Translations under genes and position numbers: made by a program
The notes under the pieces: model-generated
What the model was told of the DNA's origin: nothing
Seen by the model: only the letters and a program-made list of their open reading frames with translations
Databases searched by the model: none
Source of the DNA: a virus
Taxonomy: Duplodnaviria > Caudoviricetes
DNA: 64,000 nt
Virus record (IMG/VR): IMGVR_UViG_3300035498_000530
Coordinates: 1-64,000 of that record
Reading direction: 5' to 3' (one strand)
Shown here: piece after piece, positions 1 to 64,000 of the stretch
Layout of the letters: each line of letters opens with the position of its first letter
Position numbering within the stretch: the first letter of the stretch is position 1

Positions 1-138
1 ACCACTGTTGTTTATCTGTATATATTACTTATCCATACCTAGGAACATAGTAATTATACTATATGACAATACTATATAAGATACATGTATCTTATTCACA
101 GTTATAATATACAACTAATAATACCTAGTTTTACAAAA
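1..138. repeat. 138-bp dispersed direct repeat, copy 1 (may extend left of the window); copy 2 at 55293-55430
   Basis: Identical to 55293-55430 except g128/c55420. Contains TATATTAT on - (104-111), TATATTAC on + (21-28) and the perfect 20-bp palindrome ATAAGATACATGTATCTTAT (76-95). Confidence 0.97.
104..111 (-). promoter_or_regulatory. Early-type promoter motif TATATTAT (AR9-like virion RNAP promoter)
   Basis: Same motif upstream of - strand genes at 3912-3919, 8376-8383, 9957-9964, 19728-19735, 51710-51717 and 55396-55403. Confidence 0.7.
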
Positions 139-143
139 AGAAT

Positions 144-168
144 CCCAGTAGGAATAATTCCTACTGGG
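144..168 (-). terminator. Rho-independent terminator after the endolysin operon
   Basis: CCCAGTAGGAA/TTCCTACTGGG stem followed by a T-tract on the - strand. Confidence 0.85.
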
Positions 169-262
169 TTATTTGTATTAAAGATAGTTTGAAATGTTTA
201 TAATAAGATATTCCTACTGGGTTATTTGTATTAAAGATAGTTTGAAATGTTTATAATAAGAT
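157..262. repeat. Perfect 53-bp tandem duplication (157-209 and 210-262)
   Basis: ATTCCTACTGGGTTATTTGTATTAAAGATAGTTTGAAATGTTTATAATAAGAT present twice. Confidence 0.95.
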
Positions 263-518
263 CTTTTACATAGTTATTAGTCTTAGCAGCTTTGCTCCAA
301 AAACCACCATCTATGAATACTTTCTTTTCCATACATTTTCTAAGAGCTTCATCAAAGTCCTGAATTGTTTCTTCACTCTTAGTATTATTACAGATTGTAG
401 CAGCATTAATAAGAACTGTATCAAGATACTTCATTGTAGAAGCAGCCTTATCCCAATATGTTCTAGTTGTTACTACACCTATTTCAACCAATCTATCTAA
501 AGCTTCATTATATGTCAT
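231..518 (-). CDS. Stand-alone two-repeat protein paralogous to the endolysin C-terminal (cell-wall-binding) region
   Basis: YNEALDRLVEIGVV..YW...KYL...INAA resembles the endolysin repeats; GGAGG RBS favours ATG at 518. Confidence 0.8.
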   Translation of the reverse strand: MTYNEALDRLVEIGVVTTRTYWDKAASTMKYLDTVLINAATICNNTKSEETIQDFDEALRKCMEKKVFIDGGFWSKAAKTNNYVKDLIINISNYL

Positions 519-534
519 AACAGTAATACCTCCT

Positions 535-1404
535 TTAGACACGCTTAGCAATAGCAATTACTAAGTCTACAAGATATTTATTTGTTGTACAAGCATCTGA
601 CCAATAATCTTCAGAGGTAATAACTTTCTTCTCAACAAGCTTAGCCAATGCTGCATTAATATCCTTAATGGTATTAATCTCTGAATCATATACAGCATTT
701 GCAGCATTAATCATAAATGGACTAATATACTTAATAGTCTTTTCTGCATTATACCAGAACTGTGGAGAATTAATTACTTTAGCTGTTTGAAGAATCTTAA
801 TTGCACCATCATATGTAGTTACTTTAGTTGTAGCCAACTTAGCTGGTGTTTTCTTAGATTCAGTAACAGTAGATGTTGTAGTTGTCGTGGTTGTTGTAGT
901 AGTACCACTCATAGCAGCTTTAACCTGATTCTTGAATGTAGCAAAATCAGCATTAGCATTACTATTAGGACCATTTGGTGCCCACCATCTTGGGCAGCAC
1001 TTCTTTGTTACATCATAATGTCTTATAATACCTGTAACAGGATTAATGCTTCTACGTTTACAGATATCAGCACATAATGCAATAAGTGATGCTAAAGTCT
1101 TACTATTGAATTTACCTGTTGCATCAGGATGACAACATTCAATACTTATAGTATAGCTATTAGCACTATTTGTACAATATGAAATTTCAGTTTCCGGTAT
1201 CAATCTTAATATCTCACCATCAAGACCGATAATGTAATGTGAGCTAGCATATACTTTACCAGAAGCAAAATAATTTCTATTACCCATAGCAGATGAACCC
1301 GCATTGCCAACATAATGTACAGCAATCTTTGTAGGATTAATCTTAGTACCTGGTCTAGAATACTTATTTACTGGTAAATATGCATCAGTAATATTTAAAG
1401 CCAT
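535..1404 (-). CDS. N-acetylmuramoyl-L-alanine amidase (Amidase_2) endolysin with Thr-rich linker and two C-terminal repeats
   Basis: IAVHYVGN, SSHYIIG, ISIECCH and IRHYDVTKKCCP motifs; late promoter at 1434-1445. Confidence 0.92.
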   Translation of the reverse strand: MALNITDAYLPVNKYSRPGTKINPTKIAVHYVGNAGSSAMGNRNYFASGKVYASSHYIIGLDGEILRLIPETEISYCTNSANSYTISIECCHPDATGKFNSKTLASLIALCADICKRRSINPVTGIIRHYDVTKKCCPRWWAPNGPNSNANADFATFKNQVKAAMSGTTTTTTTTTTSTVTESKKTPAKLATTKVTTYDGAIKILQTAKVINSPQFWYNAEKTIKYISPFMINAANAVYDSEINTIKDINAALAKLVEKKVITSEDYWSDACTTNKYLVDLVIAIAKRV

Positions 1405-1433
1405 AAAGATCAACTCCTTTTAATTTAGGCTAT

Positions 1434-1445
1434 TACTATTATGTT
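1434..1445 (-). promoter_or_regulatory. Late-type promoter AACA-N6-TA
   Basis: Motif recurs on - at 3891-3902, 4779-4790, 8849-8860, 11707-11718, 13228-13239, 15088-15099, 16448-16459, 48681-48692 and 52481-52492. Confidence 0.75.
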
Positions 1446-1460
1446 ATTATACAAAAAATA

Positions 1461-1486
1461 ATGGCTAGGTAGTTACACCTAGCCAT
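1461..1486 (-). terminator. Terminator after gyrA
   Basis: ATGGCTAGGT/ACCTAGCCAT stem plus T-tract. Confidence 0.85.
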
Positions 1487-1490
1487 ATAA

Positions 1491-3869
1491 TTAATACTCT
1501 CCTTGAGAAAGTATTATACATTTGTTTATTGTATTATCGCCTTTGGTTTGAACCATCTTTGTACCAGAAGATATTGTACTTCCCAGAGGAATATCAGATA
1601 CATTAATATCTACAAATCCTTCATTAGTATAAACTCTGATTACTTCATTTGATGATACACCATAGATTGTATGAATCTTATCAGTCTTACCAAGTCTGGC
1701 TACATTATTACCAGCTCTTCTCTTACCAGTATTAGGTAATGCAGTAGGACTAAATCTATTAATCTTACCATTATTTGTGATTACTACAATATCAGTTGTA
1801 TTAGGAGTTATAACAGATATACCATCTATATAATTTGTCTTCATACAACTAGCACCCTTAGTATTTCTCTTCAAATGACTTATATCATTTACTGGGAATC
1901 TGACTGCCTTGGTATCCGAATATACTATGATATCTGAAGTATTATTCATGATTCTAACATCCTGAACATAATCTCCATTATCAAGCTTCATATATACAGA
2001 ACCAGATACAGTTACAGACAAGAAATCTTCTAAATCCATCTTCTTTATATTTCCAAGTTTACTTACTGTTACTAAGAAATGTTTATCAAGAAGTTTAGAA
2101 TATTCCTTAATTGTTTCTTCACTAATAACACAGCATACATCTGCTGTAATCTTTGATATAATTCTAAGGTCTAAACCACTAGAATTCTTATCAGTGAATG
2201 TAAGCTTATGAACAGGGATTTTATACATCTTACCTGTATTATCAAATACAATAATATTATCTGTATTAGATGCTTTAATAACACATTTAGTTGCATCACC
2301 CTTATATACCGTTATAGGATCATCTAACAGAATCTTCTTAATGAAGTTATTCTGTGTAATAACAATCTTAAATTCACCCTGAGGAATATCTGCTGCTGCA
2401 GACTCAGATATAACTTTACATCTTCTTGGATTACCATACTTTGCTTTGTAATCTAATAATTCTTCAATTATATCAGTAGATATCAAATCTGGATTATTGA
2501 TTCTTGCCATATAATAATCTATCTGAGATGTAAGCTTTTTAGATTCTTCATCATATCTTAAAAGATATCCTCTAGATAACCTCTTCAATGGTGAGTTTAT
2601 AATAAACTTAGCTTGAAGGTCTGTTATCTTCAAAAGCTTTATAAGCTTCTCAATAGTTTCATTATCAGAATCTACTGTTCCTTTTTGTTTCTTAATTATA
2701 TCAATAACTTTATCTATCTCTCCAGACTTCAATACTGCTATGAATGGTTCTATTTCATGAAGTCTTGTCTGAAGTGACTTAAGTCTATTACAATATAATC
2801 TAAACTTTGTTTCATGTCTGAAATCTATAAATGCTTGAAGATATGACTTATAAGACATTCTCAGAGGAGTCATACCATCAAGAACCTCAAAGTTAATTCT
2901 ACAATTCTGTTCCATATCAGTGTTCTTATATATTACATCACGAACAAAATATGGGTCAGAACCTTTCTTTAAGACATAGATGTATTTCAAATCTCTTGAA
3001 CCTAATTGGGTTTCATCAACTATATCTCTAATCTGAATAAGTTTATTATCCTTAATCAAATCTTCAACTTTCTTTCTTATACCCTTTAAGAAAGTTATAT
3101 CTGGTATAGACTTTATAGTCAAAGATGGATATCCATTATAAGTTCCAACTTCTATTACACCTCTAACTTTGTATGTTCCGAAGCCTTTATTTGATATTGC
3201 TTTGAAATTAGTCTTAACTATTTCACATCCAAAACAATGGTCTGGAATCAATACAACTTGAGATGTTGGATCTTTTATAAGATTTATAGTTGCATCTATA
3301 ACTTCATTCATATTATGCCTAGGAATCTCTACCTTAACACCAACACCAATACCAAAACTACCATTTATAAGAAGTATTGGTACAGCTGCTGGAAGAAATT
3401 CAGGTTCCATATCTTTAGTATCATATGTCGGAATCCAGTCTACTACATTCTTTGTTTCCTGAAGTTCTGATATTGCACAGTCAATACCAAATTTAGATAA
3501 TCTTACTTCAGTGTATCTTGGTGCAGCACATGGGTCGCCATCTATATTACCCCAGTTACCCTGAGGGTCTATTAATGGTTTATTTATTTCAAACCAATTT
3601 GCCATTGGTTTTATGGCACCATATATACCAGCATCACCATGTGGATGATATTTCTTCATTACTGTACCAACCACAGCTGATGACTTTACTTGAGTTGATC
3701 TAGATGTTGCTTTTTCATCATTATATAATGCAAATAGTATTTTTCTTTGTACTGGCTTCAATCCATCTCTATAATCCGGTAATACTCTATGTAGAGTTAC
3801 ATACGCTGCATAAAGTTCTTCGTCTTTTCTGGATTGCTTCGCAGTATTTACATCAATTATTTTTTCCAT
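1491..3869 (-). CDS. gyrA: Type IIA topoisomerase subunit A (GyrA/ParC-like) with beta-pinwheel C-terminal domain
   Basis: DGLKPVQR, HPHGD, catalytic AAPRYTE, repeated C-terminal blades. Confidence 0.95.
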   Translation of the reverse strand: MEKIIDVNTAKQSRKDEELYAAYVTLHRVLPDYRDGLKPVQRKILFALYNDEKATSRSTQVKSSAVVGTVMKKYHPHGDAGIYGAIKPMANWFEINKPLIDPQGNWGNIDGDPCAAPRYTEVRLSKFGIDCAISELQETKNVVDWIPTYDTKDMEPEFLPAAVPILLINGSFGIGVGVKVEIPRHNMNEVIDATINLIKDPTSQVVLIPDHCFGCEIVKTNFKAISNKGFGTYKVRGVIEVGTYNGYPSLTIKSIPDITFLKGIRKKVEDLIKDNKLIQIRDIVDETQLGSRDLKYIYVLKKGSDPYFVRDVIYKNTDMEQNCRINFEVLDGMTPLRMSYKSYLQAFIDFRHETKFRLYCNRLKSLQTRLHEIEPFIAVLKSGEIDKVIDIIKKQKGTVDSDNETIEKLIKLLKITDLQAKFIINSPLKRLSRGYLLRYDEESKKLTSQIDYYMARINNPDLISTDIIEELLDYKAKYGNPRRCKVISESAAADIPQGEFKIVITQNNFIKKILLDDPITVYKGDATKCVIKASNTDNIIVFDNTGKMYKIPVHKLTFTDKNSSGLDLRIISKITADVCCVISEETIKEYSKLLDKHFLVTVSKLGNIKKMDLEDFLSVTVSGSVYMKLDNGDYVQDVRIMNNTSDIIVYSDTKAVRFPVNDISHLKRNTKGASCMKTNYIDGISVITPNTTDIVVITNNGKINRFSPTALPNTGKRRAGNNVARLGKTDKIHTIYGVSSNEVIRVYTNEGFVDINVSDIPLGSTISSGTKMVQTKGDNTINKCIILSQGEY

Positions 3870-3935
3870 AATTGCAGTTCTCCTTTCGTTTACTTGACTG
3901 TTATCTAGTTTATAATATATAACCAGACAACAAAA

Positions 3936-3963
3936 TACCAGAAGACCATAAGATCTTCTGGTA
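3936..3963 (-). terminator. Terminator hairpin
   Basis: TACCAGAAGA/TCTTCTGGTA stem. Confidence 0.8.
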
Positions 3964-3988
3964 AAATAAAGGAAGTGTAAAATTGAAA

Positions 3989-4321
3989 TTACTTCACATA
4001 ATCAATCGCAAGAATTGTTGAAAAGTGTGTTACATCATTAGCGGCTTCTTCATCGCCTTCTGTAAGTGTCTTTTCACCAAAATCAAATTCAACTGTAACA
4101 GCATTAGGACCAGCTGGACCGATAGCAGTTACATTTGAAATATAATTAACCTTTACAGGCTTCTTACCACTTGGACTATCCTCTGTAGAACCAACGATAT
4201 CCTGTTTACTTTCGCCAACGATAGCTGCGAAAAGAATAGAAGCATCTACTGTTGCTACTGAAGATGTGCCGTCTTCATAAGTAGTTGCAAGGAATGGTGC
4301 ACTCTTAAGAATTGTTGTCAT
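3989..4321 (-). CDS. Hypothetical protein (possibly virion)
   Basis: ORF with AAGGAGG RBS, in a late-promoter unit. Confidence 0.75.
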   Translation of the reverse strand: MTTILKSAPFLATTYEDGTSSVATVDASILFAAIVGESKQDIVGSTEDSPSGKKPVKVNYISNVTAIGPAGPNAVTVEFDFGEKTLTEGDEEAANDVTHFSTILAIDYVK

Positions 4322-4338
4322 TTTAGTTTCCTCCTTAA

Positions 4339-4728
4339 TTATTCTGTAATTATATTAAAGTATGTAATCTGTGGATCTCTCTTAGGGCTCTTATTAACAC
4401 CAACGGAGATTCTAACAGACTTACCACTTGTTTCAAGGTTTCTAATATCTTCTACAAACTTACCATAGATAAGTACATCAAATGTACCTTCACTTTCATC
4501 ACATGAAAGTATTTTACCAATTGAAACTCTACCCTTACCATCTGCTGAAAGAAGTTTTCTTTCAATCTGTACAGGGATTGTAAAATTTGTGAAAACAGTT
4601 GGATTTGCTGTTATAATATCAAACAACTCATCTAAATTTTCCTGTGTTTCACTAAGAGTTAATACTGCCACCTCTGATGGTGGAAACTTAGTTGTATCAT
4701 TGTTTTTTTGGTTGAAATTTTTTCTCAT
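4339..4728 (-). CDS. Hypothetical protein
   Basis: ORF with RBS; late promoter at 4779-4790. Confidence 0.75.
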   Translation of the reverse strand: MRKNFNQKNNDTTKFPPSEVAVLTLSETQENLDELFDIITANPTVFTNFTIPVQIERKLLSADGKGRVSIGKILSCDESEGTFDVLIYGKFVEDIRNLETSGKSVRISVGVNKSPKRDPQITYFNIITE

Positions 4729-4816
4729 CTTAAATTTCTCCTTTATAAATGTATTATAGGATAATACTGCCTCCCATTTAATATTATGTTTATGTGGTAA
4801 TAAAAAATAAACCGTT

Positions 4817-4841
4817 ATGGGTAGGATAATATCCTACCCAT
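4817..4841 (-). terminator. Terminator after gyrB
   Basis: ATGGGTAGGAT/ATCCTACCCAT stem plus TTTATTTTT. Confidence 0.85.
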
Positions 4842-4849
4842 GATAATAT

Positions 4850-7168
4850 TTAGTTACTCATAATATCAGATTTATCTATAAGTTTTAATCCTTTAAGAAG
4901 AACCGACTTATCAGATTCAATTGATCTAATATCCTGAATCTCTGCTTCAATATCTTTAACGGTGTATCTTATAAGAGTTCTATTATCTCTTGATAATGTA
5001 GAATCCCTTAACTGATCTGGATTCATTTCACCAAGACCTTTATATCTAGTTAATCTAGCTGGTCTCGACTTGTTGAACTCGGACATTAATCCATATAATG
5101 AAGTTTTAACACCATTCATCATAAAGTATTGTTCTGATTCTTGTATATAATGCATAATACTCTGACAAGGTTTCAAAAGCATATCATTAATAAATACTGT
5201 TTGGATTTCTTCATTAAGAAGACCCTTTACAGTTATAATACCTTTCTCATTATATGCATCTAAGAATCTATAATTAGACTTAATAAGTTTTCTAAACTTA
5301 TCAAACTTAAGGTCTAAATTATTTAATATAAGCTCAAGTAAAAATGGATTAATGGCAAATGTATTACATATCTTATCAAATTCATATACAAAGTTTACAT
5401 TCTTATACAAGATTGTAGTTATTTCTGAATTTGTAAGAACTTTGCCATTCATATGAGCTATAGTATATTTGTTTGAGAAATCCTTCTGTACATACTTTAC
5501 GAAGTCAATCTCATTTACAAAATACTTCATCTTTCCTTTAATCTCTACACCATACAACGGAGGAACACTGGCATATAATCTGCCATCCTCAATTATAGGT
5601 CTAAGATATAATAAGAAGAATTTTAATAACAATGATCTAATGTGAGCACCATCAGGATCGGCATCTGTATCTATAATAATCTTCTCCCATGGAACTTTCT
5701 TAAGATCAAAATTCTTTCCATATCCGCCGCCAAATATATTTATCATAGCAGATATTTCTTCATTAGCTAAGAACTTAGCTTTTGTAGTTGAGAATGCATT
5801 AGGAATTTTACCTCTGATAGGGAATACACCTTGAGTATTCTTATCTCTACCATCAGTTGCTGAACCTTTAGCAGAATCGCCCTCAACTATATGAATCTCT
5901 TGTTTCTTCTTGTTTGGTTTAACATATTTCTCTGGCATACCTGTAATAACATTCTGAGAGATTTTATTATTTAGCTTAACTCTTTCTTTAGTTTCACTGA
6001 TTCTTATATTAATTACATCTCTAAAGTATTTACAGAGTTTTTGTAAGTCATTTGGATATTGTTTGAACCATAAGTCCAAATCAGATAATACCAATGCCTC
6101 AACAAATTTCTCCATTTCTGGGTTGCCTAAAATATCCTTAGCTTGTCCAGTAAAGTTTGGCTCAAGATGCTGAGCAGAAATTACTCCCTTAAAGCCAACT
6201 TTGATATCATTTACTGTACAAACAAGATTATTTCTTGATCCCTTAAGGAATATATTATTCATATAATTCCTAAAGTACTTACATACAGAATTCAATAATC
6301 CTGTCATATGAGTACCATTAACTGTTGGACAGAAATTAGCAAAGCCTAAGATTGTACAATCTGTATTATTCTCATTACAATCAAAAGTAAATACTATTTC
6401 TGAAGTCATAATTCCAGTATATCTGCTCAACTTAATTGGCTGAATTACTGGAGATTTTGTTATATCATAAAGATATCCTGTTATACCATCTTCATTTACA
6501 ATATCTTCATGAAGTTTCTTACCCTTCTTATTAATTGCATTGAATCCACATTTAGATCCTAATGGGGTAAGTCTTATAATAGAATCTATAAGATGATATA
6601 CTTCTTCATATGTGACATCTATATTACCCATTATCTCATAAGATGGAACAAATGTGATAATGGTTCCTTGTTTGTCATTCTTATTAGGAATTACTTCCTC
6701 TCCCTTTTTGTTAGGAATACCATCAACAAATCTAAGTCTTCTAGCTTCTCCTAATATATAGGACTCTACTGTAAACTCTGATGATAATGCATTAGTTACC
6801 TTAGCACCAACACCATGTCTACCTGAAGAGAATTCTCCTTCTTTCTTTACATAGTTTGATGATGTATGCTGACTAGCAAATACATCTATCATTCTACCAA
6901 ATGGAATACCTCGTCCATTATCTTCTATAATTACCATATTTGTTCTTTCATCAAAAGATACAACTATGTAATCACAAGGCGATTCATGTTTTACTAATTC
7001 ATCAATTGAATTTTGGAAAACTTCTCGTATCATATTTAAAAATCCAGGATTACCGGTTCTACCAATATACATGCCCGGAACTTTTCTTACGGCTTCAACA
7101 AAACTACTCAGAGTGGTAATTTCTTTTGAATAGTTTTGTATATTTTTCTTCATTATGCTGTCTTTCAT
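4850..7168 (-). CDS. gyrB: Type IIA topoisomerase subunit B (GyrB-like)
   Basis: EVFQNSIDE, DNGRGIP, GRHGVG, EGDSA, PIRGK, DADPDG, RYKGLGEM. Confidence 0.95.
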   Translation of the reverse strand: MKDSIMKKNIQNYSKEITTLSSFVEAVRKVPGMYIGRTGNPGFLNMIREVFQNSIDELVKHESPCDYIVVSFDERTNMVIIEDNGRGIPFGRMIDVFASQHTSSNYVKKEGEFSSGRHGVGAKVTNALSSEFTVESYILGEARRLRFVDGIPNKKGEEVIPNKNDKQGTIITFVPSYEIMGNIDVTYEEVYHLIDSIIRLTPLGSKCGFNAINKKGKKLHEDIVNEDGITGYLYDITKSPVIQPIKLSRYTGIMTSEIVFTFDCNENNTDCTILGFANFCPTVNGTHMTGLLNSVCKYFRNYMNNIFLKGSRNNLVCTVNDIKVGFKGVISAQHLEPNFTGQAKDILGNPEMEKFVEALVLSDLDLWFKQYPNDLQKLCKYFRDVINIRISETKERVKLNNKISQNVITGMPEKYVKPNKKKQEIHIVEGDSAKGSATDGRDKNTQGVFPIRGKIPNAFSTTKAKFLANEEISAMINIFGGGYGKNFDLKKVPWEKIIIDTDADPDGAHIRSLLLKFFLLYLRPIIEDGRLYASVPPLYGVEIKGKMKYFVNEIDFVKYVQKDFSNKYTIAHMNGKVLTNSEITTILYKNVNFVYEFDKICNTFAINPFLLELILNNLDLKFDKFRKLIKSNYRFLDAYNEKGIITVKGLLNEEIQTVFINDMLLKPCQSIMHYIQESEQYFMMNGVKTSLYGLMSEFNKSRPARLTRYKGLGEMNPDQLRDSTLSRDNRTLIRYTVKDIEAEIQDIRSIESDKSVLLKGLKLIDKSDIMSN

Positions 7169-7243
7169 TTTTAAACCACCTTTCGTAATACTTAGTAGTT
7201 ATATGCTAAGTAAACAAAAAAGTTTTGCAAGTTGCATTCAAAA

Positions 7244-7277
7244 AATATCAGGTATGGGTAAAACCATACCTGATATT
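7244..7277 (-). terminator. Terminator hairpin
   Basis: 14-bp stem AATATCAGGTATGG/CCATACCTGATATT. Confidence 0.85.
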
Positions 7278-7286
7278 ATCAGATTA

Positions 7287-8309
7287 TTAGATTCCAGTGA
7301 ACTGCTTATTTTGTTCCAATCCACTATTACTCTTATTATTAGAATTATTATTCTGAGTATTTGCAGAACTATTATCCAATGGATTTTCTGCAAAACCAAC
7401 TGGCATTGCCTGCTGCTGTTGAGCATTTGGCTGTTGACCCTGGAATCCCTGTGGCTGCTGATAACCACCATTATTAAACTGAGCCTGCTGCCAGCCCTGA
7501 GGCTGATTCTGGAATCCCTGCTGATTCCATCCCTGTGGCTGCTGACCCCAAGCCTGCTGAGGATAGCTACCTGTATTCTGTGGCTGACCCCAAGCTTGCT
7601 GCTGAGGATAACCCTGCTGCTGTGGATAACCGCCATTCATATATGCTAGTGCATTAGAATATACACTATTTGGATTATAACCATTATACTGTGGCTGCTG
7701 ATAATTCATACCAAAACCCCATGCTGGAGTACTGCCATAGTTATTTACTGCATTATTTAATTGTGTGAATGCATTTCCAGAATAGTTTGTAGAGAATGAG
7801 TTATATCCACCCTTAATCTTATCTGTTTCATGCTTTACAAGTGCGAATGCATCTGTAAATTTATTAACAATCGGTATCATAATTGACATATCTGATGATG
7901 CCTGATCACCAAATGAATGTGATATCTGATTGCATGATTTGAACCACTGAGCACAATCTGTAACTACATCAACAGCATTGTCAAGTTCTTCTTGTGTATA
8001 TCTTCCAATGTCATTGAAATATTCATTACAGATAGGGCAATACCATACACTATTATCTGCCGCATCACGCATCAAAGCTAACTGATGAGTATTAGGATCA
8101 ACATGTGTACAATATGCCTTTGCAATTTCTTCATCTGTCAAATTAAAATCAATCTTATTAGATTTTGATCTTAACAGCTTAATCTGATCGGCTGTCAATG
8201 GATTATTCATTTTTGGAGCCTGTGTTCCAGGTCCACCATATACCATCTGATTAGCCCATGGATTTGGTCCATATCCTTGATTTTGATTAAAATTGTTGTT
8301 AAACATCAT
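7287..8309 (-). CDS. Early protein with a putative Zn-binding motif and a Q/N/G/Y-rich low-complexity C-terminus
   Basis: CTH...CPIC; QQAWGQ repeats; early promoter at 8376-8383. Confidence 0.8.
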   Translation of the reverse strand: MMFNNNFNQNQGYGPNPWANQMVYGGPGTQAPKMNNPLTADQIKLLRSKSNKIDFNLTDEEIAKAYCTHVDPNTHQLALMRDAADNSVWYCPICNEYFNDIGRYTQEELDNAVDVVTDCAQWFKSCNQISHSFGDQASSDMSIMIPIVNKFTDAFALVKHETDKIKGGYNSFSTNYSGNAFTQLNNAVNNYGSTPAWGFGMNYQQPQYNGYNPNSVYSNALAYMNGGYPQQQGYPQQQAWGQPQNTGSYPQQAWGQQPQGWNQQGFQNQPQGWQQAQFNNGGYQQPQGFQGQQPNAQQQQAMPVGFAENPLDNSSANTQNNNSNNKSNSGLEQNKQFTGI

Positions 8310-8412
8310 TTTGAGTTCCTCCTTAGATTAATATTAAGTAATATAGTTTACATACCATTTCTGGTATTCAAACAAATAATATATATTTCAAAGTTATTTT
8401 TATATTAAAATA

Positions 8413-8820
8413 TTATTTGTTCTCTGATGCTTTTATTCTATCTCTATTAAGTTTGTCTCCAAAGAAATCAGTAGCTGCAATCAAATTATTTTTGATTGCA
8501 ATCTTTTCTTCATCTGACAATGAAACTATGTTGCTAGAAACAGAATCTGCTACTTCCTCTAATACTTCAGGTGTAATTCTTACATGAATCCATTCAATCA
8601 ATTCATACTGAACTACTGAAACTATCAAAGGTAACTTAGCCATTGTTTGCGGATCATGATTAGTCTTAAAAAGGATGACTAATTCATTATCATCATCCCA
8701 TTTAACTATATCATTCTTTTCCCATGCGAAATATGTGTTATTAAATTGGATAAGCAGTGGAATTTGACGATCTCCACATCCTAATGCTTCTCTTACTTTA
8801 ATTACATTTTCCTTGGTCAT
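8413..8820 (-). CDS. Hypothetical protein
   Basis: GGAGG RBS; late promoter at 8849-8860. Confidence 0.75.
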   Translation of the reverse strand: MTKENVIKVREALGCGDRQIPLLIQFNNTYFAWEKNDIVKWDDDNELVILFKTNHDPQTMAKLPLIVSVVQYELIEWIHVRITPEVLEEVADSVSSNIVSLSDEEKIAIKNNLIAATDFFGDKLNRDRIKASENK

Positions 8821-8862
8821 CGTAATAACCTCCCTTTTTTATTGTGGTTACTATGATGTTTG

Positions 8863-9414
8863 TTAATTTATATATTTATATAAATTCAAGTTAATCAACT
8901 CATTTGAAAGTGTATACAATACGCTAGTATTACACTGAATATTAGCCATCAATATATACTTTTCTATTATAGCAAATGCATTAAATGATGAAATAGCCTC
9001 ATTCAATTCATTTATAACTAATTCATTATATCTAGTAAGTATTTCATAATCAATGTTATTTTCTTGATAAGCATTCATTAATTTCATACAATTAGATATA
9101 TCCTCTATATCATAAACTCTAGAGGAGTATTGATCAATAGCCATTCTTAATTTTATTGAGTTAGCTATCAATTCATACTTTCTTTTCTTAGCAGTTGCTA
9201 CTTTCAAAGCAACACCAGGAAATAATTGATTCTCTCTAAAATAATTACTTATATCCTGATCTATATTATTCTTTTTGCCTTTCTTAGCAAGTTCTTTAAA
9301 AAGCCTCATAGCCCTTCTCTCAAGTTCTTCTATTTCGAAGTTTCTTGAATCTGTAGGTTTTTTATAGCATTTTCTTTGCTGTTGTTTTTGAGGTTGTTGA
9401 TTCCTTTGTTTCAA
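8863..9414 (-). CDS. Hypothetical protein
   Basis: ORF with TTG start and AAAGGA RBS. Confidence 0.65.
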   Translation of the reverse strand: MKQRNQQPQKQQQRKCYKKPTDSRNFEIEELERRAMRLFKELAKKGKKNNIDQDISNYFRENQLFPGVALKVATAKKRKYELIANSIKLRMAIDQYSSRVYDIEDISNCMKLMNAYQENNIDYEILTRYNELVINELNEAISSFNAFAIIEKYILMANIQCNTSVLYTLSNELINLNLYKYIN

Positions 9415-9444
9415 GTTTAATCATCCTTTCTTGTTTCTTGTACA

Positions 9445-9915
9445 TTAGTGACTCAACATCATCTCCTGTTGAATCTTACTATTTTGTTTCACCAGATTTG
9501 AAAAGTTATTTTTTCTTTCAATATAATCTTCTTCATCCGGTTCATAGTATTCTTCATTTTCATCCTCGTCATCTACTTCAATATCATCATATTCTTCATC
9601 GAGGTATTCATCGATATCAAAAGTATTATAAGGATTAAGACTATGACAATGCTGCATAAATACATACGCAGTTATCATCTCTTCAAGTGTAGCTTTCTGA
9701 GCTATTACATAACTCTTTGTAAGAATAATCTTGTCTCTATTCCCAAATAATAAAAGATATGCTTCACTTCTTCCAACTACAAACTTACATCTGAGTCCAT
9801 CAAACTCATCGTCATCATATTCACCTACTGGTTTAAATCTTAAGATCACCAGATAATCTCTAGTTTCAGGTGAATCTTCTTCCAAAGGTAAAATAGGGTT
9901 AATTAATTCTGACAT
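9445..9915 (-). CDS. Hypothetical protein with an acidic tract
   Basis: GGAGG RBS; early motif at 9957-9964. Confidence 0.75.
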   Translation of the reverse strand: MSELINPILPLEEDSPETRDYLVILRFKPVGEYDDDEFDGLRCKFVVGRSEAYLLLFGNRDKIILTKSYVIAQKATLEEMITAYVFMQHCHSLNPYNTFDIDEYLDEEYDDIEVDDEDENEEYYEPDEEDYIERKNNFSNLVKQNSKIQQEMMLSH

Positions 9916-9972
9916 AGGTCAGTCCTCCTTTAAAATATTATTTTATATTCCTTTATATAATATACATCTATA

Positions 9973-11199
9973 TCACTTTTTATAGTAATAAGACTTTATA
10001 GGTGGTCTCTTCTTCACATAGATAAGCGAATTAGTTGCTCTTGAAACTCCTACATAATTAAGTTTATTGCTTATATCTCCCATATATTCTTCAAGATATA
10101 TTACATTAGCAAACTGAGATCCTTGGGAGAGATGAGCTGTTATAGTATATGCAGGTTCAAATAATTCTCCCATACTATATTTATCAATCTTTATCTTTCT
10201 TCTATCTTCCTCATTACCAGAATAATACTTGTAATTAGCTTGTATATCACTAAATGTTATAGAATTATCCTGTATAGGAGATACACTCATATTGAATGTC
10301 ATTCCTTTTTCATCAAAGTCAGTTACATTTATAGTAGATAATGATTGTACTATCAAACCATTAGCAAGATTAAGATATCCTTCAGACAATCTCCAATTAT
10401 TCTTTCTACATATCAATCTATCTCCATAGACCGGTAATGTAGACTTTATACCAAGAATATCTTGCCTGATTCTCTTATTCATTTCATATTTAGTTTTATT
10501 CTTGCCACATATTATGATATCTGCACATTTGATCATATCATCAGTCAGATCTTCTTCATATATAACAAGAACATCACCATAGTATCCTATATTTATAGGA
10601 AGTCCCATTTTACAACGTTGAGAAAGCTGAACAATATAAGATTGTTCAGCCTGACGCATAACCTTAGTGAGTCTTTTAACTTTCCTAGAATCATATAAGT
10701 ATGCTGGTCTATCTGCTACCGGAGGTAACTGATCTATATCTCCAGTAACCAATATAGGTATATTGAATTTTTCTATATACTGCTTTAAAGACATAGGAAC
10801 ACATGATCCTTCATCTATTATAATAAGCTTTATTCCTGGAAGTTCATCCTTAGGAACAAATTTAGAAGTATATACAGGAGTACCATAATAGCTATGATAT
10901 ACCTGTTTACCTGATTTATCTATCATAGGAGTTTCTATGATATCAAATATCCATGAATGAATGGTCTTAGCATTAAGAAGACCATTGTTTCTCATGTTTA
11001 TAACCGCCGCTCCAATATATGACATAGGAGCTATTTCATCTTCTAATAAATTTAATTGAGATAAGATCTCTCTTAAAATAGTTGTCTTTCCAGTACCAGG
11101 TCCTCCTGAGTATTCAAATACTCCACCTACACCAGAATTAAACCATTTGACAGCAGATTGAATTACATCAATCTGCTCTTCATTTAGTACAATACTCAT
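9973..11199 (-). CDS. SF1B helicase (Dda/RecD-like)
   Basis: GGPGTGKT, IIIDEGS, GDIDQLPPV, LTKVMRQ, TAHLSQGSQF, YVGVSRA. Confidence 0.92.
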   Translation of the reverse strand: MSIVLNEEQIDVIQSAVKWFNSGVGGVFEYSGGPGTGKTTILREILSQLNLLEDEIAPMSYIGAAVINMRNNGLLNAKTIHSWIFDIIETPMIDKSGKQVYHSYYGTPVYTSKFVPKDELPGIKLIIIDEGSCVPMSLKQYIEKFNIPILVTGDIDQLPPVADRPAYLYDSRKVKRLTKVMRQAEQSYIVQLSQRCKMGLPINIGYYGDVLVIYEEDLTDDMIKCADIIICGKNKTKYEMNKRIRQDILGIKSTLPVYGDRLICRKNNWRLSEGYLNLANGLIVQSLSTINVTDFDEKGMTFNMSVSPIQDNSITFSDIQANYKYYSGNEEDRRKIKIDKYSMGELFEPAYTITAHLSQGSQFANVIYLEEYMGDISNKLNYVGVSRATNSLIYVKKRPPIKSYYYKK

Positions 11200-11201
11200 A
11201 T

Positions 11202-11684
11202 TTATTCTCCTTCATATTGATGGAATGTTTTATGATCTTGATTTATTATAGATGCAAGTTCAGCATAGCATAATGCATCATTATAATAAGATTCAGTCCT
11301 TATTATATCCTCAATATTATCCTTTATATATACTAATTCAAAGTATCTTGGTCTAAATCCGTCTCCGGCCTCAAATATAGGATAATATGTCTTTACATAT
11401 ATACCATAATCTTCTGAAGCATTGCTAAGATAATAAGCAAATAGTTTTGATATTAGATTCATATTTCTTAATGGATTAAACTGTATCTCATCTCTTGATA
11501 CAGCCCTTTTCAGAGTAGCACATTTGATAGGTTTATTATCTATCATTAAAATGCTGTCGTTGTTTACGTCTGCTAAATACATTAGTAGATCCATCGTAAA
11601 TCCAAAATCTTCCATCACAATGGTAGCAAATTCCTGCTCCTTTTGTGACATTTCATTACTGTTGTACATTTTCCGTTTATTCAT
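11202..11684 (-). CDS. Hypothetical protein
   Basis: GGAGG RBS; same unit as the helicase. Confidence 0.75.
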   Translation of the reverse strand: MNKRKMYNSNEMSQKEQEFATIVMEDFGFTMDLLMYLADVNNDSILMIDNKPIKCATLKRAVSRDEIQFNPLRNMNLISKLFAYYLSNASEDYGIYVKTYYPIFEAGDGFRPRYFELVYIKDNIEDIIRTESYYNDALCYAELASIINQDHKTFHQYEGE

Positions 11685-11774
11685 AAAGAATTCCTCCTTA
11701 AAGTATTACGTATTTGTTCTTTATGATATAAAAGTTAAAATTATTGACATTTATATAATAAGGAGTGATAATAT

Positions 11775-12113
11775 ATGGCTAATAATATTGATACTAGATA
11801 TACCGAGATAGCAGAATTAGTTAATATAACTAACAAATATTATCCTGGTATACAACAATTTAGACTTAATTCTCTCGTCACAGGAGAATTGAATGAAACT
11901 CAAACTAATAACAAAAGAAATATACAAAACAAAGATTCCAATGCTTTAGGAATAAGTACTACTACACAAGCTAATGTAGTAGAAATTAAATTACCAAAAG
12001 AGCATACTATAACTTATCAGAAAAAGTTTATACCGGCTGGTACTAAATTCTTAGTATGCTTTATTGGTGGTGATATATCTAGCCCAAAAATTATAGGAAG
12101 GATTGATGATTAA
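11775..12113 (+). CDS. Putative baseplate protein (gp5/VgrG N-terminal OB-fold-like)
   Basis: IPAGTKFLVCFIGGDISSPKIIG; GACA-N6-TA promoter at 11746-11757. Confidence 0.55.
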   Translation: MANNIDTRYTEIAELVNITNKYYPGIQQFRLNSLVTGELNETQTNNKRNIQNKDSNALGISTTTQANVVEIKLPKEHTITYQKKFIPAGTKFLVCFIGGDISSPKIIGRIDD

Positions 12114-12517
12114 TGGCTCAGTTAAGTACCTCATATTCATTACAACAGTTTATTGATTCTGGTAGTAAAGTAAGTATAACTTATGGAAAGTTTTCTACTA
12201 CAGAAACTGTTGGAGATATAAAGTTTCCATCTTATCATGTTGTAGATGATTACTTGGATGAAATTAAAAGCTATGCAGTTGATGTAGAATTGACTAAAGA
12301 CGAATACTTTAAATATAAGTATAGACCAAAGATACTAGCATATGATGTATATGGTAGTACAGAATTAGACTTTATTATACTAGCATTAAATGGATTGGCT
12401 GATATGAAAGATTTTGATCTTAGAACAGTTAAACTTCTTAAGAAAACATATATGACTAATATCATATCAAGTATATATAATTCTGAAGTTGGATTTATCC
12501 AATCCAACCAAAATTAA
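12113..12517 (+). CDS. LysM-like baseplate wedge protein (T4 gp53-like)
   Basis: YRPKILAYDVYGSTELDFIILALNG. Confidence 0.65.
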   Translation: MAQLSTSYSLQQFIDSGSKVSITYGKFSTTETVGDIKFPSYHVVDDYLDEIKSYAVDVELTKDEYFKYKYRPKILAYDVYGSTELDFIILALNGLADMKDFDLRTVKLLKKTYMTNIISSIYNSEVGFIQSNQN

Positions 12518-12532
12518 AGATAACAATATAGT

Positions 12533-12645
12533 AAAAAGAGACACTAAATGGTTATGGTCTTTTTTCATTTTCTTTAAACTCCAAAAATTTTGTTTGCATA
12601 GCAAAATTTAGCCCTAGGATTGTTATAATCCTAGGGCACTCCTTT
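12533..12645 (+). ncRNA. Candidate late small RNA (three hairpins, anti-RBS segment)
   Basis: AACA-atatag-TA at 12522-12533; only a 9-codon ORF on this strand; terminator stem at 12611-12637; 12562-12582 matches 18390-18410 at 20/21. Confidence 0.5.
12611..12637. terminator. Hairpin between convergent units
   Basis: GCCCTAGGATT/AATCCTAGGGC stem. Confidence 0.8.
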
Positions 12646-12647
12646 GT

Positions 12648-13196
12648 TTAATAGCGTCCTCTATAGCATATAACTATAGACCTATCTGATAAATCACTAA
12701 GTAAATCTGGATCTATTGATATCTTAATCTGCATTGCTGTAAGTAAATACATATTTATAGTTAGTGCGCTTGATCCGCCAATATTGTTTTCAGAATCTTG
12801 TTCAAATGAAAGTTCTGGATAAATAGTACTATATACTTTTGCAGTATTAGTTGATCCCAATATAGTAACAGAACTAGGATAATATGAAGATATGCTACAT
12901 TTTTTTAAGATATTTTTTGTATCTTCATATAATGTAGGATTATCATCATTTTGAAGTTCGTATGCTGTTGTTACACAATCATCATAATCAACACTTATTT
13001 CTTTATAATTTCTATATGAATCTATAGAATTCCAAGTATCAACATAATATTCTCCAGATTCATTAAAATCTGACATCTTTATTATTTTATATTTTTCTTC
13101 TATATCATGGTTCTGTGGTAATCCATTTACTACATTAACAGCTGGATCTAGAATAACAGTCTTACTACCATTTACTGTTCCTATAATAGTTGCCAT
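12648..13196 (-). CDS. Hypothetical protein (late)
   Basis: GGAGG RBS; late promoter at 13228-13239. Confidence 0.75.
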   Translation of the reverse strand: MATIIGTVNGSKTVILDPAVNVVNGLPQNHDIEEKYKIIKMSDFNESGEYYVDTWNSIDSYRNYKEISVDYDDCVTTAYELQNDDNPTLYEDTKNILKKCSISSYYPSSVTILGSTNTAKVYSTIYPELSFEQDSENNIGGSSALTINMYLLTAMQIKISIDPDLLSDLSDRSIVICYRGRY

Positions 13197-13266
13197 ATTA
13201 GATTTACCTCCTTTATAAAGTTTAATTTATTAAGATGTTATTAGTTCCAGTTTTAGAAAAAATAAA

Positions 13267-13290
13267 GAGAGAAGGAAAAATCCTTCTCTC
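13267..13290 (-). terminator. Terminator after the helicase
   Basis: GAGAGAAGGA/TCCTTCTCTC stem plus TTTATTTTTT. Confidence 0.85.
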
Positions 13291-15061
13291 AGTCTATCCA
13301 AATCAATGGGTTTATGAGCTTCTTAGTTTCATTTTTAAACTGATTCTGCATTGGCTGCATATTCGGACTCGGAACCATATTTGGATTTGGATTATAATTT
13401 TGCTGCATTGGTAATCCAATCATTCTAGCTAATTGATTATAATCATTTACATTATTCTGCATAGGTTGCATATTATTCATCGGTGGCATACTATTCATTG
13501 GTTGCATATTTCCATACCCTATAGTTGTTGCACCATTAATAGAATTCTGAGGAACTTGAGGTTTCATAGAATTCTTATATGCATTCTCTACAGTAAATTC
13601 ATCTTCAACTAATTTTAATGGAAGATATTTATCATATGGTTGATATAAGTGGTCTATAGATGCTATACCATCTTGTCTGAATCTTCCTTTAACTCTACTT
13701 ATACCTAAATACTTATCTCCATTATAATCAATCTCAGGTGCTATCATAAATACAGCATCTGCGAAGTCAATCATTATCATTGATTCGCCAACTGTATCTC
13801 TTCCGAGTAATGATACTAAATCAGACTTATTTGTCTTTCTACCTTCATCAACTCGTCTTACACCATCTCTATTAATCTGAGATGCTGTTATTACTGGTAT
13901 TCCCTTCTCTTTTGCAAATGCAGTAAACTCCTTTACTACATTACCAAGAGCTATTCTTAATTCAGGACTATATTCTGTAGGTTTGATTACTTTTACATAA
14001 TCCATTATAAGGCATATTGGTTCGAATCCATCATCATATAGTTTATCATACATACTATATAAAAAACTTGTATTCTCTGAATCTGGTGGTCTAGATACAT
14101 GTATGAATTCAATATTAGTTGGTTTATTTACATCATACAATATATTTATATACTCATCTTCTGAATAGTCTGTCATGTTTTCTGGTCTAGCTGTCATATT
14201 CCAAATACGTTCTGCTGTCTCTTTATTAAAGTTTTCCATAGATAGCATAACTACACATGGTTTCTTCGTAGGGTCTTTAGCTACTATATTTGGATTATAC
14301 CTTCTTATCTGAAGTCCAAGATTTAATAATGTTGATGATTTACCTTCACCTTGGAGACCGAAGAATAAATAAGTTCTTCTACTCTCGAATCCTCCATTAA
14401 GCATATCATTAAGTCCTGCCATTCCGCATCTCAATTTATTAGATGCTTCACTATTCTCTTTATAATATCCTCTCATAGATTCTTCTGAATCTCTAGATAA
14501 TATAAACATATCATTCTTATCAAATCCAGAATCATATAATCTGATATCTGAGTTTGCTTTTGATATAAGTTCTGAAAATTCCTTCATTGCATCGGCTTTA
14601 TGGTCATATTCACCACTCTGATACTTTGAAATCATTGTAATTAACTTCTTTGCATTTTCATCCATACAATAGAATGATAATGCATCTGATATAGTAGAAT
14701 TAATCCATTCTAATTCTTCTGGTGTCAAATCTGAGAATGATTCTAAATCTACTAATAATTTCTCTTGTAACGCACCGCCCTTGATATATGATAATATCAA
14801 TCTTGGGTCTCTGAGTTTCTTATTGAGCTTTGCATCAAGCACTTTCTCTATAAACTCTATTTTATTTATACGGTCATCATTATAATCTGATTTATCAATC
14901 GAATTCATTAATGTTTCTAAATTTCTTAGTTGTGTTGTAGTAACGCAATCTTTATTAGAAATAGCTAATGCACACATTAAGTCTAATGTAGCACTATCAA
15001 ATTTCTGAATAACCTTATGTTTCTTGTTTCCTCTACTGGAAAATCTTTTAACATCAGCCAT
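13289..15061 (-). CDS. Replicative SF4 helicase (DnaB/T4 gp41-like) with an M/Q/N/P-rich tail
   Basis: LNGGFE, GLQGEGKS, LSMEN, IMDY, VITASQINR. Confidence 0.9.
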   Translation of the reverse strand: MADVKRFSSRGNKKHKVIQKFDSATLDLMCALAISNKDCVTTTQLRNLETLMNSIDKSDYNDDRINKIEFIEKVLDAKLNKKLRDPRLILSYIKGGALQEKLLVDLESFSDLTPEELEWINSTISDALSFYCMDENAKKLITMISKYQSGEYDHKADAMKEFSELISKANSDIRLYDSGFDKNDMFILSRDSEESMRGYYKENSEASNKLRCGMAGLNDMLNGGFESRRTYLFFGLQGEGKSSTLLNLGLQIRRYNPNIVAKDPTKKPCVVMLSMENFNKETAERIWNMTARPENMTDYSEDEYINILYDVNKPTNIEFIHVSRPPDSENTSFLYSMYDKLYDDGFEPICLIMDYVKVIKPTEYSPELRIALGNVVKEFTAFAKEKGIPVITASQINRDGVRRVDEGRKTNKSDLVSLLGRDTVGESMIMIDFADAVFMIAPEIDYNGDKYLGISRVKGRFRQDGIASIDHLYQPYDKYLPLKLVEDEFTVENAYKNSMKPQVPQNSINGATTIGYGNMQPMNSMPPMNNMQPMQNNVNDYNQLARMIGLPMQQNYNPNPNMVPSPNMQPMQNQFKNETKKLINPLIWID

Positions 15062-15090
15062 TTAAATTCCCTCTTTTCCAAATCGTGTAC

Positions 15091-15789
15091 TTAAATGTTG
15101 TGCCTAAGATGTTTATACACAATATCTAGTGGACTATCTATCATTTGCTTGTAAATATCACAAGACAAATCAGATAAAGTATTGTAAATTGAATCTATTG
15201 ATAGCAAACTATAAGCATAATTACTATATAGATGCGTATTACTAGATTTTGTTGTTAAATATGATAGTTTGTTCTTATGAGAAAAACTCCAATAAACATT
15301 AAGAACTTTATCAAATAGTCTACTGTTTTCTTCATGCTTTCTAATTGTTGAAGTTACAGCCATAATTGGATCTGGCTTTATATATGGATACTCCCTATTG
15401 AAGTATGATTTATCTACATAACAATGTGTAGAATTTCTTATTAATGATAATAAGAAAGCTACATCCTTAGCTAATGGGTCTTGTATTTCATTATTAACTA
15501 TAAAATCAAGATCTTCTAATGATAGAGATATACATCTATCATCATTATCACTGTCTGTTATTAGCATAGAACCTTTTATAACAGACATATTATATTCATT
15601 ATTTAAACTCATTGGAAGATAGTTTACCAAATAATCTGAAATGATACCAGTAATACTATCATATCCATCGATGTATTTTACTTTCAATGATTTATATATA
15701 GGTTTACCTTCTACAGTAAACTCCGGAAATATTATTATATTCTTCATATGTATGCTCCCTATATCAAAAATTTGGTCATCTGGAATCAA
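15091..15789 (-). CDS. Hypothetical protein (start uncertain)
   Basis: Long ORF. Confidence 0.65.
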   Translation of the reverse strand: MIPDDQIFDIGSIHMKNIIIFPEFTVEGKPIYKSLKVKYIDGYDSITGIISDYLVNYLPMSLNNEYNMSVIKGSMLITDSDNDDRCISLSLEDLDFIVNNEIQDPLAKDVAFLLSLIRNSTHCYVDKSYFNREYPYIKPDPIMAVTSTIRKHEENSRLFDKVLNVYWSFSHKNKLSYLTTKSSNTHLYSNYAYSLLSIDSIYNTLSDLSCDIYKQMIDSPLDIVYKHLRHNI

Positions 15790-15806
15790 ACCAGATGACC
15801 TATATA

Positions 15807-16163
15807 TTATAATTTGTCCAAATTATCAATAATGTATACCATAGCATCAACGCTAATTTCATACTTATCAAATTTAGTTTTATCATCTTGTATAGTAATA
15901 TATTTAGGATCATCTGCTAACCAATATATTCTCCATTTATCTACTACAAGCATTATCACTCTTTCTTCCTTCACTACTATACTAAATGAAGAATTCAATC
16001 TACCTCCGAGTATATCAAATGCTTTCTTAAATACGCTAAATGCAAATGTATACTCAGACCTAATTTCTATGTCATTCAAATTTGTTTCTGTCTCTTTAAG
16101 TAAGTCGCCTATGATATCAGGTTTTGTATCAATGGACTTACTACATTTATTAAATAACCCCAT
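15807..16163 (-). CDS. Hypothetical protein
   Basis: GGAGGTGA RBS. Confidence 0.75.
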   Translation of the reverse strand: MGLFNKCSKSIDTKPDIIGDLLKETETNLNDIEIRSEYTFAFSVFKKAFDILGGRLNSSFSIVVKEERVIMLVVDKWRIYWLADDPKYITIQDDKTKFDKYEISVDAMVYIIDNLDKL

Positions 16164-16219
16164 TGGATTATCACCTCCGATTTCTATTTGATTTACTATT
16201 AAGTTTAAAGAGTATTAAA

Positions 16220-16256
16220 ATAATACGAGAAGAGCCAAAGACCCTTCTCGTATTAT
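16220..16256 (-). terminator. Terminator hairpin
   Basis: ATAATACGAGAAG/CTTCTCGTATTAT stem. Confidence 0.75.
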
Positions 16257-16283
16257 ACATATATTTGTGTTGCAAATCATTTA

Positions 16284-16421
16284 TTATAGGCTATCTATAA
16301 TATAACCGAGGTTAACTAAAATAATCATTATAAATATAATAAGCAAAACAAATAAAAGTACATTATCAGAAGTCCAACTGTTTCTTAAATATTCTACGAG
16401 TTTTTTAATTACATCAATCAT
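16284..16421 (-). CDS. 45-aa single-pass membrane protein (not in the ORF track)
   Basis: MIDVIKKLVEYLRNSWTSDNVLLFVLLIIFIMIILVNLGYIIDSL; AAAGGGG RBS; own late promoter (16448-16459) and terminator. Confidence 0.7.
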   Translation of the reverse strand: MIDVIKKLVEYLRNSWTSDNVLLFVLLIIFIMIILVNLGYIIDSL

Positions 16422-16459
16422 AATAATAACCCCTTTATAACATACTTTACTAGAATGTT

Positions 16460-17584
16460 CTATATTTCCTGTAACAATTGTATTAACTCTTCGGAACTTA
16501 TAAATTTGTACCCTTTACTTTGATTGATATATCTAGTGAGTATATCATATTCACTCATAGATTTATCAAATATATAATCATATTCATCATATTTAGATTC
16601 TGATTCTTTTAGAGCTTTTTGTGTTCTTTGTTCTTGTAAAGAATCATCTTTGATCTTTATTGATGGATTATTCCTATAATAATTCTTCAATATTGTAATA
16701 TTATCTGGAACTCTTTTTGTGAACTCGACTCTGATATTATCTATACCTGAGTCTTGAAGAGATTTGATATATGATATTACATCTTTCGGGTCATTGTCAA
16801 TCATATCATCCAGATTAATTGTATCATATCTTTGAGATACTATCTTCTGGAAGTTTACATAATATTCCCTTGTATCAAGATTGTGAAGAAGTATAATAAA
16901 CCCCTTATCTTCTTCCTCACCAAATGAAAATCTTAATGGAGATCCTGAGTAATATACATGCTGTTCAAAACACCCAGGAGTATGAACATGACCACATATT
17001 ATTGGTCCGCCACAATACTGAAAATCTCTCATCTTAAATACAGGTCTAGACTTATTTAAGTCTGGCTCATTAGACCCATATATAGATCCTCTGAATACTC
17101 CATGGAGAATAGCCATATCATAATATTCACTATTAAAGAACTGATTATAATAGTCTTCTCCTTTGTTATATTCTTCTGGAATACACAATATTTTCTTTCC
17201 TTTGATTTGAATAAATCCAGTATGTTCAACTATACGAACATCTACAGAACTATCTGCCTGTAAATGATAAAATAATCTTAGCTGTCCTGCGTCGTGAGAT
17301 TCAGTTCCACTAAGTAAGACTAAAGTCGCATTCTTCATCTTACAAATTCTTACACATTCATCTATAAATTTAATAGCATACATTACTACAGATGAATTTG
17401 CCATATTCTTTTGGTGAAATAAGTCACCATTTATAAAAAGTGTATCAAAATAAATCTTTTCTATTACTGATAAGAATTGTTCATTCAATATTTTAAACTG
17501 ATATTCTGGGTCTAAAGCACCAAAATGTATATCAGCTATATGAATTTCAATTCTTATTCCTCTTTCCATAGGTGTATAATACAT
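16460..17584 (-). CDS. sbcD: SbcD/Mre11-like metallophosphoesterase nuclease
   Basis: ADIHFG, NGDLF, SGTESHD, ILHG, GHVH, YSGSPLRFSFGEE; RBS favours start at 17584. Confidence 0.88.
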   Translation of the reverse strand: MYYTPMERGIRIEIHIADIHFGALDPEYQFKILNEQFLSVIEKIYFDTLFINGDLFHQKNMANSSVVMYAIKFIDECVRICKMKNATLVLLSGTESHDAGQLRLFYHLQADSSVDVRIVEHTGFIQIKGKKILCIPEEYNKGEDYYNQFFNSEYYDMAILHGVFRGSIYGSNEPDLNKSRPVFKMRDFQYCGGPIICGHVHTPGCFEQHVYYSGSPLRFSFGEEEDKGFIILLHNLDTREYYVNFQKIVSQRYDTINLDDMIDNDPKDVISYIKSLQDSGIDNIRVEFTKRVPDNITILKNYYRNNPSIKIKDDSLQEQRTQKALKESESKYDEYDYIFDKSMSEYDILTRYINQSKGYKFISSEELIQLLQEI

Positions 17585-17598
17585 AAAATTTCCTCCTA

Positions 17599-18396
17599 TT
17601 ATTTCCAATCTATTACATTCCAAGGATATAATATGTATTTTTTATGTGATTTGGCAAAGCAATCAAGAAGATATAATGCTAAAGGTTCCAATTCACTTAG
17701 TGCAAAAAATATAGGTCTTAAAGCCTCATCAGCAATATTATATTTATATTTAGAATAATTATCTTGAAATACACTTATCTGATATACTGCTGATAAAGAA
17801 TCATATTTGTCTAAATATCGTATTTCAAAATTTCTATCTCTTGATAAAGGGTAGAATCTTTTAGCATATTCAAAGTCCCTCTTGATTGGAATACTCAGTT
17901 TTAATTCTATATCCCCATAGAATTCATTATTCATAATTTTCAAAGGAATTATTATTCTTCTAGATGATTGACACATATAAACAAGTTCTCCCTTAACTTG
18001 TTTATCGTATACCTTTAAGGCGTAATATTCACATGGTATATCGTATCCATCATTATTACTATATAGATGATATATGATATTAACAATATCTATTATGAAC
18101 TGAAATAGTTCATCGTTTTTCTTTTTCTTTTTTTCTAATTCATATATAACGTCTGGATCTAAAGTACATGGATCTATATATCCTCCTTTAGCTTCTTTCT
18201 TTACATATTCCTTATATTTTGAAAAGTTCTTTATGATTGATTTTCTTAATTTGATGTACTTAAGATTTGTCTGAAATTTTTCTGAAATTCGTTTATGTAT
18301 TTTAATGTTCTTATTTGCATTATCAAGAAGTTTAAATTCTCTTGTACAGTAAAATAATTCTGAATATAATTCGTATACATCTTTTTCCATTTTCAT
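17599..18396 (-). CDS. Hypothetical Lys-rich protein
   Basis: ORF between the two nucleases; AGGAG RBS overlapping the upstream stop codon. Confidence 0.75.
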   Translation of the reverse strand: MKMEKDVYELYSELFYCTREFKLLDNANKNIKIHKRISEKFQTNLKYIKLRKSIIKNFSKYKEYVKKEAKGGYIDPCTLDPDVIYELEKKKKKNDELFQFIIDIVNIIYHLYSNNDGYDIPCEYYALKVYDKQVKGELVYMCQSSRRIIIPLKIMNNEFYGDIELKLSIPIKRDFEYAKRFYPLSRDRNFEIRYLDKYDSLSAVYQISVFQDNYSKYKYNIADEALRPIFFALSELEPLALYLLDCFAKSHKKYILYPWNVIDWK

Positions 18397-18402
18397 TTTC
18401 TT

Positions 18403-19128
18403 TTAACTCCTAATGATTGAATTGTACATTTGTTCTGATCTAGATATATTCCAGTATGCATATACTAAAGATAGAAATGATTCTACATTTTGTTCATGGA
18501 AAGTTCTATGTCCAGGACAAGATAAATCTATTATATATTCAGTATATTCTGGTTTGGTTTTATCTAGATGCAAAATTTCTACTGCGTCTATATTCATTCC
18601 AATCTGTGTTCTGAGCATATATTCATATGCCGCTAACTGAAGGAAATATTTATATGTTACAGATTTGCTAGTTTTAAAATCTAGCAAGATTATTTTATCA
18701 TTTCTCGTCTTGAATACTAAATCCATAGTACCACCATAGTAAGGACAAGATAAACTTAATTCAGAATATAATATATTTATATCTGGGTTATTATTATATA
18801 TCCAATCCTTTAATGCTACATATGCACTAAGATCTTCAAGATCTATAATCTGATTCTTTTGTTCTTGATCATCTCCTAATAAGACTTCTGCTCTACGATG
18901 GACTTCTGTGCCATAATCTGTTGCTATCTTAGATATATCAGTATGGCGTTTTCCTTTGAGTCCCATATTATTAGCCCAAGTCATAAGATAATCTTCATGT
19001 ATCATTTTAGATAATATAGTACTCACCCTAGGAACATAGTAATTATTAAACATATATGGACCCTCAGGTAAGTTTAATTCTTTTATATGAACTCTATTCA
19101 TTAAACTAGAAACACTTAAATCGTTCAT
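18403..19128 (-). CDS. PD-(D/E)XK (RecB/Cas4-like) exonuclease
   Basis: PRVSTIL, GTEVH, GGTMDL, LLDFKTS, QLAAY. Confidence 0.88.
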   Translation of the reverse strand: MNDLSVSSLMNRVHIKELNLPEGPYMFNNYYVPRVSTILSKMIHEDYLMTWANNMGLKGKRHTDISKIATDYGTEVHRRAEVLLGDDQEQKNQIIDLEDLSAYVALKDWIYNNNPDINILYSELSLSCPYYGGTMDLVFKTRNDKIILLDFKTSKSVTYKYFLQLAAYEYMLRTQIGMNIDAVEILHLDKTKPEYTEYIIDLSCPGHRTFHEQNVESFLSLVYAYWNISRSEQMYNSIIRS

Positions 19129-19164
19129 TTTAAATTTTCCTTTCTACTCTATTTTTAGAAAAAA

Positions 19165-19195
19165 TAAAAGAGCAGATTAAAAATCCACTCTTTAT
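19165..19195 (-). terminator. Terminator or attenuator upstream of the nuclease operon
   Basis: Stem with G-U pairs plus TTTATTTTTT. Confidence 0.65.
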
Positions 19196-19204
19196 ATTTT
19201 TATA

Positions 19205-19660
19205 TTACTCAGCATATGTATTTCCTTTACCTTCCACTTTAGTTTCTGTGAAAGAAGTATCAAATACTGCTGTATATTTGATATAATTCAATCTGTCGTA
19301 TGAATTATATATTCTAGAAACAGTTGAAATACGGATTGATCCATCTTCATACTGTTTTCTTACATATTGTTGTGCGTCATCCCTTATCAAAGGAATACAA
19401 TACACTAATATTACTATAAGTCCTACGACTATAGCAAGATTAATTTTGAAATCTAATTTCTTGTGGTAACTTTTTCTCTTCTGAGTTTTATACCACTTAT
19501 TGATTTCGTGTAATTCAGGATTCTGATTTCTCTCCTGTACTCTGTAGGCTTTCATTCTTTCAATGCCTCTTTCTGTGTTGATGTTCTTTGTTGTAACCCC
19601 TGATGTAGTATCCATTGAATATACATCGATTATGTTTTTTGCTGTAAGTATGTTTTTCAT
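19205..19660 (-). CDS. Early membrane protein (one TM segment)
   Basis: INLAIVVGLIVILVYCIPLI; early motif at 19728-19735. Confidence 0.75.
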   Translation of the reverse strand: MKNILTAKNIIDVYSMDTTSGVTTKNINTERGIERMKAYRVQERNQNPELHEINKWYKTQKRKSYHKKLDFKINLAIVVGLIVILVYCIPLIRDDAQQYVRKQYEDGSIRISTVSRIYNSYDRLNYIKYTAVFDTSFTETKVEGKGNTYAE

Positions 19661-19775
19661 CTTACATTCCTCCTCTTGTATTATTTTAAAGTTGGGATTA
19701 TGATATATATTTATCTATATCAAATTTATAATATATAATTATTTTTTGTCTGTTTTACTATAAAATTCCAAGTAG

Positions 19776-19787
19776 AACATATTAGTA
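19776..19787 (+). promoter_or_regulatory. Late-type promoter AACA-N6-TA heading the structural block
   Basis: Recurs on + at 11746, 12522, 23613, 27469, 36016, 36679, 41228, 45221, 55453 and 58179 (GACA variant at 11746 and 27469). Confidence 0.8.
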
Positions 19788-19813
19788 AATTATACCCTAA
19801 GGAGGACTAAATA

Positions 19814-20749
19814 ATGAAAAATTTTTCAAACACCTACTTATATAATAAGTATAATAAGTATGAACAGGAGCTGTTCAATTTTGTTATGAATGGTACTGTT
19901 ATCGAAAAGAATACAGAGGCTTTTGAAGATATTAAATTTCAGGTAAAGAAATGCCCAATATCTAATAATCTTATAAAAGTTCTTATGAGTAATAATGTAG
20001 TTCTTATGACAGGAAATAGACCTCTTCCTAAGGCTTTCAAGGTAACGGCTATGAAAGATATTAGAGGAGATCATAAAATTAAGGTATTTATAGATTGTAC
20101 AGGTTTGATTCATGGTGATGCTGGTAGTACATATGAATGTGGTAATATAAATATTCTTATATCTTATTTAGTATCAGCAGTAACTACAATGATTTATACA
20201 GTTAAACCTAATGCAATATTTGGAGATACGAGTCTTGTTATGCTTATGACAGAGACTTATTCTACATTGTTTACATACATTATAGACTACTTGTATAAGA
20301 TAAGTGGATCTAGTACTAATATAAAGAATAAGTGTCAGTATCTTTGTTCAATGTATTTCCTTACATGTTTGCTTGAGAAAGATCCAGACAAAGATGCAAC
20401 TAGCGCTATAGCAAGAAAAGTTAGTGGTATATCTGAAAGAGAAGAAGATCTTATTAAGATAAAGATTCATGAGAATAGCTATCTTAATATTAAGGAATTT
20501 GCTGATACTCTTTCTAAGATACTTCTTCTTGATAAGCTTACATGTGATGTAATCGTAGAAAAATGGATGTGGCTGTATGGTACAGGTACAGTATTTGCAC
20601 TTGAATTGTTTCCACCATTTGCATCTATGATTACTGATGCTTATGTAGGTGCTTATATCAATAATCAGAAAACAATCGAAAAAGTAGCTGACAGGAAAAT
20701 GGTAGAGATGAGTAAGAAACTCATAAATATTGGAGCTGGTCTAGTATGA
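19814..20749 (+). CDS. Hypothetical late protein
   Basis: GGAGG RBS; late promoter. Confidence 0.8.
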   Translation: MKNFSNTYLYNKYNKYEQELFNFVMNGTVIEKNTEAFEDIKFQVKKCPISNNLIKVLMSNNVVLMTGNRPLPKAFKVTAMKDIRGDHKIKVFIDCTGLIHGDAGSTYECGNINILISYLVSAVTTMIYTVKPNAIFGDTSLVMLMTETYSTLFTYIIDYLYKISGSSTNIKNKCQYLCSMYFLTCLLEKDPDKDATSAIARKVSGISEREEDLIKIKIHENSYLNIKEFADTLSKILLLDKLTCDVIVEKWMWLYGTGTVFALELFPPFASMITDAYVGAYINNQKTIEKVADRKMVEMSKKLINIGAGLV

Positions 20750-23565
20750 TATCAAGAAATACTATATTAAATGATGGTACTCCTATAACATTGGCGAATG
20801 TTGTAGATAATGTACTATTGAGAACAGAGGAAAATGTAAAAGAAATAACCGATAATGTTAGAAGTGTAACTACATATGGTGATGAAGTATTATGGTCATT
20901 GGCATATGGTTATAAAATAAATGATAAGACTTATTCTAAAGAAAAGAATGAGATCTTATTGTATTTGAATAAAGCTGTTATAGATGGTGAATACCTGGCG
21001 GCTTTTAGAAAAATAAAATTAGATGCTTTTGATAAACAATATGATAAGACTACAGAAAAGACTGATAATGGTATTAAGACTTATTATCTAGAGGGAGAAG
21101 AAGTTACAGAGATACCATTAAGAACAGCCTTTAAGTATCATTATCTTAAGCCATTCTTATTATTCATAAAGAATAGATTTATATTCTGGAATTGTATAAC
21201 TTTCATACATAGTAAAGAATCAAACTATCTTAGAATATTAGATACTAATGGTTATTGTAATCGTAATTGGACCAAGAGAATAGAAGAACCAAATCCAGAT
21301 TGGTTTGGAGAAGAAAGATTTGATAAATCTGTAAGGGAAGCAATAATTAACTCTCATATTGGTAAATCGGATTATGAGCAAATAAAAGAGAAATATGATC
21401 CTGTTAGTTATGTATATGATGAAGAAACTCATATATCAAAATCTAATGGAGAATATGTAACTACAGTTGGTCATGATGCTTATTATATTACAAATGATGA
21501 TATCAATATGGTATTTGTTCCTATGGATTTGGAATACTATGATGATTTTGATAATCTTAATACTGCTACATATAATATAATCAAAAATAGATGCGAACTT
21601 TGTTTTGATATAAGAGGATATCTTGTTCCAGATATTAATGATGAAACTCAAGAAAGTCGTGCATATATGTATCCTTCAATTGGAGATGAATATGTAATTA
21701 CATCTAGTTGGAATAAAGATGATAGTCTTCAGACCTATCTTAATAATGGAAAGAGATTACATATGAGAGATCTTATTACATTTAAATATAATGAAGACTC
21801 TGGTAATTATGAATTATATCCTGTTCGAGATGGTGAAGTTGGAGATGACTATATTGATACTGTAGAAGAATTAGTTACTCTTGAATCTAATAATAAATGT
21901 ATGTATGCTTTAATACATATGAAAGATATGGTATATCCAATATCTCTTAAAGACGAGTTTATATCAAAATCTTCTGTAGATTCAAAGTTTAATGAAACTC
22001 TTAGTATTCCTTTAGCTGAAAGAAGATCTTATACTAATATCATTAAACTCATTAAGGAATATAATATGAATCTATTAAGATCAGAGAATAAAGATGTAGT
22101 TACTACATATTATGAATTCAATAAATCCGATCTTGTTAATAATAGATTATTCTTATCTAATTGCGTTTCTGATAGTTATGAGACTTATCCTATGATATTC
22201 TGTGATGGAAAATTGATATCTAATTATCATACTATAGAATATAAAATGGATGGAGTCTATTTATATTTCACTAATGAAGATATAGATAAGTATAATCTTA
22301 AAACATTTGAGATTGTATTCTTTAATAGAGTAAATAATGAACCTGCTATATATCGTGGCGTTCAGAAAATGTCTGAGATTAAAAATGGCTTAGATATAGC
22401 AGATACTACAGATATTGATAACTTAAAGCTATTTACTCATAGAGCAGATCAAGAATCTTATCCGGAAGTAACTAAGGATGAAAGAAATCAATACAATGTA
22501 AAGTATAGAGTATTCTCAGAAGATAGAGAATATCCTGTGGTAGACTTTAAGCTTAATAATGATGGAACAGAAGAATCATTTATAAAGAATGTCACTTTAG
22601 AATCTAAGTATATAAAACTGTTTAATGAAAATGATTATATGAGAAAAATCAGTTTTGTATCAGATAGACAGTTTAGATATAACTATACATACTTAAATTA
22701 TTCTAAAACAGAAAAAGAATTCTCTATAGAATTAACTTCAGATTTCAAATATTGTAGAGATACCAATAGATTTATGGTATTCTATAATGGTAGACTTCTT
22801 GAATATTATAGATACTATTTTGTATTCCCAGAGCCAGAAACTCCGGTAAACACTACATCTGTATATCTTAAAATCAATAAGATAGATTGGACATCTGATA
22901 AGAATATAGTAGAAGTTTTCTATGTTCCAAATAGATTGAGTTCTGTAAATTGTATTATGCAAAAAAGTACATATATAGATAATACTACAGGACTCCAAGA
23001 GGAAGGATATGGATATATAGAATGTGATAAAGAATATGAATCAGATCTATTATATCCAATAGCTAATGATCTTTGTTTTATATTTAAGAATGGTCTTAAG
23101 ATAGAAGCTAAAGATATCTATAATCTTGGTACTAGAAGAGTTGCTATTCCTAAATTGCATAAGATAGGAACAGAATCAGAACCAGTATCATATATTGTAT
23201 TAAGACATTCTGAAGATGTAAATGATGAGTATATTAAATCTATAGAATCAGATGGATGTAAATATGAAGATCTTCTTGAAGATAATGAAGTTATAGATGG
23301 ATTCTTCTATAAGAAAGATGGTAAGTTAGTATATCCTGATGCTGATAGGTATAGTGATAATACTGTTCTTACTGCCAATATAGGAGAAGTTGTAACTGAC
23401 AACGAAATATACAATAAGATTCTTATTGACTATTATTTGCAGCCTGGAACTGGTATAGATAGGTATACAATTCCTGTAAATATGAATATATTATCTAGTA
23501 AATTTAAGATCAAAGGAAGCTCTGGTGATATGATATTATATCCCTCAACAGGTGAAAATGAATAG
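20746..23565 (+). CDS. Large putative virion (tail/baseplate) protein
   Basis: Repeated F-x-N/D-G-x-L beta modules; ATGA coupling. Confidence 0.7.
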   Translation: MISRNTILNDGTPITLANVVDNVLLRTEENVKEITDNVRSVTTYGDEVLWSLAYGYKINDKTYSKEKNEILLYLNKAVIDGEYLAAFRKIKLDAFDKQYDKTTEKTDNGIKTYYLEGEEVTEIPLRTAFKYHYLKPFLLFIKNRFIFWNCITFIHSKESNYLRILDTNGYCNRNWTKRIEEPNPDWFGEERFDKSVREAIINSHIGKSDYEQIKEKYDPVSYVYDEETHISKSNGEYVTTVGHDAYYITNDDINMVFVPMDLEYYDDFDNLNTATYNIIKNRCELCFDIRGYLVPDINDETQESRAYMYPSIGDEYVITSSWNKDDSLQTYLNNGKRLHMRDLITFKYNEDSGNYELYPVRDGEVGDDYIDTVEELVTLESNNKCMYALIHMKDMVYPISLKDEFISKSSVDSKFNETLSIPLAERRSYTNIIKLIKEYNMNLLRSENKDVVTTYYEFNKSDLVNNRLFLSNCVSDSYETYPMIFCDGKLISNYHTIEYKMDGVYLYFTNEDIDKYNLKTFEIVFFNRVNNEPAIYRGVQKMSEIKNGLDIADTTDIDNLKLFTHRADQESYPEVTKDERNQYNVKYRVFSEDREYPVVDFKLNNDGTEESFIKNVTLESKYIKLFNENDYMRKISFVSDRQFRYNYTYLNYSKTEKEFSIELTSDFKYCRDTNRFMVFYNGRLLEYYRYYFVFPEPETPVNTTSVYLKINKIDWTSDKNIVEVFYVPNRLSSVNCIMQKSTYIDNTTGLQEEGYGYIECDKEYESDLLYPIANDLCFIFKNGLKIEAKDIYNLGTRRVAIPKLHKIGTESEPVSYIVLRHSEDVNDEYIKSIESDGCKYEDLLEDNEVIDGFFYKKDGKLVYPDADRYSDNTVLTANIGEVVTDNEIYNKILIDYYLQPGTGIDRYTIPVNMNILSSKFKIKGSSGDMILYPSTGENE

Positions 23566-23581
23566 AATTAGAGCATATATA

Positions 23582-23608
23582 GGAGATAGGCAAGAGCTGC
23601 CTATCTCC
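23582..23608 (+). terminator. Terminator hairpin
   Basis: GGAGATAGGCA/TGCCTATCTCC stem. Confidence 0.8.
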
Positions 23609-23653
23609 ATTTAACATTTTATTAAAGTATTATATGAAAGGAGGAATTTTTGG

Positions 23654-25024
23654 ATGGCTTCAGATAATTGGAATGGGTCTACTACGATATTATCAGATGA
23701 TGATGGTAAAGTAGTGCCTAATCAAAGAGCTAGAATACCAACAGTTCCTTATGGAATTACTATATCTAATAATGAAAATTATACTGATATATGCAATAAA
23801 ATTGTATCCGTTGGTGATTATAGGGAATTGATGATAGACTATAGCAACGGAGATGCTTATATAAAAAATGGCGAAGATGTATATAATCTCGGTGATAAGA
23901 TTGCACAAAAAGTTGTAACTGATTATGGAGATAATATATATGTCAATATAGATGGTGCTACTGTTAATCTTAGTAACACTGTTGCAGAATTGAGTAGAAA
24001 TCAAATATATTCTACTCCGGTTGTATTTATGGATAGTTCTAATTGGGTTACAAATGGAAAAGAAATCCAGATAAGCCCAGATAATAAAACAACAGAATTA
24101 GTTTATGATACAAGTGATAAATTATATAAATTACAACTCAAAGGTTTCAATCCAGAAGCCCCATTAACGCTTACTAACAAGGTTCCTTATATAGGAAACA
24201 CTGGAACCCTTGAATGGAAAGATCCAACAGAATTTAAACTTCCTGGATTTGAACAGGCTGAAGAAAACACTGTTCCAGTAAAATCAGAGGATTCAATAAA
24301 ATGGTCTAAGGTTACAGCAGATGGTAATGATGTAAACTTCGTTGATATTGATACTCTTGAAACTGCTGTTAATATTGAAGTTTCTGAAGCCATAGTTGAT
24401 AATAATGTAATATATGGAGATCCAATCAAAGGCTATAATGTTGTTTGTGTAGGAGCAACATTATTAGACTTACAAACTGTCTTAGAGACAATTGATTCCC
24501 TTAGCAATGAACTTGCTAAGGAAAAAATAAGTCATACTAATGACATATTTACTCTGTCTTCAAGAATATCTGCTATGAGCTCTGGCCACAGCAATGTTCT
24601 TATAGATACATTCAGTAATGGTACAACAGAATTGATAGATACTACTGCTAATTCAGAAGTATCTTATAGTATCAATGATAATACAGAATTGATCATTGAG
24701 CATAGTGATAGTTATTTATCATATGATCTTACTACAATTCCTATAGAGATTGATGCTACATCTGGAGATGTATTAAGTGTAAATATAGTTACAGATAGCG
24801 ATATTTCTGATTTGGAATATGCTGTAGCTAATATATTATTACACAACACTGATACCGATAAATGGGAGACTAGTGAAGATAGATCAACTAATCTTAATAG
24901 CGATCATCCAATAAATATCCCATTATCTAATAACTATGATAAGTTTAAGGTATATATTTCATATTCTACAACATCAGATGATGTAGTTATAAAGAATTTA
25001 TCATTGTCTTATACATTAATCTAG
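23654..25024 (+). CDS. Putative tail/virion protein
   Basis: Late promoter at 23613; acidic, beta-rich. Confidence 0.7.
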   Translation: MASDNWNGSTTILSDDDGKVVPNQRARIPTVPYGITISNNENYTDICNKIVSVGDYRELMIDYSNGDAYIKNGEDVYNLGDKIAQKVVTDYGDNIYVNIDGATVNLSNTVAELSRNQIYSTPVVFMDSSNWVTNGKEIQISPDNKTTELVYDTSDKLYKLQLKGFNPEAPLTLTNKVPYIGNTGTLEWKDPTEFKLPGFEQAEENTVPVKSEDSIKWSKVTADGNDVNFVDIDTLETAVNIEVSEAIVDNNVIYGDPIKGYNVVCVGATLLDLQTVLETIDSLSNELAKEKISHTNDIFTLSSRISAMSSGHSNVLIDTFSNGTTELIDTTANSEVSYSINDNTELIIEHSDSYLSYDLTTIPIEIDATSGDVLSVNIVTDSDISDLEYAVANILLHNTDTDKWETSEDRSTNLNSDHPINIPLSNNYDKFKVYISYSTTSDDVVIKNLSLSYTLI

Positions 25025-25037
25025 GAGGTGTTATAGA

Positions 25038-25748
25038 ATGAATAAATATTATGTACCAGAAGACGTTCATCATATTAAGATAAATGAAAGTATTTATAAT
25101 ATGAATAACCAGTCTCAGCTAGAAATCAATGAAAGTATATTTAATAATGCTGCAAATGATATGGCTGAACAGGAAAATGTAAATGCTATTCTTATTGATA
25201 ATATGGATGATTCAGACTTATGTAATAGTGAATTTATAAATTATGATTTCAGTTATAAACCTGACTGGAATTATACTGGAAGTAATTATAATTACCCAGA
25301 AGAAAGTGAATATGATGGAAAGATATATTATGATGAATATCATCATAGATATGTCTTAGGAAAGAATTCTGTATTAGAACTCGATTACACAGACTTTATA
25401 AAGTCATTCATCAATTCTACTAATTTTCCAGTGACTCAAGATGATGATGGATCTATAGATATAATACCATATATCGGATCTATATATTTATCTTTAGACA
25501 CTTTAGATGGTGATGAATCTAATCTTAGTGTTACTATATCTATTGCCCAGGGTAATAAGTCTGCTGACTTTGATTTAACCCCAGGTAGTATGGTAGATGT
25601 AAATATATCAACTGAGAATAATGAAATCATTACCATTGATGATTCAATCAAGTATTATATTACTGTGTTTAATACTTCAGATCAAAAGATGTTCTTAAAG
25701 AATATCGCTTTAGGATTTGTCGTAAATGAAATGGCACAGAACACTTAA
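25038..25748 (+). CDS. Putative virion protein
   Basis: In operon; RBS. Confidence 0.7.
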   Translation: MNKYYVPEDVHHIKINESIYNMNNQSQLEINESIFNNAANDMAEQENVNAILIDNMDDSDLCNSEFINYDFSYKPDWNYTGSNYNYPEESEYDGKIYYDEYHHRYVLGKNSVLELDYTDFIKSFINSTNFPVTQDDDGSIDIIPYIGSIYLSLDTLDGDESNLSVTISIAQGNKSADFDLTPGSMVDVNISTENNEIITIDDSIKYYITVFNTSDQKMFLKNIALGFVVNEMAQNT

Positions 25749-25761
25749 GGAGGTTTAATAT

Positions 25762-26022
25762 ATGAGACGTATTAAAGGATTTAATACAAACAGAAATGTA
25801 AATTTTATTGAACCACTTAAAAACCTAATAAGAAATTTATATATAGAATCTGATGAAATCATCGGAAATATATATACTTTTAAATCTAAATCTAAGTTTC
25901 CTCCAGTTGGAGAAGAAGGATGTCTTTATATAGACTTGTCTGATAATATGCAAGTATATCAATATGTCGAAGGCTATGGATACAGCATATTTAATAATAA
26001 CTTAGATATACTTCAAGGATAA
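25762..26022 (+). CDS. Small tail-fibre-associated protein
   Basis: FPPVGEEGCLYID motif typical of fibre modules. Confidence 0.65.
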   Translation: MRRIKGFNTNRNVNFIEPLKNLIRNLYIESDEIIGNIYTFKSKSKFPPVGEEGCLYIDLSDNMQVYQYVEGYGYSIFNNNLDILQG

Positions 26023-26050
26023 AGCATAATTAAAAAGGAGATGAATTATT

Positions 26051-27427
26051 ATGGCTGATACAACAAATACACCTACAGCTACAACTGCTAGAACTCCAAA
26101 TACAGTAAAAACAAAATTCGCTCTTAGAGTAGATACTGCCGAAAATTGGGCGAAATGTACCACTGCCCCGTTAGCCGGCGAGCCATGTCTTGAAAAAATA
26201 ACAGTTGCTGCCACTAGCACTAGTGAAAAAGACAAAGTATATTATAATGTAAAATATGGTGATGGTACCACACTTTATAAGGATCTTCCTTATGCATCTA
26301 AATATAATAGTTCTGTAGCACTTGTTAAAGTATTATCAGATACATCAAGTTATAAAACATTTAACACTGGTTCTACAATTACATTTACTGATACAGATGG
26401 TACTGAATATGTAATAAAGACACCAGATACATATGCTACATCTTTAGCATTTACTTCTGATAGTACAAAGAATACAGTAGTAGCTAAAGAAACTCTTAAT
26501 AGTACTAATGCTTCTGGTACAGCAATATCAGTTACTGGCGATTTGCCAACTGCATCAACATCAGGATTTGGTGTTACTAAATATTCTTCTGACTTTGCAG
26601 TTGATGCAACTAGTCATGTAGCATCACTCGCAACTCAGGCTAATATAACAGCTGCTAAAACAGTTTCTGATAATACCGCTGGCAATGTAACTAATGGTAG
26701 TACTATTAAAATTCCTAAGATTACAGTAAGTACCAAAGGTATTGTTACAAATGCTGATGAGGTAAGTGTAACACTTCAGAGTAATACAGAACTTGCAGCA
26801 AATAAGATATATGTAACAGGTACAGAATCGAGTGCTGCTAATACAGAAAATCAGAAAGTTGCAGCTAAAGTTAGTATTGCTCCTTCAACTGGTACTCTTG
26901 ATGCTCCGATTGTTTCTGCTACTACAGAAGTAGATACTAATGCAATCAAACCTAGTGCAAGTGGAACTACATTGACAATCACTCATGCTTCACTTACAAC
27001 AAGTGGTACTGGTACATGGACAGATTCTCATGCTACAGTTAATCTTAATGGTGCTACAGCACTTACAGCTAAGCAAGCTACAGTAACACTTAGTGGTACA
27101 ACTAAGTTGTCAGCAGCACAGAATGTTGTAGAATTAACAGGTACTACTTCACTTACAGATAAGCATAATACTGTAACTTTTAGCGGTACAACTAAATTAA
27201 CAGCCGCACAGAAAGATGTATCATTTACTGGTGTTGGTACAATGGCTATTAGCCAAAACACTACTATCGGAAAAGACCTTATTGTAACAGGTGATAATAC
27301 AAATAATAATGGTATTAATGGTGTACAAGCTCCTAACTTCTATGGTGATATCGAATCTAAATATCTTAGAGATTCAGATGATGGAACCGTACTTATATTG
27401 AATGGTGGAGACGCTACAACTGTTTAA
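26051..27427 (+). CDS. Tail fibre/spike protein (Mtd/hyaluronidase-like N-terminus, 15-aa C-terminal repeats)
   Basis: GEP...KYGDGTT..LPY; Thr/Ala-rich. Confidence 0.75.
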   Translation: MADTTNTPTATTARTPNTVKTKFALRVDTAENWAKCTTAPLAGEPCLEKITVAATSTSEKDKVYYNVKYGDGTTLYKDLPYASKYNSSVALVKVLSDTSSYKTFNTGSTITFTDTDGTEYVIKTPDTYATSLAFTSDSTKNTVVAKETLNSTNASGTAISVTGDLPTASTSGFGVTKYSSDFAVDATSHVASLATQANITAAKTVSDNTAGNVTNGSTIKIPKITVSTKGIVTNADEVSVTLQSNTELAANKIYVTGTESSAANTENQKVAAKVSIAPSTGTLDAPIVSATTEVDTNAIKPSASGTTLTITHASLTTSGTGTWTDSHATVNLNGATALTAKQATVTLSGTTKLSAAQNVVELTGTTSLTDKHNTVTFSGTTKLTAAQKDVSFTGVGTMAISQNTTIGKDLIVTGDNTNNNGINGVQAPNFYGDIESKYLRDSDDGTVLILNGGDATTV

Positions 27428-27439
27428 TACATAACATAA

Positions 27440-27468
27440 GACTCGATTATTTTAACAATAATCGAGTC
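27440..27468 (+). terminator. Hairpin abutting a late promoter
   Basis: GACTCGATTATT/AATAATCGAGTC stem. Confidence 0.75.
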
Positions 27469-27508
27469 GACATTTTAGTAAATATAATGAAATGGAGGTT
27501 GATGTAAG

Positions 27509-30500
27509 ATGGCTGATACAACTAATACACCGACAAGTGTATCTGTTAGGTCACCAAATGAAGTCTTAGCGAAAATAAAAATAAGACATGGTTCTTCAAC
27601 TGATTTTACTAAGAATAAAGTTGTATTATTAGATGCAGAACCAGTTTATGAAACAGATACTAAACGAATCAAAATAGGAGATGGAACAACAGAGTATTCC
27701 TCTTTGGAATATCTTCATAACTTAGTAAAAACTGTAAGTTTGAGTGGTCAAACTCTCACTATAAATTATGAGGATGGAACCTCAAGTAAATTTACTACAC
27801 AAGATAATGATTATAGAGTAACACAAAACTATTCTACGGTAAATGGATATTATCCATTGCTGGCAAGTGCTGTCTCAGGAGTATCTGAAACAACCTCCAG
27901 AGGAACAACTACTACTATTCTTAATAATAGTATTTATATAAATCCATCTAGTGGTTCTATTAATTCTAATTATTTAAATATAAAGAACGAGATTAGCGTT
28001 AACGATGGAGATATTAATGTATATAATGGTAATATCTATTCTTTATATGATATTTATTCAGATTATGGTAATATATATACCATGACTGGAGATATAGTTA
28101 CAGGTGAAGGAAATATAGAAGCCATGGAAGGCCATATACATGCTGGATATTATATACAATCAGAAGAATATGTTCAAACCCCAGATATATATGTAGATAA
28201 GAAAACTTATACTGGTATATATGGAACTGCAAATAAATTTGCTAATGCAGCTTTCTTTTTTGCTTCTGTAAAACCAACTAGTTTTTATATGGGATGGCAT
28301 GTAAAATATACTATATCTGCAACTGTTCCAAATCAGAATAACTATAATGGTTTCTTTGAAGTTGATGTATATGGTGCTCAGACTTATAGATCAGTTTATA
28401 AGTGTTTTAATGCTCATGCAAATACATCATATAGATCATTATATAATCATACATTATATACTCTTACTGAAACTGGATATAATGCTGGCTATGGTCATCT
28501 TTTAGGAATAGACTTAACTGGATCTTCAAATCCAAGTAGTAGTTCTTATCCAAGAACATTTACCATAAAGATATTAGAGTGCGATAATTGTGAAGTAACT
28601 ATGTATGATAGTATGAAGTTATATTCTGCTGTTACCGGAAATGGTACTACGAATTATAATGGTTATGCTAACTTTAATGGTTATGATAATGGTTTACAAG
28701 AACTTGGTGATGATAATGCTTATGATAAAACCGTTATAGGATCAGCAAAAGTATATGCTGGTGCTAATGGTATATATGGATACAATCTTATCATGCAAGA
28801 TACAACGGGATCATGGCAATCTTTTGTATTGTCTAGTTCTACATCTTCTTCTAAGAGTAAAAATACAGCAGCATTTATTCCTAGTAATATATATTACTAC
28901 TCAGGAAGCTCTAGTGCATCTTCTGGAAAGACTGTTAGTAATAATACATTATATGAAGTTTATCCTGCTATAAATATGAATTATTCTACTAATGCAAACT
29001 CTAAACTTACTCAAAGTAAGTCAGTATACTTAGTAGGAACAATGTCAGATGGAGCTTTTTATTTAGCAAATACATGGTGGTCTCAAACTTTACCTACGAG
29101 TGATGATGGATATGTATATATCTATTTAGGTGAAGCCACATCAAGTAGCGCAATGACCTTAATGTCAGAACATCCTATGTTTTGTTTTAAGAATGGATCA
29201 TTACAGAGATATACATATTCTTCAGAATATGCTAGAAAATTAGCAGATCCAGCAGGAAGTTCAACTCAACCTATATATATTAATAATGATGGCAACCCGA
29301 CTGGTATTGATTATACTATAGAAAAGAGTGTTCCTAAAGACGCAATATTTACAGACCAGAATGTTTCTCAAATTTATGATACTGAAGCTAATATTGTATA
29401 TCCATTATTTTCAAATTCATCTTCTGATGGTACTAGAGGAACATATTTTAATACAGATTTTATGTATTATCCTGGAAGTAATCAAATTGTTCTTAATAAT
29501 GTTGCTGCTACCGAATGTGTATCTATTGGTAACGGCACTGATGGATCTTTGATGATTAATGATGAGGATGGAAATTATTCTATTATAACCCTTGCTGATA
29601 ATTATGAAAATATGGATAATAGATTATATATTCCAGATAAATCAGGTAACTTCGTCATAGGTGCAACGGATAGTGATAATGCTTCTAATGCGATATCACA
29701 AGAAAAATATTATTTACAAAGTAAAGAATCTTCATCATTATGGCTTGGTAATTATAATAATAATTCTAATGTTACAGTTGTAGAAGGACTTCATGGTGGA
29801 GAACTTAACAGTAGTGGATTTACAGAAGGATGGAGTATTGATACTACTGGAAATGCTACATTTAATTCTCAAGTTACGGCTGAAGCATTTTCTGGTTCTT
29901 TTGACCCGGTATGTTTTACTAATGTATGTCCTGAATCAGAAATAAATTTTAATTTAGTAGTAATGGTTGAGAATGATAAATCCCTTCGTGATATAGCATA
30001 TATTGGCGCAAATAATGATATTCTCATAAGTAATAGATGGGGATCATCAAAAAATGAAGGTATTGCTAGATTAATACTTGGTAATAGGGTGCAAAAAGGA
30101 AGCAATGAAAATAGTACTGGTTCTATAAGATTATATGGTTCTAATACAGGATATACTGATATAATCACAACTTCTAGTGCTAGTAGTTATACTATAACAT
30201 TGCCAGCTAAGACAGGTACAGTAGCTTTAACATCTGATTTAAGCTCATATGTTCCATTAAATAATACAACTAAAATTATTGCTTCTGATGCTTCATCATA
30301 TGATGTATCTATGACAGTAGCTTCAGACTGGACTGATACTAGTATATCATTAACAGCATTAGAGACAGGTACTTATATTATACAGATATCTACGGCATTT
30401 GGAACTGCTAGTAGTAGTTTAGATAGCTGTACAGATATATTCAGTGGTGTAATGTCTATTGTCAAAGGAACTCAAACTTCTGATTCTAAAGATGAAATAG

Positions 30501-30631
30501 TATTACATCATTATGGTAGCACATATGATAAATTCATATATACAAGAACATGTGGAGGAAAACTCCAAGTATGTTCAGATAGTAAAATAACAGCGTCATA
30601 TTATAGATTCAAAATTAAGAGATTTATGTAA
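27509..30631 (+). CDS. Tail fibre protein
   Basis: EPVYETDTKRIKIGDGTT..LEY; LP..GT.ALTSD fibre module. Confidence 0.8.
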   Translation: MADTTNTPTSVSVRSPNEVLAKIKIRHGSSTDFTKNKVVLLDAEPVYETDTKRIKIGDGTTEYSSLEYLHNLVKTVSLSGQTLTINYEDGTSSKFTTQDNDYRVTQNYSTVNGYYPLLASAVSGVSETTSRGTTTTILNNSIYINPSSGSINSNYLNIKNEISVNDGDINVYNGNIYSLYDIYSDYGNIYTMTGDIVTGEGNIEAMEGHIHAGYYIQSEEYVQTPDIYVDKKTYTGIYGTANKFANAAFFFASVKPTSFYMGWHVKYTISATVPNQNNYNGFFEVDVYGAQTYRSVYKCFNAHANTSYRSLYNHTLYTLTETGYNAGYGHLLGIDLTGSSNPSSSSYPRTFTIKILECDNCEVTMYDSMKLYSAVTGNGTTNYNGYANFNGYDNGLQELGDDNAYDKTVIGSAKVYAGANGIYGYNLIMQDTTGSWQSFVLSSSTSSSKSKNTAAFIPSNIYYYSGSSSASSGKTVSNNTLYEVYPAINMNYSTNANSKLTQSKSVYLVGTMSDGAFYLANTWWSQTLPTSDDGYVYIYLGEATSSSAMTLMSEHPMFCFKNGSLQRYTYSSEYARKLADPAGSSTQPIYINNDGNPTGIDYTIEKSVPKDAIFTDQNVSQIYDTEANIVYPLFSNSSSDGTRGTYFNTDFMYYPGSNQIVLNNVAATECVSIGNGTDGSLMINDEDGNYSIITLADNYENMDNRLYIPDKSGNFVIGATDSDNASNAISQEKYYLQSKESSSLWLGNYNNNSNVTVVEGLHGGELNSSGFTEGWSIDTTGNATFNSQVTAEAFSGSFDPVCFTNVCPESEINFNLVVMVENDKSLRDIAYIGANNDILISNRWGSSKNEGIARLILGNRVQKGSNENSTGSIRLYGSNTGYTDIITTSSASSYTITLPAKTGTVALTSDLSSYVPLNNTTKIIASDASSYDVSMTVASDWTDTSISLTALETGTYIIQISTAFGTASSSLDSCTDIFSGVMSIVKGTQTSDSKDEIVLHHYGSTYDKFIYTRTCGGKLQVCSDSKITASYYRFKIKRFM

Positions 30632-30646
30632 TGGAGGTGTATATTT

Positions 30647-33600
30647 ATGGCGAAAATAAGATCGTTAGAAAATGGAATAAATAATCTAAGCTCTAAACTT
30701 ATAAGTCATTCTGGTATAGAGTTTGGATACGAAGGAACTTCAAAAAGTCAAAGTGATATATACATCGGAGGATTAAATAATAATACATATATACTTGGTG
30801 ATCTTATAAACAAAAGAGTTATATCAGATCAAGATAATGATCCTCCATATAGATTTAGTGATAATACTAACTGGTATTTACGTAGTGATGGCACTGGATT
30901 TATTAATGAATTAAGCACTGATAGTTTGGTAGTTAACAATAATTTTTCTTCAGACTCTGTAGATACAAAAAGCATAATAACTAATACTATTAGAGCAGAT
31001 AATAGTATGAGTGCTTATAGTATTAATGTAAGAGATGTTAATGGAACTGGTATAACTATAGGTACCAATTCTGATGAAGATAAAATATTAGAGTTATCTA
31101 ATAAATCAATACTTTTTTATAGTAAACAAATGGGAATGTGGATTAGTGATGGAGATAAGTTATATATTGGAAAAGATACTAGTAATTGTACTGCATATAT
31201 TCATTTAGATGATAGTAATAGTAATATGAGTATATATGCAGAAAATAGTATAGATATGTATGGTGAGAGTTCCATTAAGATTTCTTCAGCAGGCGACACA
31301 AATATTGATTCAGGAAGTAAATTAAAATTAAAAATAAATAGTGATAATAAAGTAGAATTAAGTAGTAATCAAACCAAAATAAGACATAGTAGTGGATACA
31401 ATATAACTATCACTAATGATTCCTCTCTTGGTAATATAATTAAGGCCGCTGGCAATAATCATACAGCAATCTTGCTTGATAGTGATGGATGGACAACTCC
31501 TTATATGCTTCATTTTAATTATACTAATGCAAGCAACGGGTGGCAACAAATTATTGACTTTAACGACACTATGACATTTGGATTTTTCTTTAGGCAATAT
31601 GATAGTACTTATGAACTTCAATTAACAAATGATGATAGAAATACTGTATTATACTTAGATAAATTACAAACTTCAGGAAGAATATATGCTAAAAATGGAA
31701 TCGAGTTAGGATCTAAAGCATCTCAGGCAGGAGAACTCTACTTCTATAATTCTGGTTCTTCTAATACTGGTTATATTAAGGTAGTCGGTGCTGTTTCGGG
31801 TTCAACAACATCAACAGTTACTATACCTCAGGTGAATGCCACATTAGCTACATATCAAAGGACATCATATTCTCCAAAATGGCTTAATGTAAATAATGAG
31901 CTTACATTTGGAGCTTCTGGTTTTCAATATTTTAGTCTTAATGGTACAGCTCAGACTGGAACTACCGGTACTGCAAGTACTGATGATGCTAAGACTAATA
32001 ATACTCCAACATCAGCATGGTATCATATATTAAGAATGAATTATTCTGGTAGTACTGGTTATTTTGGTGATTTAGCTTTGTCTATTAATGATTCTGGTGG
32101 TTTATACTGGCGTAGAGTTACTAATGGATCTAGTTTTGGTTGGGTCAGGACATTAGATCAAAATGGTGGTACATTATTTGATGGGAAATACTTAAAAAGG
32201 ACTGGTAAATCAGCAAGTTGGTATAATGGTAGAGATAGTGCTATGATTATACAATCATCTATTGATTCATATAGCCCAATGCTATCAGCAAAAACAAGTA
32301 ATGGTTCTTGGGAATTTGGTCCTTATACTAATAATTCAATGTGGTTGAGTTATATTACTGATACTAACTATTCTGCAAAGACTAATACCCAAACTGCAAA
32401 ATATTCATTTGGAGCTGATGGAAATCTTACTGCGGCTAAGTTTACTGGTGCTTTGGCTGGTAATGCTTCTACTGCGACTAAATTAGCTGCAGCTAGAACA
32501 ATTACATTGAGTAATGACTTGGATGGCTCTGTATCATTTGATGGTAGCGGTAATGTTACTCTTAATGCTTCTATATATTCTTGTACTGCTGCTGTTAATA
32601 ATACTAATAATTATCCATATCATAGAATAGCTAAATTAGATACTATTACTGCTAGCTATGCAGATAGATGCGCATTATTATATATAACTGCAGATTATGA
32701 TGGTGGTATATTCGGTATTATAAAAATAGCATTAAGAACAAATAATTCTAGTTCAGTTAGCTCAGCTACAGCTAGATGGCTGGTAAGATCTTCTAACATG
32801 GCTGTAGATGCTATTCAAATTGGTATATATAATGTATATGGTTCTACATATGCAGATGTATTCTATAAATCTGCTAATGCTTATGCATCAATATCAGTAA
32901 GAGCCCTCGAAGGACAAAGAGCATCTATAACAAGAACTTGGACTTTGGTAAATTCTACAGAAGTTAATAATACTACTTCATCAGATAAGCTTACTAGTAC
33001 CGAAGTATATGCTAGTATTGCTTCTGCTGGTACAGAATTACATAGTCAAGCATATTCTTCAATTAATACTGCTTCAGACTGTGGTACTGTAGGAAGTATT
33101 TCTGTTCCAAGTGGATCTTCAGACAAAATACTTACAAGTACAGGTTCTGCTAGTGAATGGAGAAATACAGCTAAACTAGTATCAGTTACTACAAAAGACT
33201 TGTATGGCAATGAAGGATTAAACTTGCATGCTTCTAATATGCAATTTGAAATTGGTAGTAATTCTAATTCATATATCAAGGTTCCTGAGAATGTAAGTGG
33301 TCAATTTGTGGTTGGTGCAATAGATGGAAAATTCTGTGGGGTTGGTATTGATCAATCCACATATGGTTCTCAAACATTAACATCTTATGATGATGATAAT
33401 GATAATGATATGCAAGATGCTACACTTTGGTTGGGAGATCCTGATAATTCAGCTTATGTTGTATTTGTAGAAGATGTTTTGGGTGGAGAAATAGATACAA
33501 GTCCTAATGATGAATCTGGTAGTGGTGTATTTGATAAATATTGGTCCATAAGTAATAATGGTAGTGCGAGATTCCGTAATAATACTATAAGTACTCTTAA

Positions 33601-34885
33601 GACATATAATATTCCAATTATAGATAATGGTAATGGAACTATGTCTAATGTAAACTCATATTATAAACCAGATTATCAATATACAGATCCAACATTTCGA
33701 CTTATAACAACTAGCACAGATACTATACTTTCAATTGGAGATTCTTATAGTAGCTCAATGAATAATAGTAGTGCCACAGGAAAATTAAGATTATATGGAT
33801 CTTATACAGGATATACAGATATACAAACGAAAGCATATGGGTCAAATAATACATTATCTTTACCATCAAGCACAGGTACATTAGCTATAACATCAGATAT
33901 ACCTGGGGTAAATGGCAAAGATGCAGGAAAAACTTCTACAATATATGCACCGACAACTTACGGAAGTAATGGATATGTTTTAATATCTAATGGAATGGAT
34001 AAAGCTCCAACTTGGACTAGTATGGTTCATATTACTGGAGATGAATTATATTTGGATAGTGGAAGTAGTGGAGGAAATAGTTATCTTCATGGATTTAATA
34101 ATGTAACTATAAGCACATTTACATATGATGTAATTCTAAAAGCAAATAGACATATAAGTCTCACATCTTTAACTGGATCAATAGATATAAATTCAGCAGG
34201 TTCTGTTAAGATAGCTTGTGAAGATGTTATTGATATTGATGCTGCTAGTACAATTACTATAGATTCAACAGGTGGTACTATTAATATAGATTCTACAGAA
34301 AGTAATGTATCTATTACTGCAGCTTCTGGTATTTCTTTAAATAACTCCGATGGTCAATTATCATTGCTCTCACAAGGTATTGCTGGTTGCATAGACATTA
34401 GATCAGCATATAATACAATATTATACTCTTCACATGGATCTATCAATTTAACAACTGTAGAAAATGGCATATATATAAATAGTGGTGATGACTTTACTTT
34501 AGATACTACTAATGATATGACTTTTTCATCTACTGGAAATATAATATTGGCAGCAGATTATGATTCAGTTAAATTAGAATCTGGTAAAGCTTCGGTATCA
34601 TGTGTTAATGCTAATTCCGGTGTTAATTTATATGGTACAGAAATAAATATTACTGGATCAGGAGGATTTGTAAACATAAATTCTGATAATGATATAACGA
34701 TTAAATCTAATGATGGAGGAGTTATTATATCATCAGAAAATGATATTGACATAAACTCAGTTGGAGTTACAAATATTAAAAGTCCATGTAATTATGATAC
34801 TTATTGTACTATACCATCATATATGATAACTAAAACTAAACCAACATCAGCGTATATTGATACTATGTATCTTATAGTAGAATAA
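30647..34885 (+). CDS. Long tail fibre protein
   Basis: GNASTATKLAAARTI...GSVSFDGSGNVTL; C-terminal beta-repeat region. Confidence 0.82.
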   Translation: MAKIRSLENGINNLSSKLISHSGIEFGYEGTSKSQSDIYIGGLNNNTYILGDLINKRVISDQDNDPPYRFSDNTNWYLRSDGTGFINELSTDSLVVNNNFSSDSVDTKSIITNTIRADNSMSAYSINVRDVNGTGITIGTNSDEDKILELSNKSILFYSKQMGMWISDGDKLYIGKDTSNCTAYIHLDDSNSNMSIYAENSIDMYGESSIKISSAGDTNIDSGSKLKLKINSDNKVELSSNQTKIRHSSGYNITITNDSSLGNIIKAAGNNHTAILLDSDGWTTPYMLHFNYTNASNGWQQIIDFNDTMTFGFFFRQYDSTYELQLTNDDRNTVLYLDKLQTSGRIYAKNGIELGSKASQAGELYFYNSGSSNTGYIKVVGAVSGSTTSTVTIPQVNATLATYQRTSYSPKWLNVNNELTFGASGFQYFSLNGTAQTGTTGTASTDDAKTNNTPTSAWYHILRMNYSGSTGYFGDLALSINDSGGLYWRRVTNGSSFGWVRTLDQNGGTLFDGKYLKRTGKSASWYNGRDSAMIIQSSIDSYSPMLSAKTSNGSWEFGPYTNNSMWLSYITDTNYSAKTNTQTAKYSFGADGNLTAAKFTGALAGNASTATKLAAARTITLSNDLDGSVSFDGSGNVTLNASIYSCTAAVNNTNNYPYHRIAKLDTITASYADRCALLYITADYDGGIFGIIKIALRTNNSSSVSSATARWLVRSSNMAVDAIQIGIYNVYGSTYADVFYKSANAYASISVRALEGQRASITRTWTLVNSTEVNNTTSSDKLTSTEVYASIASAGTELHSQAYSSINTASDCGTVGSISVPSGSSDKILTSTGSASEWRNTAKLVSVTTKDLYGNEGLNLHASNMQFEIGSNSNSYIKVPENVSGQFVVGAIDGKFCGVGIDQSTYGSQTLTSYDDDNDNDMQDATLWLGDPDNSAYVVFVEDVLGGEIDTSPNDESGSGVFDKYWSISNNGSARFRNNTISTLKTYNIPIIDNGNGTMSNVNSYYKPDYQYTDPTFRLITTSTDTILSIGDSYSSSMNNSSATGKLRLYGSYTGYTDIQTKAYGSNNTLSLPSSTGTLAITSDIPGVNGKDAGKTSTIYAPTTYGSNGYVLISNGMDKAPTWTSMVHITGDELYLDSGSSGGNSYLHGFNNVTISTFTYDVILKANRHISLTSLTGSIDINSAGSVKIACEDVIDIDAASTITIDSTGGTINIDSTESNVSITAASGISLNNSDGQLSLLSQGIAGCIDIRSAYNTILYSSHGSINLTTVENGIYINSGDDFTLDTTNDMTFSSTGNIILAADYDSVKLESGKASVSCVNANSGVNLYGTEINITGSGGFVNINSDNDITIKSNDGGVIISSENDIDINSVGVTNIKSPCNYDTYCTIPSYMITKTKPTSAYIDTMYLIVE

Positions 34886-34897
34886 AGGAGTGATAAT

Positions 34898-35512
34898 ATG
34901 CCTGAATATATTAAAGTAGGATCTGAAATTAAAGAAGTTAAACTTATATATATAAAAGATTCTGGAATTATAAAATCAGTAAAAGAAAAATATGTAAAAG
35001 TTTCAGGAGTTACACAAAAAGTATTTTCTACAAATACAAATACTCAATGGACTTGTACAAAGGTAACTGGTAATGTGGACGGATTGACAGCTGGTACTAC
35101 TTATGAATATATTATAAATTCGCAACCATATAGTAGTAATAATGTATCAGATTTAACAACAATAGACTTAAAATCAAATATCACAGTTTCCCCAGGAGAC
35201 GTATTAAGTTTAAATTTTGATCCAAATTTTCATTATGCTATTGATGAAGATGGAGATCCTGATGCTTCAGTAACTTTTGATTTTTATACATATATTAATA
35301 ATAGTAATTGGATAGATGATACATATGAAATAGATAAAGATAATTGGAGTTCTGTAACTGGTTCTTATACGTATAAAGGTACAACTTCAGGAACTTTAAG
35401 TATAAAGATTACTCTTGGACCTGGTGCAGATTCTAGTGATACTAGTAGCGGAATTAATTTAGATTATTTTTATTTATATCTAAATAATAAAGCAATATTA
35501 ATATTACGATAG
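34898..35512 (+). CDS. Fibre tip/adhesin-like protein
   Basis: N-terminal YIKVG..IKEVK..YIK..G..K.V motif typical of fibre-tip adaptors. Confidence 0.6.
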   Translation: MPEYIKVGSEIKEVKLIYIKDSGIIKSVKEKYVKVSGVTQKVFSTNTNTQWTCTKVTGNVDGLTAGTTYEYIINSQPYSSNNVSDLTTIDLKSNITVSPGDVLSLNFDPNFHYAIDEDGDPDASVTFDFYTYINNSNWIDDTYEIDKDNWSSVTGSYTYKGTTSGTLSIKITLGPGADSSDTSSGINLDYFYLYLNNKAILILR

Positions 35513-35535
35513 AACATAAACAGGAGGAATGCAAA

Positions 35536-36006
35536 ATGTCAGTTAAATTATTATTAAACAATTCTGATAAAGAATTAGATTTGGTATCAGTATATGGAGA
35601 AACAAGATATAATGACGATGGTAGTACGTCTCCATTATTAAAATTCTTATTTAACCCTGATGAATTCAGTATGTCAGAATTGTATACTTTGTTTTCTAAT
35701 AAAGAATCTTTAGAATCTTTTGATATTATAGATATAAATATAAAAAGAGATGTAGATTTTGAAGGAAATGAAAAACTTACTGAGGAAAGGACTCCTTATA
35801 GATATACTAATTATTCTGAATTGGTGTCTGTATCTTTTAATAGTCATATTACAGCAAAAGCTACAGATATAACTCCTCAAATGGAAGAAAAATCTATAGA
35901 AGTAGTCCTTGCTCAATTATCATATATAGATGTATTATTAAAAGAACGTGAAGAACTTATAGATGCACAAGCTGAAGCTATGGCTGAAATTCTTTGCGGT
36001 GAATAA
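35536..36006 (+). CDS. Putative tail-fibre chaperone, paralogue 1
   Basis: Similar to 36053-36481. Confidence 0.6.
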   Translation: MSVKLLLNNSDKELDLVSVYGETRYNDDGSTSPLLKFLFNPDEFSMSELYTLFSNKESLESFDIIDINIKRDVDFEGNEKLTEERTPYRYTNYSELVSVSFNSHITAKATDITPQMEEKSIEVVLAQLSYIDVLLKEREELIDAQAEAMAEILCGE

Positions 36007-36052
36007 TACTATTCTAACAATATAATAAAAAAATTTAAAGGAGGCTAATAAA

Positions 36053-36481
36053 ATGGCTAGTAAAATTATCCTTACAGATGGTACTACATTTGAATGCAAG
36101 ACAGCTATGGGCTTGAAGTCTTTCATTAGTGGTATCAATAGAGAGAGTATAACATTTAACTTTGATGCTGATAAATATGATCTTAATGAAATCTATGCAG
36201 CATTTAGTGATTCAACAAAGACTTCTGAAATTATTATTGAGGAAGGCGAAGATGAGAACGCTACACAGTATCATCACTACGATTTCACTATTCTTGCATC
36301 TGTTACAGTTAAGGAGCAGACTATTTCTAAAGAAACAAATGATAGTCCTGCTGTTACAGATAAGGTAATCACTGCTACACTTGGTCAGAGAACATACTCT
36401 GAGAAGCAGATTGATTCTAAGAATGAAGAAATTGATGCTATTGCTGAAGTACTCGCTGATCTTATAGGAGGTGCAGAATAA
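36053..36481 (+). CDS. Putative tail-fibre chaperone, paralogue 2
   Basis: C-terminal coiled coil ending LADLIGGAE; late promoter at 36016. Confidence 0.65.
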   Translation: MASKIILTDGTTFECKTAMGLKSFISGINRESITFNFDADKYDLNEIYAAFSDSTKTSEIIIEEGEDENATQYHHYDFTILASVTVKEQTISKETNDSPAVTDKVITATLGQRTYSEKQIDSKNEEIDAIAEVLADLIGGAE

Positions 36482-36630
36482 TGACAAACGCACAGCTTAA
36501 AATTATCATCTACGCAGTAAAGTCAAGAATTAAGCGTGGTGAGGATATTACTGAAATTATTGCTTCTTATCCAAAACTTTCAGAAGAGGAAATTACTAAG
36601 GTTAAAGAGGCTGTAGGTATTACAGAGTAA
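36481..36630 (+). CDS. 49-aa XkdX-like small protein (not in the ORF track)
   Basis: MTNAQLKIIIYAVKSRIKRGEDITEIIASYPKLSEEEITKVKEAVGITE; TAATG coupling; GGAGG RBS. Confidence 0.8.
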   Translation: MTNAQLKIIIYAVKSRIKRGEDITEIIASYPKLSEEEITKVKEAVGITE

Positions 36631-36638
36631 TACATATC

Positions 36639-36668
36639 AAGAGAAGAGGGTTAATATCCTCTTCTCTT
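36639..36668 (+). terminator. Terminator
   Basis: AAGAGAAGAGG/CCTCTTCTCTT stem plus T-tract. Confidence 0.85.
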
Positions 36669-36717
36669 TATTTTGTTTAACATAGTAATAATAGACTAAT
36701 TTAAGGAGGTATACTAA

Positions 36718-38799
36718 ATGCTGAAGGTAGATTATGTCGATATACCTAAGAGATGGAGTGATGATAAAGACATATCTGAGTTTTATCCTTGTGGTGGCGA
36801 TGCGTACTTAAGCGAATTATCTAAGGAAGAAGTACGTATATTCAGAACCAAAGAAGATAAGAAATATTTAGATATGTGGGTATCTGAATCTGAAGGTGAA
36901 AATATCGCAGAAAATAGAGTAAGAATACTTCTTAATGGATTATGTATTGTTGATACAGTAGAAGATCTTATAGACTACAAATTCAAATCTATTAATTATA
37001 TCTACTTAGTAAAGAAACTTACTAGTGAATCTTTAATAGAGAATGTTCTATATAAGTTCTATGGATGTTCTGATAATGATACACTTGTATATACTGATAT
37101 GGAAGAAGATCCATACATATATAGAGGAAAAAATAAAGAAGATAAGATATTTGATTACTATAAAACCAAGGCTGAACTTATAAGCAGCATTGGTCAGCTT
37201 AAATCAATGGTTCCAGTATTCCTTCGTCAGACAACAAAAGAATCTGTTGTGGATTCTAGCACTGGTGAAGTAACTGGTTATCAGTTAAGAAATCAAACAA
37301 TAGCGCCATATACAATGGGTAGCTATGTATTTTTATCTAATGGTGATACTGTAGAAGAGGTTTGTTCTCAGATAAGTAAATTCCACAAGAGAAATACAAT
37401 TGTAACAGTAAATTCAGACTTAGTAACATTAAAGACTTATACTGACTGGAATGAACATACTACAGTTGGTACTTTGATAGTTCCATTTACTGTTCCAGTA
37501 GATAACTTTTTTGAATATACATCTAATAGTACATCAAGTACAGATGAGATAGAGTCTGATTATATGGATGTATATATTGGTTCTACTTATATATCTCAAG
37601 ATAGATATAAGATAAGAAAGAACTTTACATACGAGGGAAAGAAATATGATTATGTATTAGATTTCAGAGATGCATCAGATATAACAGATGACTATAATTC
37701 TGGTATAACTACTGATGGTTATTATGATAAATCAGATGCAGATCATACAAACGTATATAAATACGTTATTGAGGAAAATAGAAGTGTATATATTACATTT
37801 TACTATAACTCATATCCAGAAGTTGATTCTCCTATAATGAGATTGATTGATGGTCATGATATAATAAAAGAATCTATCCCTGTAGATAGATTAGAAGATG
37901 TATCAACAACATCAAAATCTACTGGTGAAACAACTTTGGTTACAGCAAGTGCTTTGAGAGAACTTAAAGAAGAATTTATAGATTCTCTTGAGCGTTTCAC
38001 AGGAAATAATGTATTACATCTTGATTCTGAATCTGTTTCAGGTAAAGTATTAGATGTAGATCCATATTTCATATTTAAAGCAGTAGTTCCAACTGGTAAA
38101 GGATTAATCCTTAATAAGAGGTCTGGGTCTACTATATTCTTAAAGCTTGATAGAGCTTTAACAACTAATGCACAAGTATTATTGAGTGGTATCTATGATG
38201 ATCAGAGTATGAGTACAACTTGGGGAGATACAATGCTTTATCCAATATATACTCCTGATGATGTTAGATATAATAATTATGATGGTACTAGTGAAGATGC
38301 AGATACAACTGTAACTGACTCCGAATCATATCCAGTTTCTGGTTATGAATTCAACAAAGGAGATATAGTTCAGCTTGTATATAATGATGTAAAGACTTCT
38401 GGTGAATCAACCGAAGGAAGATTTTACGTTAATAATGGCTCTAGGTATAGATTAGTAGAGATAAATGCAACTGCTACTAGAAACTTACCTATAGTAATAG
38501 ATGAATCAGAGTATCCTTTGGATGAAACAAGTGATATTAATATATATCTTGCTTCGGATATAGGTACTAATGATAGTGTAATGAGTAATATAAGATGTCA
38601 TCCTTCAGTAGAATATAGACATGGAGTAGATACTATATCAGTCAGAAAAGATGAAGATGTAAATGCTCTTGTTGAAGGGACAGATTATACTATAGATTAT
38701 GAACATGGAATTATTAAAGTTTTAAATATCGGTAATTTAGAAACTCCAACATTCCATATTAAAGTAACATCAATACGAAGTGTAAGAGGGGTGATTTAA
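36718..38799 (+). CDS. Putative virion/tail protein
   Basis: Late promoter at 36679. Confidence 0.7.
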   Translation: MLKVDYVDIPKRWSDDKDISEFYPCGGDAYLSELSKEEVRIFRTKEDKKYLDMWVSESEGENIAENRVRILLNGLCIVDTVEDLIDYKFKSINYIYLVKKLTSESLIENVLYKFYGCSDNDTLVYTDMEEDPYIYRGKNKEDKIFDYYKTKAELISSIGQLKSMVPVFLRQTTKESVVDSSTGEVTGYQLRNQTIAPYTMGSYVFLSNGDTVEEVCSQISKFHKRNTIVTVNSDLVTLKTYTDWNEHTTVGTLIVPFTVPVDNFFEYTSNSTSSTDEIESDYMDVYIGSTYISQDRYKIRKNFTYEGKKYDYVLDFRDASDITDDYNSGITTDGYYDKSDADHTNVYKYVIEENRSVYITFYYNSYPEVDSPIMRLIDGHDIIKESIPVDRLEDVSTTSKSTGETTLVTASALRELKEEFIDSLERFTGNNVLHLDSESVSGKVLDVDPYFIFKAVVPTGKGLILNKRSGSTIFLKLDRALTTNAQVLLSGIYDDQSMSTTWGDTMLYPIYTPDDVRYNNYDGTSEDADTTVTDSESYPVSGYEFNKGDIVQLVYNDVKTSGESTEGRFYVNNGSRYRLVEINATATRNLPIVIDESEYPLDETSDINIYLASDIGTNDSVMSNIRCHPSVEYRHGVDTISVRKDEDVNALVEGTDYTIDYEHGIIKVLNIGNLETPTFHIKVTSIRSVRGVI

Positions 38800-39588
38800 T
38801 TGATCACTAGTGGACGTTTTTACAATGAAGATAAAATAACAGAAGCTGAATTATGCGATGGATTAAGAACAATAATCCATAAAGCAGATATAGCAACTAA
38901 ACGTAGTACATATACTACACTTGATCCAGTAGTTTATGGTCCAGAAAATTATTCTACAGGAAATGTATTTGAAAAATACAGCTTGAATAATTCTATTACA
39001 TTTGGATATAGACTCAACAAGGATGATATAAATACAGATATAACTAAAACATACTATAAGGTAGCTAATGAAACAGTAAGAAGTTTTTCTACATCAGATA
39101 TTAAAACTAATGTAGATATGACTAAATTTGTTACAATTAGTGGTCCTTATGATTCTGATATTGAATTAAAAGTATCTATAACAGATAATATAGTTCAATA
39201 TAAAGAAGAAACAGATTTGTGCGGTGGTATAACCAAAGAATATACTTTCCCAATACATTTCTATAATAAGGTATTTTTAACAAGTACTTCTGGTACTATT
39301 TCTAATTTGAATGATTCAACAGTTAGTTCTTTTAGTAGTACTTTAGTAGAAGACAAAGGATCTTTTAAATTAACAGTAGAACCAGCTAGTAGTACTTATA
39401 ATATAATATTATGTACTCCTACAGCATGGGGAGATCCAGATATATCAGTAGGTGGCCTTACTGGCGGATTTATAAAATTAGATTCAACTATAAAAAGATC
39501 TATAGGAAGTAATTCAGTAGAATATAATGTATATAAATCTGTAGTAGCAGGTCTTGGTAAAACAACTATATATGTTGAATATAATTAA
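38800..39588 (+). CDS. Putative virion protein
   Basis: In operon; Ig-like, beta-rich. Confidence 0.65.
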   Translation: MITSGRFYNEDKITEAELCDGLRTIIHKADIATKRSTYTTLDPVVYGPENYSTGNVFEKYSLNNSITFGYRLNKDDINTDITKTYYKVANETVRSFSTSDIKTNVDMTKFVTISGPYDSDIELKVSITDNIVQYKEETDLCGGITKEYTFPIHFYNKVFLTSTSGTISNLNDSTVSSFSSTLVEDKGSFKLTVEPASSTYNIILCTPTAWGDPDISVGGLTGGFIKLDSTIKRSIGSNSVEYNVYKSVVAGLGKTTIYVEYN

Positions 39589-39593
39589 GGAGA

Positions 39594-40064
39594 GTGATTA
39601 TATTGGCTAAAGGTATACAAGGTGGAGTTGATATAATTAATACTCTGCATCAGAAAAATGATTCTAATTTTTATATAGCTTATGCTTCTGATATATTATA
39701 TGATACTGATGGTAGAACTAAGGATACTAGTATATTAGATACAATTGATAATATCAATAAAAAATCTCCTTATTCTATTAAAGTAACTATACAGAAATCA
39801 GCTTGGTCAAATACTAACAAATACGATATAGATTTAACCAAGTATTTAACAGAAACAATACTTAGAGATTCTACAGTAATTGTTACACCATTTGACAATA
39901 GTGAGCATAATGTAGAAATAGCTAAAGCTTGTATAGAAATATATAATAAAGGAACTACATTATATTTAATTCGTAATGGACAACAAATTACGTTCGATAT
40001 GGATCTGACTATAACTGTAATCCCTGTAAATAGTAAGAATGTAATAACAACGACTACTACATAA
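39594..40064 (+). CDS. Putative virion protein (start possibly TTG at 39603)
   Basis: In operon. Confidence 0.65.
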   Translation: MIILAKGIQGGVDIINTLHQKNDSNFYIAYASDILYDTDGRTKDTSILDTIDNINKKSPYSIKVTIQKSAWSNTNKYDIDLTKYLTETILRDSTVIVTPFDNSEHNVEIAKACIEIYNKGTTLYLIRNGQQITFDMDLTITVIPVNSKNVITTTTT

Positions 40065-40083
40065 TTAAAAGAGGTGATTTACT

Positions 40084-40458
40084 TTGGATCTTATAATCGA
40101 TGTAATAGCCAAATACTGGCTGCAATTTCTTTGTTCTTTGCTATCTGCATTGTTAATAAAGAGCTTTGCAGTCATAAAGAAACAGTTGAATGATTTTAAA
40201 ACTCAACAAGATGCAATGAAGAATAGTGTTATAGGGCTTATCAAAGAGAGAATCAGTAGAGCACATACCTACTGGACTCAGAAAGGATATTGCCCAATAA
40301 CAGCTCTTGAATCTATTGAACTCGTTTATAATCAGCTTAAGGAACTTGAAGATAGTGAAACATATGATAATCTCATTAGAGAATTAAGAAATATGAAGCA
40401 TTATGAATCGACAAGACCACATGAGGAGGATGATTTAGATGGGTATTATAGTCAATAG
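40084..40458 (+). CDS. Holin-like membrane protein (N-terminal TM plus coiled coil)
   Basis: YWLQFLCSLLSALL; KGYCP..LESIE..Y pattern of Firmicute phage lysis genes. Confidence 0.65.
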   Translation: MDLIIDVIAKYWLQFLCSLLSALLIKSFAVIKKQLNDFKTQQDAMKNSVIGLIKERISRAHTYWTQKGYCPITALESIELVYNQLKELEDSETYDNLIRELRNMKHYESTRPHEEDDLDGYYSQ

Positions 40459-40879
40459 AGAACCTAAGTTGTCTCCAGAACAGAGACAGCATATGCAGAA
40501 AAAACAGAAAGATTTTAAGAAACTTGAAAGGAAAGATCCTCAACATAATATTAAACAAAAGGCTGTTAAACAACCTCAGGTTGTGGTTCAGAATCAAGTT
40601 TCACAAACAAAAAAGAAATTTGAGTTTTCTAAAATACTTGCAGTTAATCTTATAGCATCATACTATGTAGGTGTAATTATAGGAGTAATTTCAGTTATTG
40701 TAGATAGTTCAAATATAAATTCACTACTTACATACATAGGGGGAGTGGTAGGTGTAGGACTGTCATTCTTTTTATGGAAGGCTAAAGCCGAAAATGTAGT
40801 GAAAATAAAGAAAGATTCTGGTATGGATATAACCCAAATACCAGAAGATCAAAATTTTAGTAATATTCAAGAGTTTTAA
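40439..40879 (+). CDS. Two-TM holin-like protein
   Basis: FEFSKIL..two TM segments..FFLWKAKAEN. Confidence 0.65.
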   Translation: MGIIVNREPKLSPEQRQHMQKKQKDFKKLERKDPQHNIKQKAVKQPQVVVQNQVSQTKKKFEFSKILAVNLIASYYVGVIIGVISVIVDSSNINSLLTYIGGVVGVGLSFFLWKAKAENVVKIKKDSGMDITQIPEDQNFSNIQEF

Positions 40880-40894
40880 AGGAGGATTGATACT

Positions 40895-41182
40895 ATGAAT
40901 TTTGATATCACAAGTATTATTGAATTGGCAACATTGATTCTTACAGGTGTGGTCTGTACATATATCATACCATATCTCAAAGAAAAACATCTTGATTGGC
41001 TTGTTAAAACAGCAGTATCTGCTGCAGAACAGGTTATGAAAGATTCTACTGGTGCTGAAAAGAAAGAATATGTTATTAAATGGCTTAATAACCGTGGTGT
41101 AACATATGATTCAGACAAGATCGATGCAGTAATCGAATCTGCAGTATATGATATTAAAGCTGCCGAAACCAATAATAATTAA
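40895..41182 (+). CDS. Phage holin, LL-H family-like
   Basis: TM plus AVSAAEQ...GAEKKEYV...IESAV. Confidence 0.8.
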   Translation: MNFDITSIIELATLILTGVVCTYIIPYLKEKHLDWLVKTAVSAAEQVMKDSTGAEKKEYVIKWLNNRGVTYDSDKIDAVIESAVYDIKAAETNNN

Positions 41183-41188
41183 ACTCTT

Positions 41189-41215
41189 AACCCAAGGATT
41201 CTATATCCTTGGGTT
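41189..41215 (+). terminator. Terminator
   Basis: AACCCAAGGAT/ATCCTTGGGTT stem plus T-tract. Confidence 0.85.
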
Positions 41216-41265
41216 TTTGTTTTCATCAACATATCAGTAATGAAATAATTAAGGAGGGAATTAAA

Positions 41266-44200
41266 ATGCTTTTTAAGACTAATATTCTTAATAATCTTAG
41301 TTCAAATAAAGTAACATCGTCTTTAGCTATGATGATATCTAAAGATAATTGGACTGAAGATCATACAAACAAAGTAGAAGTCGAAGGAACTGATTTATAT
41401 TATTTCGATCAAGTTCAAGGATATATTGTTCCAGATAATTCTTCTTTAACAGAATATAATGATGCTGGAATATTTATAAATAAGTCTGGAGTTAATTATA
41501 TAGAGTTCGGATGTAGTGAATCATATACTCCAGCAAATGACATAAGTATTGTATTGTACTACAATACAAATTTAATTACAACCTCAGGTACAGGATATCT
41601 TCCATTAACTGGAGGTACTGTTACTGGAAGAATTAATCTTAATTATGGTAGCGGTGCTAGTAATGATATAGGTCATATAAGAGGAAACTATATAGATAGT
41701 TCTTCAGGAAGTACAACCAATTATTGGCAGATAGATTTTACTGCAAATGGTAGATCTCAAATTTGTATAGATGATATAAATATCAAAAAAGTAAGTGATT
41801 ATAATACTGGTTCAACAGGATATTTATATAGGTATTATCCAATAGGAATAAAAAATACATCAAGTCTTGGTTCTTATTTGTCACAAAATACATTATCTGT
41901 AAATAGTTATGCTATACATGTTATGTATAATGGCGGCGCATCAAATGGTACAAAAGATTTTAGTATGATTCCAGGTGGAACTGGTAGACTATATATAGGA
42001 TATAGCACATTAGTTTTAGGAAATTCTATGACTGTAGCAAATAATAATTATGCTGGTTCTATAAGATTGTATAGAAATGGAACAGGTTATACAGATATTC
42101 TTACTACATATAGTACTAATACTAGTTCTAATTATGAAATATATCTTCCAAATAATAGTGGTACTATAGCATTAACATCAGATATCCCTGAAATAAATGG
42201 TGGATTGGGTCTTGAAGGTTCAGGTATATATGTACCAACTACTTCTGGAGAACAAGGATCTTTGCTTATGTCTAATGGAACTAGTGATGTTCCATCATGG
42301 ACAGATAAATCTATATATATTGATAGTATTAATACATCAGATAGTAGTATAGATTTAAAACTTAATGGTAGTTTATATATTGGTAGTGGTTATGATAGAG
42401 ATTTTGATCCTACTGTAACAATATCAGATGGTACTATTACTGCAGATCTTTATAGTGGTAAATATAAATTTATAAATTCATATGATTATTATGATGAATC
42501 ATCTGATAAAGGAATATGTCTTCCTTTAGCATTTGGATATGATGGATATGTTGGAAAATTTGAAGATGACGAAGTTAGTATATATTATAAAAATGGTAGC
42601 AATACTGTAAATGGATTTGCTAAATTGATAATAGGTAATAATTATAAGCAGGGGACCAATTTCAATAGTGAAGGCTCTATAAGATTATATACTTCTTCTA
42701 CAGGCAGTGTTAATATAGTTACATCACCTAGTGATGATAGTTATACTGTAACTTTACCATCAAATAGTGGTACATTAGCATTGGTATCAGATATTGAAAC
42801 TATGAGTCCTAAAATAAATATAAATGGAGATTCAGAGTCTGATACTTCTGTAATATATAGCCCAATTGAATCTGGTACTAATGGGTCATTACTTAGATCT
42901 AATGGGAAAGACAAAGATCCAACATGGACCGATGATGCATTATATTTTAATAGTAGTAATTTAGTATCATTAAAAGATATACATATTGGAACAAAGAGCA
43001 GTGAATATTCTACTAATGGATATGATCCAAGTAATATATTATTAAAAACAGATGGATCCGGTGTTTTTAGGACTAGAGTGCTTACTAATAGATTAGAGTT
43101 TTATCCAGGAAATGCTGGTAATAATAATTATTTATACTATACAATTATACATGGACCAAATACACTTAATGATGGTTCTAATAATATATATCTTCCAACA
43201 GGAAATGGCACATTGGCATTAACCTCTGATATTTATACATATACTACAGTGGTTGGATGGTATAATAGTACTTCTAATTTAGCTGCTAGTAATGGATCAG
43301 TATCATTGAATTTGGTAAAAACTAAAGATAATAAAACTTATACTGTATCTTCTTATAAAATAATAAAGGGCACTAATGGTATTAATGTAACATCCGATTC
43401 TAATGGAACTATTATTATTGATGGTTCAGAAATCAATGGTTCTGGATCTGGTTCTGATACCACTGTTGAATCTAGTGCTATAAATTTTGCTTCTAGCTCT
43501 GATACTACATATTCTATTCCTCTTATTGATTATAGTTTGTCTGAGGGTACAGATACTATAGATACGATATATAGCTCTAAAGATAATGGTGATTTATCTT
43601 ATGATAATTCTACTGGTACTTTAAATGTGAGTCAAATTAATACTACTTACATATCAGATGGTACAGACGATGGAAGTATCTCGGTAGGAAGTGTAATAAG
43701 TATTTATGCTAATGATATACAAATAAATAGTGATTATTATGGAGTTACCTTTAGCACTAATGCATATCATAATGGTGATATATACGCTACTTATATATAT
43801 CCAAATGCTAGCTATTGTTTTGATAGTAGTACTACTTACATAAAAGATGTTACATTAGCTAATACTATAATACTTAGGCCAGGATGGCAAAGTAACGAAG
43901 ATGATAATACAGTAATGTATTATATTAATTCTGATGATAGTACAGTTAAAAATAATAATAAAGATTATGTTTATTTAACTTTACCAACAAAAGATGGTAA
44001 ATTGGCATTGGTAGATGATATTCCTAAAAAGATTAGTGATTTAACTAATGATGATATAGGTGATGATACACAACCTATATACATGAAGGATGGAGTATTA
44101 AAACCTATAAAATATTCTATAGGAGAAATTGTTAAATTGGATTATGAAGATAGCGAAGAACCTTATGCTATTTCTAATTCTGGTGATGGTGATAATGTAT

Positions 44201-45162
44201 TAACAGAACGTGCTATATATTATGGCCTACCAACAATAAATGGAGCCCATGATTATACATCAGATACCAATATATATGCACCAACTTCAGGTGGTACTTC
44301 TGGATACTTCTTAACATCTAATGGCTCTTCAGTACCAACATGGTTTGATGGAGTATTTTATGAATCATCTAGTAGTAAAATTGTATTTAAAAAGTATTTA
44401 GAAGGTAGATATACTAATAATAGTACTACAAGTACCACATGGAAAATAGATACTTCAAACGGAGATGCTATATTTTCATCTTTATATCTAAATTCACAAT
44501 CAAATCAGGCACGTATTAGTTATTTAGGATCTTCAAATATTAATTTGACAGTACCTGAAAATAGTGGTACTATAGCTTTAACTTCTGATATATCAAAAGC
44601 CATATCAAATATAAAATATACAATGCCAATAGAATTTTCTCTTGATAAAACAATAAAACTTGGTAGTAATAATTCAGGAATATTAATGCATGATATTGAT
44701 GATGTATATGGATTTTTATTTCAAACTAATAATTCTAATAAAGGAACAGATTATACAGAAACTATATTAAAATTTGGTGATGAATGGTCAAAGGATGATA
44801 CTGATGGTAGTGATGAATATGTTGATTGGAATGGTTATTTTAATTTCACTACTAGAAATGCAAAAGTGTCTATTACAGGCAATGATACAAGCGGATCAAT
44901 ACAATTAAATGCACAAAAGGCATCTACAACTGGTGCTAGTATTAAATTAGATGGACTTAATGGTAGAGTTAGTGTAACAGGAAAACTTGATGTAAGCAAT
45001 TCCACTGTAATAGGAAAACTTACTTTACAAGGTGTTAGCTCAGCTACAAAAATATCATCAGACACATCAGTATACTCTATAGGTAGAGTAAATGTAATGA
45101 GTTCTGGTAATGCTGTTCCAAATGGATTAGCAGAAGGCGATATACTTATGGTATATGAATAA
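41266..45162 (+). CDS. Long tail fibre protein with repeated LP..GT.ALTSD modules
   Basis: RBS and late promoter at 41228 favour ATG at 41266. Confidence 0.8.
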   Translation: MLFKTNILNNLSSNKVTSSLAMMISKDNWTEDHTNKVEVEGTDLYYFDQVQGYIVPDNSSLTEYNDAGIFINKSGVNYIEFGCSESYTPANDISIVLYYNTNLITTSGTGYLPLTGGTVTGRINLNYGSGASNDIGHIRGNYIDSSSGSTTNYWQIDFTANGRSQICIDDINIKKVSDYNTGSTGYLYRYYPIGIKNTSSLGSYLSQNTLSVNSYAIHVMYNGGASNGTKDFSMIPGGTGRLYIGYSTLVLGNSMTVANNNYAGSIRLYRNGTGYTDILTTYSTNTSSNYEIYLPNNSGTIALTSDIPEINGGLGLEGSGIYVPTTSGEQGSLLMSNGTSDVPSWTDKSIYIDSINTSDSSIDLKLNGSLYIGSGYDRDFDPTVTISDGTITADLYSGKYKFINSYDYYDESSDKGICLPLAFGYDGYVGKFEDDEVSIYYKNGSNTVNGFAKLIIGNNYKQGTNFNSEGSIRLYTSSTGSVNIVTSPSDDSYTVTLPSNSGTLALVSDIETMSPKININGDSESDTSVIYSPIESGTNGSLLRSNGKDKDPTWTDDALYFNSSNLVSLKDIHIGTKSSEYSTNGYDPSNILLKTDGSGVFRTRVLTNRLEFYPGNAGNNNYLYYTIIHGPNTLNDGSNNIYLPTGNGTLALTSDIYTYTTVVGWYNSTSNLAASNGSVSLNLVKTKDNKTYTVSSYKIIKGTNGINVTSDSNGTIIIDGSEINGSGSGSDTTVESSAINFASSSDTTYSIPLIDYSLSEGTDTIDTIYSSKDNGDLSYDNSTGTLNVSQINTTYISDGTDDGSISVGSVISIYANDIQINSDYYGVTFSTNAYHNGDIYATYIYPNASYCFDSSTTYIKDVTLANTIILRPGWQSNEDDNTVMYYINSDDSTVKNNNKDYVYLTLPTKDGKLALVDDIPKKISDLTNDDIGDDTQPIYMKDGVLKPIKYSIGEIVKLDYEDSEEPYAISNSGDGDNVLTERAIYYGLPTINGAHDYTSDTNIYAPTSGGTSGYFLTSNGSSVPTWFDGVFYESSSSKIVFKKYLEGRYTNNSTTSTTWKIDTSNGDAIFSSLYLNSQSNQARISYLGSSNINLTVPENSGTIALTSDISKAISNIKYTMPIEFSLDKTIKLGSNNSGILMHDIDDVYGFLFQTNNSNKGTDYTETILKFGDEWSKDDTDGSDEYVDWNGYFNFTTRNAKVSITGNDTSGSIQLNAQKASTTGASIKLDGLNGRVSVTGKLDVSNSTVIGKLTLQGVSSATKISSDTSVYSIGRVNVMSSGNAVPNGLAEGDILMVYE

Positions 45163-45174
45163 TTTTTAATAATT

Positions 45175-45202
45175 TAGACCAATGGTAACATCCATTGGTC
45201 TA
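45175..45202 (+). terminator. Terminator
   Basis: TAGACCAATGG/CCATTGGTCTA stem. Confidence 0.85.
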
Positions 45203-45256
45203 TTGTTTTTAAATAACTCAAACATCTAAGTAATTAAATAAAAGGAGGAAAATCTT

Positions 45257-46810
45257 ATGTCAGAATTATCAAATGTCGTAAAAAAGATTAATGATGTATC
45301 AGATAAATTAACAGAAATAGCGTCTGAAATAGATTCCCATAAGAATGACACTATGAGTCATTATGAGCCAGAAAAATATAATGATATTAATAATAGAGTA
45401 TCAAATATAGAATCCACTGTAGGAAACATAGATTCGTCTACATTAATAGCTTTAGCTGATTTATCAAAGTCAGATATTAATAAGCTTATTAAATTATCAA
45501 AATCAATAGACTCTATAAATAATATGGTAAAGTATCAGTACATATTGTTTGATTATATACTTAATAAAACTTCTGCTCCTCAGAATATAAAGGATATAAT
45601 TGAATTAATCAAATCAAATAATGGAGATGATACTAGTGAAGATACTAATAGCGATACTGTTGATTCCGTATCTAACAGCAATGTAACTAACGAAGTTATA
45701 TCTACTATAAATGCTTATGATATTATTCAAAATTCTAAATATAGATTTGTTACTACAGATCAGATAGAATCTTGGGATAAAACAAAGAGGGATTTAGAAG
45801 CATTAAAGTGTAGAATTAACTTTACTGAGAATACTTCAATCATAAACTTAAAAGATATTCCTGTGGCTGATGAGAACAATGATGGTATTATAACATCTCA
45901 GATGTATAAAGATATTATAGATATCGAAGTTCCACAACCTGATTGGAATGTCAAAGACGAGAAAGATATAAATTATATTAAGAATAAACCAACTACACTT
46001 CCAGCTAAAGGTGGAAATGCAGATACAGTTGGTGGTTATACTATAAATAAGATATTCACTAGAAATAAATTAAGATATACTGTAGGATATAGGTCTGATG
46101 GTATATATGATTATTTCTTAGAAGATGACTCTATAATAGATATTCTTAAAGATATCCATAGTAGAGTATTATCACAATCAAGTCCTAATATAGTAGAATT
46201 CCCTTCAATGGTAGTAGATATAGTATCAGATGAAGATTTGGTATTAGAAGATTTAGACCTCAGAGGAAATAATACTATAGTTAAAATAAGAGCAAAGTCT
46301 GTATCTTTTAGTAGATGTAATATATCAGGTATCACATTCAATGGTATATCTGGAAATAGTATTATCATATTGGATAACAATACTATACTTAATTCTACTT
46401 TTGAAGATATCAATTTTATTATCTCTGGAAGTAATAATATGATTACTCATAACAAGTTTAATTCCTCAAATGGTATTACTATCTCAGGATCAAAGAAAAT
46501 TTTATGTAAGTTCAATACTATATCTTATAATACAATGACTAATGGTTCATTGCTTATAGATGGATCTACAATGAATATAACTAAGAACAACATACAGTTT
46601 AATACTTTTGATAATGATATCATAATCAAAGGAAGACTTGTTAAATATAATACATTTATATCAAATCTCTATAAAGATGATTGTACTATTAAAGTCCAAG
46701 GAGGAGTTGATAACTTCTTCATGGAACCATCTTTAGATAATATAGTATTCTCATCTAATACTTTAGCAACAAATAATGAAACAGGATCTACTTCAAAGAA
46801 GGTAGGATAA
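45257..46810 (+). CDS. Putative virion protein with a C-terminal beta-helix
   Basis: N-x-I-x-x-N repeats; QPDWN..YIKNKP; late promoter at 45221. Confidence 0.65.
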   Translation: MSELSNVVKKINDVSDKLTEIASEIDSHKNDTMSHYEPEKYNDINNRVSNIESTVGNIDSSTLIALADLSKSDINKLIKLSKSIDSINNMVKYQYILFDYILNKTSAPQNIKDIIELIKSNNGDDTSEDTNSDTVDSVSNSNVTNEVISTINAYDIIQNSKYRFVTTDQIESWDKTKRDLEALKCRINFTENTSIINLKDIPVADENNDGIITSQMYKDIIDIEVPQPDWNVKDEKDINYIKNKPTTLPAKGGNADTVGGYTINKIFTRNKLRYTVGYRSDGIYDYFLEDDSIIDILKDIHSRVLSQSSPNIVEFPSMVVDIVSDEDLVLEDLDLRGNNTIVKIRAKSVSFSRCNISGITFNGISGNSIIILDNNTILNSTFEDINFIISGSNNMITHNKFNSSNGITISGSKKILCKFNTISYNTMTNGSLLIDGSTMNITKNNIQFNTFDNDIIIKGRLVKYNTFISNLYKDDCTIKVQGGVDNFFMEPSLDNIVFSSNTLATNNETGSTSKKVG

Positions 46811-46832
46811 TTTGTAATAGGAGGTATAATTT

Positions 46833-47348
46833 ATGGAAATAAAAGATATTCTATTAATATTTTTTATTATAGTTTCACTTGATGTAGTTGCTATTGCAAT
46901 TAGCATAACAGCTGCAGTAGTATCATATAAAACATATGTAAAGACATTTAAGTCAACTATAACTGATAGTAAGCAGAGTATAGAAAAAATAATGAAGTAT
47001 GATTGGGTATCAGATAATATAGATACTATTATATCTAATAATTCTTCTGAATCTAATGATGTAATTATAGATAAAGTAATATATTTCTTATATGAATCTG
47101 GTCTTACTAATGGTAATATAGAAAATTCTTCTAAAGAATATATAAGAATGACTGTATTGAACAGACTAAACAAAATGAGAAAAAAAGAAATGGTTAAGTT
47201 TAAAGATATTAAGAAAGAATCAATATCAAATAAACTCAATATAGATATAAACAAAGATATTGTAACTAGTTCTGATGGTGGAGTTCATATGACAAATATG
47301 TTTGATACCGATCTTTCAAATTTCGACAATACTCAATACGAGGAATAA
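46833..47348 (+). CDS. Membrane-anchored hypothetical protein
   Basis: N-terminal TM; RBS. Confidence 0.7.
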   Translation: MEIKDILLIFFIIVSLDVVAIAISITAAVVSYKTYVKTFKSTITDSKQSIEKIMKYDWVSDNIDTIISNNSSESNDVIIDKVIYFLYESGLTNGNIENSSKEYIRMTVLNRLNKMRKKEMVKFKDIKKESISNKLNIDINKDIVTSSDGGVHMTNMFDTDLSNFDNTQYEE

Positions 47349-47364
47349 AATAGAAGGAAGAGTC

Positions 47365-48648
47365 TTAATTGACTCTTCCTTCATACATTTTCTTTGCAGA
47401 TATTAATTGATCATTAATATACTGAAGATTTGCATAAATAAATATATTTGTTATATATGATGTAACAGGTTCTTCTACATGTATTATTAGATTCTTATAA
47501 TCTACACTTATATGCTTTCTTTCTCCATCATTGTATATTCTGAAGTTCAAGAATATAGCCGGAGACAGTCCTGTAGCTATAGTATATTCTATAAGCTGCT
47601 CTAAATCGCTTCCCTTAAACAATTCACTTAAATCGATATCGATTGGTTTATCAATAGTATCTTCTTCATATTCAGTCTGAAGATATTGATTCCAACCGTG
47701 CTCATCAACATTATCTATTGTAGGAAGTTTAATAGAATTAAATACATAAGCACTTTCATTATTCTCTATAAGACCACCACGTTCTATTATAAGATGCTCA
47801 TTTCTAGAATGATATACATAGAACTTCGGTGCCATCATATTAGCATTTACAGTAAGTTCTAGACCAAAATCTTTTGTCATTTGATCTACTCTTGTACCGT
47901 CATCTATACTAATATCACCAGGAATATTTAAATGCATATTTGTATCTACAACTCTTACAAAGAACTCATTCTTACCATTAATACATCTATATTTATACAT
48001 GAATGGTAATAAAGAATTCTGATTAAGATAATTAATAAATGGTATTATATTATCTATCTTTTCTTCATCTTCATTTATAGTAAAACCTACATCTGAAGCT
48101 AATTGCATCATAAGATTATATGGTATATGCATATCCATATCAAAGTTAAGATTCTCTGTTGCGCCTGCACGACAAGCAAGCTGTAAATATCTAAATAAAT
48201 CTAACTGTTTAGCTTTTGTAGATACTTTAATCTTAAAGTTTACAGATACAGACATTTCTTCACAAGATACTGAAATAAATGCATTATGCTTATTATCTTT
48301 AAAGAATGCTCTATCTAATAAACCATTGTACATATTAATATTCATGCCATATTGATAAAGATATACATTATCTCTATTATAAGACATATCTATACTAGGC
48401 GTTATATACAATGCAGGAGACTTTCTCTGCAATATTGTAACTTTATCATATCTTCTTAACTGGTCCATTATATTTGATCCTTCCATCTGAACAGATGTAA
48501 AGAAATCATCTTTAAATTTTGCTAAGAACCATTTCTTAATAACTTCTACACATATTGAATATGAGTGTATGAATGAAGGAATTATTAATGAATGATAAGG
48601 TATCTCTATTTTATCAGTAGTAATACTATGTATCTTTCTGATTTTCAT
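47365..48648 (-). CDS. Putative virion structural protein
   Basis: Late promoter at 48681-48692; RBS. Confidence 0.7.
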   Translation of the reverse strand: MKIRKIHSITTDKIEIPYHSLIIPSFIHSYSICVEVIKKWFLAKFKDDFFTSVQMEGSNIMDQLRRYDKVTILQRKSPALYITPSIDMSYNRDNVYLYQYGMNINMYNGLLDRAFFKDNKHNAFISVSCEEMSVSVNFKIKVSTKAKQLDLFRYLQLACRAGATENLNFDMDMHIPYNLMMQLASDVGFTINEDEEKIDNIIPFINYLNQNSLLPFMYKYRCINGKNEFFVRVVDTNMHLNIPGDISIDDGTRVDQMTKDFGLELTVNANMMAPKFYVYHSRNEHLIIERGGLIENNESAYVFNSIKLPTIDNVDEHGWNQYLQTEYEEDTIDKPIDIDLSELFKGSDLEQLIEYTIATGLSPAIFLNFRIYNDGERKHISVDYKNLIIHVEEPVTSYITNIFIYANLQYINDQLISAKKMYEGRVN

Positions 48649-48673
48649 ATTTTAATCCTCCTTTACAAAAAAT

Positions 48674-48707
48674 AAACCATTACCGATATGTTGACCGGTA
48701 ATGGTTT
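48674..48707 (-). terminator. Terminator with an embedded late promoter
   Basis: AAACCATTACCG/CGGTAATGGTTT stem plus ATTTTTT. Confidence 0.8.
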
Positions 48708-48717
48708 TAAAATTTCT

Positions 48718-49008
48718 TTACAATGGCTTCTTATAATATCTATCACAATTATGAACATCTTCATATTCTTCATAAAGTTCATTTACGTCAAATATTGATT
48801 CGTACTCTTCATTAGAATCCTTTACGATAAAATAATTACCATATACTGGATGATAATATTCATTCTTAGAACCATTATCATTCGTTGCTTTAAAATAGCA
48901 AAATACTAAACCCATATAATCTGGTGGGTCTATACCTACACATTGCACTGTATCAACTTCTTCTGAAATATTATCTACATACATGTATATACCGCCTATT
49001 TTAATCAT
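48718..49008 (-). CDS. Hypothetical protein
   Basis: In the RNAP operon. Confidence 0.65.
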   Translation of the reverse strand: MIKIGGIYMYVDNISEEVDTVQCVGIDPPDYMGLVFCYFKATNDNGSKNEYYHPVYGNYFIVKDSNEEYESIFDVNELYEEYEDVHNCDRYYKKPL

Positions 49009-49550
49009 TCTATTATCTCCTCGTTATCTGAGTTGCCTATATAACTAAATACTACATCATGTAAACTTGGTTCATTAAGATTTATTAAGTTATGTTCTTT
49101 AAGTATACATTTATCTTCCATATCAAGATCAAAATCATATAAGTACTTCAGAGGAACAACGAATTGTATATGTATATCGTTGTAATCCTCTGGATTCTTA
49201 CACTTATCAAATAATGAATATTTAAGATCTAATATAGTTTCAACTATATCTAAACACGCCTCTTTAAATCTTTCTTCATCAACAAGATCAATGTTGTATA
49301 AACTCATATAGTTACTTATTGTTTTATGTGTAAAAGTTATAACGATGTTAAATACATCTCCTTTGAATCCTATATCTACATCTGCTGGATACAACTCAAA
49401 GGCTAATTCATTTTGAACATCCTTTATACTTTTTCCTTTTTTGCCAGTAATCACTCCCCATATAGTTTCAAATATTTCTGTTTTCACATATATAAGTGAA
49501 ATTACGAATGAGAATACTACTGCAAATATAAGCATCTTAATTAATATCAT
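49005..49550 (-). CDS. Membrane-anchored protein, paralogue of 49537-50082
   Basis: GGAGG RBS gives ATG at 49550; N-terminal TM. Confidence 0.72.
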   Translation of the reverse strand: MILIKMLIFAVVFSFVISLIYVKTEIFETIWGVITGKKGKSIKDVQNELAFELYPADVDIGFKGDVFNIVITFTHKTISNYMSLYNIDLVDEERFKEACLDIVETILDLKYSLFDKCKNPEDYNDIHIQFVVPLKYLYDFDLDMEDKCILKEHNLINLNEPSLHDVVFSYIGNSDNEEIIE

Positions 49551-50082
49551 CTGTAACTTCCTCCTGAATTTCTTCTTCTGATGTACTTTCTTCACATTGA
49601 ACTTCTTCAAATTCCACTGCTTCGGATATATAATCAATATCTATAGGTCTAAATAATTCATGTAAAGATTTCTTTTTTGAATCTACATCTATCTGATATA
49701 TCCATTGTGGAGTCATAAAAGTTGCTCTAATTGGTTTGATTTCTTCGCCTTCTTCAAAATTCTTTCCACTATTAAAGTATTTAGGCATATGATCTCCTAC
49801 ATCTTCACATATTGATTTACAAAAATCTACAAAATCATCTTCATGAAATAAATCAAGATTGAACATAGACTTTGCAAAGTGACAAACTTCTGGAGTTATT
49901 ATACACTCTAGTATATAATGATCATTTGTTCCTTGATAAAAGAACAATATTGGACTAGGATTTTTGTTCTTATTATTTTTTGATAAAACCATACTTTTTA
50001 TTACACTGAATGATTCTATTACAATATAAACTAAAATCGCAAGTCCGGCTGCAGTTAAGATTTGATCGAATGTAATTGTCAT
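49537..50082 (-). CDS. Membrane-anchored protein
   Basis: N-terminal TM; ATGA overlap with the RNAP gene. Confidence 0.75.
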   Translation of the reverse strand: MTITFDQILTAAGLAILVYIVIESFSVIKSMVLSKNNKNKNPSPILFFYQGTNDHYILECIITPEVCHFAKSMFNLDLFHEDDFVDFCKSICEDVGDHMPKYFNSGKNFEEGEEIKPIRATFMTPQWIYQIDVDSKKKSLHELFRPIDIDYISEAVEFEEVQCEESTSEEEIQEEVTDDIN

Positions 50083-51629
50083 GATATTGGTTGAACTCCT
50101 TTTAAGTATTTTATTTGGTTTAATTCTTCCTGAGTATAACTATCAATACCCAGTCTTCGTAATGTATTACAGTTAACGATAGTATCTTTGGCATGATTCA
50201 ATCTATTATCAAATCTACCATCATTAGTTGATATATACATAGTGTTTCGTGGATTAAATGTTTTCTCACAAGCAGCAATCATCTCTTTGTTTATGAGAAA
50301 CATTATATTCAAAGTATCACCGTCAAAATCGGCAGCAAGAAATGGTAATACCTGTAATGGTATTGACATTGTATCATTATCATTAATACCTATACAATAC
50401 ATCTGCATTATGCTGCCAAAATTTATTGTTGGATTTCTATTAATCAATACAGGAATACCTACTTCATGTTCGTGTATGATATTCTGAATGATATTGTAAA
50501 TAGTTTCATCCTTAACTCTTGTAGCCCTACTCCATTTCTTATATGCATCATGATAAGACATAGCATAAGTCTTCTTCAAGATATTTACTATAACCTGTTC
50601 TAATAATTGAACAAGTCCTCTATATGGTAATCTTACACAATCACATCTTAATTCAGGACCTGGAACAATTACAGATCTTGATGTGAAGTTACAACGACCA
50701 CCAACAGATGTTCTAATAACACCTTTCTTTTGTGCCAAGATTTTCTGTATTTCTAATGACAACTTATTATAGTTAGTCTGAATGTCGTACAGAAGTTGAT
50801 TCTTTGGCTTTGATTTTCTGTTGATTCCTAAAGTATCTTTGTTAACTACATGAACTAACTTAGCCATGATATTATAATACTTATTACAGCCTTCGAATGC
50901 GAATACACCATTATCAATTCGATATGGTCTTAAATGAGTAGTGAATACAGGAATACCACTAATAAAGACAAGATCTCTATTAGACTTACCAGCATAATCA
51001 TTATACTCATATATAGCATCATACTTTTCTTTCTTTGCTGGATATTTGGAAAGATAGTATTTCATAATCTCATCGAACTTTTCTTCGAATTCTATTATAC
51101 CAATTCCACTATAAGGATTAGAATCAAGTTTATCTTTTCTCTTCTTAGAGAAACCATTGATATCCTTTTCATCCCTTATACACAATATATTGTCAAGGTT
51201 TTCTGCACCGACAAATGATTGTATTAATAAGAATAAACTAGGATGAATAATATGACCACTCGTAAGTCTCATCCATCCCCATATATCGAAATTATCTCCG
51301 ACATACTTTACTTTACTTTTACATAAAGGACATGTATGCCCTTTATATATGGCTCCTTTAATATGACCACATACGCAACTATACTTCTCAATATAAGGTA
51401 CCAAGTCCATAATTGTCGTACCAAATTTTGATGAGTATATAGAGTTTTCACTCTTATTGTCTTTCTTTGTTCCCTGAGGTTCCGATATTTCAAAACCCTT
51501 TCCATAAAGAAAATCATTGTTCATTTCTTTATCCATATCTATTCTGACGATCGATGTTCTATACTCATATTGATCATCGTCAGGAAGCATTTCGTTTTTG
51601 TCCACATATGGATTAATTTTAAGTTCCAT
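50079..51629 (-). CDS. Phage multisubunit RNA polymerase beta' N-terminal/catalytic subunit (probably non-virion RNAP)
   Basis: Zn ribbon CVCG..CPLC, GGRCNFTSRSVIVP, NRNPT, LAADFDGD; early promoter at 51710-51717. Confidence 0.92.
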   Translation of the reverse strand: MELKINPYVDKNEMLPDDDQYEYRTSIVRIDMDKEMNNDFLYGKGFEISEPQGTKKDNKSENSIYSSKFGTTIMDLVPYIEKYSCVCGHIKGAIYKGHTCPLCKSKVKYVGDNFDIWGWMRLTSGHIIHPSLFLLIQSFVGAENLDNILCIRDEKDINGFSKKRKDKLDSNPYSGIGIIEFEEKFDEIMKYYLSKYPAKKEKYDAIYEYNDYAGKSNRDLVFISGIPVFTTHLRPYRIDNGVFAFEGCNKYYNIMAKLVHVVNKDTLGINRKSKPKNQLLYDIQTNYNKLSLEIQKILAQKKGVIRTSVGGRCNFTSRSVIVPGPELRCDCVRLPYRGLVQLLEQVIVNILKKTYAMSYHDAYKKWSRATRVKDETIYNIIQNIIHEHEVGIPVLINRNPTINFGSIMQMYCIGINDNDTMSIPLQVLPFLAADFDGDTLNIMFLINKEMIAACEKTFNPRNTMYISTNDGRFDNRLNHAKDTIVNCNTLRRLGIDSYTQEELNQIKYLKGVQPIS

Positions 51630-51745
51630 TTATGTTTCCTCCTTTATTGTATTTAATTAGTTATAAGTTTTGAATCTTGTAATAATTCACACCTAACTAT
51701 TTCATGTTTATAATATATAAGAAAAAACTATATTAGACAAAAGAT

Positions 51746-51773
51746 ATCCCTAGGAATCTATGTTCCTAGGGAT
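51746..51773 (-). terminator. Terminator
   Basis: ATCCCTAGGAA/TTCCTAGGGAT stem. Confidence 0.8.
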
Positions 51774-51777
51774 GATT

Positions 51778-52470
51778 TTAAGAGAAATTAATATCATTAT
51801 AATGAGACCAACTTAATATCTCGTTTCTCATGTTTAGTAAATTATTATCATCAGTTTTATCTCCATCGTTAATAGCTTTATCCAAATATGTAATTATCTT
51901 TAAGGCTATCTCCTTGGTTATTCCAAGCTTGTAAGTTTTTAAAAATTGATACCAATTTCCAAAGCACATACTAGGGGATATGTATAACTGATTACTAGTA
52001 TTATGGTACATTTGATGTGGAGTTTTAGAAAGCATTACAAGTTGAACATGATGCTTAATATGCTCCAACTTAGTCAGCTGTACAACTCTAAATGTATTAA
52101 CACAATATCCTGAATTTAGCATATGCTCTGTTATAATAAAAATTATATCAAATAACGTAAGCATGTTATGATGCATTTCGATACTAGCCATTTCTGAAGA
52201 TATATTACCATGTATTTGGCAATGGTCTAATCCAATAGAATATAAAAATGATTTATAGTTTGTATAAGTTTTACTATGTCTGAAACGGGATTCACAGTTT
52301 ATTATAAATCTTCGATAAACATCTGCATCTGATAATGTTTCTCTTGTTTGCATAAAAGGTAATTGAATAAAAGTGTTTGGTGATACTATTATGGGGTTGA
52401 CGTCATTATCCATGCTATAAATATCAGCATAACCATAACAGTTCACATTCTCATTAGCATCCACTGCCAT
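51778..52470 (-). CDS. Hypothetical protein, possible HNH-like fold
   Basis: CQIHG..IEMHH...LVMLSKTPHQMYH; late promoter at 52481-52492. Confidence 0.6.
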   Translation of the reverse strand: MAVDANENVNCYGYADIYSMDNDVNPIIVSPNTFIQLPFMQTRETLSDADVYRRFIINCESRFRHSKTYTNYKSFLYSIGLDHCQIHGNISSEMASIEMHHNMLTLFDIIFIITEHMLNSGYCVNTFRVVQLTKLEHIKHHVQLVMLSKTPHQMYHNTSNQLYISPSMCFGNWYQFLKTYKLGITKEIALKIITYLDKAINDGDKTDDNNLLNMRNEILSWSHYNDINFS

Positions 52471-52520
52471 TACCTCCTTTTACTATAATGTTCCTGAAGA
52501 AAAGATGTTAAATATTCATT

Positions 52521-52958
52521 TTATTTCTTCTTTTTATATTCATCATAGTATGATAAATTAATATCTATTCCATTAAATCCTGGGGTGGATTCATATTCAG
52601 ATTTAAATCGATACAAACCATTGTTATGCTGTTCTGATTCTTCCGGATCTGGCTTTAGCCATTTATATATGAAATCTTTGATTTTGTATATTTCGATATC
52701 ATTTAAACTAAACATAACACGCAATTCGCCAATGTGTGGTATATCCATAATGGCAACAACGTCAGTTCTAATAATACTATCATCACTACCATGACCGCAT
52801 ACTTCATTTAATACTTCTTCAATAGATATATTATTATGCATTTGCTCATCAAACATAATATGTTTAGGATCATCATTTAAATTTTTTTCTTTTAATCTAC
52901 TAAGTCCATTTATAAGTGCATATGAGCATATTGTATCTTTATCTATAATAGTTTCCAT
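52521..52958 (-). CDS. Hypothetical protein, paralogue of 52961-53416
   Basis: IDKDT.CSY..IN; NNISIEE. Confidence 0.75.
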   Translation of the reverse strand: METIIDKDTICSYALINGLSRLKEKNLNDDPKHIMFDEQMHNNISIEEVLNEVCGHGSDDSIIRTDVVAIMDIPHIGELRVMFSLNDIEIYKIKDFIYKWLKPDPEESEQHNNGLYRFKSEYESTPGFNGIDINLSYYDEYKKKK

Positions 52959-52960
52959 AA

Positions 52961-53416
52961 TTATTCCCTCCGATATGTTAATTTCATCTTTATACCTCGA
53001 TGGTGATCAGAATTACTAAAATACTCCTTACTTTTAGTTTCAATAGTATCTAAATCTTCTCCTTCAAGTAACATTGAAAAATTTGTTAATGACTCATACA
53101 TAAAACGTCTAGCATCATTATTTATTCTAATATAATTCGCATTTACGGAATAACGCATATTTATTTTTCCTAATGATTCTATATCCATATCTATATCAGC
53201 TCCAGCTACCATATAACCACTATAATTATCAAATTTATTATTGAATCGTGGGAATACGATATTTGATATTTCTTCAATAGATATATTATTATACTCTTGA
53301 TTTCTCAATCTGATAGGATCCCCTGCCGTACTAGCATTCATCAAATTAGTAATATATAAAAAATTTGCTCTATTTATTTTTACATACGAGCATGTTGTAT
53401 CTTTATCTATCACCAT
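52961..53416 (-). CDS. Hypothetical protein
   Basis: GGAGG RBS gives ATG at 53416. Confidence 0.75.
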   Translation of the reverse strand: MVIDKDTTCSYVKINRANFLYITNLMNASTAGDPIRLRNQEYNNISIEEISNIVFPRFNNKFDNYSGYMVAGADIDMDIESLGKINMRYSVNANYIRINNDARRFMYESLTNFSMLLEGEDLDTIETKSKEYFSNSDHHRGIKMKLTYRRE

Positions 53417-53535
53417 AATATAATACCTCCTTTTTATTAGCATTTAATTAGTAGTTATTATTAATAATTTGACAAAAAATAAAGAGTGAGGACTAATCCC
53501 CACTCTAAATCTGTTAACTTTGTTTAACTGTATAT

Positions 53536-54045
53536 CTATTGATTGTTCCAACATTTTTTAAATAACGTGCTAACTTTGTTTACATTTATCGGCATATCCA
53601 TCCATAATACCTTATCCATATTATTTTTTTTATCATGATATTCCATGCGCATAAAAAATGACCATACTTGATCTTCTGAGCATATATCAAATATATGCTT
53701 TTCATATTTACCATGTTCATTTTTAGCCTTTTGATATTGCTCATCATTAGAGATACTATTTAAATTTTCTTTTAAAAATTTTATGATATCATCCTTAACA
53801 AAATAACCAGACTGATTAAATCTTGGTATTAGACTAATAAAAATAATAGTATTCTCCGCTCTAATATGGATATTTGGCATAATTCTATTATCTTCAATAT
53901 CATCCAGTATATCTTCAATAGAACTTATAATATCATCTTCTGAATGTATTGTTGTTTGTATCTTGTAGTGCATCAAAGAAATATTATAGCTAACTATTAT
54001 TTTTATTTTTTCTCCTTCGTTTTCTATTAACTTTAAGTTACTCAT
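53536..54045 (-). CDS. Hypothetical protein
   Basis: GGAGG RBS. Confidence 0.72.
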   Translation of the reverse strand: MSNLKLIENEGEKIKIIVSYNISLMHYKIQTTIHSEDDIISSIEDILDDIEDNRIMPNIHIRAENTIIFISLIPRFNQSGYFVKDDIIKFLKENLNSISNDEQYQKAKNEHGKYEKHIFDICSEDQVWSFFMRMEYHDKKNNMDKVLWMDMPINVNKVSTLFKKCWNNQ

Positions 54046-54115
54046 ATTATCAATCCTCCTGACAAATTAATCATTATTTAAGTAAAAATAAAAGGGAGCC
54101 GAAGCCCCCTATTTG

Positions 54116-54535
54116 TTATGCAATTTCTGCACCATTGATTCTAATAGTAGTAGTTATCTCGCAGTTGTTGTTGAATATTTTTTCTGAGTGAAACTTTGTT
54201 GTGCTCTTTTTATTCATAACACAATCTACTACTGTTTCTGAATTTAACTGGGATTCAAGAATTCTTTCGATCTCATTTCCAGCTATGTCATTATTTACAT
54301 ATTCATTTGTATTGAATGTTATAGAAATACTGGAATAAGAGCATACTGATATAGTAATCATAACAGTACCCTTTATATATTTACCAGCATGGTCAAGTGT
54401 CTTAAGAGTTGATTCTAACTCTTCTACAGATGATGATTCAAACCACTTAGTTCTTTTTACTGATGATGACTTTATAAAGTCATCAGTTATTTCTACATCC
54501 ATGTTTAAAAAAGTTTTAATAATATTATCAGCCAT
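54116..54535 (-). CDS. Hypothetical early protein
   Basis: GGAGG RBS. Confidence 0.75.
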   Translation of the reverse strand: MADNIIKTFLNMDVEITDDFIKSSSVKRTKWFESSSVEELESTLKTLDHAGKYIKGTVMITISVCSYSSISITFNTNEYVNNDIAGNEIERILESQLNSETVVDCVMNKKSTTKFHSEKIFNNNCEITTTIRINGAEIA

Positions 54536-54553
54536 AATTGTTTACCTCCAGAC

Positions 54554-55231
54554 TTATCTTCTAACTTCTATTTCCATGTACATACCATCAGTGATTACAG
54601 ACCTGTATACAGGCTTAGTTCTATCGTTAAGAATATGATCATCGATCTCATTCATACATCTTTTTATAGCTGAATCAAGTGTATTTTTACTTAAATTATT
54701 TGAGTGCATAAATATTCTCACGATTTCGCCATTGGCGAGTTTTCCATTAATTGTAAAAACGCCAGAATCTATACTATCGGATTCTCCCATAAAAATATCT
54801 TCATTTATTATATCAAAGATATTTTTATAATTGTTCAGTTCGATGAGTTTATTATTTGTGCAATAGCATCCCTGAAAATCATTTAATACAATATCGGTTT
54901 TTATAACTGGATCAAAGATATATCTGGGATTACTATAAGCAATACTATCTGGGTCTGGTTTACAACCATCAGGACTTACATTTTTTTCTTCTATTACAGA
55001 AGCTTTGATGGTTTCTTTGAAAGTATCCTTGATAGTCTTTCCAAGATCCTCAACCGTGATATCTTTGCAACTAATGTTGATACCACACTCAACATTTTCA
55101 AACTTGTAAGAGGTTTGACGTTTCTTGCTTTCTCCGTTTTCCTCTTTTAACATTGTTTTAACCACGTTACCATTAAACTTTACACTTATTTCAATTGCAC
55201 CGTTGATCTTTCTTGTTGTGTTATCTGTCAT
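54554..55231 (-). CDS. Hypothetical early protein
   Basis: GAGG RBS; downstream of the repeat-borne early promoter. Confidence 0.75.
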   Translation of the reverse strand: MTDNTTRKINGAIEISVKFNGNVVKTMLKEENGESKKRQTSYKFENVECGINISCKDITVEDLGKTIKDTFKETIKASVIEEKNVSPDGCKPDPDSIAYSNPRYIFDPVIKTDIVLNDFQGCYCTNNKLIELNNYKNIFDIINEDIFMGESDSIDSGVFTINGKLANGEIVRIFMHSNNLSKNTLDSAIKRCMNEIDDHILNDRTKPVYRSVITDGMYMEIEVRR

Positions 55232-55292
55232 AATATTACCTCACTTATTATAGTGGCTCTTGGTCTTAGATTTTATTATTAGTATAACCTCC

Positions 55293-55430
55293 ACCACTGT
55301 TGTTTATCTGTATATATTACTTATCCATACCTAGGAACATAGTAATTATACTATATGACAATACTATATAAGATACATGTATCTTATTCACAGTTATAAT
55401 ATACAACTAATAATACCTACTTTTACAAAA
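55293..55430. repeat. 138-bp dispersed repeat, copy 2
   Basis: 137/138 identical to 1-138. Confidence 0.97.
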
Positions 55431-55485
55431 GTCCATTATGGTTGAAACGGTAAACATACCAATAATAAAGAAAGGAGGATATACA

Positions 55486-58191
55486 ATGAGTATAAACTTA
55501 GATCTAGTCGCAACAGAAAATCCATTTGTTGATGAAATAATGTATTATACTAAAATACTTACATATAATGCTGTCGTCAAAGATGAGGACAGAGCTTCGG
55601 CTAAAGAAACAGATGAATCAATAGATAACTGGAGAAAATATAGAGCTTGTATGGAAAATAGAGTTCGATTTTCTACGTTATCAGATATGATAACAAAAGA
55701 CATGCTTACTCCACAAAGAGATGGAGTTCCAGAAGTAGGAATACCAGTAGCATTAGCAACATCAGATTCTGAAGATGCTGTAGAAGGAGATCTTCTTGGT
55801 GGTATAACAAGAATCCATAAATATAGATTTGTTGCTTTGTATAATGACGATGGAACTCCAATGGTTGATGATGAAGGATTTGGTATGGTTGATAATAGTG
55901 AAATACTCCCAGGAGATCCAGACTTTGTTTTAGAGGAAGAGTATGTGGATATAGATCAATATATAGAAGATCCAAATTTATTTCCTGATGAAATTAAAGA
56001 GTATCTAACTGAGTATCTCAAAGAGAAATTTATCAATGAATTCGTTGAATTGAATGATTATTATAGAATGCTTAATGGTCTACCAGATTGTGATGACCCA
56101 GGAATAGATATAAGGGATTATTACTCTGCTGTAGGAATAGATGAAACTACAGAAGAAGGTCAATTAATTATATCTAACTTAGAGTCTGTATCTTTTGAAA
56201 ATCGTATAGACCAACCGTACTATATACATGAATTGGATTCTAATGCATTAGCATTAGTAATAGGATATGGTATCTTTGATGCTATAAAAGAAGATTATCC
56301 AAAAAAGAAATACTTAGATCATTTATCAGAAGCGAAGATAGATATATACACTGCTAGATTAGCATACAACTTTCAATTATTATATCTACCAGATGTCGAA
56401 CTTAATGAGATAAGAGAAAGATATAAAGAGAGATATGAAATAAATAGAAATGTTGTAATCAAAACTGTATATTCTGAAGCTATGAAATATGATTCAGATT
56501 ACTACAATGAGTTTATCATTATATATATTCTTATACATACAATGATAGACATATTATGTCGTATACAGGAAATTATTCTTAGAAGAGAGTTTATAGATTC
56601 TAGATGTATAAAGTATATATTTAGTATGTATCAGATTCCATACTATGAAGAAATTCCTGTAAAGTATCAAATAAATCTTATGAAGAATATAAACAATCTT
56701 CTTAAGTTTAAATCTACAGAAAAGAATATGACTGATATCTGTGCATTATTCGGATTCAAGAATATAGATATATATCGTTACTATATTCTTAAGAGAAGAA
56801 ATAGAACAGAAGAAGATTATTATGTAGATGAAACCATAGGAGATAATCATGATCCTTTGAGCGAATATGAGATGAACTTTATAAAAGTCCCATTAGGAGA
56901 TTCTGCTGATTTATACATAAAGGAAGATGAAAATTATCTTAGTTATGATGAAGTAACAAAAGCAGATGACTATTGGGATGGAGAAATATCTCATGATAAA
57001 ATTAAAAAAGAACATGCATTGGAAGAATTTGTATACAGAAAGAGTAAATATCTTTCTGTAGATACTATAAATGATATTGCTAAGAGCTCATTTGAATCTA
57101 GTTATTTCAATGGAATATTATTCGATGAATTTAACTTAGATGGAGTTCATAGTAATGATGGAGAAGAATATCATATACACTCTCAAAGAGAGGATAATTT
57201 ATTGATATCTGTTCCTTTGATAAGCACAAGCCAGAGTTTCCAATTAGCACATTTATTTGTGCTTATGTATGATTTAGCATTTGCTTATTATGGAATAGAT
57301 TCTACAATACAATATGATATAGATAATATACTTTATGTCTTAGGATTTAACTTTACTGATATCACTAATAGATTTAATGATTTAGCAGAAGATCTTAGAC
57401 GTAGAGGATATAATATACAAAAAATGCTTGATAATGACAATGATGAATCTACAGATCCATTACATATTCAAGACACGTTTAATATAAAAACCAGTTCTGA
57501 AACAGATATGATTTTTACAGCAAAGAATCTTGTAGAATTATTTAATTATAATATGGAATTCAGACAATATCTTTGTGAAGAAATGTATAACGCTCAGACA
57601 TGGGAAGACTATAGAGCTTTTGAAGAAATATATGATGCATTTATGATCTCTAAGTATAATAGAGATTACTTTGCAAAGAATGATTCTCCAAAAGATATAG
57701 GTGATTATTATGAAACATTGACAGACTATCTTAGAGTAAAAGACCCTAAATTGTATAACTGTGCTATAGAAGTTAGAAATATGACAGATGAAAAGTCTAA
57801 GATAAAAAGAATAAATGCTCTTATGTATAATATTACACAGAGTATAGATCTTGTTCTTAAAGATGAAGATTTATCTAGTAGCATATATACTAATCTTCCA
57901 GGTGTTAGTGCAGAATTCGTTAGGGAATATATGGCTAAGATAATAAACTTCTTTAAGTCATTTAGAGTTCAAATATATAATGTAAATTCAGTTCTTCAAT
58001 TCGGATCAGATGATTATGGTAAGTATCTTACTTATATTAGATACAATGATCGTATTGGAGATATTACATCTTATATGAGAAAATATGATCACTATGATAT
58101 GAAAGATGACATGCAAAAATTAATCAATATTGAAAAGACTGATAAGTTCAGCATGTTTGACAAAATCAAAATAACAAAAACATATAAATAA
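55486..58191 (+). CDS. Large virion structural protein (baseplate-wedge-like)
   Basis: Late promoter (55453-55464) and GGAGG favour ATG at 55486; NINNLLKFKST...LFGF pattern. Confidence 0.7.
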   Translation: MSINLDLVATENPFVDEIMYYTKILTYNAVVKDEDRASAKETDESIDNWRKYRACMENRVRFSTLSDMITKDMLTPQRDGVPEVGIPVALATSDSEDAVEGDLLGGITRIHKYRFVALYNDDGTPMVDDEGFGMVDNSEILPGDPDFVLEEEYVDIDQYIEDPNLFPDEIKEYLTEYLKEKFINEFVELNDYYRMLNGLPDCDDPGIDIRDYYSAVGIDETTEEGQLIISNLESVSFENRIDQPYYIHELDSNALALVIGYGIFDAIKEDYPKKKYLDHLSEAKIDIYTARLAYNFQLLYLPDVELNEIRERYKERYEINRNVVIKTVYSEAMKYDSDYYNEFIIIYILIHTMIDILCRIQEIILRREFIDSRCIKYIFSMYQIPYYEEIPVKYQINLMKNINNLLKFKSTEKNMTDICALFGFKNIDIYRYYILKRRNRTEEDYYVDETIGDNHDPLSEYEMNFIKVPLGDSADLYIKEDENYLSYDEVTKADDYWDGEISHDKIKKEHALEEFVYRKSKYLSVDTINDIAKSSFESSYFNGILFDEFNLDGVHSNDGEEYHIHSQREDNLLISVPLISTSQSFQLAHLFVLMYDLAFAYYGIDSTIQYDIDNILYVLGFNFTDITNRFNDLAEDLRRRGYNIQKMLDNDNDESTDPLHIQDTFNIKTSSETDMIFTAKNLVELFNYNMEFRQYLCEEMYNAQTWEDYRAFEEIYDAFMISKYNRDYFAKNDSPKDIGDYYETLTDYLRVKDPKLYNCAIEVRNMTDEKSKIKRINALMYNITQSIDLVLKDEDLSSSIYTNLPGVSAEFVREYMAKIINFFKSFRVQIYNVNSVLQFGSDDYGKYLTYIRYNDRIGDITSYMRKYDHYDMKDDMQKLINIEKTDKFSMFDKIKITKTYK

Positions 58192-58211
58192 TATTATTGG
58201 AGGTATACATA

Positions 58212-59246
58212 ATGAATAAAAATAGATTTCTAATTGATAATTTTGAAATGAAAGATAGCTCTACCTTATCTACTCCTCCACATAGTCCCTTTAGAAAAAC
58301 AGAAGTGACTTTTTATGTAGCAGGAACAGATAAAGTTATATGGAAAGGTAGCAACAGAAGTGTTTTAGGTGGTGCTCCATTTACAGCTTATGATCAATTT
58401 GAAATAACAGACCCTAGTGGATACGATCTTAGAGAATGCATGGTTAATTATGATTATTTCTCTACAGATGGTGGAACAGATGATTCATCTATATTTAAAT
58501 TAGCCGATACTGAAGTTCTTAATACTCAAGAGGCTAAGATAAATGAATCTAAATGTTATTTATGGTGCATAGGCAAAGGAGGAACAGTATCTAATCCTAC
58601 CCAGCTTATAGCTAATGAATTTGCATCTTGGATATGGCCTACAGATCTTATCCCATTTAGGACTCTTAAAGACCCTATAGGAACAGGATCCAATGAGGAC
58701 TTGATTGGAAAGTATTATGGATCAAGATATATTGCAGGAGTAACAGATTCAGATCAGACTTATTATGCTTATTATTTCAAGAAGATAACTAACGCTTCAG
58801 CTAAAGTAAGAATTAATGGTGACGGATATTCTATTACTGATGCTGTAGCAGATTCTTCTGCAATTAAGAAGCAGCTTGAGTCTAGATATAGAGCTAAACA
58901 TGGATTGGGTGTACCTGAGGACACAAATAATCTTGGCTTAAGATATTATAATACTCATGAAACAGAGTTTTATACAGAACTTAAACTTAGCATCACAACA
59001 ACAGAACTGAGAGAGTGGTTTCTTATTACTGATAACGATAATGTTAATCCAGATAATACACCTCTCAGTAGTGCAATTGTAGATTCATTATCACTGTGCC
59101 AGGCAACTCCAATATATAATAAAGATGATTATACTAAGCCGGTGGCTTTTAAAAATATAACTCCAATGACCAAGCTTAATTTCTATTCAGAAAATATTGG
59201 AGACTTGGACAAAGGTATAGATATTGTATACCAGCTATATTATTGA
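58212..59246 (+). CDS. Putative virion structural protein
   Basis: Late promoter at 58179; WCIGKGG..IPFR..YYFK. Confidence 0.7.
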   Translation: MNKNRFLIDNFEMKDSSTLSTPPHSPFRKTEVTFYVAGTDKVIWKGSNRSVLGGAPFTAYDQFEITDPSGYDLRECMVNYDYFSTDGGTDDSSIFKLADTEVLNTQEAKINESKCYLWCIGKGGTVSNPTQLIANEFASWIWPTDLIPFRTLKDPIGTGSNEDLIGKYYGSRYIAGVTDSDQTYYAYYFKKITNASAKVRINGDGYSITDAVADSSAIKKQLESRYRAKHGLGVPEDTNNLGLRYYNTHETEFYTELKLSITTTELREWFLITDNDNVNPDNTPLSSAIVDSLSLCQATPIYNKDDYTKPVAFKNITPMTKLNFYSENIGDLDKGIDIVYQLYY

Positions 59247-59303
59247 TAAATTGTGGGAATGTAGTTCAATACTTCATTCCCGATTTTTATTGGAGGGATT
59301 AAA

Positions 59304-60533
59304 ATGTCACAAAAAAGAAAGGCTAGAGAGATCACCAAGCAAGAGGAAATTGATTTCTTCTTGAACTTGACAGAAGACGAATGTATTAAAACTTCATTTA
59401 TCGCAGAGAATTTTGGTATATTTGAAAACGGTAAATCTAAATACAATACGTACGATATAATAACAATACCACCAGGATCATATAGTTTAGGTGATAAGAA
59501 AAATACAAAACCGTTTAGAACAACACTCGGATTATGGGTGTTTAATAAAGGACTAATCGAGAAAGACTTTGGTAATATACTTGGTTACATAAATACTCCT
59601 ATAACCAAAAAAGGCTTAGGTAAGATCAATAAAGAATTATCATATGCCTTAATGGAAGATAAGATTACTATAGATCAACTGAAGACATTTATAATGAAAA
59701 CACAAAAGTGTCAAGCATTTGTAACTATACTGTCTTCTAATCAAACATTAGATATTCTTTTGTGCTCTAAAAGGATTGAAAGTAAGAAAAAAGAGCTCGC
59801 TAAGAAATATGAAAAAGAATTAGCTGATGGCGATTTGGTAACAGTAACAAAAATGGAAGAAGAACTTTTAGATTATGCTAAAGATCTATTGGATGGCGAT
59901 CCATCATTAGATTATTTTGATTCTGGAGCTGCCGGTTCTTATGGCAATAACTTCAAGAATATGTATGTAATGAAAGGTGCCATGAAGGATCCAGATCCAA
60001 CTAAAGGTTATAACGTAGCGCTATCATGTTATTCTAGCGGTATATCAAAGGACGAGTACCCAATTGTGGCAAATAGCTTAGCAGCTGGTCCTTACGCTAG
60101 AGGTAAGAAAACGAAAAATGGTGGATATTTGGAAAAGCTTCTCTTATCAGCTTGCCAACATATTGTTCTTGATGAACCAGGTTCAGACTGTGGTACTAAA
60201 AGATGTGTTACAGTTCATTTAACTGAAGCAAATGTTTCAGATTGGATGTACTCATATATATCTGAAGGATCAAGATTAATAGAACTTACTTCACAGAACA
60301 AAGATAAATATATTGGTAAAACCGTTAAGTTCAGATATTCCAGTCTATGCGAAAACGAGCATATATGTAATAAATGTGCTGGTAATCTTTATTATAGATT
60401 GGGAATTAAAAACGTAGGAAGCACTATGCCACAGATAGGTTCAACGCTTAAAAATATAGCTATGAAAGCATTCCATGATTCAGTTCCGGTACTTACTGAA
60501 ATGGATCCCATGAAGGCTTTCGGTATTAATTAA
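59304..60533 (+). CDS. Phage RNA polymerase beta' C-terminal fragment (probably virion RNAP)
   Basis: Bridge helix GGYLEK..SDCGT, Zn site CENEHICNKC, trigger loop MKAFH; lies in a late unit. Confidence 0.85.
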   Translation: MSQKRKAREITKQEEIDFFLNLTEDECIKTSFIAENFGIFENGKSKYNTYDIITIPPGSYSLGDKKNTKPFRTTLGLWVFNKGLIEKDFGNILGYINTPITKKGLGKINKELSYALMEDKITIDQLKTFIMKTQKCQAFVTILSSNQTLDILLCSKRIESKKKELAKKYEKELADGDLVTVTKMEEELLDYAKDLLDGDPSLDYFDSGAAGSYGNNFKNMYVMKGAMKDPDPTKGYNVALSCYSSGISKDEYPIVANSLAAGPYARGKKTKNGGYLEKLLLSACQHIVLDEPGSDCGTKRCVTVHLTEANVSDWMYSYISEGSRLIELTSQNKDKYIGKTVKFRYSSLCENEHICNKCAGNLYYRLGIKNVGSTMPQIGSTLKNIAMKAFHDSVPVLTEMDPMKAFGIN

Positions 60534-60549
60534 GAAGGAGGTCCTATGT

Positions 60550-60603
60550 ATGATGGCAGCATTTGGGATTTGTATATTTATAATGGCAATAGTTTTGCTA
60601 TAA
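60550..60603 (+). CDS. Possible 17-aa hydrophobic micropeptide
   Basis: AAGGAGG, 8 nt, then ATG; MMAAFGICIFIMAIVLL. Confidence 0.4.
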   Translation: MMAAFGICIFIMAIVLL

Positions 60604-60619
60604 TTTAGCAAAAAATAAA

Positions 60620-60645
60620 CCCCGTAGGTAATAATACCTACGGGG
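60620..60645. terminator. Terminator between convergent units
   Basis: CCCCGTAGGTA/TACCTACGGGG stem. Confidence 0.85.
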
Positions 60646-60651
60646 GACTTG

Positions 60652-61464
60652 TTATCTATTTGAGAAATACATATTAGATAATAGCTTATATAAATATATA
60701 ATTATGTTCATATTATAAGATATATCTAAAGATCTTTTATCTTCTTCTGATATATGATCAGCATAATATTCGCCTGAGACGAGATTCATACCAAATTTAT
60801 ACTTAGATATAGATGAAAATTCTCTATAGAATTGATGTACGAATTCATAGTTAGTATAATTACTATAAGTATTTTTTACTACATCTATTGCCTGAGGAAT
60901 ATCATCAAATCTTTGTAATATATAGAACACTACTGTTAAAAAATCTAGGAAATATCCTTTATGATACTCTAGTGCTTTTTCTCCAATACCTTTGACATCT
61001 AAGATATCTTCTTTAGAGATATTATCATATCTATAATAACACTCTAATTTGTTTCTAGGTGTTGGTATTTTATAAAAACTATTATATATATTTTTCAAAG
61101 AGAACCTAAAGTCACCGAAATGTGTATACTTAGGCTCCCTATTAATCACAAAAACAGCATCATTCTTAATAGCAAGTACATCATTATTTGAAATAGCATT
61201 TTGCTCGAAAAATTGCCGTTTTGCATAAATAATACCTTGCTGAATAGATTTATATATAGATTTATCATTCTTGATTTTAAGACCTACATATACTTCCCTT
61301 GAATGTTTATCAAGGGAGTTTAAATAATCATATTCTGATTTTGGTATTCTTTTTGTAAAGAGTAATGCATTTATATTAGCCTTAGATAAATCATATTCTA
61401 TTATAGTTGCATTCTTAATATAATCTATATCTAGCAAATAGTTTACATTCTCGTATAGTTCCAT
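60652..61464 (-). CDS. Small DNA-polymerase palm-like protein
   Basis: IIEYDLSKAN (motif A-like), LAIKNDAVFV (motif C-like), LDVKGI. Confidence 0.55.
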   Translation of the reverse strand: MELYENVNYLLDIDYIKNATIIEYDLSKANINALLFTKRIPKSEYDYLNSLDKHSREVYVGLKIKNDKSIYKSIQQGIIYAKRQFFEQNAISNNDVLAIKNDAVFVINREPKYTHFGDFRFSLKNIYNSFYKIPTPRNKLECYYRYDNISKEDILDVKGIGEKALEYHKGYFLDFLTVVFYILQRFDDIPQAIDVVKNTYSNYTNYEFVHQFYREFSSISKYKFGMNLVSGEYYADHISEEDKRSLDISYNMNIIIYLYKLLSNMYFSNR

Positions 61465-61937
61465 TATACAATACCTCTTTCTATTAATATCCTAAGATAT
61501 CTATCTCGATCTTGTCCGAAATTGTATAATCCTTCTAAGCTAAGAGAAGTATCAACTAATCCTTCAAGATCAGATGTATCATGTATATAATTTGCTATAA
61601 TTCCATATCTTTGTTGAAGAATCTTTATAATAGATTCTGTTAAAATATCTTTAGAGTTAGTATCATTATCTATAAGAATATATACGTCTTCTCCTTCATA
61701 TACATCCACTACTATTGACATAATCTCTAAAAAAGAATCATTGTTGCCATATACATAATTTATATACTCATTGTCGAATAGAACTTCATCACCAAAATCT
61801 ACTCCATTTATACGAAAAGCAGGAATCAGATAATGTAATCTGGTTCCTGCCTCTACTATAGATAGAAGATTATAAACTTTGGTAAACATATTTCCACTTC
61901 TTCTGAGTATATCTATATCTCCAAATACAATTTTCAT
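61464..61937 (-). CDS. Hypothetical protein, distant paralogue of 61939-62652
   Basis: RBS favours ATG at 61937. Confidence 0.7.
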   Translation of the reverse strand: MKIVFGDIDILRRSGNMFTKVYNLLSIVEAGTRLHYLIPAFRINGVDFGDEVLFDNEYINYVYGNNDSFLEIMSIVVDVYEGEDVYILIDNDTNSKDILTESIIKILQQRYGIIANYIHDTSDLEGLVDTSLSLEGLYNFGQDRDRYLRILIERGIV

Positions 61938-61938
61938 A

Positions 61939-62652
61939 TTATACCTCACATAACGGGTTCTTTAAAAGTTTACCCGCTTTCTTACTAGATTCAAAGATAT
62001 TATTGTAATAATCACTAACCTCAGCAAATGTAGCATTACCATGACCAATAAATGGCCTATATTTATTATACAGTATTGATACTATTTCCGGAGGTAATAA
62101 TATATTACGTGAAGTATCTATAGTATACTCCTTATATAAGTCTTCTGTAGACATATATCCATATATAAATAGATTTGCCACTATTGCATTGATTGCAAGT
62201 GGTGGTTCTACTATAAATGAAAATGTATGATTATTCTGAACACAAAATGCAAACTCATTTACATTAGTCAGCATTGGTATATTTATACCATACTTTGACA
62301 TGATATATCTTGAGAATGTATCAAAATATCCAGCATCTTCATTTCCACAATAGAAGATAATATTAGTTCCTCTGAGAATTGTAGCTGCAAATAGCATACA
62401 GATAAAATCTGTTGGTTCTCTAGAATCTAAATATAATGAATATTGATATTCATACTCATTTATATTTCCATTTATCATATAATCCAATGCAGTATAAGGG
62501 GGGAGTAATATACTCCCCATAAATGCATTTGGATATGATAATAAATTAGAATACTTTGATTCTTCATCATCAATTATAATCAAACAAGCTTGGTGAATAC
62601 CAGCTTGTATTATTGAATTAATAACTTCTGAATCTTTAGTTACATACAACAT
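61939..62652 (-). CDS. Hypothetical protein (DUF488-like pattern)
   Basis: LLPP...Y..YL...GTNIIFYC...KYGI. Confidence 0.65.
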   Translation of the reverse strand: MLYVTKDSEVINSIIQAGIHQACLIIIDDEESKYSNLLSYPNAFMGSILLPPYTALDYMINGNINEYEYQYSLYLDSREPTDFICMLFAATILRGTNIIFYCGNEDAGYFDTFSRYIMSKYGINIPMLTNVNEFAFCVQNNHTFSFIVEPPLAINAIVANLFIYGYMSTEDLYKEYTIDTSRNILLPPEIVSILYNKYRPFIGHGNATFAEVSDYYNNIFESSKKAGKLLKNPLCEV

Positions 62653-62664
62653 ATCCTACACTCC

Positions 62665-63966
62665 TTAAAACTTATCTAAGTTATAATTTCTCTTATTCTT
62701 GTTTTTCTTTGATTTCTTTCCACCATATCTTCCACTATTAGAATCTTCACCATAATCATAAGATTGAGAGAATGTATATGATGGCTTCTTTTCGGGTTTA
62801 GTATACTCTTCCTGTACAATATCTTCTTGAACTACTTTTTCTTCTTCATGATATTCCTGATTAACTTCTGCAGTTTCAGGTTTAGTATCAACAGAAACTT
62901 CAATATTTTCAGTCTGATTTTCAGGATTAGGCATATCATCATTATGAACATCAGATGTATTATCGCTCCTATTATAATCAATAGATCGTTTATTAATCTT
63001 AAAACCATGTTCATTAGAATCATTATCCCTTCTACTATTAAAAAATCTACTAGGATCCATTAAAGCTTCATCAGTTTCAATATTAAAATTGATTGCTTTA
63101 GAAGATTTAACTTCTCCTATAACCTTTGTAAACTTTGTTCCATCTTTCCTAGTTAAATTAAGTTTCATGTGTTTATTTCCTCCTTCTTTATAACTGTATA
63201 TGAACTTATCTTTAACAAACTTTTGAAGTTTGTCTGGTTCATATACTTTTCCACATTTGTTACATACAAGATTGTTAAACCCATAATCATAATCTATTTC
63301 TCCACCACAATACAATGGAGATTTAGTATCATCATTTAATTGAGCAGAACAATATAACTTGTTTCCATCAAGTTCATATACATATGGAAAGTCTAAAAGA
63401 CACACTCCAAATCCAGGACGAATACCATAATTCATCCAAGATAAAGTTCCTATATCATTTAGAACATACTTTCCAATTACAAACTTGGTAAGTAAATTAT
63501 ATACATCTTCTGAAACAGATTTGAATTCTTCTTTATTGATAATTGGTGTTATCCTTTCGAATAATCCTACTGTTCCACAAGGACTTACTTCAAAACATCT
63601 TGTTACAAATGGTTTGAGTAAGAATTGATTTTTATATTCATCTGGATTATCTGATAATCCAACTTTATCTAGAGCCACTTTAACTATAATACTACTATTC
63701 TCATAATACATATAGACAGCTCTATTAGTACCACAATGAAATCTTTTAAAACCTCGTTGTGTCATTATATCATCTATCATAGATAATTTTAGTTTAATCT
63801 TTCCAGCATATCTTAATGATGTTGCTACTTTGTTTAAACTCTGTATATCATAAACAGATAATAAGCTTAATAATGGAGGAGCGGTTAAACTTTCCCATTT
63901 AAAATCTAGTGGAGATTTATCTTTAGAATAAAGATAATCTAACACATGACTCCTTTGGAGTTTCAT
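62665..63966 (-). CDS. Protein-kinase-like protein with a Zn ribbon and an acidic tail
   Basis: GTNRAVY, IVKVA, NPDE, DIG....NYG, LLDFP; CGG..CNKCG. Confidence 0.7.
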   Translation of the reverse strand: MKLQRSHVLDYLYSKDKSPLDFKWESLTAPPLLSLLSVYDIQSLNKVATSLRYAGKIKLKLSMIDDIMTQRGFKRFHCGTNRAVYMYYENSSIIVKVALDKVGLSDNPDEYKNQFLLKPFVTRCFEVSPCGTVGLFERITPIINKEEFKSVSEDVYNLLTKFVIGKYVLNDIGTLSWMNYGIRPGFGVCLLDFPYVYELDGNKLYCSAQLNDDTKSPLYCGGEIDYDYGFNNLVCNKCGKVYEPDKLQKFVKDKFIYSYKEGGNKHMKLNLTRKDGTKFTKVIGEVKSSKAINFNIETDEALMDPSRFFNSRRDNDSNEHGFKINKRSIDYNRSDNTSDVHNDDMPNPENQTENIEVSVDTKPETAEVNQEYHEEEKVVQEDIVQEEYTKPEKKPSYTFSQSYDYGEDSNSGRYGGKKSKKNKNKRNYNLDKF

Positions 63967-64000
63967 ACTAACCACCCCCTTAATTATTCATTATTGCCTC

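Follow-up and report, generated by a model that had tools for sequence, protein, structure and literature searches.

In the genome of a jumbo phage distantly related to Bacillus phage AR9, the gap between two converging genes (12518-12647) holds a gene-free unit that runs from a promoter to a terminator. Judged from sequence, the chances are about even that this is an ORF-less late transcription unit, located within the 3′ UTR of a baseplate-wedge operon, and that its product is a late small RNA (sRNA) exposing a stretch complementary to a ribosome binding site (anti-RBS seed). The parts of this reading differ in strength. That the RNA is made is fairly probable; an action through pairing with an initiation region is plausible, if somewhat short of an even chance; and gene 17599-18396 is a tentative, rather doubtful assignment as its target.

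A promoter-to-terminator unit between converging genes

The window, that is, the whole stretch of 64,000 nucleotides analyzed here, is the beginning of a jumbo-phage genome represented by one contig of 222,731 bp (30% G+C); the phage is known from metagenomes only. Its DnaB-like helicase shares ∼31% identity with its counterparts in the Bacillus phages AR9, PBS1, and vB_BpuM-BpSp, and ∼28% with those in Staphylococcus jumbo phages. The genome also encodes an RNA polymerase (RNAP) β-like protein of 1499 aa (E 7e-134), which points to a multisubunit RNAP, together with topoisomerase II subunits, a Dda-like helicase, SbcD, a Cas4/PD-(D/E)XK-like exonuclease, and tail and baseplate proteins. Helicase identity and the RNAP β-like protein bear out the placement in the AR9 group made in the original prediction, and by its sequence the phage is classed as a distant member of the AR9/PBS1 group.

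The gap follows a gp53-like baseplate wedge gene (12113-12517, +; PHROG baseplate wedge, 1.6e-6; Pfam Phage_gp53, 8.8e-4), and the 3′ UTR of the corresponding mRNA holds the entire element. On the other side lies a converging gene for a 182-aa protein of unassigned function (12648-13196, −), which has its own late promoter (AACATCTTAATAA, 13228-13239). Nucleotide and protein searches of a phage collection with the locus and with the 182-aa gene gave no matches, and the gp53-like protein retrieved only remote matches from cyanophages, Staphylococcus, and Bacillus in that collection. The baseplate operon itself (11775-12517) is preceded at 11744-11772 (+) by GACATTTATATAA, a late-box variant with one mismatch, which overlaps a chance-looking match to TTGACA-17-GATAAT; L003 and L007, two contigs of related phages (see below), have TACA-N6-TA at the equivalent position.

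Late promoters of AR9 read AACA-(6N)-TA/G, with AACA at −11 to −8 and the transcription start at the final base (PMC5312081). A box of this late (AR9 nvRNAP) type, AACA-ATATAG-TA (12522-12533, +; AACA at 12522-12525, ATATAG at 12526-12531, and TA at 12532-12533), lies 5 nt past the stop codon of the gp53-like gene, and its predicted start is A 12533. The perfect late promoter without a gene behind it, from which the original prediction had departed, is therefore present. In the genome as a whole, AACA-N6-TA is rarer than predicted from base composition (189 copies versus ∼346 expected). Its distribution is skewed: 53 of the 189 copies (28%) are intergenic, while intergenic DNA makes up 8.6% of the genome, and 44 copies are found 12-60 nt upstream of start codons (control tetramers, 1.5-5%). 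A weight matrix was derived from these 44 gene-proximal copies; beyond the consensus, it showed preferences for T after AACA, A at −3, and A at +2. When ranked on the non-fixed positions, the 12522 copy came 13th of 266, and nearly all of the top 40 were intergenic. By its enrichment upstream of genes, AACA-N6-TA is to be regarded as a genuine promoter signal in the present genome. A late-type box, AACAATATATTA, also directly precedes a tRNA-like sequence (TTT, Lys anticodon; read by eye), which is followed by a terminator (genome ∼172600-172725, −); with a late box in front of a tRNA gene, this promoter type would drive non-coding genes as well.

Downstream of the box, the predicted RNA has a simple layout. 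A 5′ stem-loop starting at +2 (12534-12565; stem 12534-12542/12557-12565, AAAAGAGAC/GUCUUUUUU) is followed by the anti-RBS stretch, UUUUCAUUUUCUUUAAACUCC (12562-12582, +), which is the complement of a translation initiation region and predicted to be mostly unpaired; the unpaired probability is at least 0.9 for nt 34-52 of the RNA. Then come a second stem-loop (12585-12609; stem 12585-12594/12600-12609, AAAAUUUUGU/GCAAAAUUU) and an intrinsic terminator, of which the hairpin spans 12611-12637 and which, including its tail ACUCCUUUGUUUA, extends to 12650. All four elements originally described, the 5′ stem, the mostly unpaired linker, the second stem, and the terminator stem, were thus recovered at the same positions. 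The terminator hairpin has 10-12 pairs, 6 of them GC, and scores as a terminator in both directions, with the tails ACUCCUUUGUUU (+) and UAAAUUUUG (−); it would serve the candidate RNA as well as the two converging units, the baseplate operon and the 182-aa gene. AR9 polymerases stop strongly at predicted intrinsic terminators (PMC5312081). Ordinary late mRNAs of the phage mostly lack a 5′ hairpin (mean −3.0 kcal/mol). When the unit was searched against Rfam, nothing was obtained at gathering thresholds; the best sub-threshold match was RsaA (19.6 bits versus the required 50, E 0.28).

The unit may be part of a wider set. When the genome was scanned for late boxes followed by no ORF led by a Shine-Dalgarno (SD) sequence and then by a terminator, further ORF-less late units were found at 64843 (+), 68286 (−), 82283 (−), 82838 (−), 93711 (−), and 200650 (+). 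The 82283 and 12522 units share a 20-nt 3′ end, GGGC-R-CTCCTTTGTTTAATA, which suggests a duplicated 3′ module; the former ends in GGGCGCTCCTTTGTTTAATA, 15 nt identical to the tail of the latter. A 775-nt ORF-free gap between the gene for the RNAP β-like protein and the next gene (82089-82864, −; L015:6089-6864) contains three late-type boxes (82838, 82591, and 82283), and a terminator follows two or more of them.

Conservation in related phages

Relatives syntenic with the window (contigs L003-L008) were recognized by their gp53-like proteins, which are 62-71% identical to that of the window phage (P0002, 71%; P0003, 69%, 23 contigs; P0004, 62%). A search of viral, metagenome, and genome contig sets for further relatives found none. 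Strain-level copies of the locus (L016-L020) are 99.8-100% identical to the window and therefore offer no variation that could be tested. When the intergenic sequences were aligned, two conserved islands stood out, the box and the terminator with its tail CTCCTTTGT; the rest, including the ∼70 nt 3′ of the box, could not be aligned among the lineages. The box, ATAAC(A/T)-N4-TAGTAAAG, is located 0-2 nt past the TAA stop codon in the window, L003-L006, L007, and L008, and reads ATAACAATATAGTAAAA in the window, ATAACTATATAGTAAAG in L003-L007, and ATAACATAATAGTAAAG in L008. L003 and L007 have AACT instead of AACA. The same A/T difference separates the promoters of orthologous genes in the window and L003/L007 lineages; in both, AACT-N6-TA stands before a conserved 118-aa gene, and the motif shows moderate enrichment in front of genes. 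Likewise, the late promoter of the 182-aa gene is kept between the window and L003/L007. A minus-strand early-type promoter inside the conserved box was considered and rejected, as the conserved positions match the late consensus and not TATATATTAT.

Promoter-like motifs elsewhere deserve mention. A strong late box, AACATTCTAGTA (16448-16459, −), lies 27 nt upstream of a 45-aa ORF (16284-16421, −) of which the C-terminal half is hydrophobic. A 41-aa ORF is called at the equivalent place in L004 and L005, and the 45-aa ORF is likely a gene for a small membrane protein between sbcD and the 118-aa gene. An early-type motif, TATATATTATAAA, is found at 19715-19735 (−), upstream of gene 19205-19660, and TATATATTAT also precedes several genes in L003 and L007. 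These early motifs fit the two-polymerase scheme of AR9, in which the virion RNAP reads early promoters.

Despite the divergence of sequence between the islands, the folding of the predicted RNA recurs. In all four RNAs compared (window, L003, L007, and L008), the fold is far more stable than that of shuffled sequences (z −5.3 to −7.0). A hairpin at +2 is present in the window, L003, and L007, each time with a different sequence, and compensatory changes are observed at 9 of the 19 pairs of the terminator across six sequences. The second stem-loop is specific to the lineage of the window and missing from the folds of L003, L007, and L008. The 6-nt loop of the terminator is inverted between near-identical contigs, reading GC-TATAAT-GC in L003/L004 (L003:8487-8512) and GC-ATTATA-GC in L005/L006, which looks like a hairpin-loop flip between strains.

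In more distant relatives (L009-L014, among them L009 and L012; 43-45% identity), a homologous terminator stands directly after the gp53-like gene and converges on the helicase gene. This arrangement suggests that the module of promoter, hairpin, and seed, together with the variable minus-strand gene, was added in a narrower clade. Going by these alignments, the promoter-plus-seed module would be a clade-specific insertion that has been retained in all members seen.

Upstream of sbcD lie the 265-aa gene proposed as the target (17599-18396), the adjoining exonuclease gene, and a 151-aa gene; L003 and L007 lack orthologues of all three at this position. This slot (17599-19660) is filled with unrelated genes in the relatives (L003:13546-16295; L007:13575-15913) and appears to be a variable accessory region. 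The 182-aa protein encoded by the converging gene is 28% identical to a 174-aa protein of L003 (L003:8523-9047), and the corresponding slot in L008 (2152-2838) holds an unrelated 228-aa gene; the 182-aa gene (12648-13196) looks fast-evolving or replaceable, and its site looks like another variable cargo slot.

Complementarity to an initiation region

Segments 12562-12582 and 18390-18410 agree in 20 of their 21 positions. On both strands of the 222,731-bp genome, this is the sole match with three or fewer mismatches, the next best having four. The two copies, read on the minus strand, are GGAGTT(T/A)AAAGAAAATGAAAA, that is, SD sequence, spacer, ATG, and AAAA. The proposed target site (18390-18410, −) consists of the SD (GGAG), the spacer, the AUG, and the first codons of gene 17599-18396 (−), and overlaps the TAA stop codon of the Cas4/PD-(D/E)XK-like exonuclease gene (18403-19128). 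Both the identity and the complementarity to the GGAG RBS, spacer, and AUG and to the nuclease stop codon, as first reported for this locus, were confirmed and proved unique in the genome. The protein encoded by the proposed target gene is an orphan of 265 aa without an orthologue in the relatives; it matched no Pfam or PHROG family, and its Atlas model was poor and gave no usable look-alike.

It had been a concern from the outset that such a match might be no better than expected among AT-rich RBS regions. In fact, it exceeds an RBS-aware null (p about 1e-4 to 1e-3). When the RNA was compared with all initiation regions (blastn-short), it scored 34.2 bits, which none of 100 shuffles reached (mean 22.5, SD 2.5). 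A position-weight (column-frequency) model of initiation regions in this phage predicts 9e-5 partners at 20/21 for the 21-mer, and only 0.07% of synthetic RBS-like 21-mers had a 20/21 partner. Among 174 confident initiation regions, four have such a partner; these are two pairs of consensus-like starts, AGGAGGAAAA...ATGGGA. The 21-mer at 12562-12582, on the other hand, carries rare features, namely, TT after GGAG and G at −4. As the match exceeds the RBS-aware null, it is probably not accidental, and would reflect either selection for pairing or shared descent.

The duplex of the RNA with the initiation region of gene 17599-18396 amounts to −24 to −27 kcal/mol, or −17.4 kcal/mol after opening costs are included. 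When the phage's initiation regions were screened for duplexes, a check proposed along with the original prediction, this region came out best of ∼195 after correction for accessibility, but not by a clear gap: an RNase H-like gene (−15.1) and an unassigned gene (−14.7) were both within 3 kcal/mol, and the energies form a continuum. The RNase H-like gene (64954-65643) was rejected as a conserved target, the initiation region of its orthologue in the L008 lineage pairing weakly (−12.5). Two further candidates were also rejected: autoregulation via the initiation regions of the baseplate genes themselves, where pairing is inconsistent across lineages, and pairing with the mRNA of the neighboring converging gene, where matches extend over 7-8 nt only.

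Within the 16-kb loci of the relatives (18-19 initiation regions each), their seeds had no partner with two or fewer mismatches in 18 nt, and the best duplexes were unremarkable. The proposed target gene, for its part, is lineage-specific. Among the ORF-less late units of the genome, only the 12522 unit displays complementarity to initiation regions beyond that of shuffled sequences. A general model in which late sRNAs of this phage are anti-RBS RNAs was rejected accordingly, as the other units do not exceed shuffles.

Competing readings and comparison with known systems

Segment 12562-12582 would equally make a good minus-strand RBS, and the unit can also be read from that side. GGAG-N10-ATG would then start a hydrophobic 33-aa peptide (MKKDHNHLVSLFTILLSLILVGLDKSNFRIIYT; 12467-12568, −), which may be a type I toxin, with the plus-strand RNA as its cis-antisense antitoxin, an alternative that had accompanied the original prediction. 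The ORF does exist as described, with a good SD, spacing, and ATG. Type I toxins have one hydrophobic helix flanked by charged ends, and the peptide, with one hydrophobic helix between charged ends, resembles these. Moreover, an SD-like element plus start is present on the minus strand in all four lineages (GGAG-N10-ATG in the window, GGAGAG-N7-ATG in L003, GAAGAG-N7-ATG in L007, and AGGAAG-N7-TTG in L008), equivalent to a CAU/CAA-N7-10-CUCC-like layout on the plus strand. By a hand estimate, GGAG-N7-11-ATG is expected in ∼60 nt of such composition with a chance of less than 1% per lineage, so its recurrence is unlikely by chance. What recurs is an initiation-region-like sequence, which means either a minus-strand RBS or a plus-strand anti-RBS. 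The minus-strand ORFs, however, are of 33 aa in the window and of 17, 10, and 15 aa in the relatives, unrelated in sequence and in different frames relative to the conserved box, and a Pfam search with the 33-aa peptide returned no match even at E ≤ 10; the conserved entity is, by this comparison, the initiation-region-like sequence and not a peptide. Furthermore, the terminator of the 182-aa gene precedes, on the minus strand, the 33-aa ORF, which overlaps the gene converging on it by 51 nt. In the ∼30 nt of minus strand between that terminator (12611) and the SD (12582), inspection by eye revealed neither an AACA/AACT-N6-T(A/G) late box nor an early motif of the TATATATTAT type, and the nearest minus-strand σ70-like match to the ORF start at 12568 (scan of 11000-14000) is at 12888-12859, ∼290 nt upstream. 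The SD of L007, finally, is degraded to GAAGAG; we infer that CUUC in place of CUCC would retain antisense pairing through G-U while weakening the SD of the minus strand. The lack of a conserved product, the lack of a visible minus-strand promoter, and this C-to-U change favor the plus-strand RNA, which itself contains ORFs of no more than 9, 11, 1, and 0 codons in the four lineages. The 33-aa ORF is therefore judged to be no gene, a peptide or toxin function of the minus-strand ORFs appears unlikely, and a functional minus strand with an antitoxin-like RNA opposite is very improbable.

If the plus strand is the relevant one, its transcript need not act by pairing. The unit could work by transcription itself, e.g., by protecting the baseplate genes against antisense transcripts that read through from the converging gene, by polymerase collision, or in an R-loop/origin-type role, or it could make a stable RNA with another role; the match at 18396 would then have no regulatory meaning. 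Such a reading is consistent with a middle part that diverges freely while conservation is limited to box, 5′ hairpin, and terminator, with the lack of a recoverable target in the relatives, and with the several other ORF-less late units devoid of initiation-region complementarity. The unit is situated among replication genes, and in AR9, late promoters drive antisense RNAs to which no function has been assigned (PMC5312081). It leaves unaccounted for, however, that the RBS-complement layout (CAU/CAA, 7-10 nt, and CUCC-like) recurs in all lineages despite their divergence, and that the match beats the RBS-aware null; as to an origin, GC skew gave no signal beyond gene orientation. We consider this reading rather unlikely. 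Quite improbable, by comparison, is that the unit has no current function, the promoter being fortuitous or decaying and the 21-nt identity being left from a past duplication or recombination of two initiation regions. The sharp boundaries of the identity, and the location of both the target gene and the 182-aa gene in variable, cassette-like regions, would be in line with such an origin. Yet the box is kept across lineages whose flanking proteins are just 62-71% identical and whose other intergenic sequence cannot be aligned, and the architecture is kept in every member of the clade.

For the anti-RBS sRNA, the following mechanism is proposed. The non-virion RNAP of the phage would start at A 12533 from the AACA-N6-TA box and stop at the shared terminator (about 12645-12650), which would yield an RNA of about 113-118 nt. 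At its 5′ end, this RNA would carry a protective hairpin, followed by a pyrimidine-rich single-stranded stretch (CAU-N10-CUCC) and, at the 3′ end, the terminator hairpin. Late in infection, its exposed stretch would pair with one mRNA, or a few, at the initiation region and thereby keep ribosomes off. In the window phage, the best partner would be the orphan gene 17599-18396, which adjoins the genes for the Cas4-like exonuclease and SbcD. That the nuclease operon is shut down late, before packaging, and that silencing is polar on sbcD, is speculation. For the clade of AR9-like jumbo phages, one can further envision a late sRNA made by the phage polymerase in which promoter, 5′ hairpin, and terminator are fixed while the anti-RBS stretch evolves freely and is retargeted, lineage by lineage, to a lineage-specific accessory gene. 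This extension is unlikely on present evidence; if true, it would amount to an evolvable RNA switch for the late shut-off of early accessory functions.

The 12522 unit is a concrete and falsifiable case, as it has a defined start, a defined end, an accessible seed of 17-21 nt, and a single best target, all of them predicted. If the proposed mechanism is true, it would represent RNA-level temporal control, of an earlier mRNA by a late RNA, in a phage that is independent of host transcription, and the conserved scaffold would allow the evolution of the seed to be followed across lineages. Among the sRNAs of phages with their own multisubunit RNAPs, we know of none with an assigned target or mechanism, and to our knowledge no small RNA has been described for the AR9/PBS1 group with its uracil-containing DNA.

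Several well-known RNAs resemble the candidate in part. The phage antisense RNAs c4 of P1/P7, sar of P22, and OOP of lambda are ∼70-80 nt long and pair with phage mRNA. Of these, c4 and sar cover the RBS of ant, and c4 acts on sites that do not overlap c4 itself and covaries with its targets between P1 and P7. These RNAs are products of temperate phages and of host RNAP, and they serve the control of immunity or lysogeny, sar and OOP being strictly cis-encoded; the window phage, in contrast, is a jumbo phage of lytic type, the promoter is specific for a phage polymerase, and the target is putative. The enterobacterial sRNAs DapZ and MicL are embedded in 3′ UTRs, have their own promoter at or just after the end of the upstream coding sequence, and share the terminator of the mRNA. 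The candidate RNA has the same arrangement, with the promoter just after the upstream coding sequence and a terminator shared with the mRNA, whereas DapZ and MicL are bacterial and Hfq-dependent and their targets were mapped experimentally. In the type I toxin-antitoxin systems of Firmicutes (Fst/RNAII and TxpA/RatA), a small hydrophobic ORF is combined with an antisense RNA over its initiation region. The 12522 locus would share both features with them; unlike in those systems, its ORF is not conserved, has no visible promoter, and matches no family.

Closest in kind are transcripts of other giant phages. The 12522 box conforms to the late consensus of AR9 (PMC5312081), AACA-N6-T(A/G), in which transcription begins at the final base, although proteins of the window phage share only ∼30% identity with those of AR9. 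Some late promoters of AR9 have no gene behind them, and seven of these drive antisense RNAs (Lavysh et al. 2017, PMC5312081). Those RNAs are cis-encoded, opposite long genes, while the 12522 unit is short and free of ORFs, ends at a terminator ahead of the converging gene, and has its complementary site at a distance of 5.8 kb. In the jumbo phages 201phi2-1 and phiKZ, sRNAs were mapped by ONT-cappable-seq or dRNA-seq; 201phi2-1 has 11, three of them intergenic, including a conserved one that adjoins a tail gene, and their functions are unassigned (PMC11512511). Like the 12522 unit, these are short promoter-to-terminator units of giant phages with their own multisubunit RNAPs. They belong to another phage group and another promoter type, and theirs are mapped transcripts for which no target was proposed, whereas the 12522 RNA is predicted from sequence and has a proposed target. 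With the antisense RNAs of P1, P22, and lambda, the late antisense transcripts of AR9, and the phiKZ-like sRNAs already known, the 12522 unit would not be a new category but would join these RNAs.
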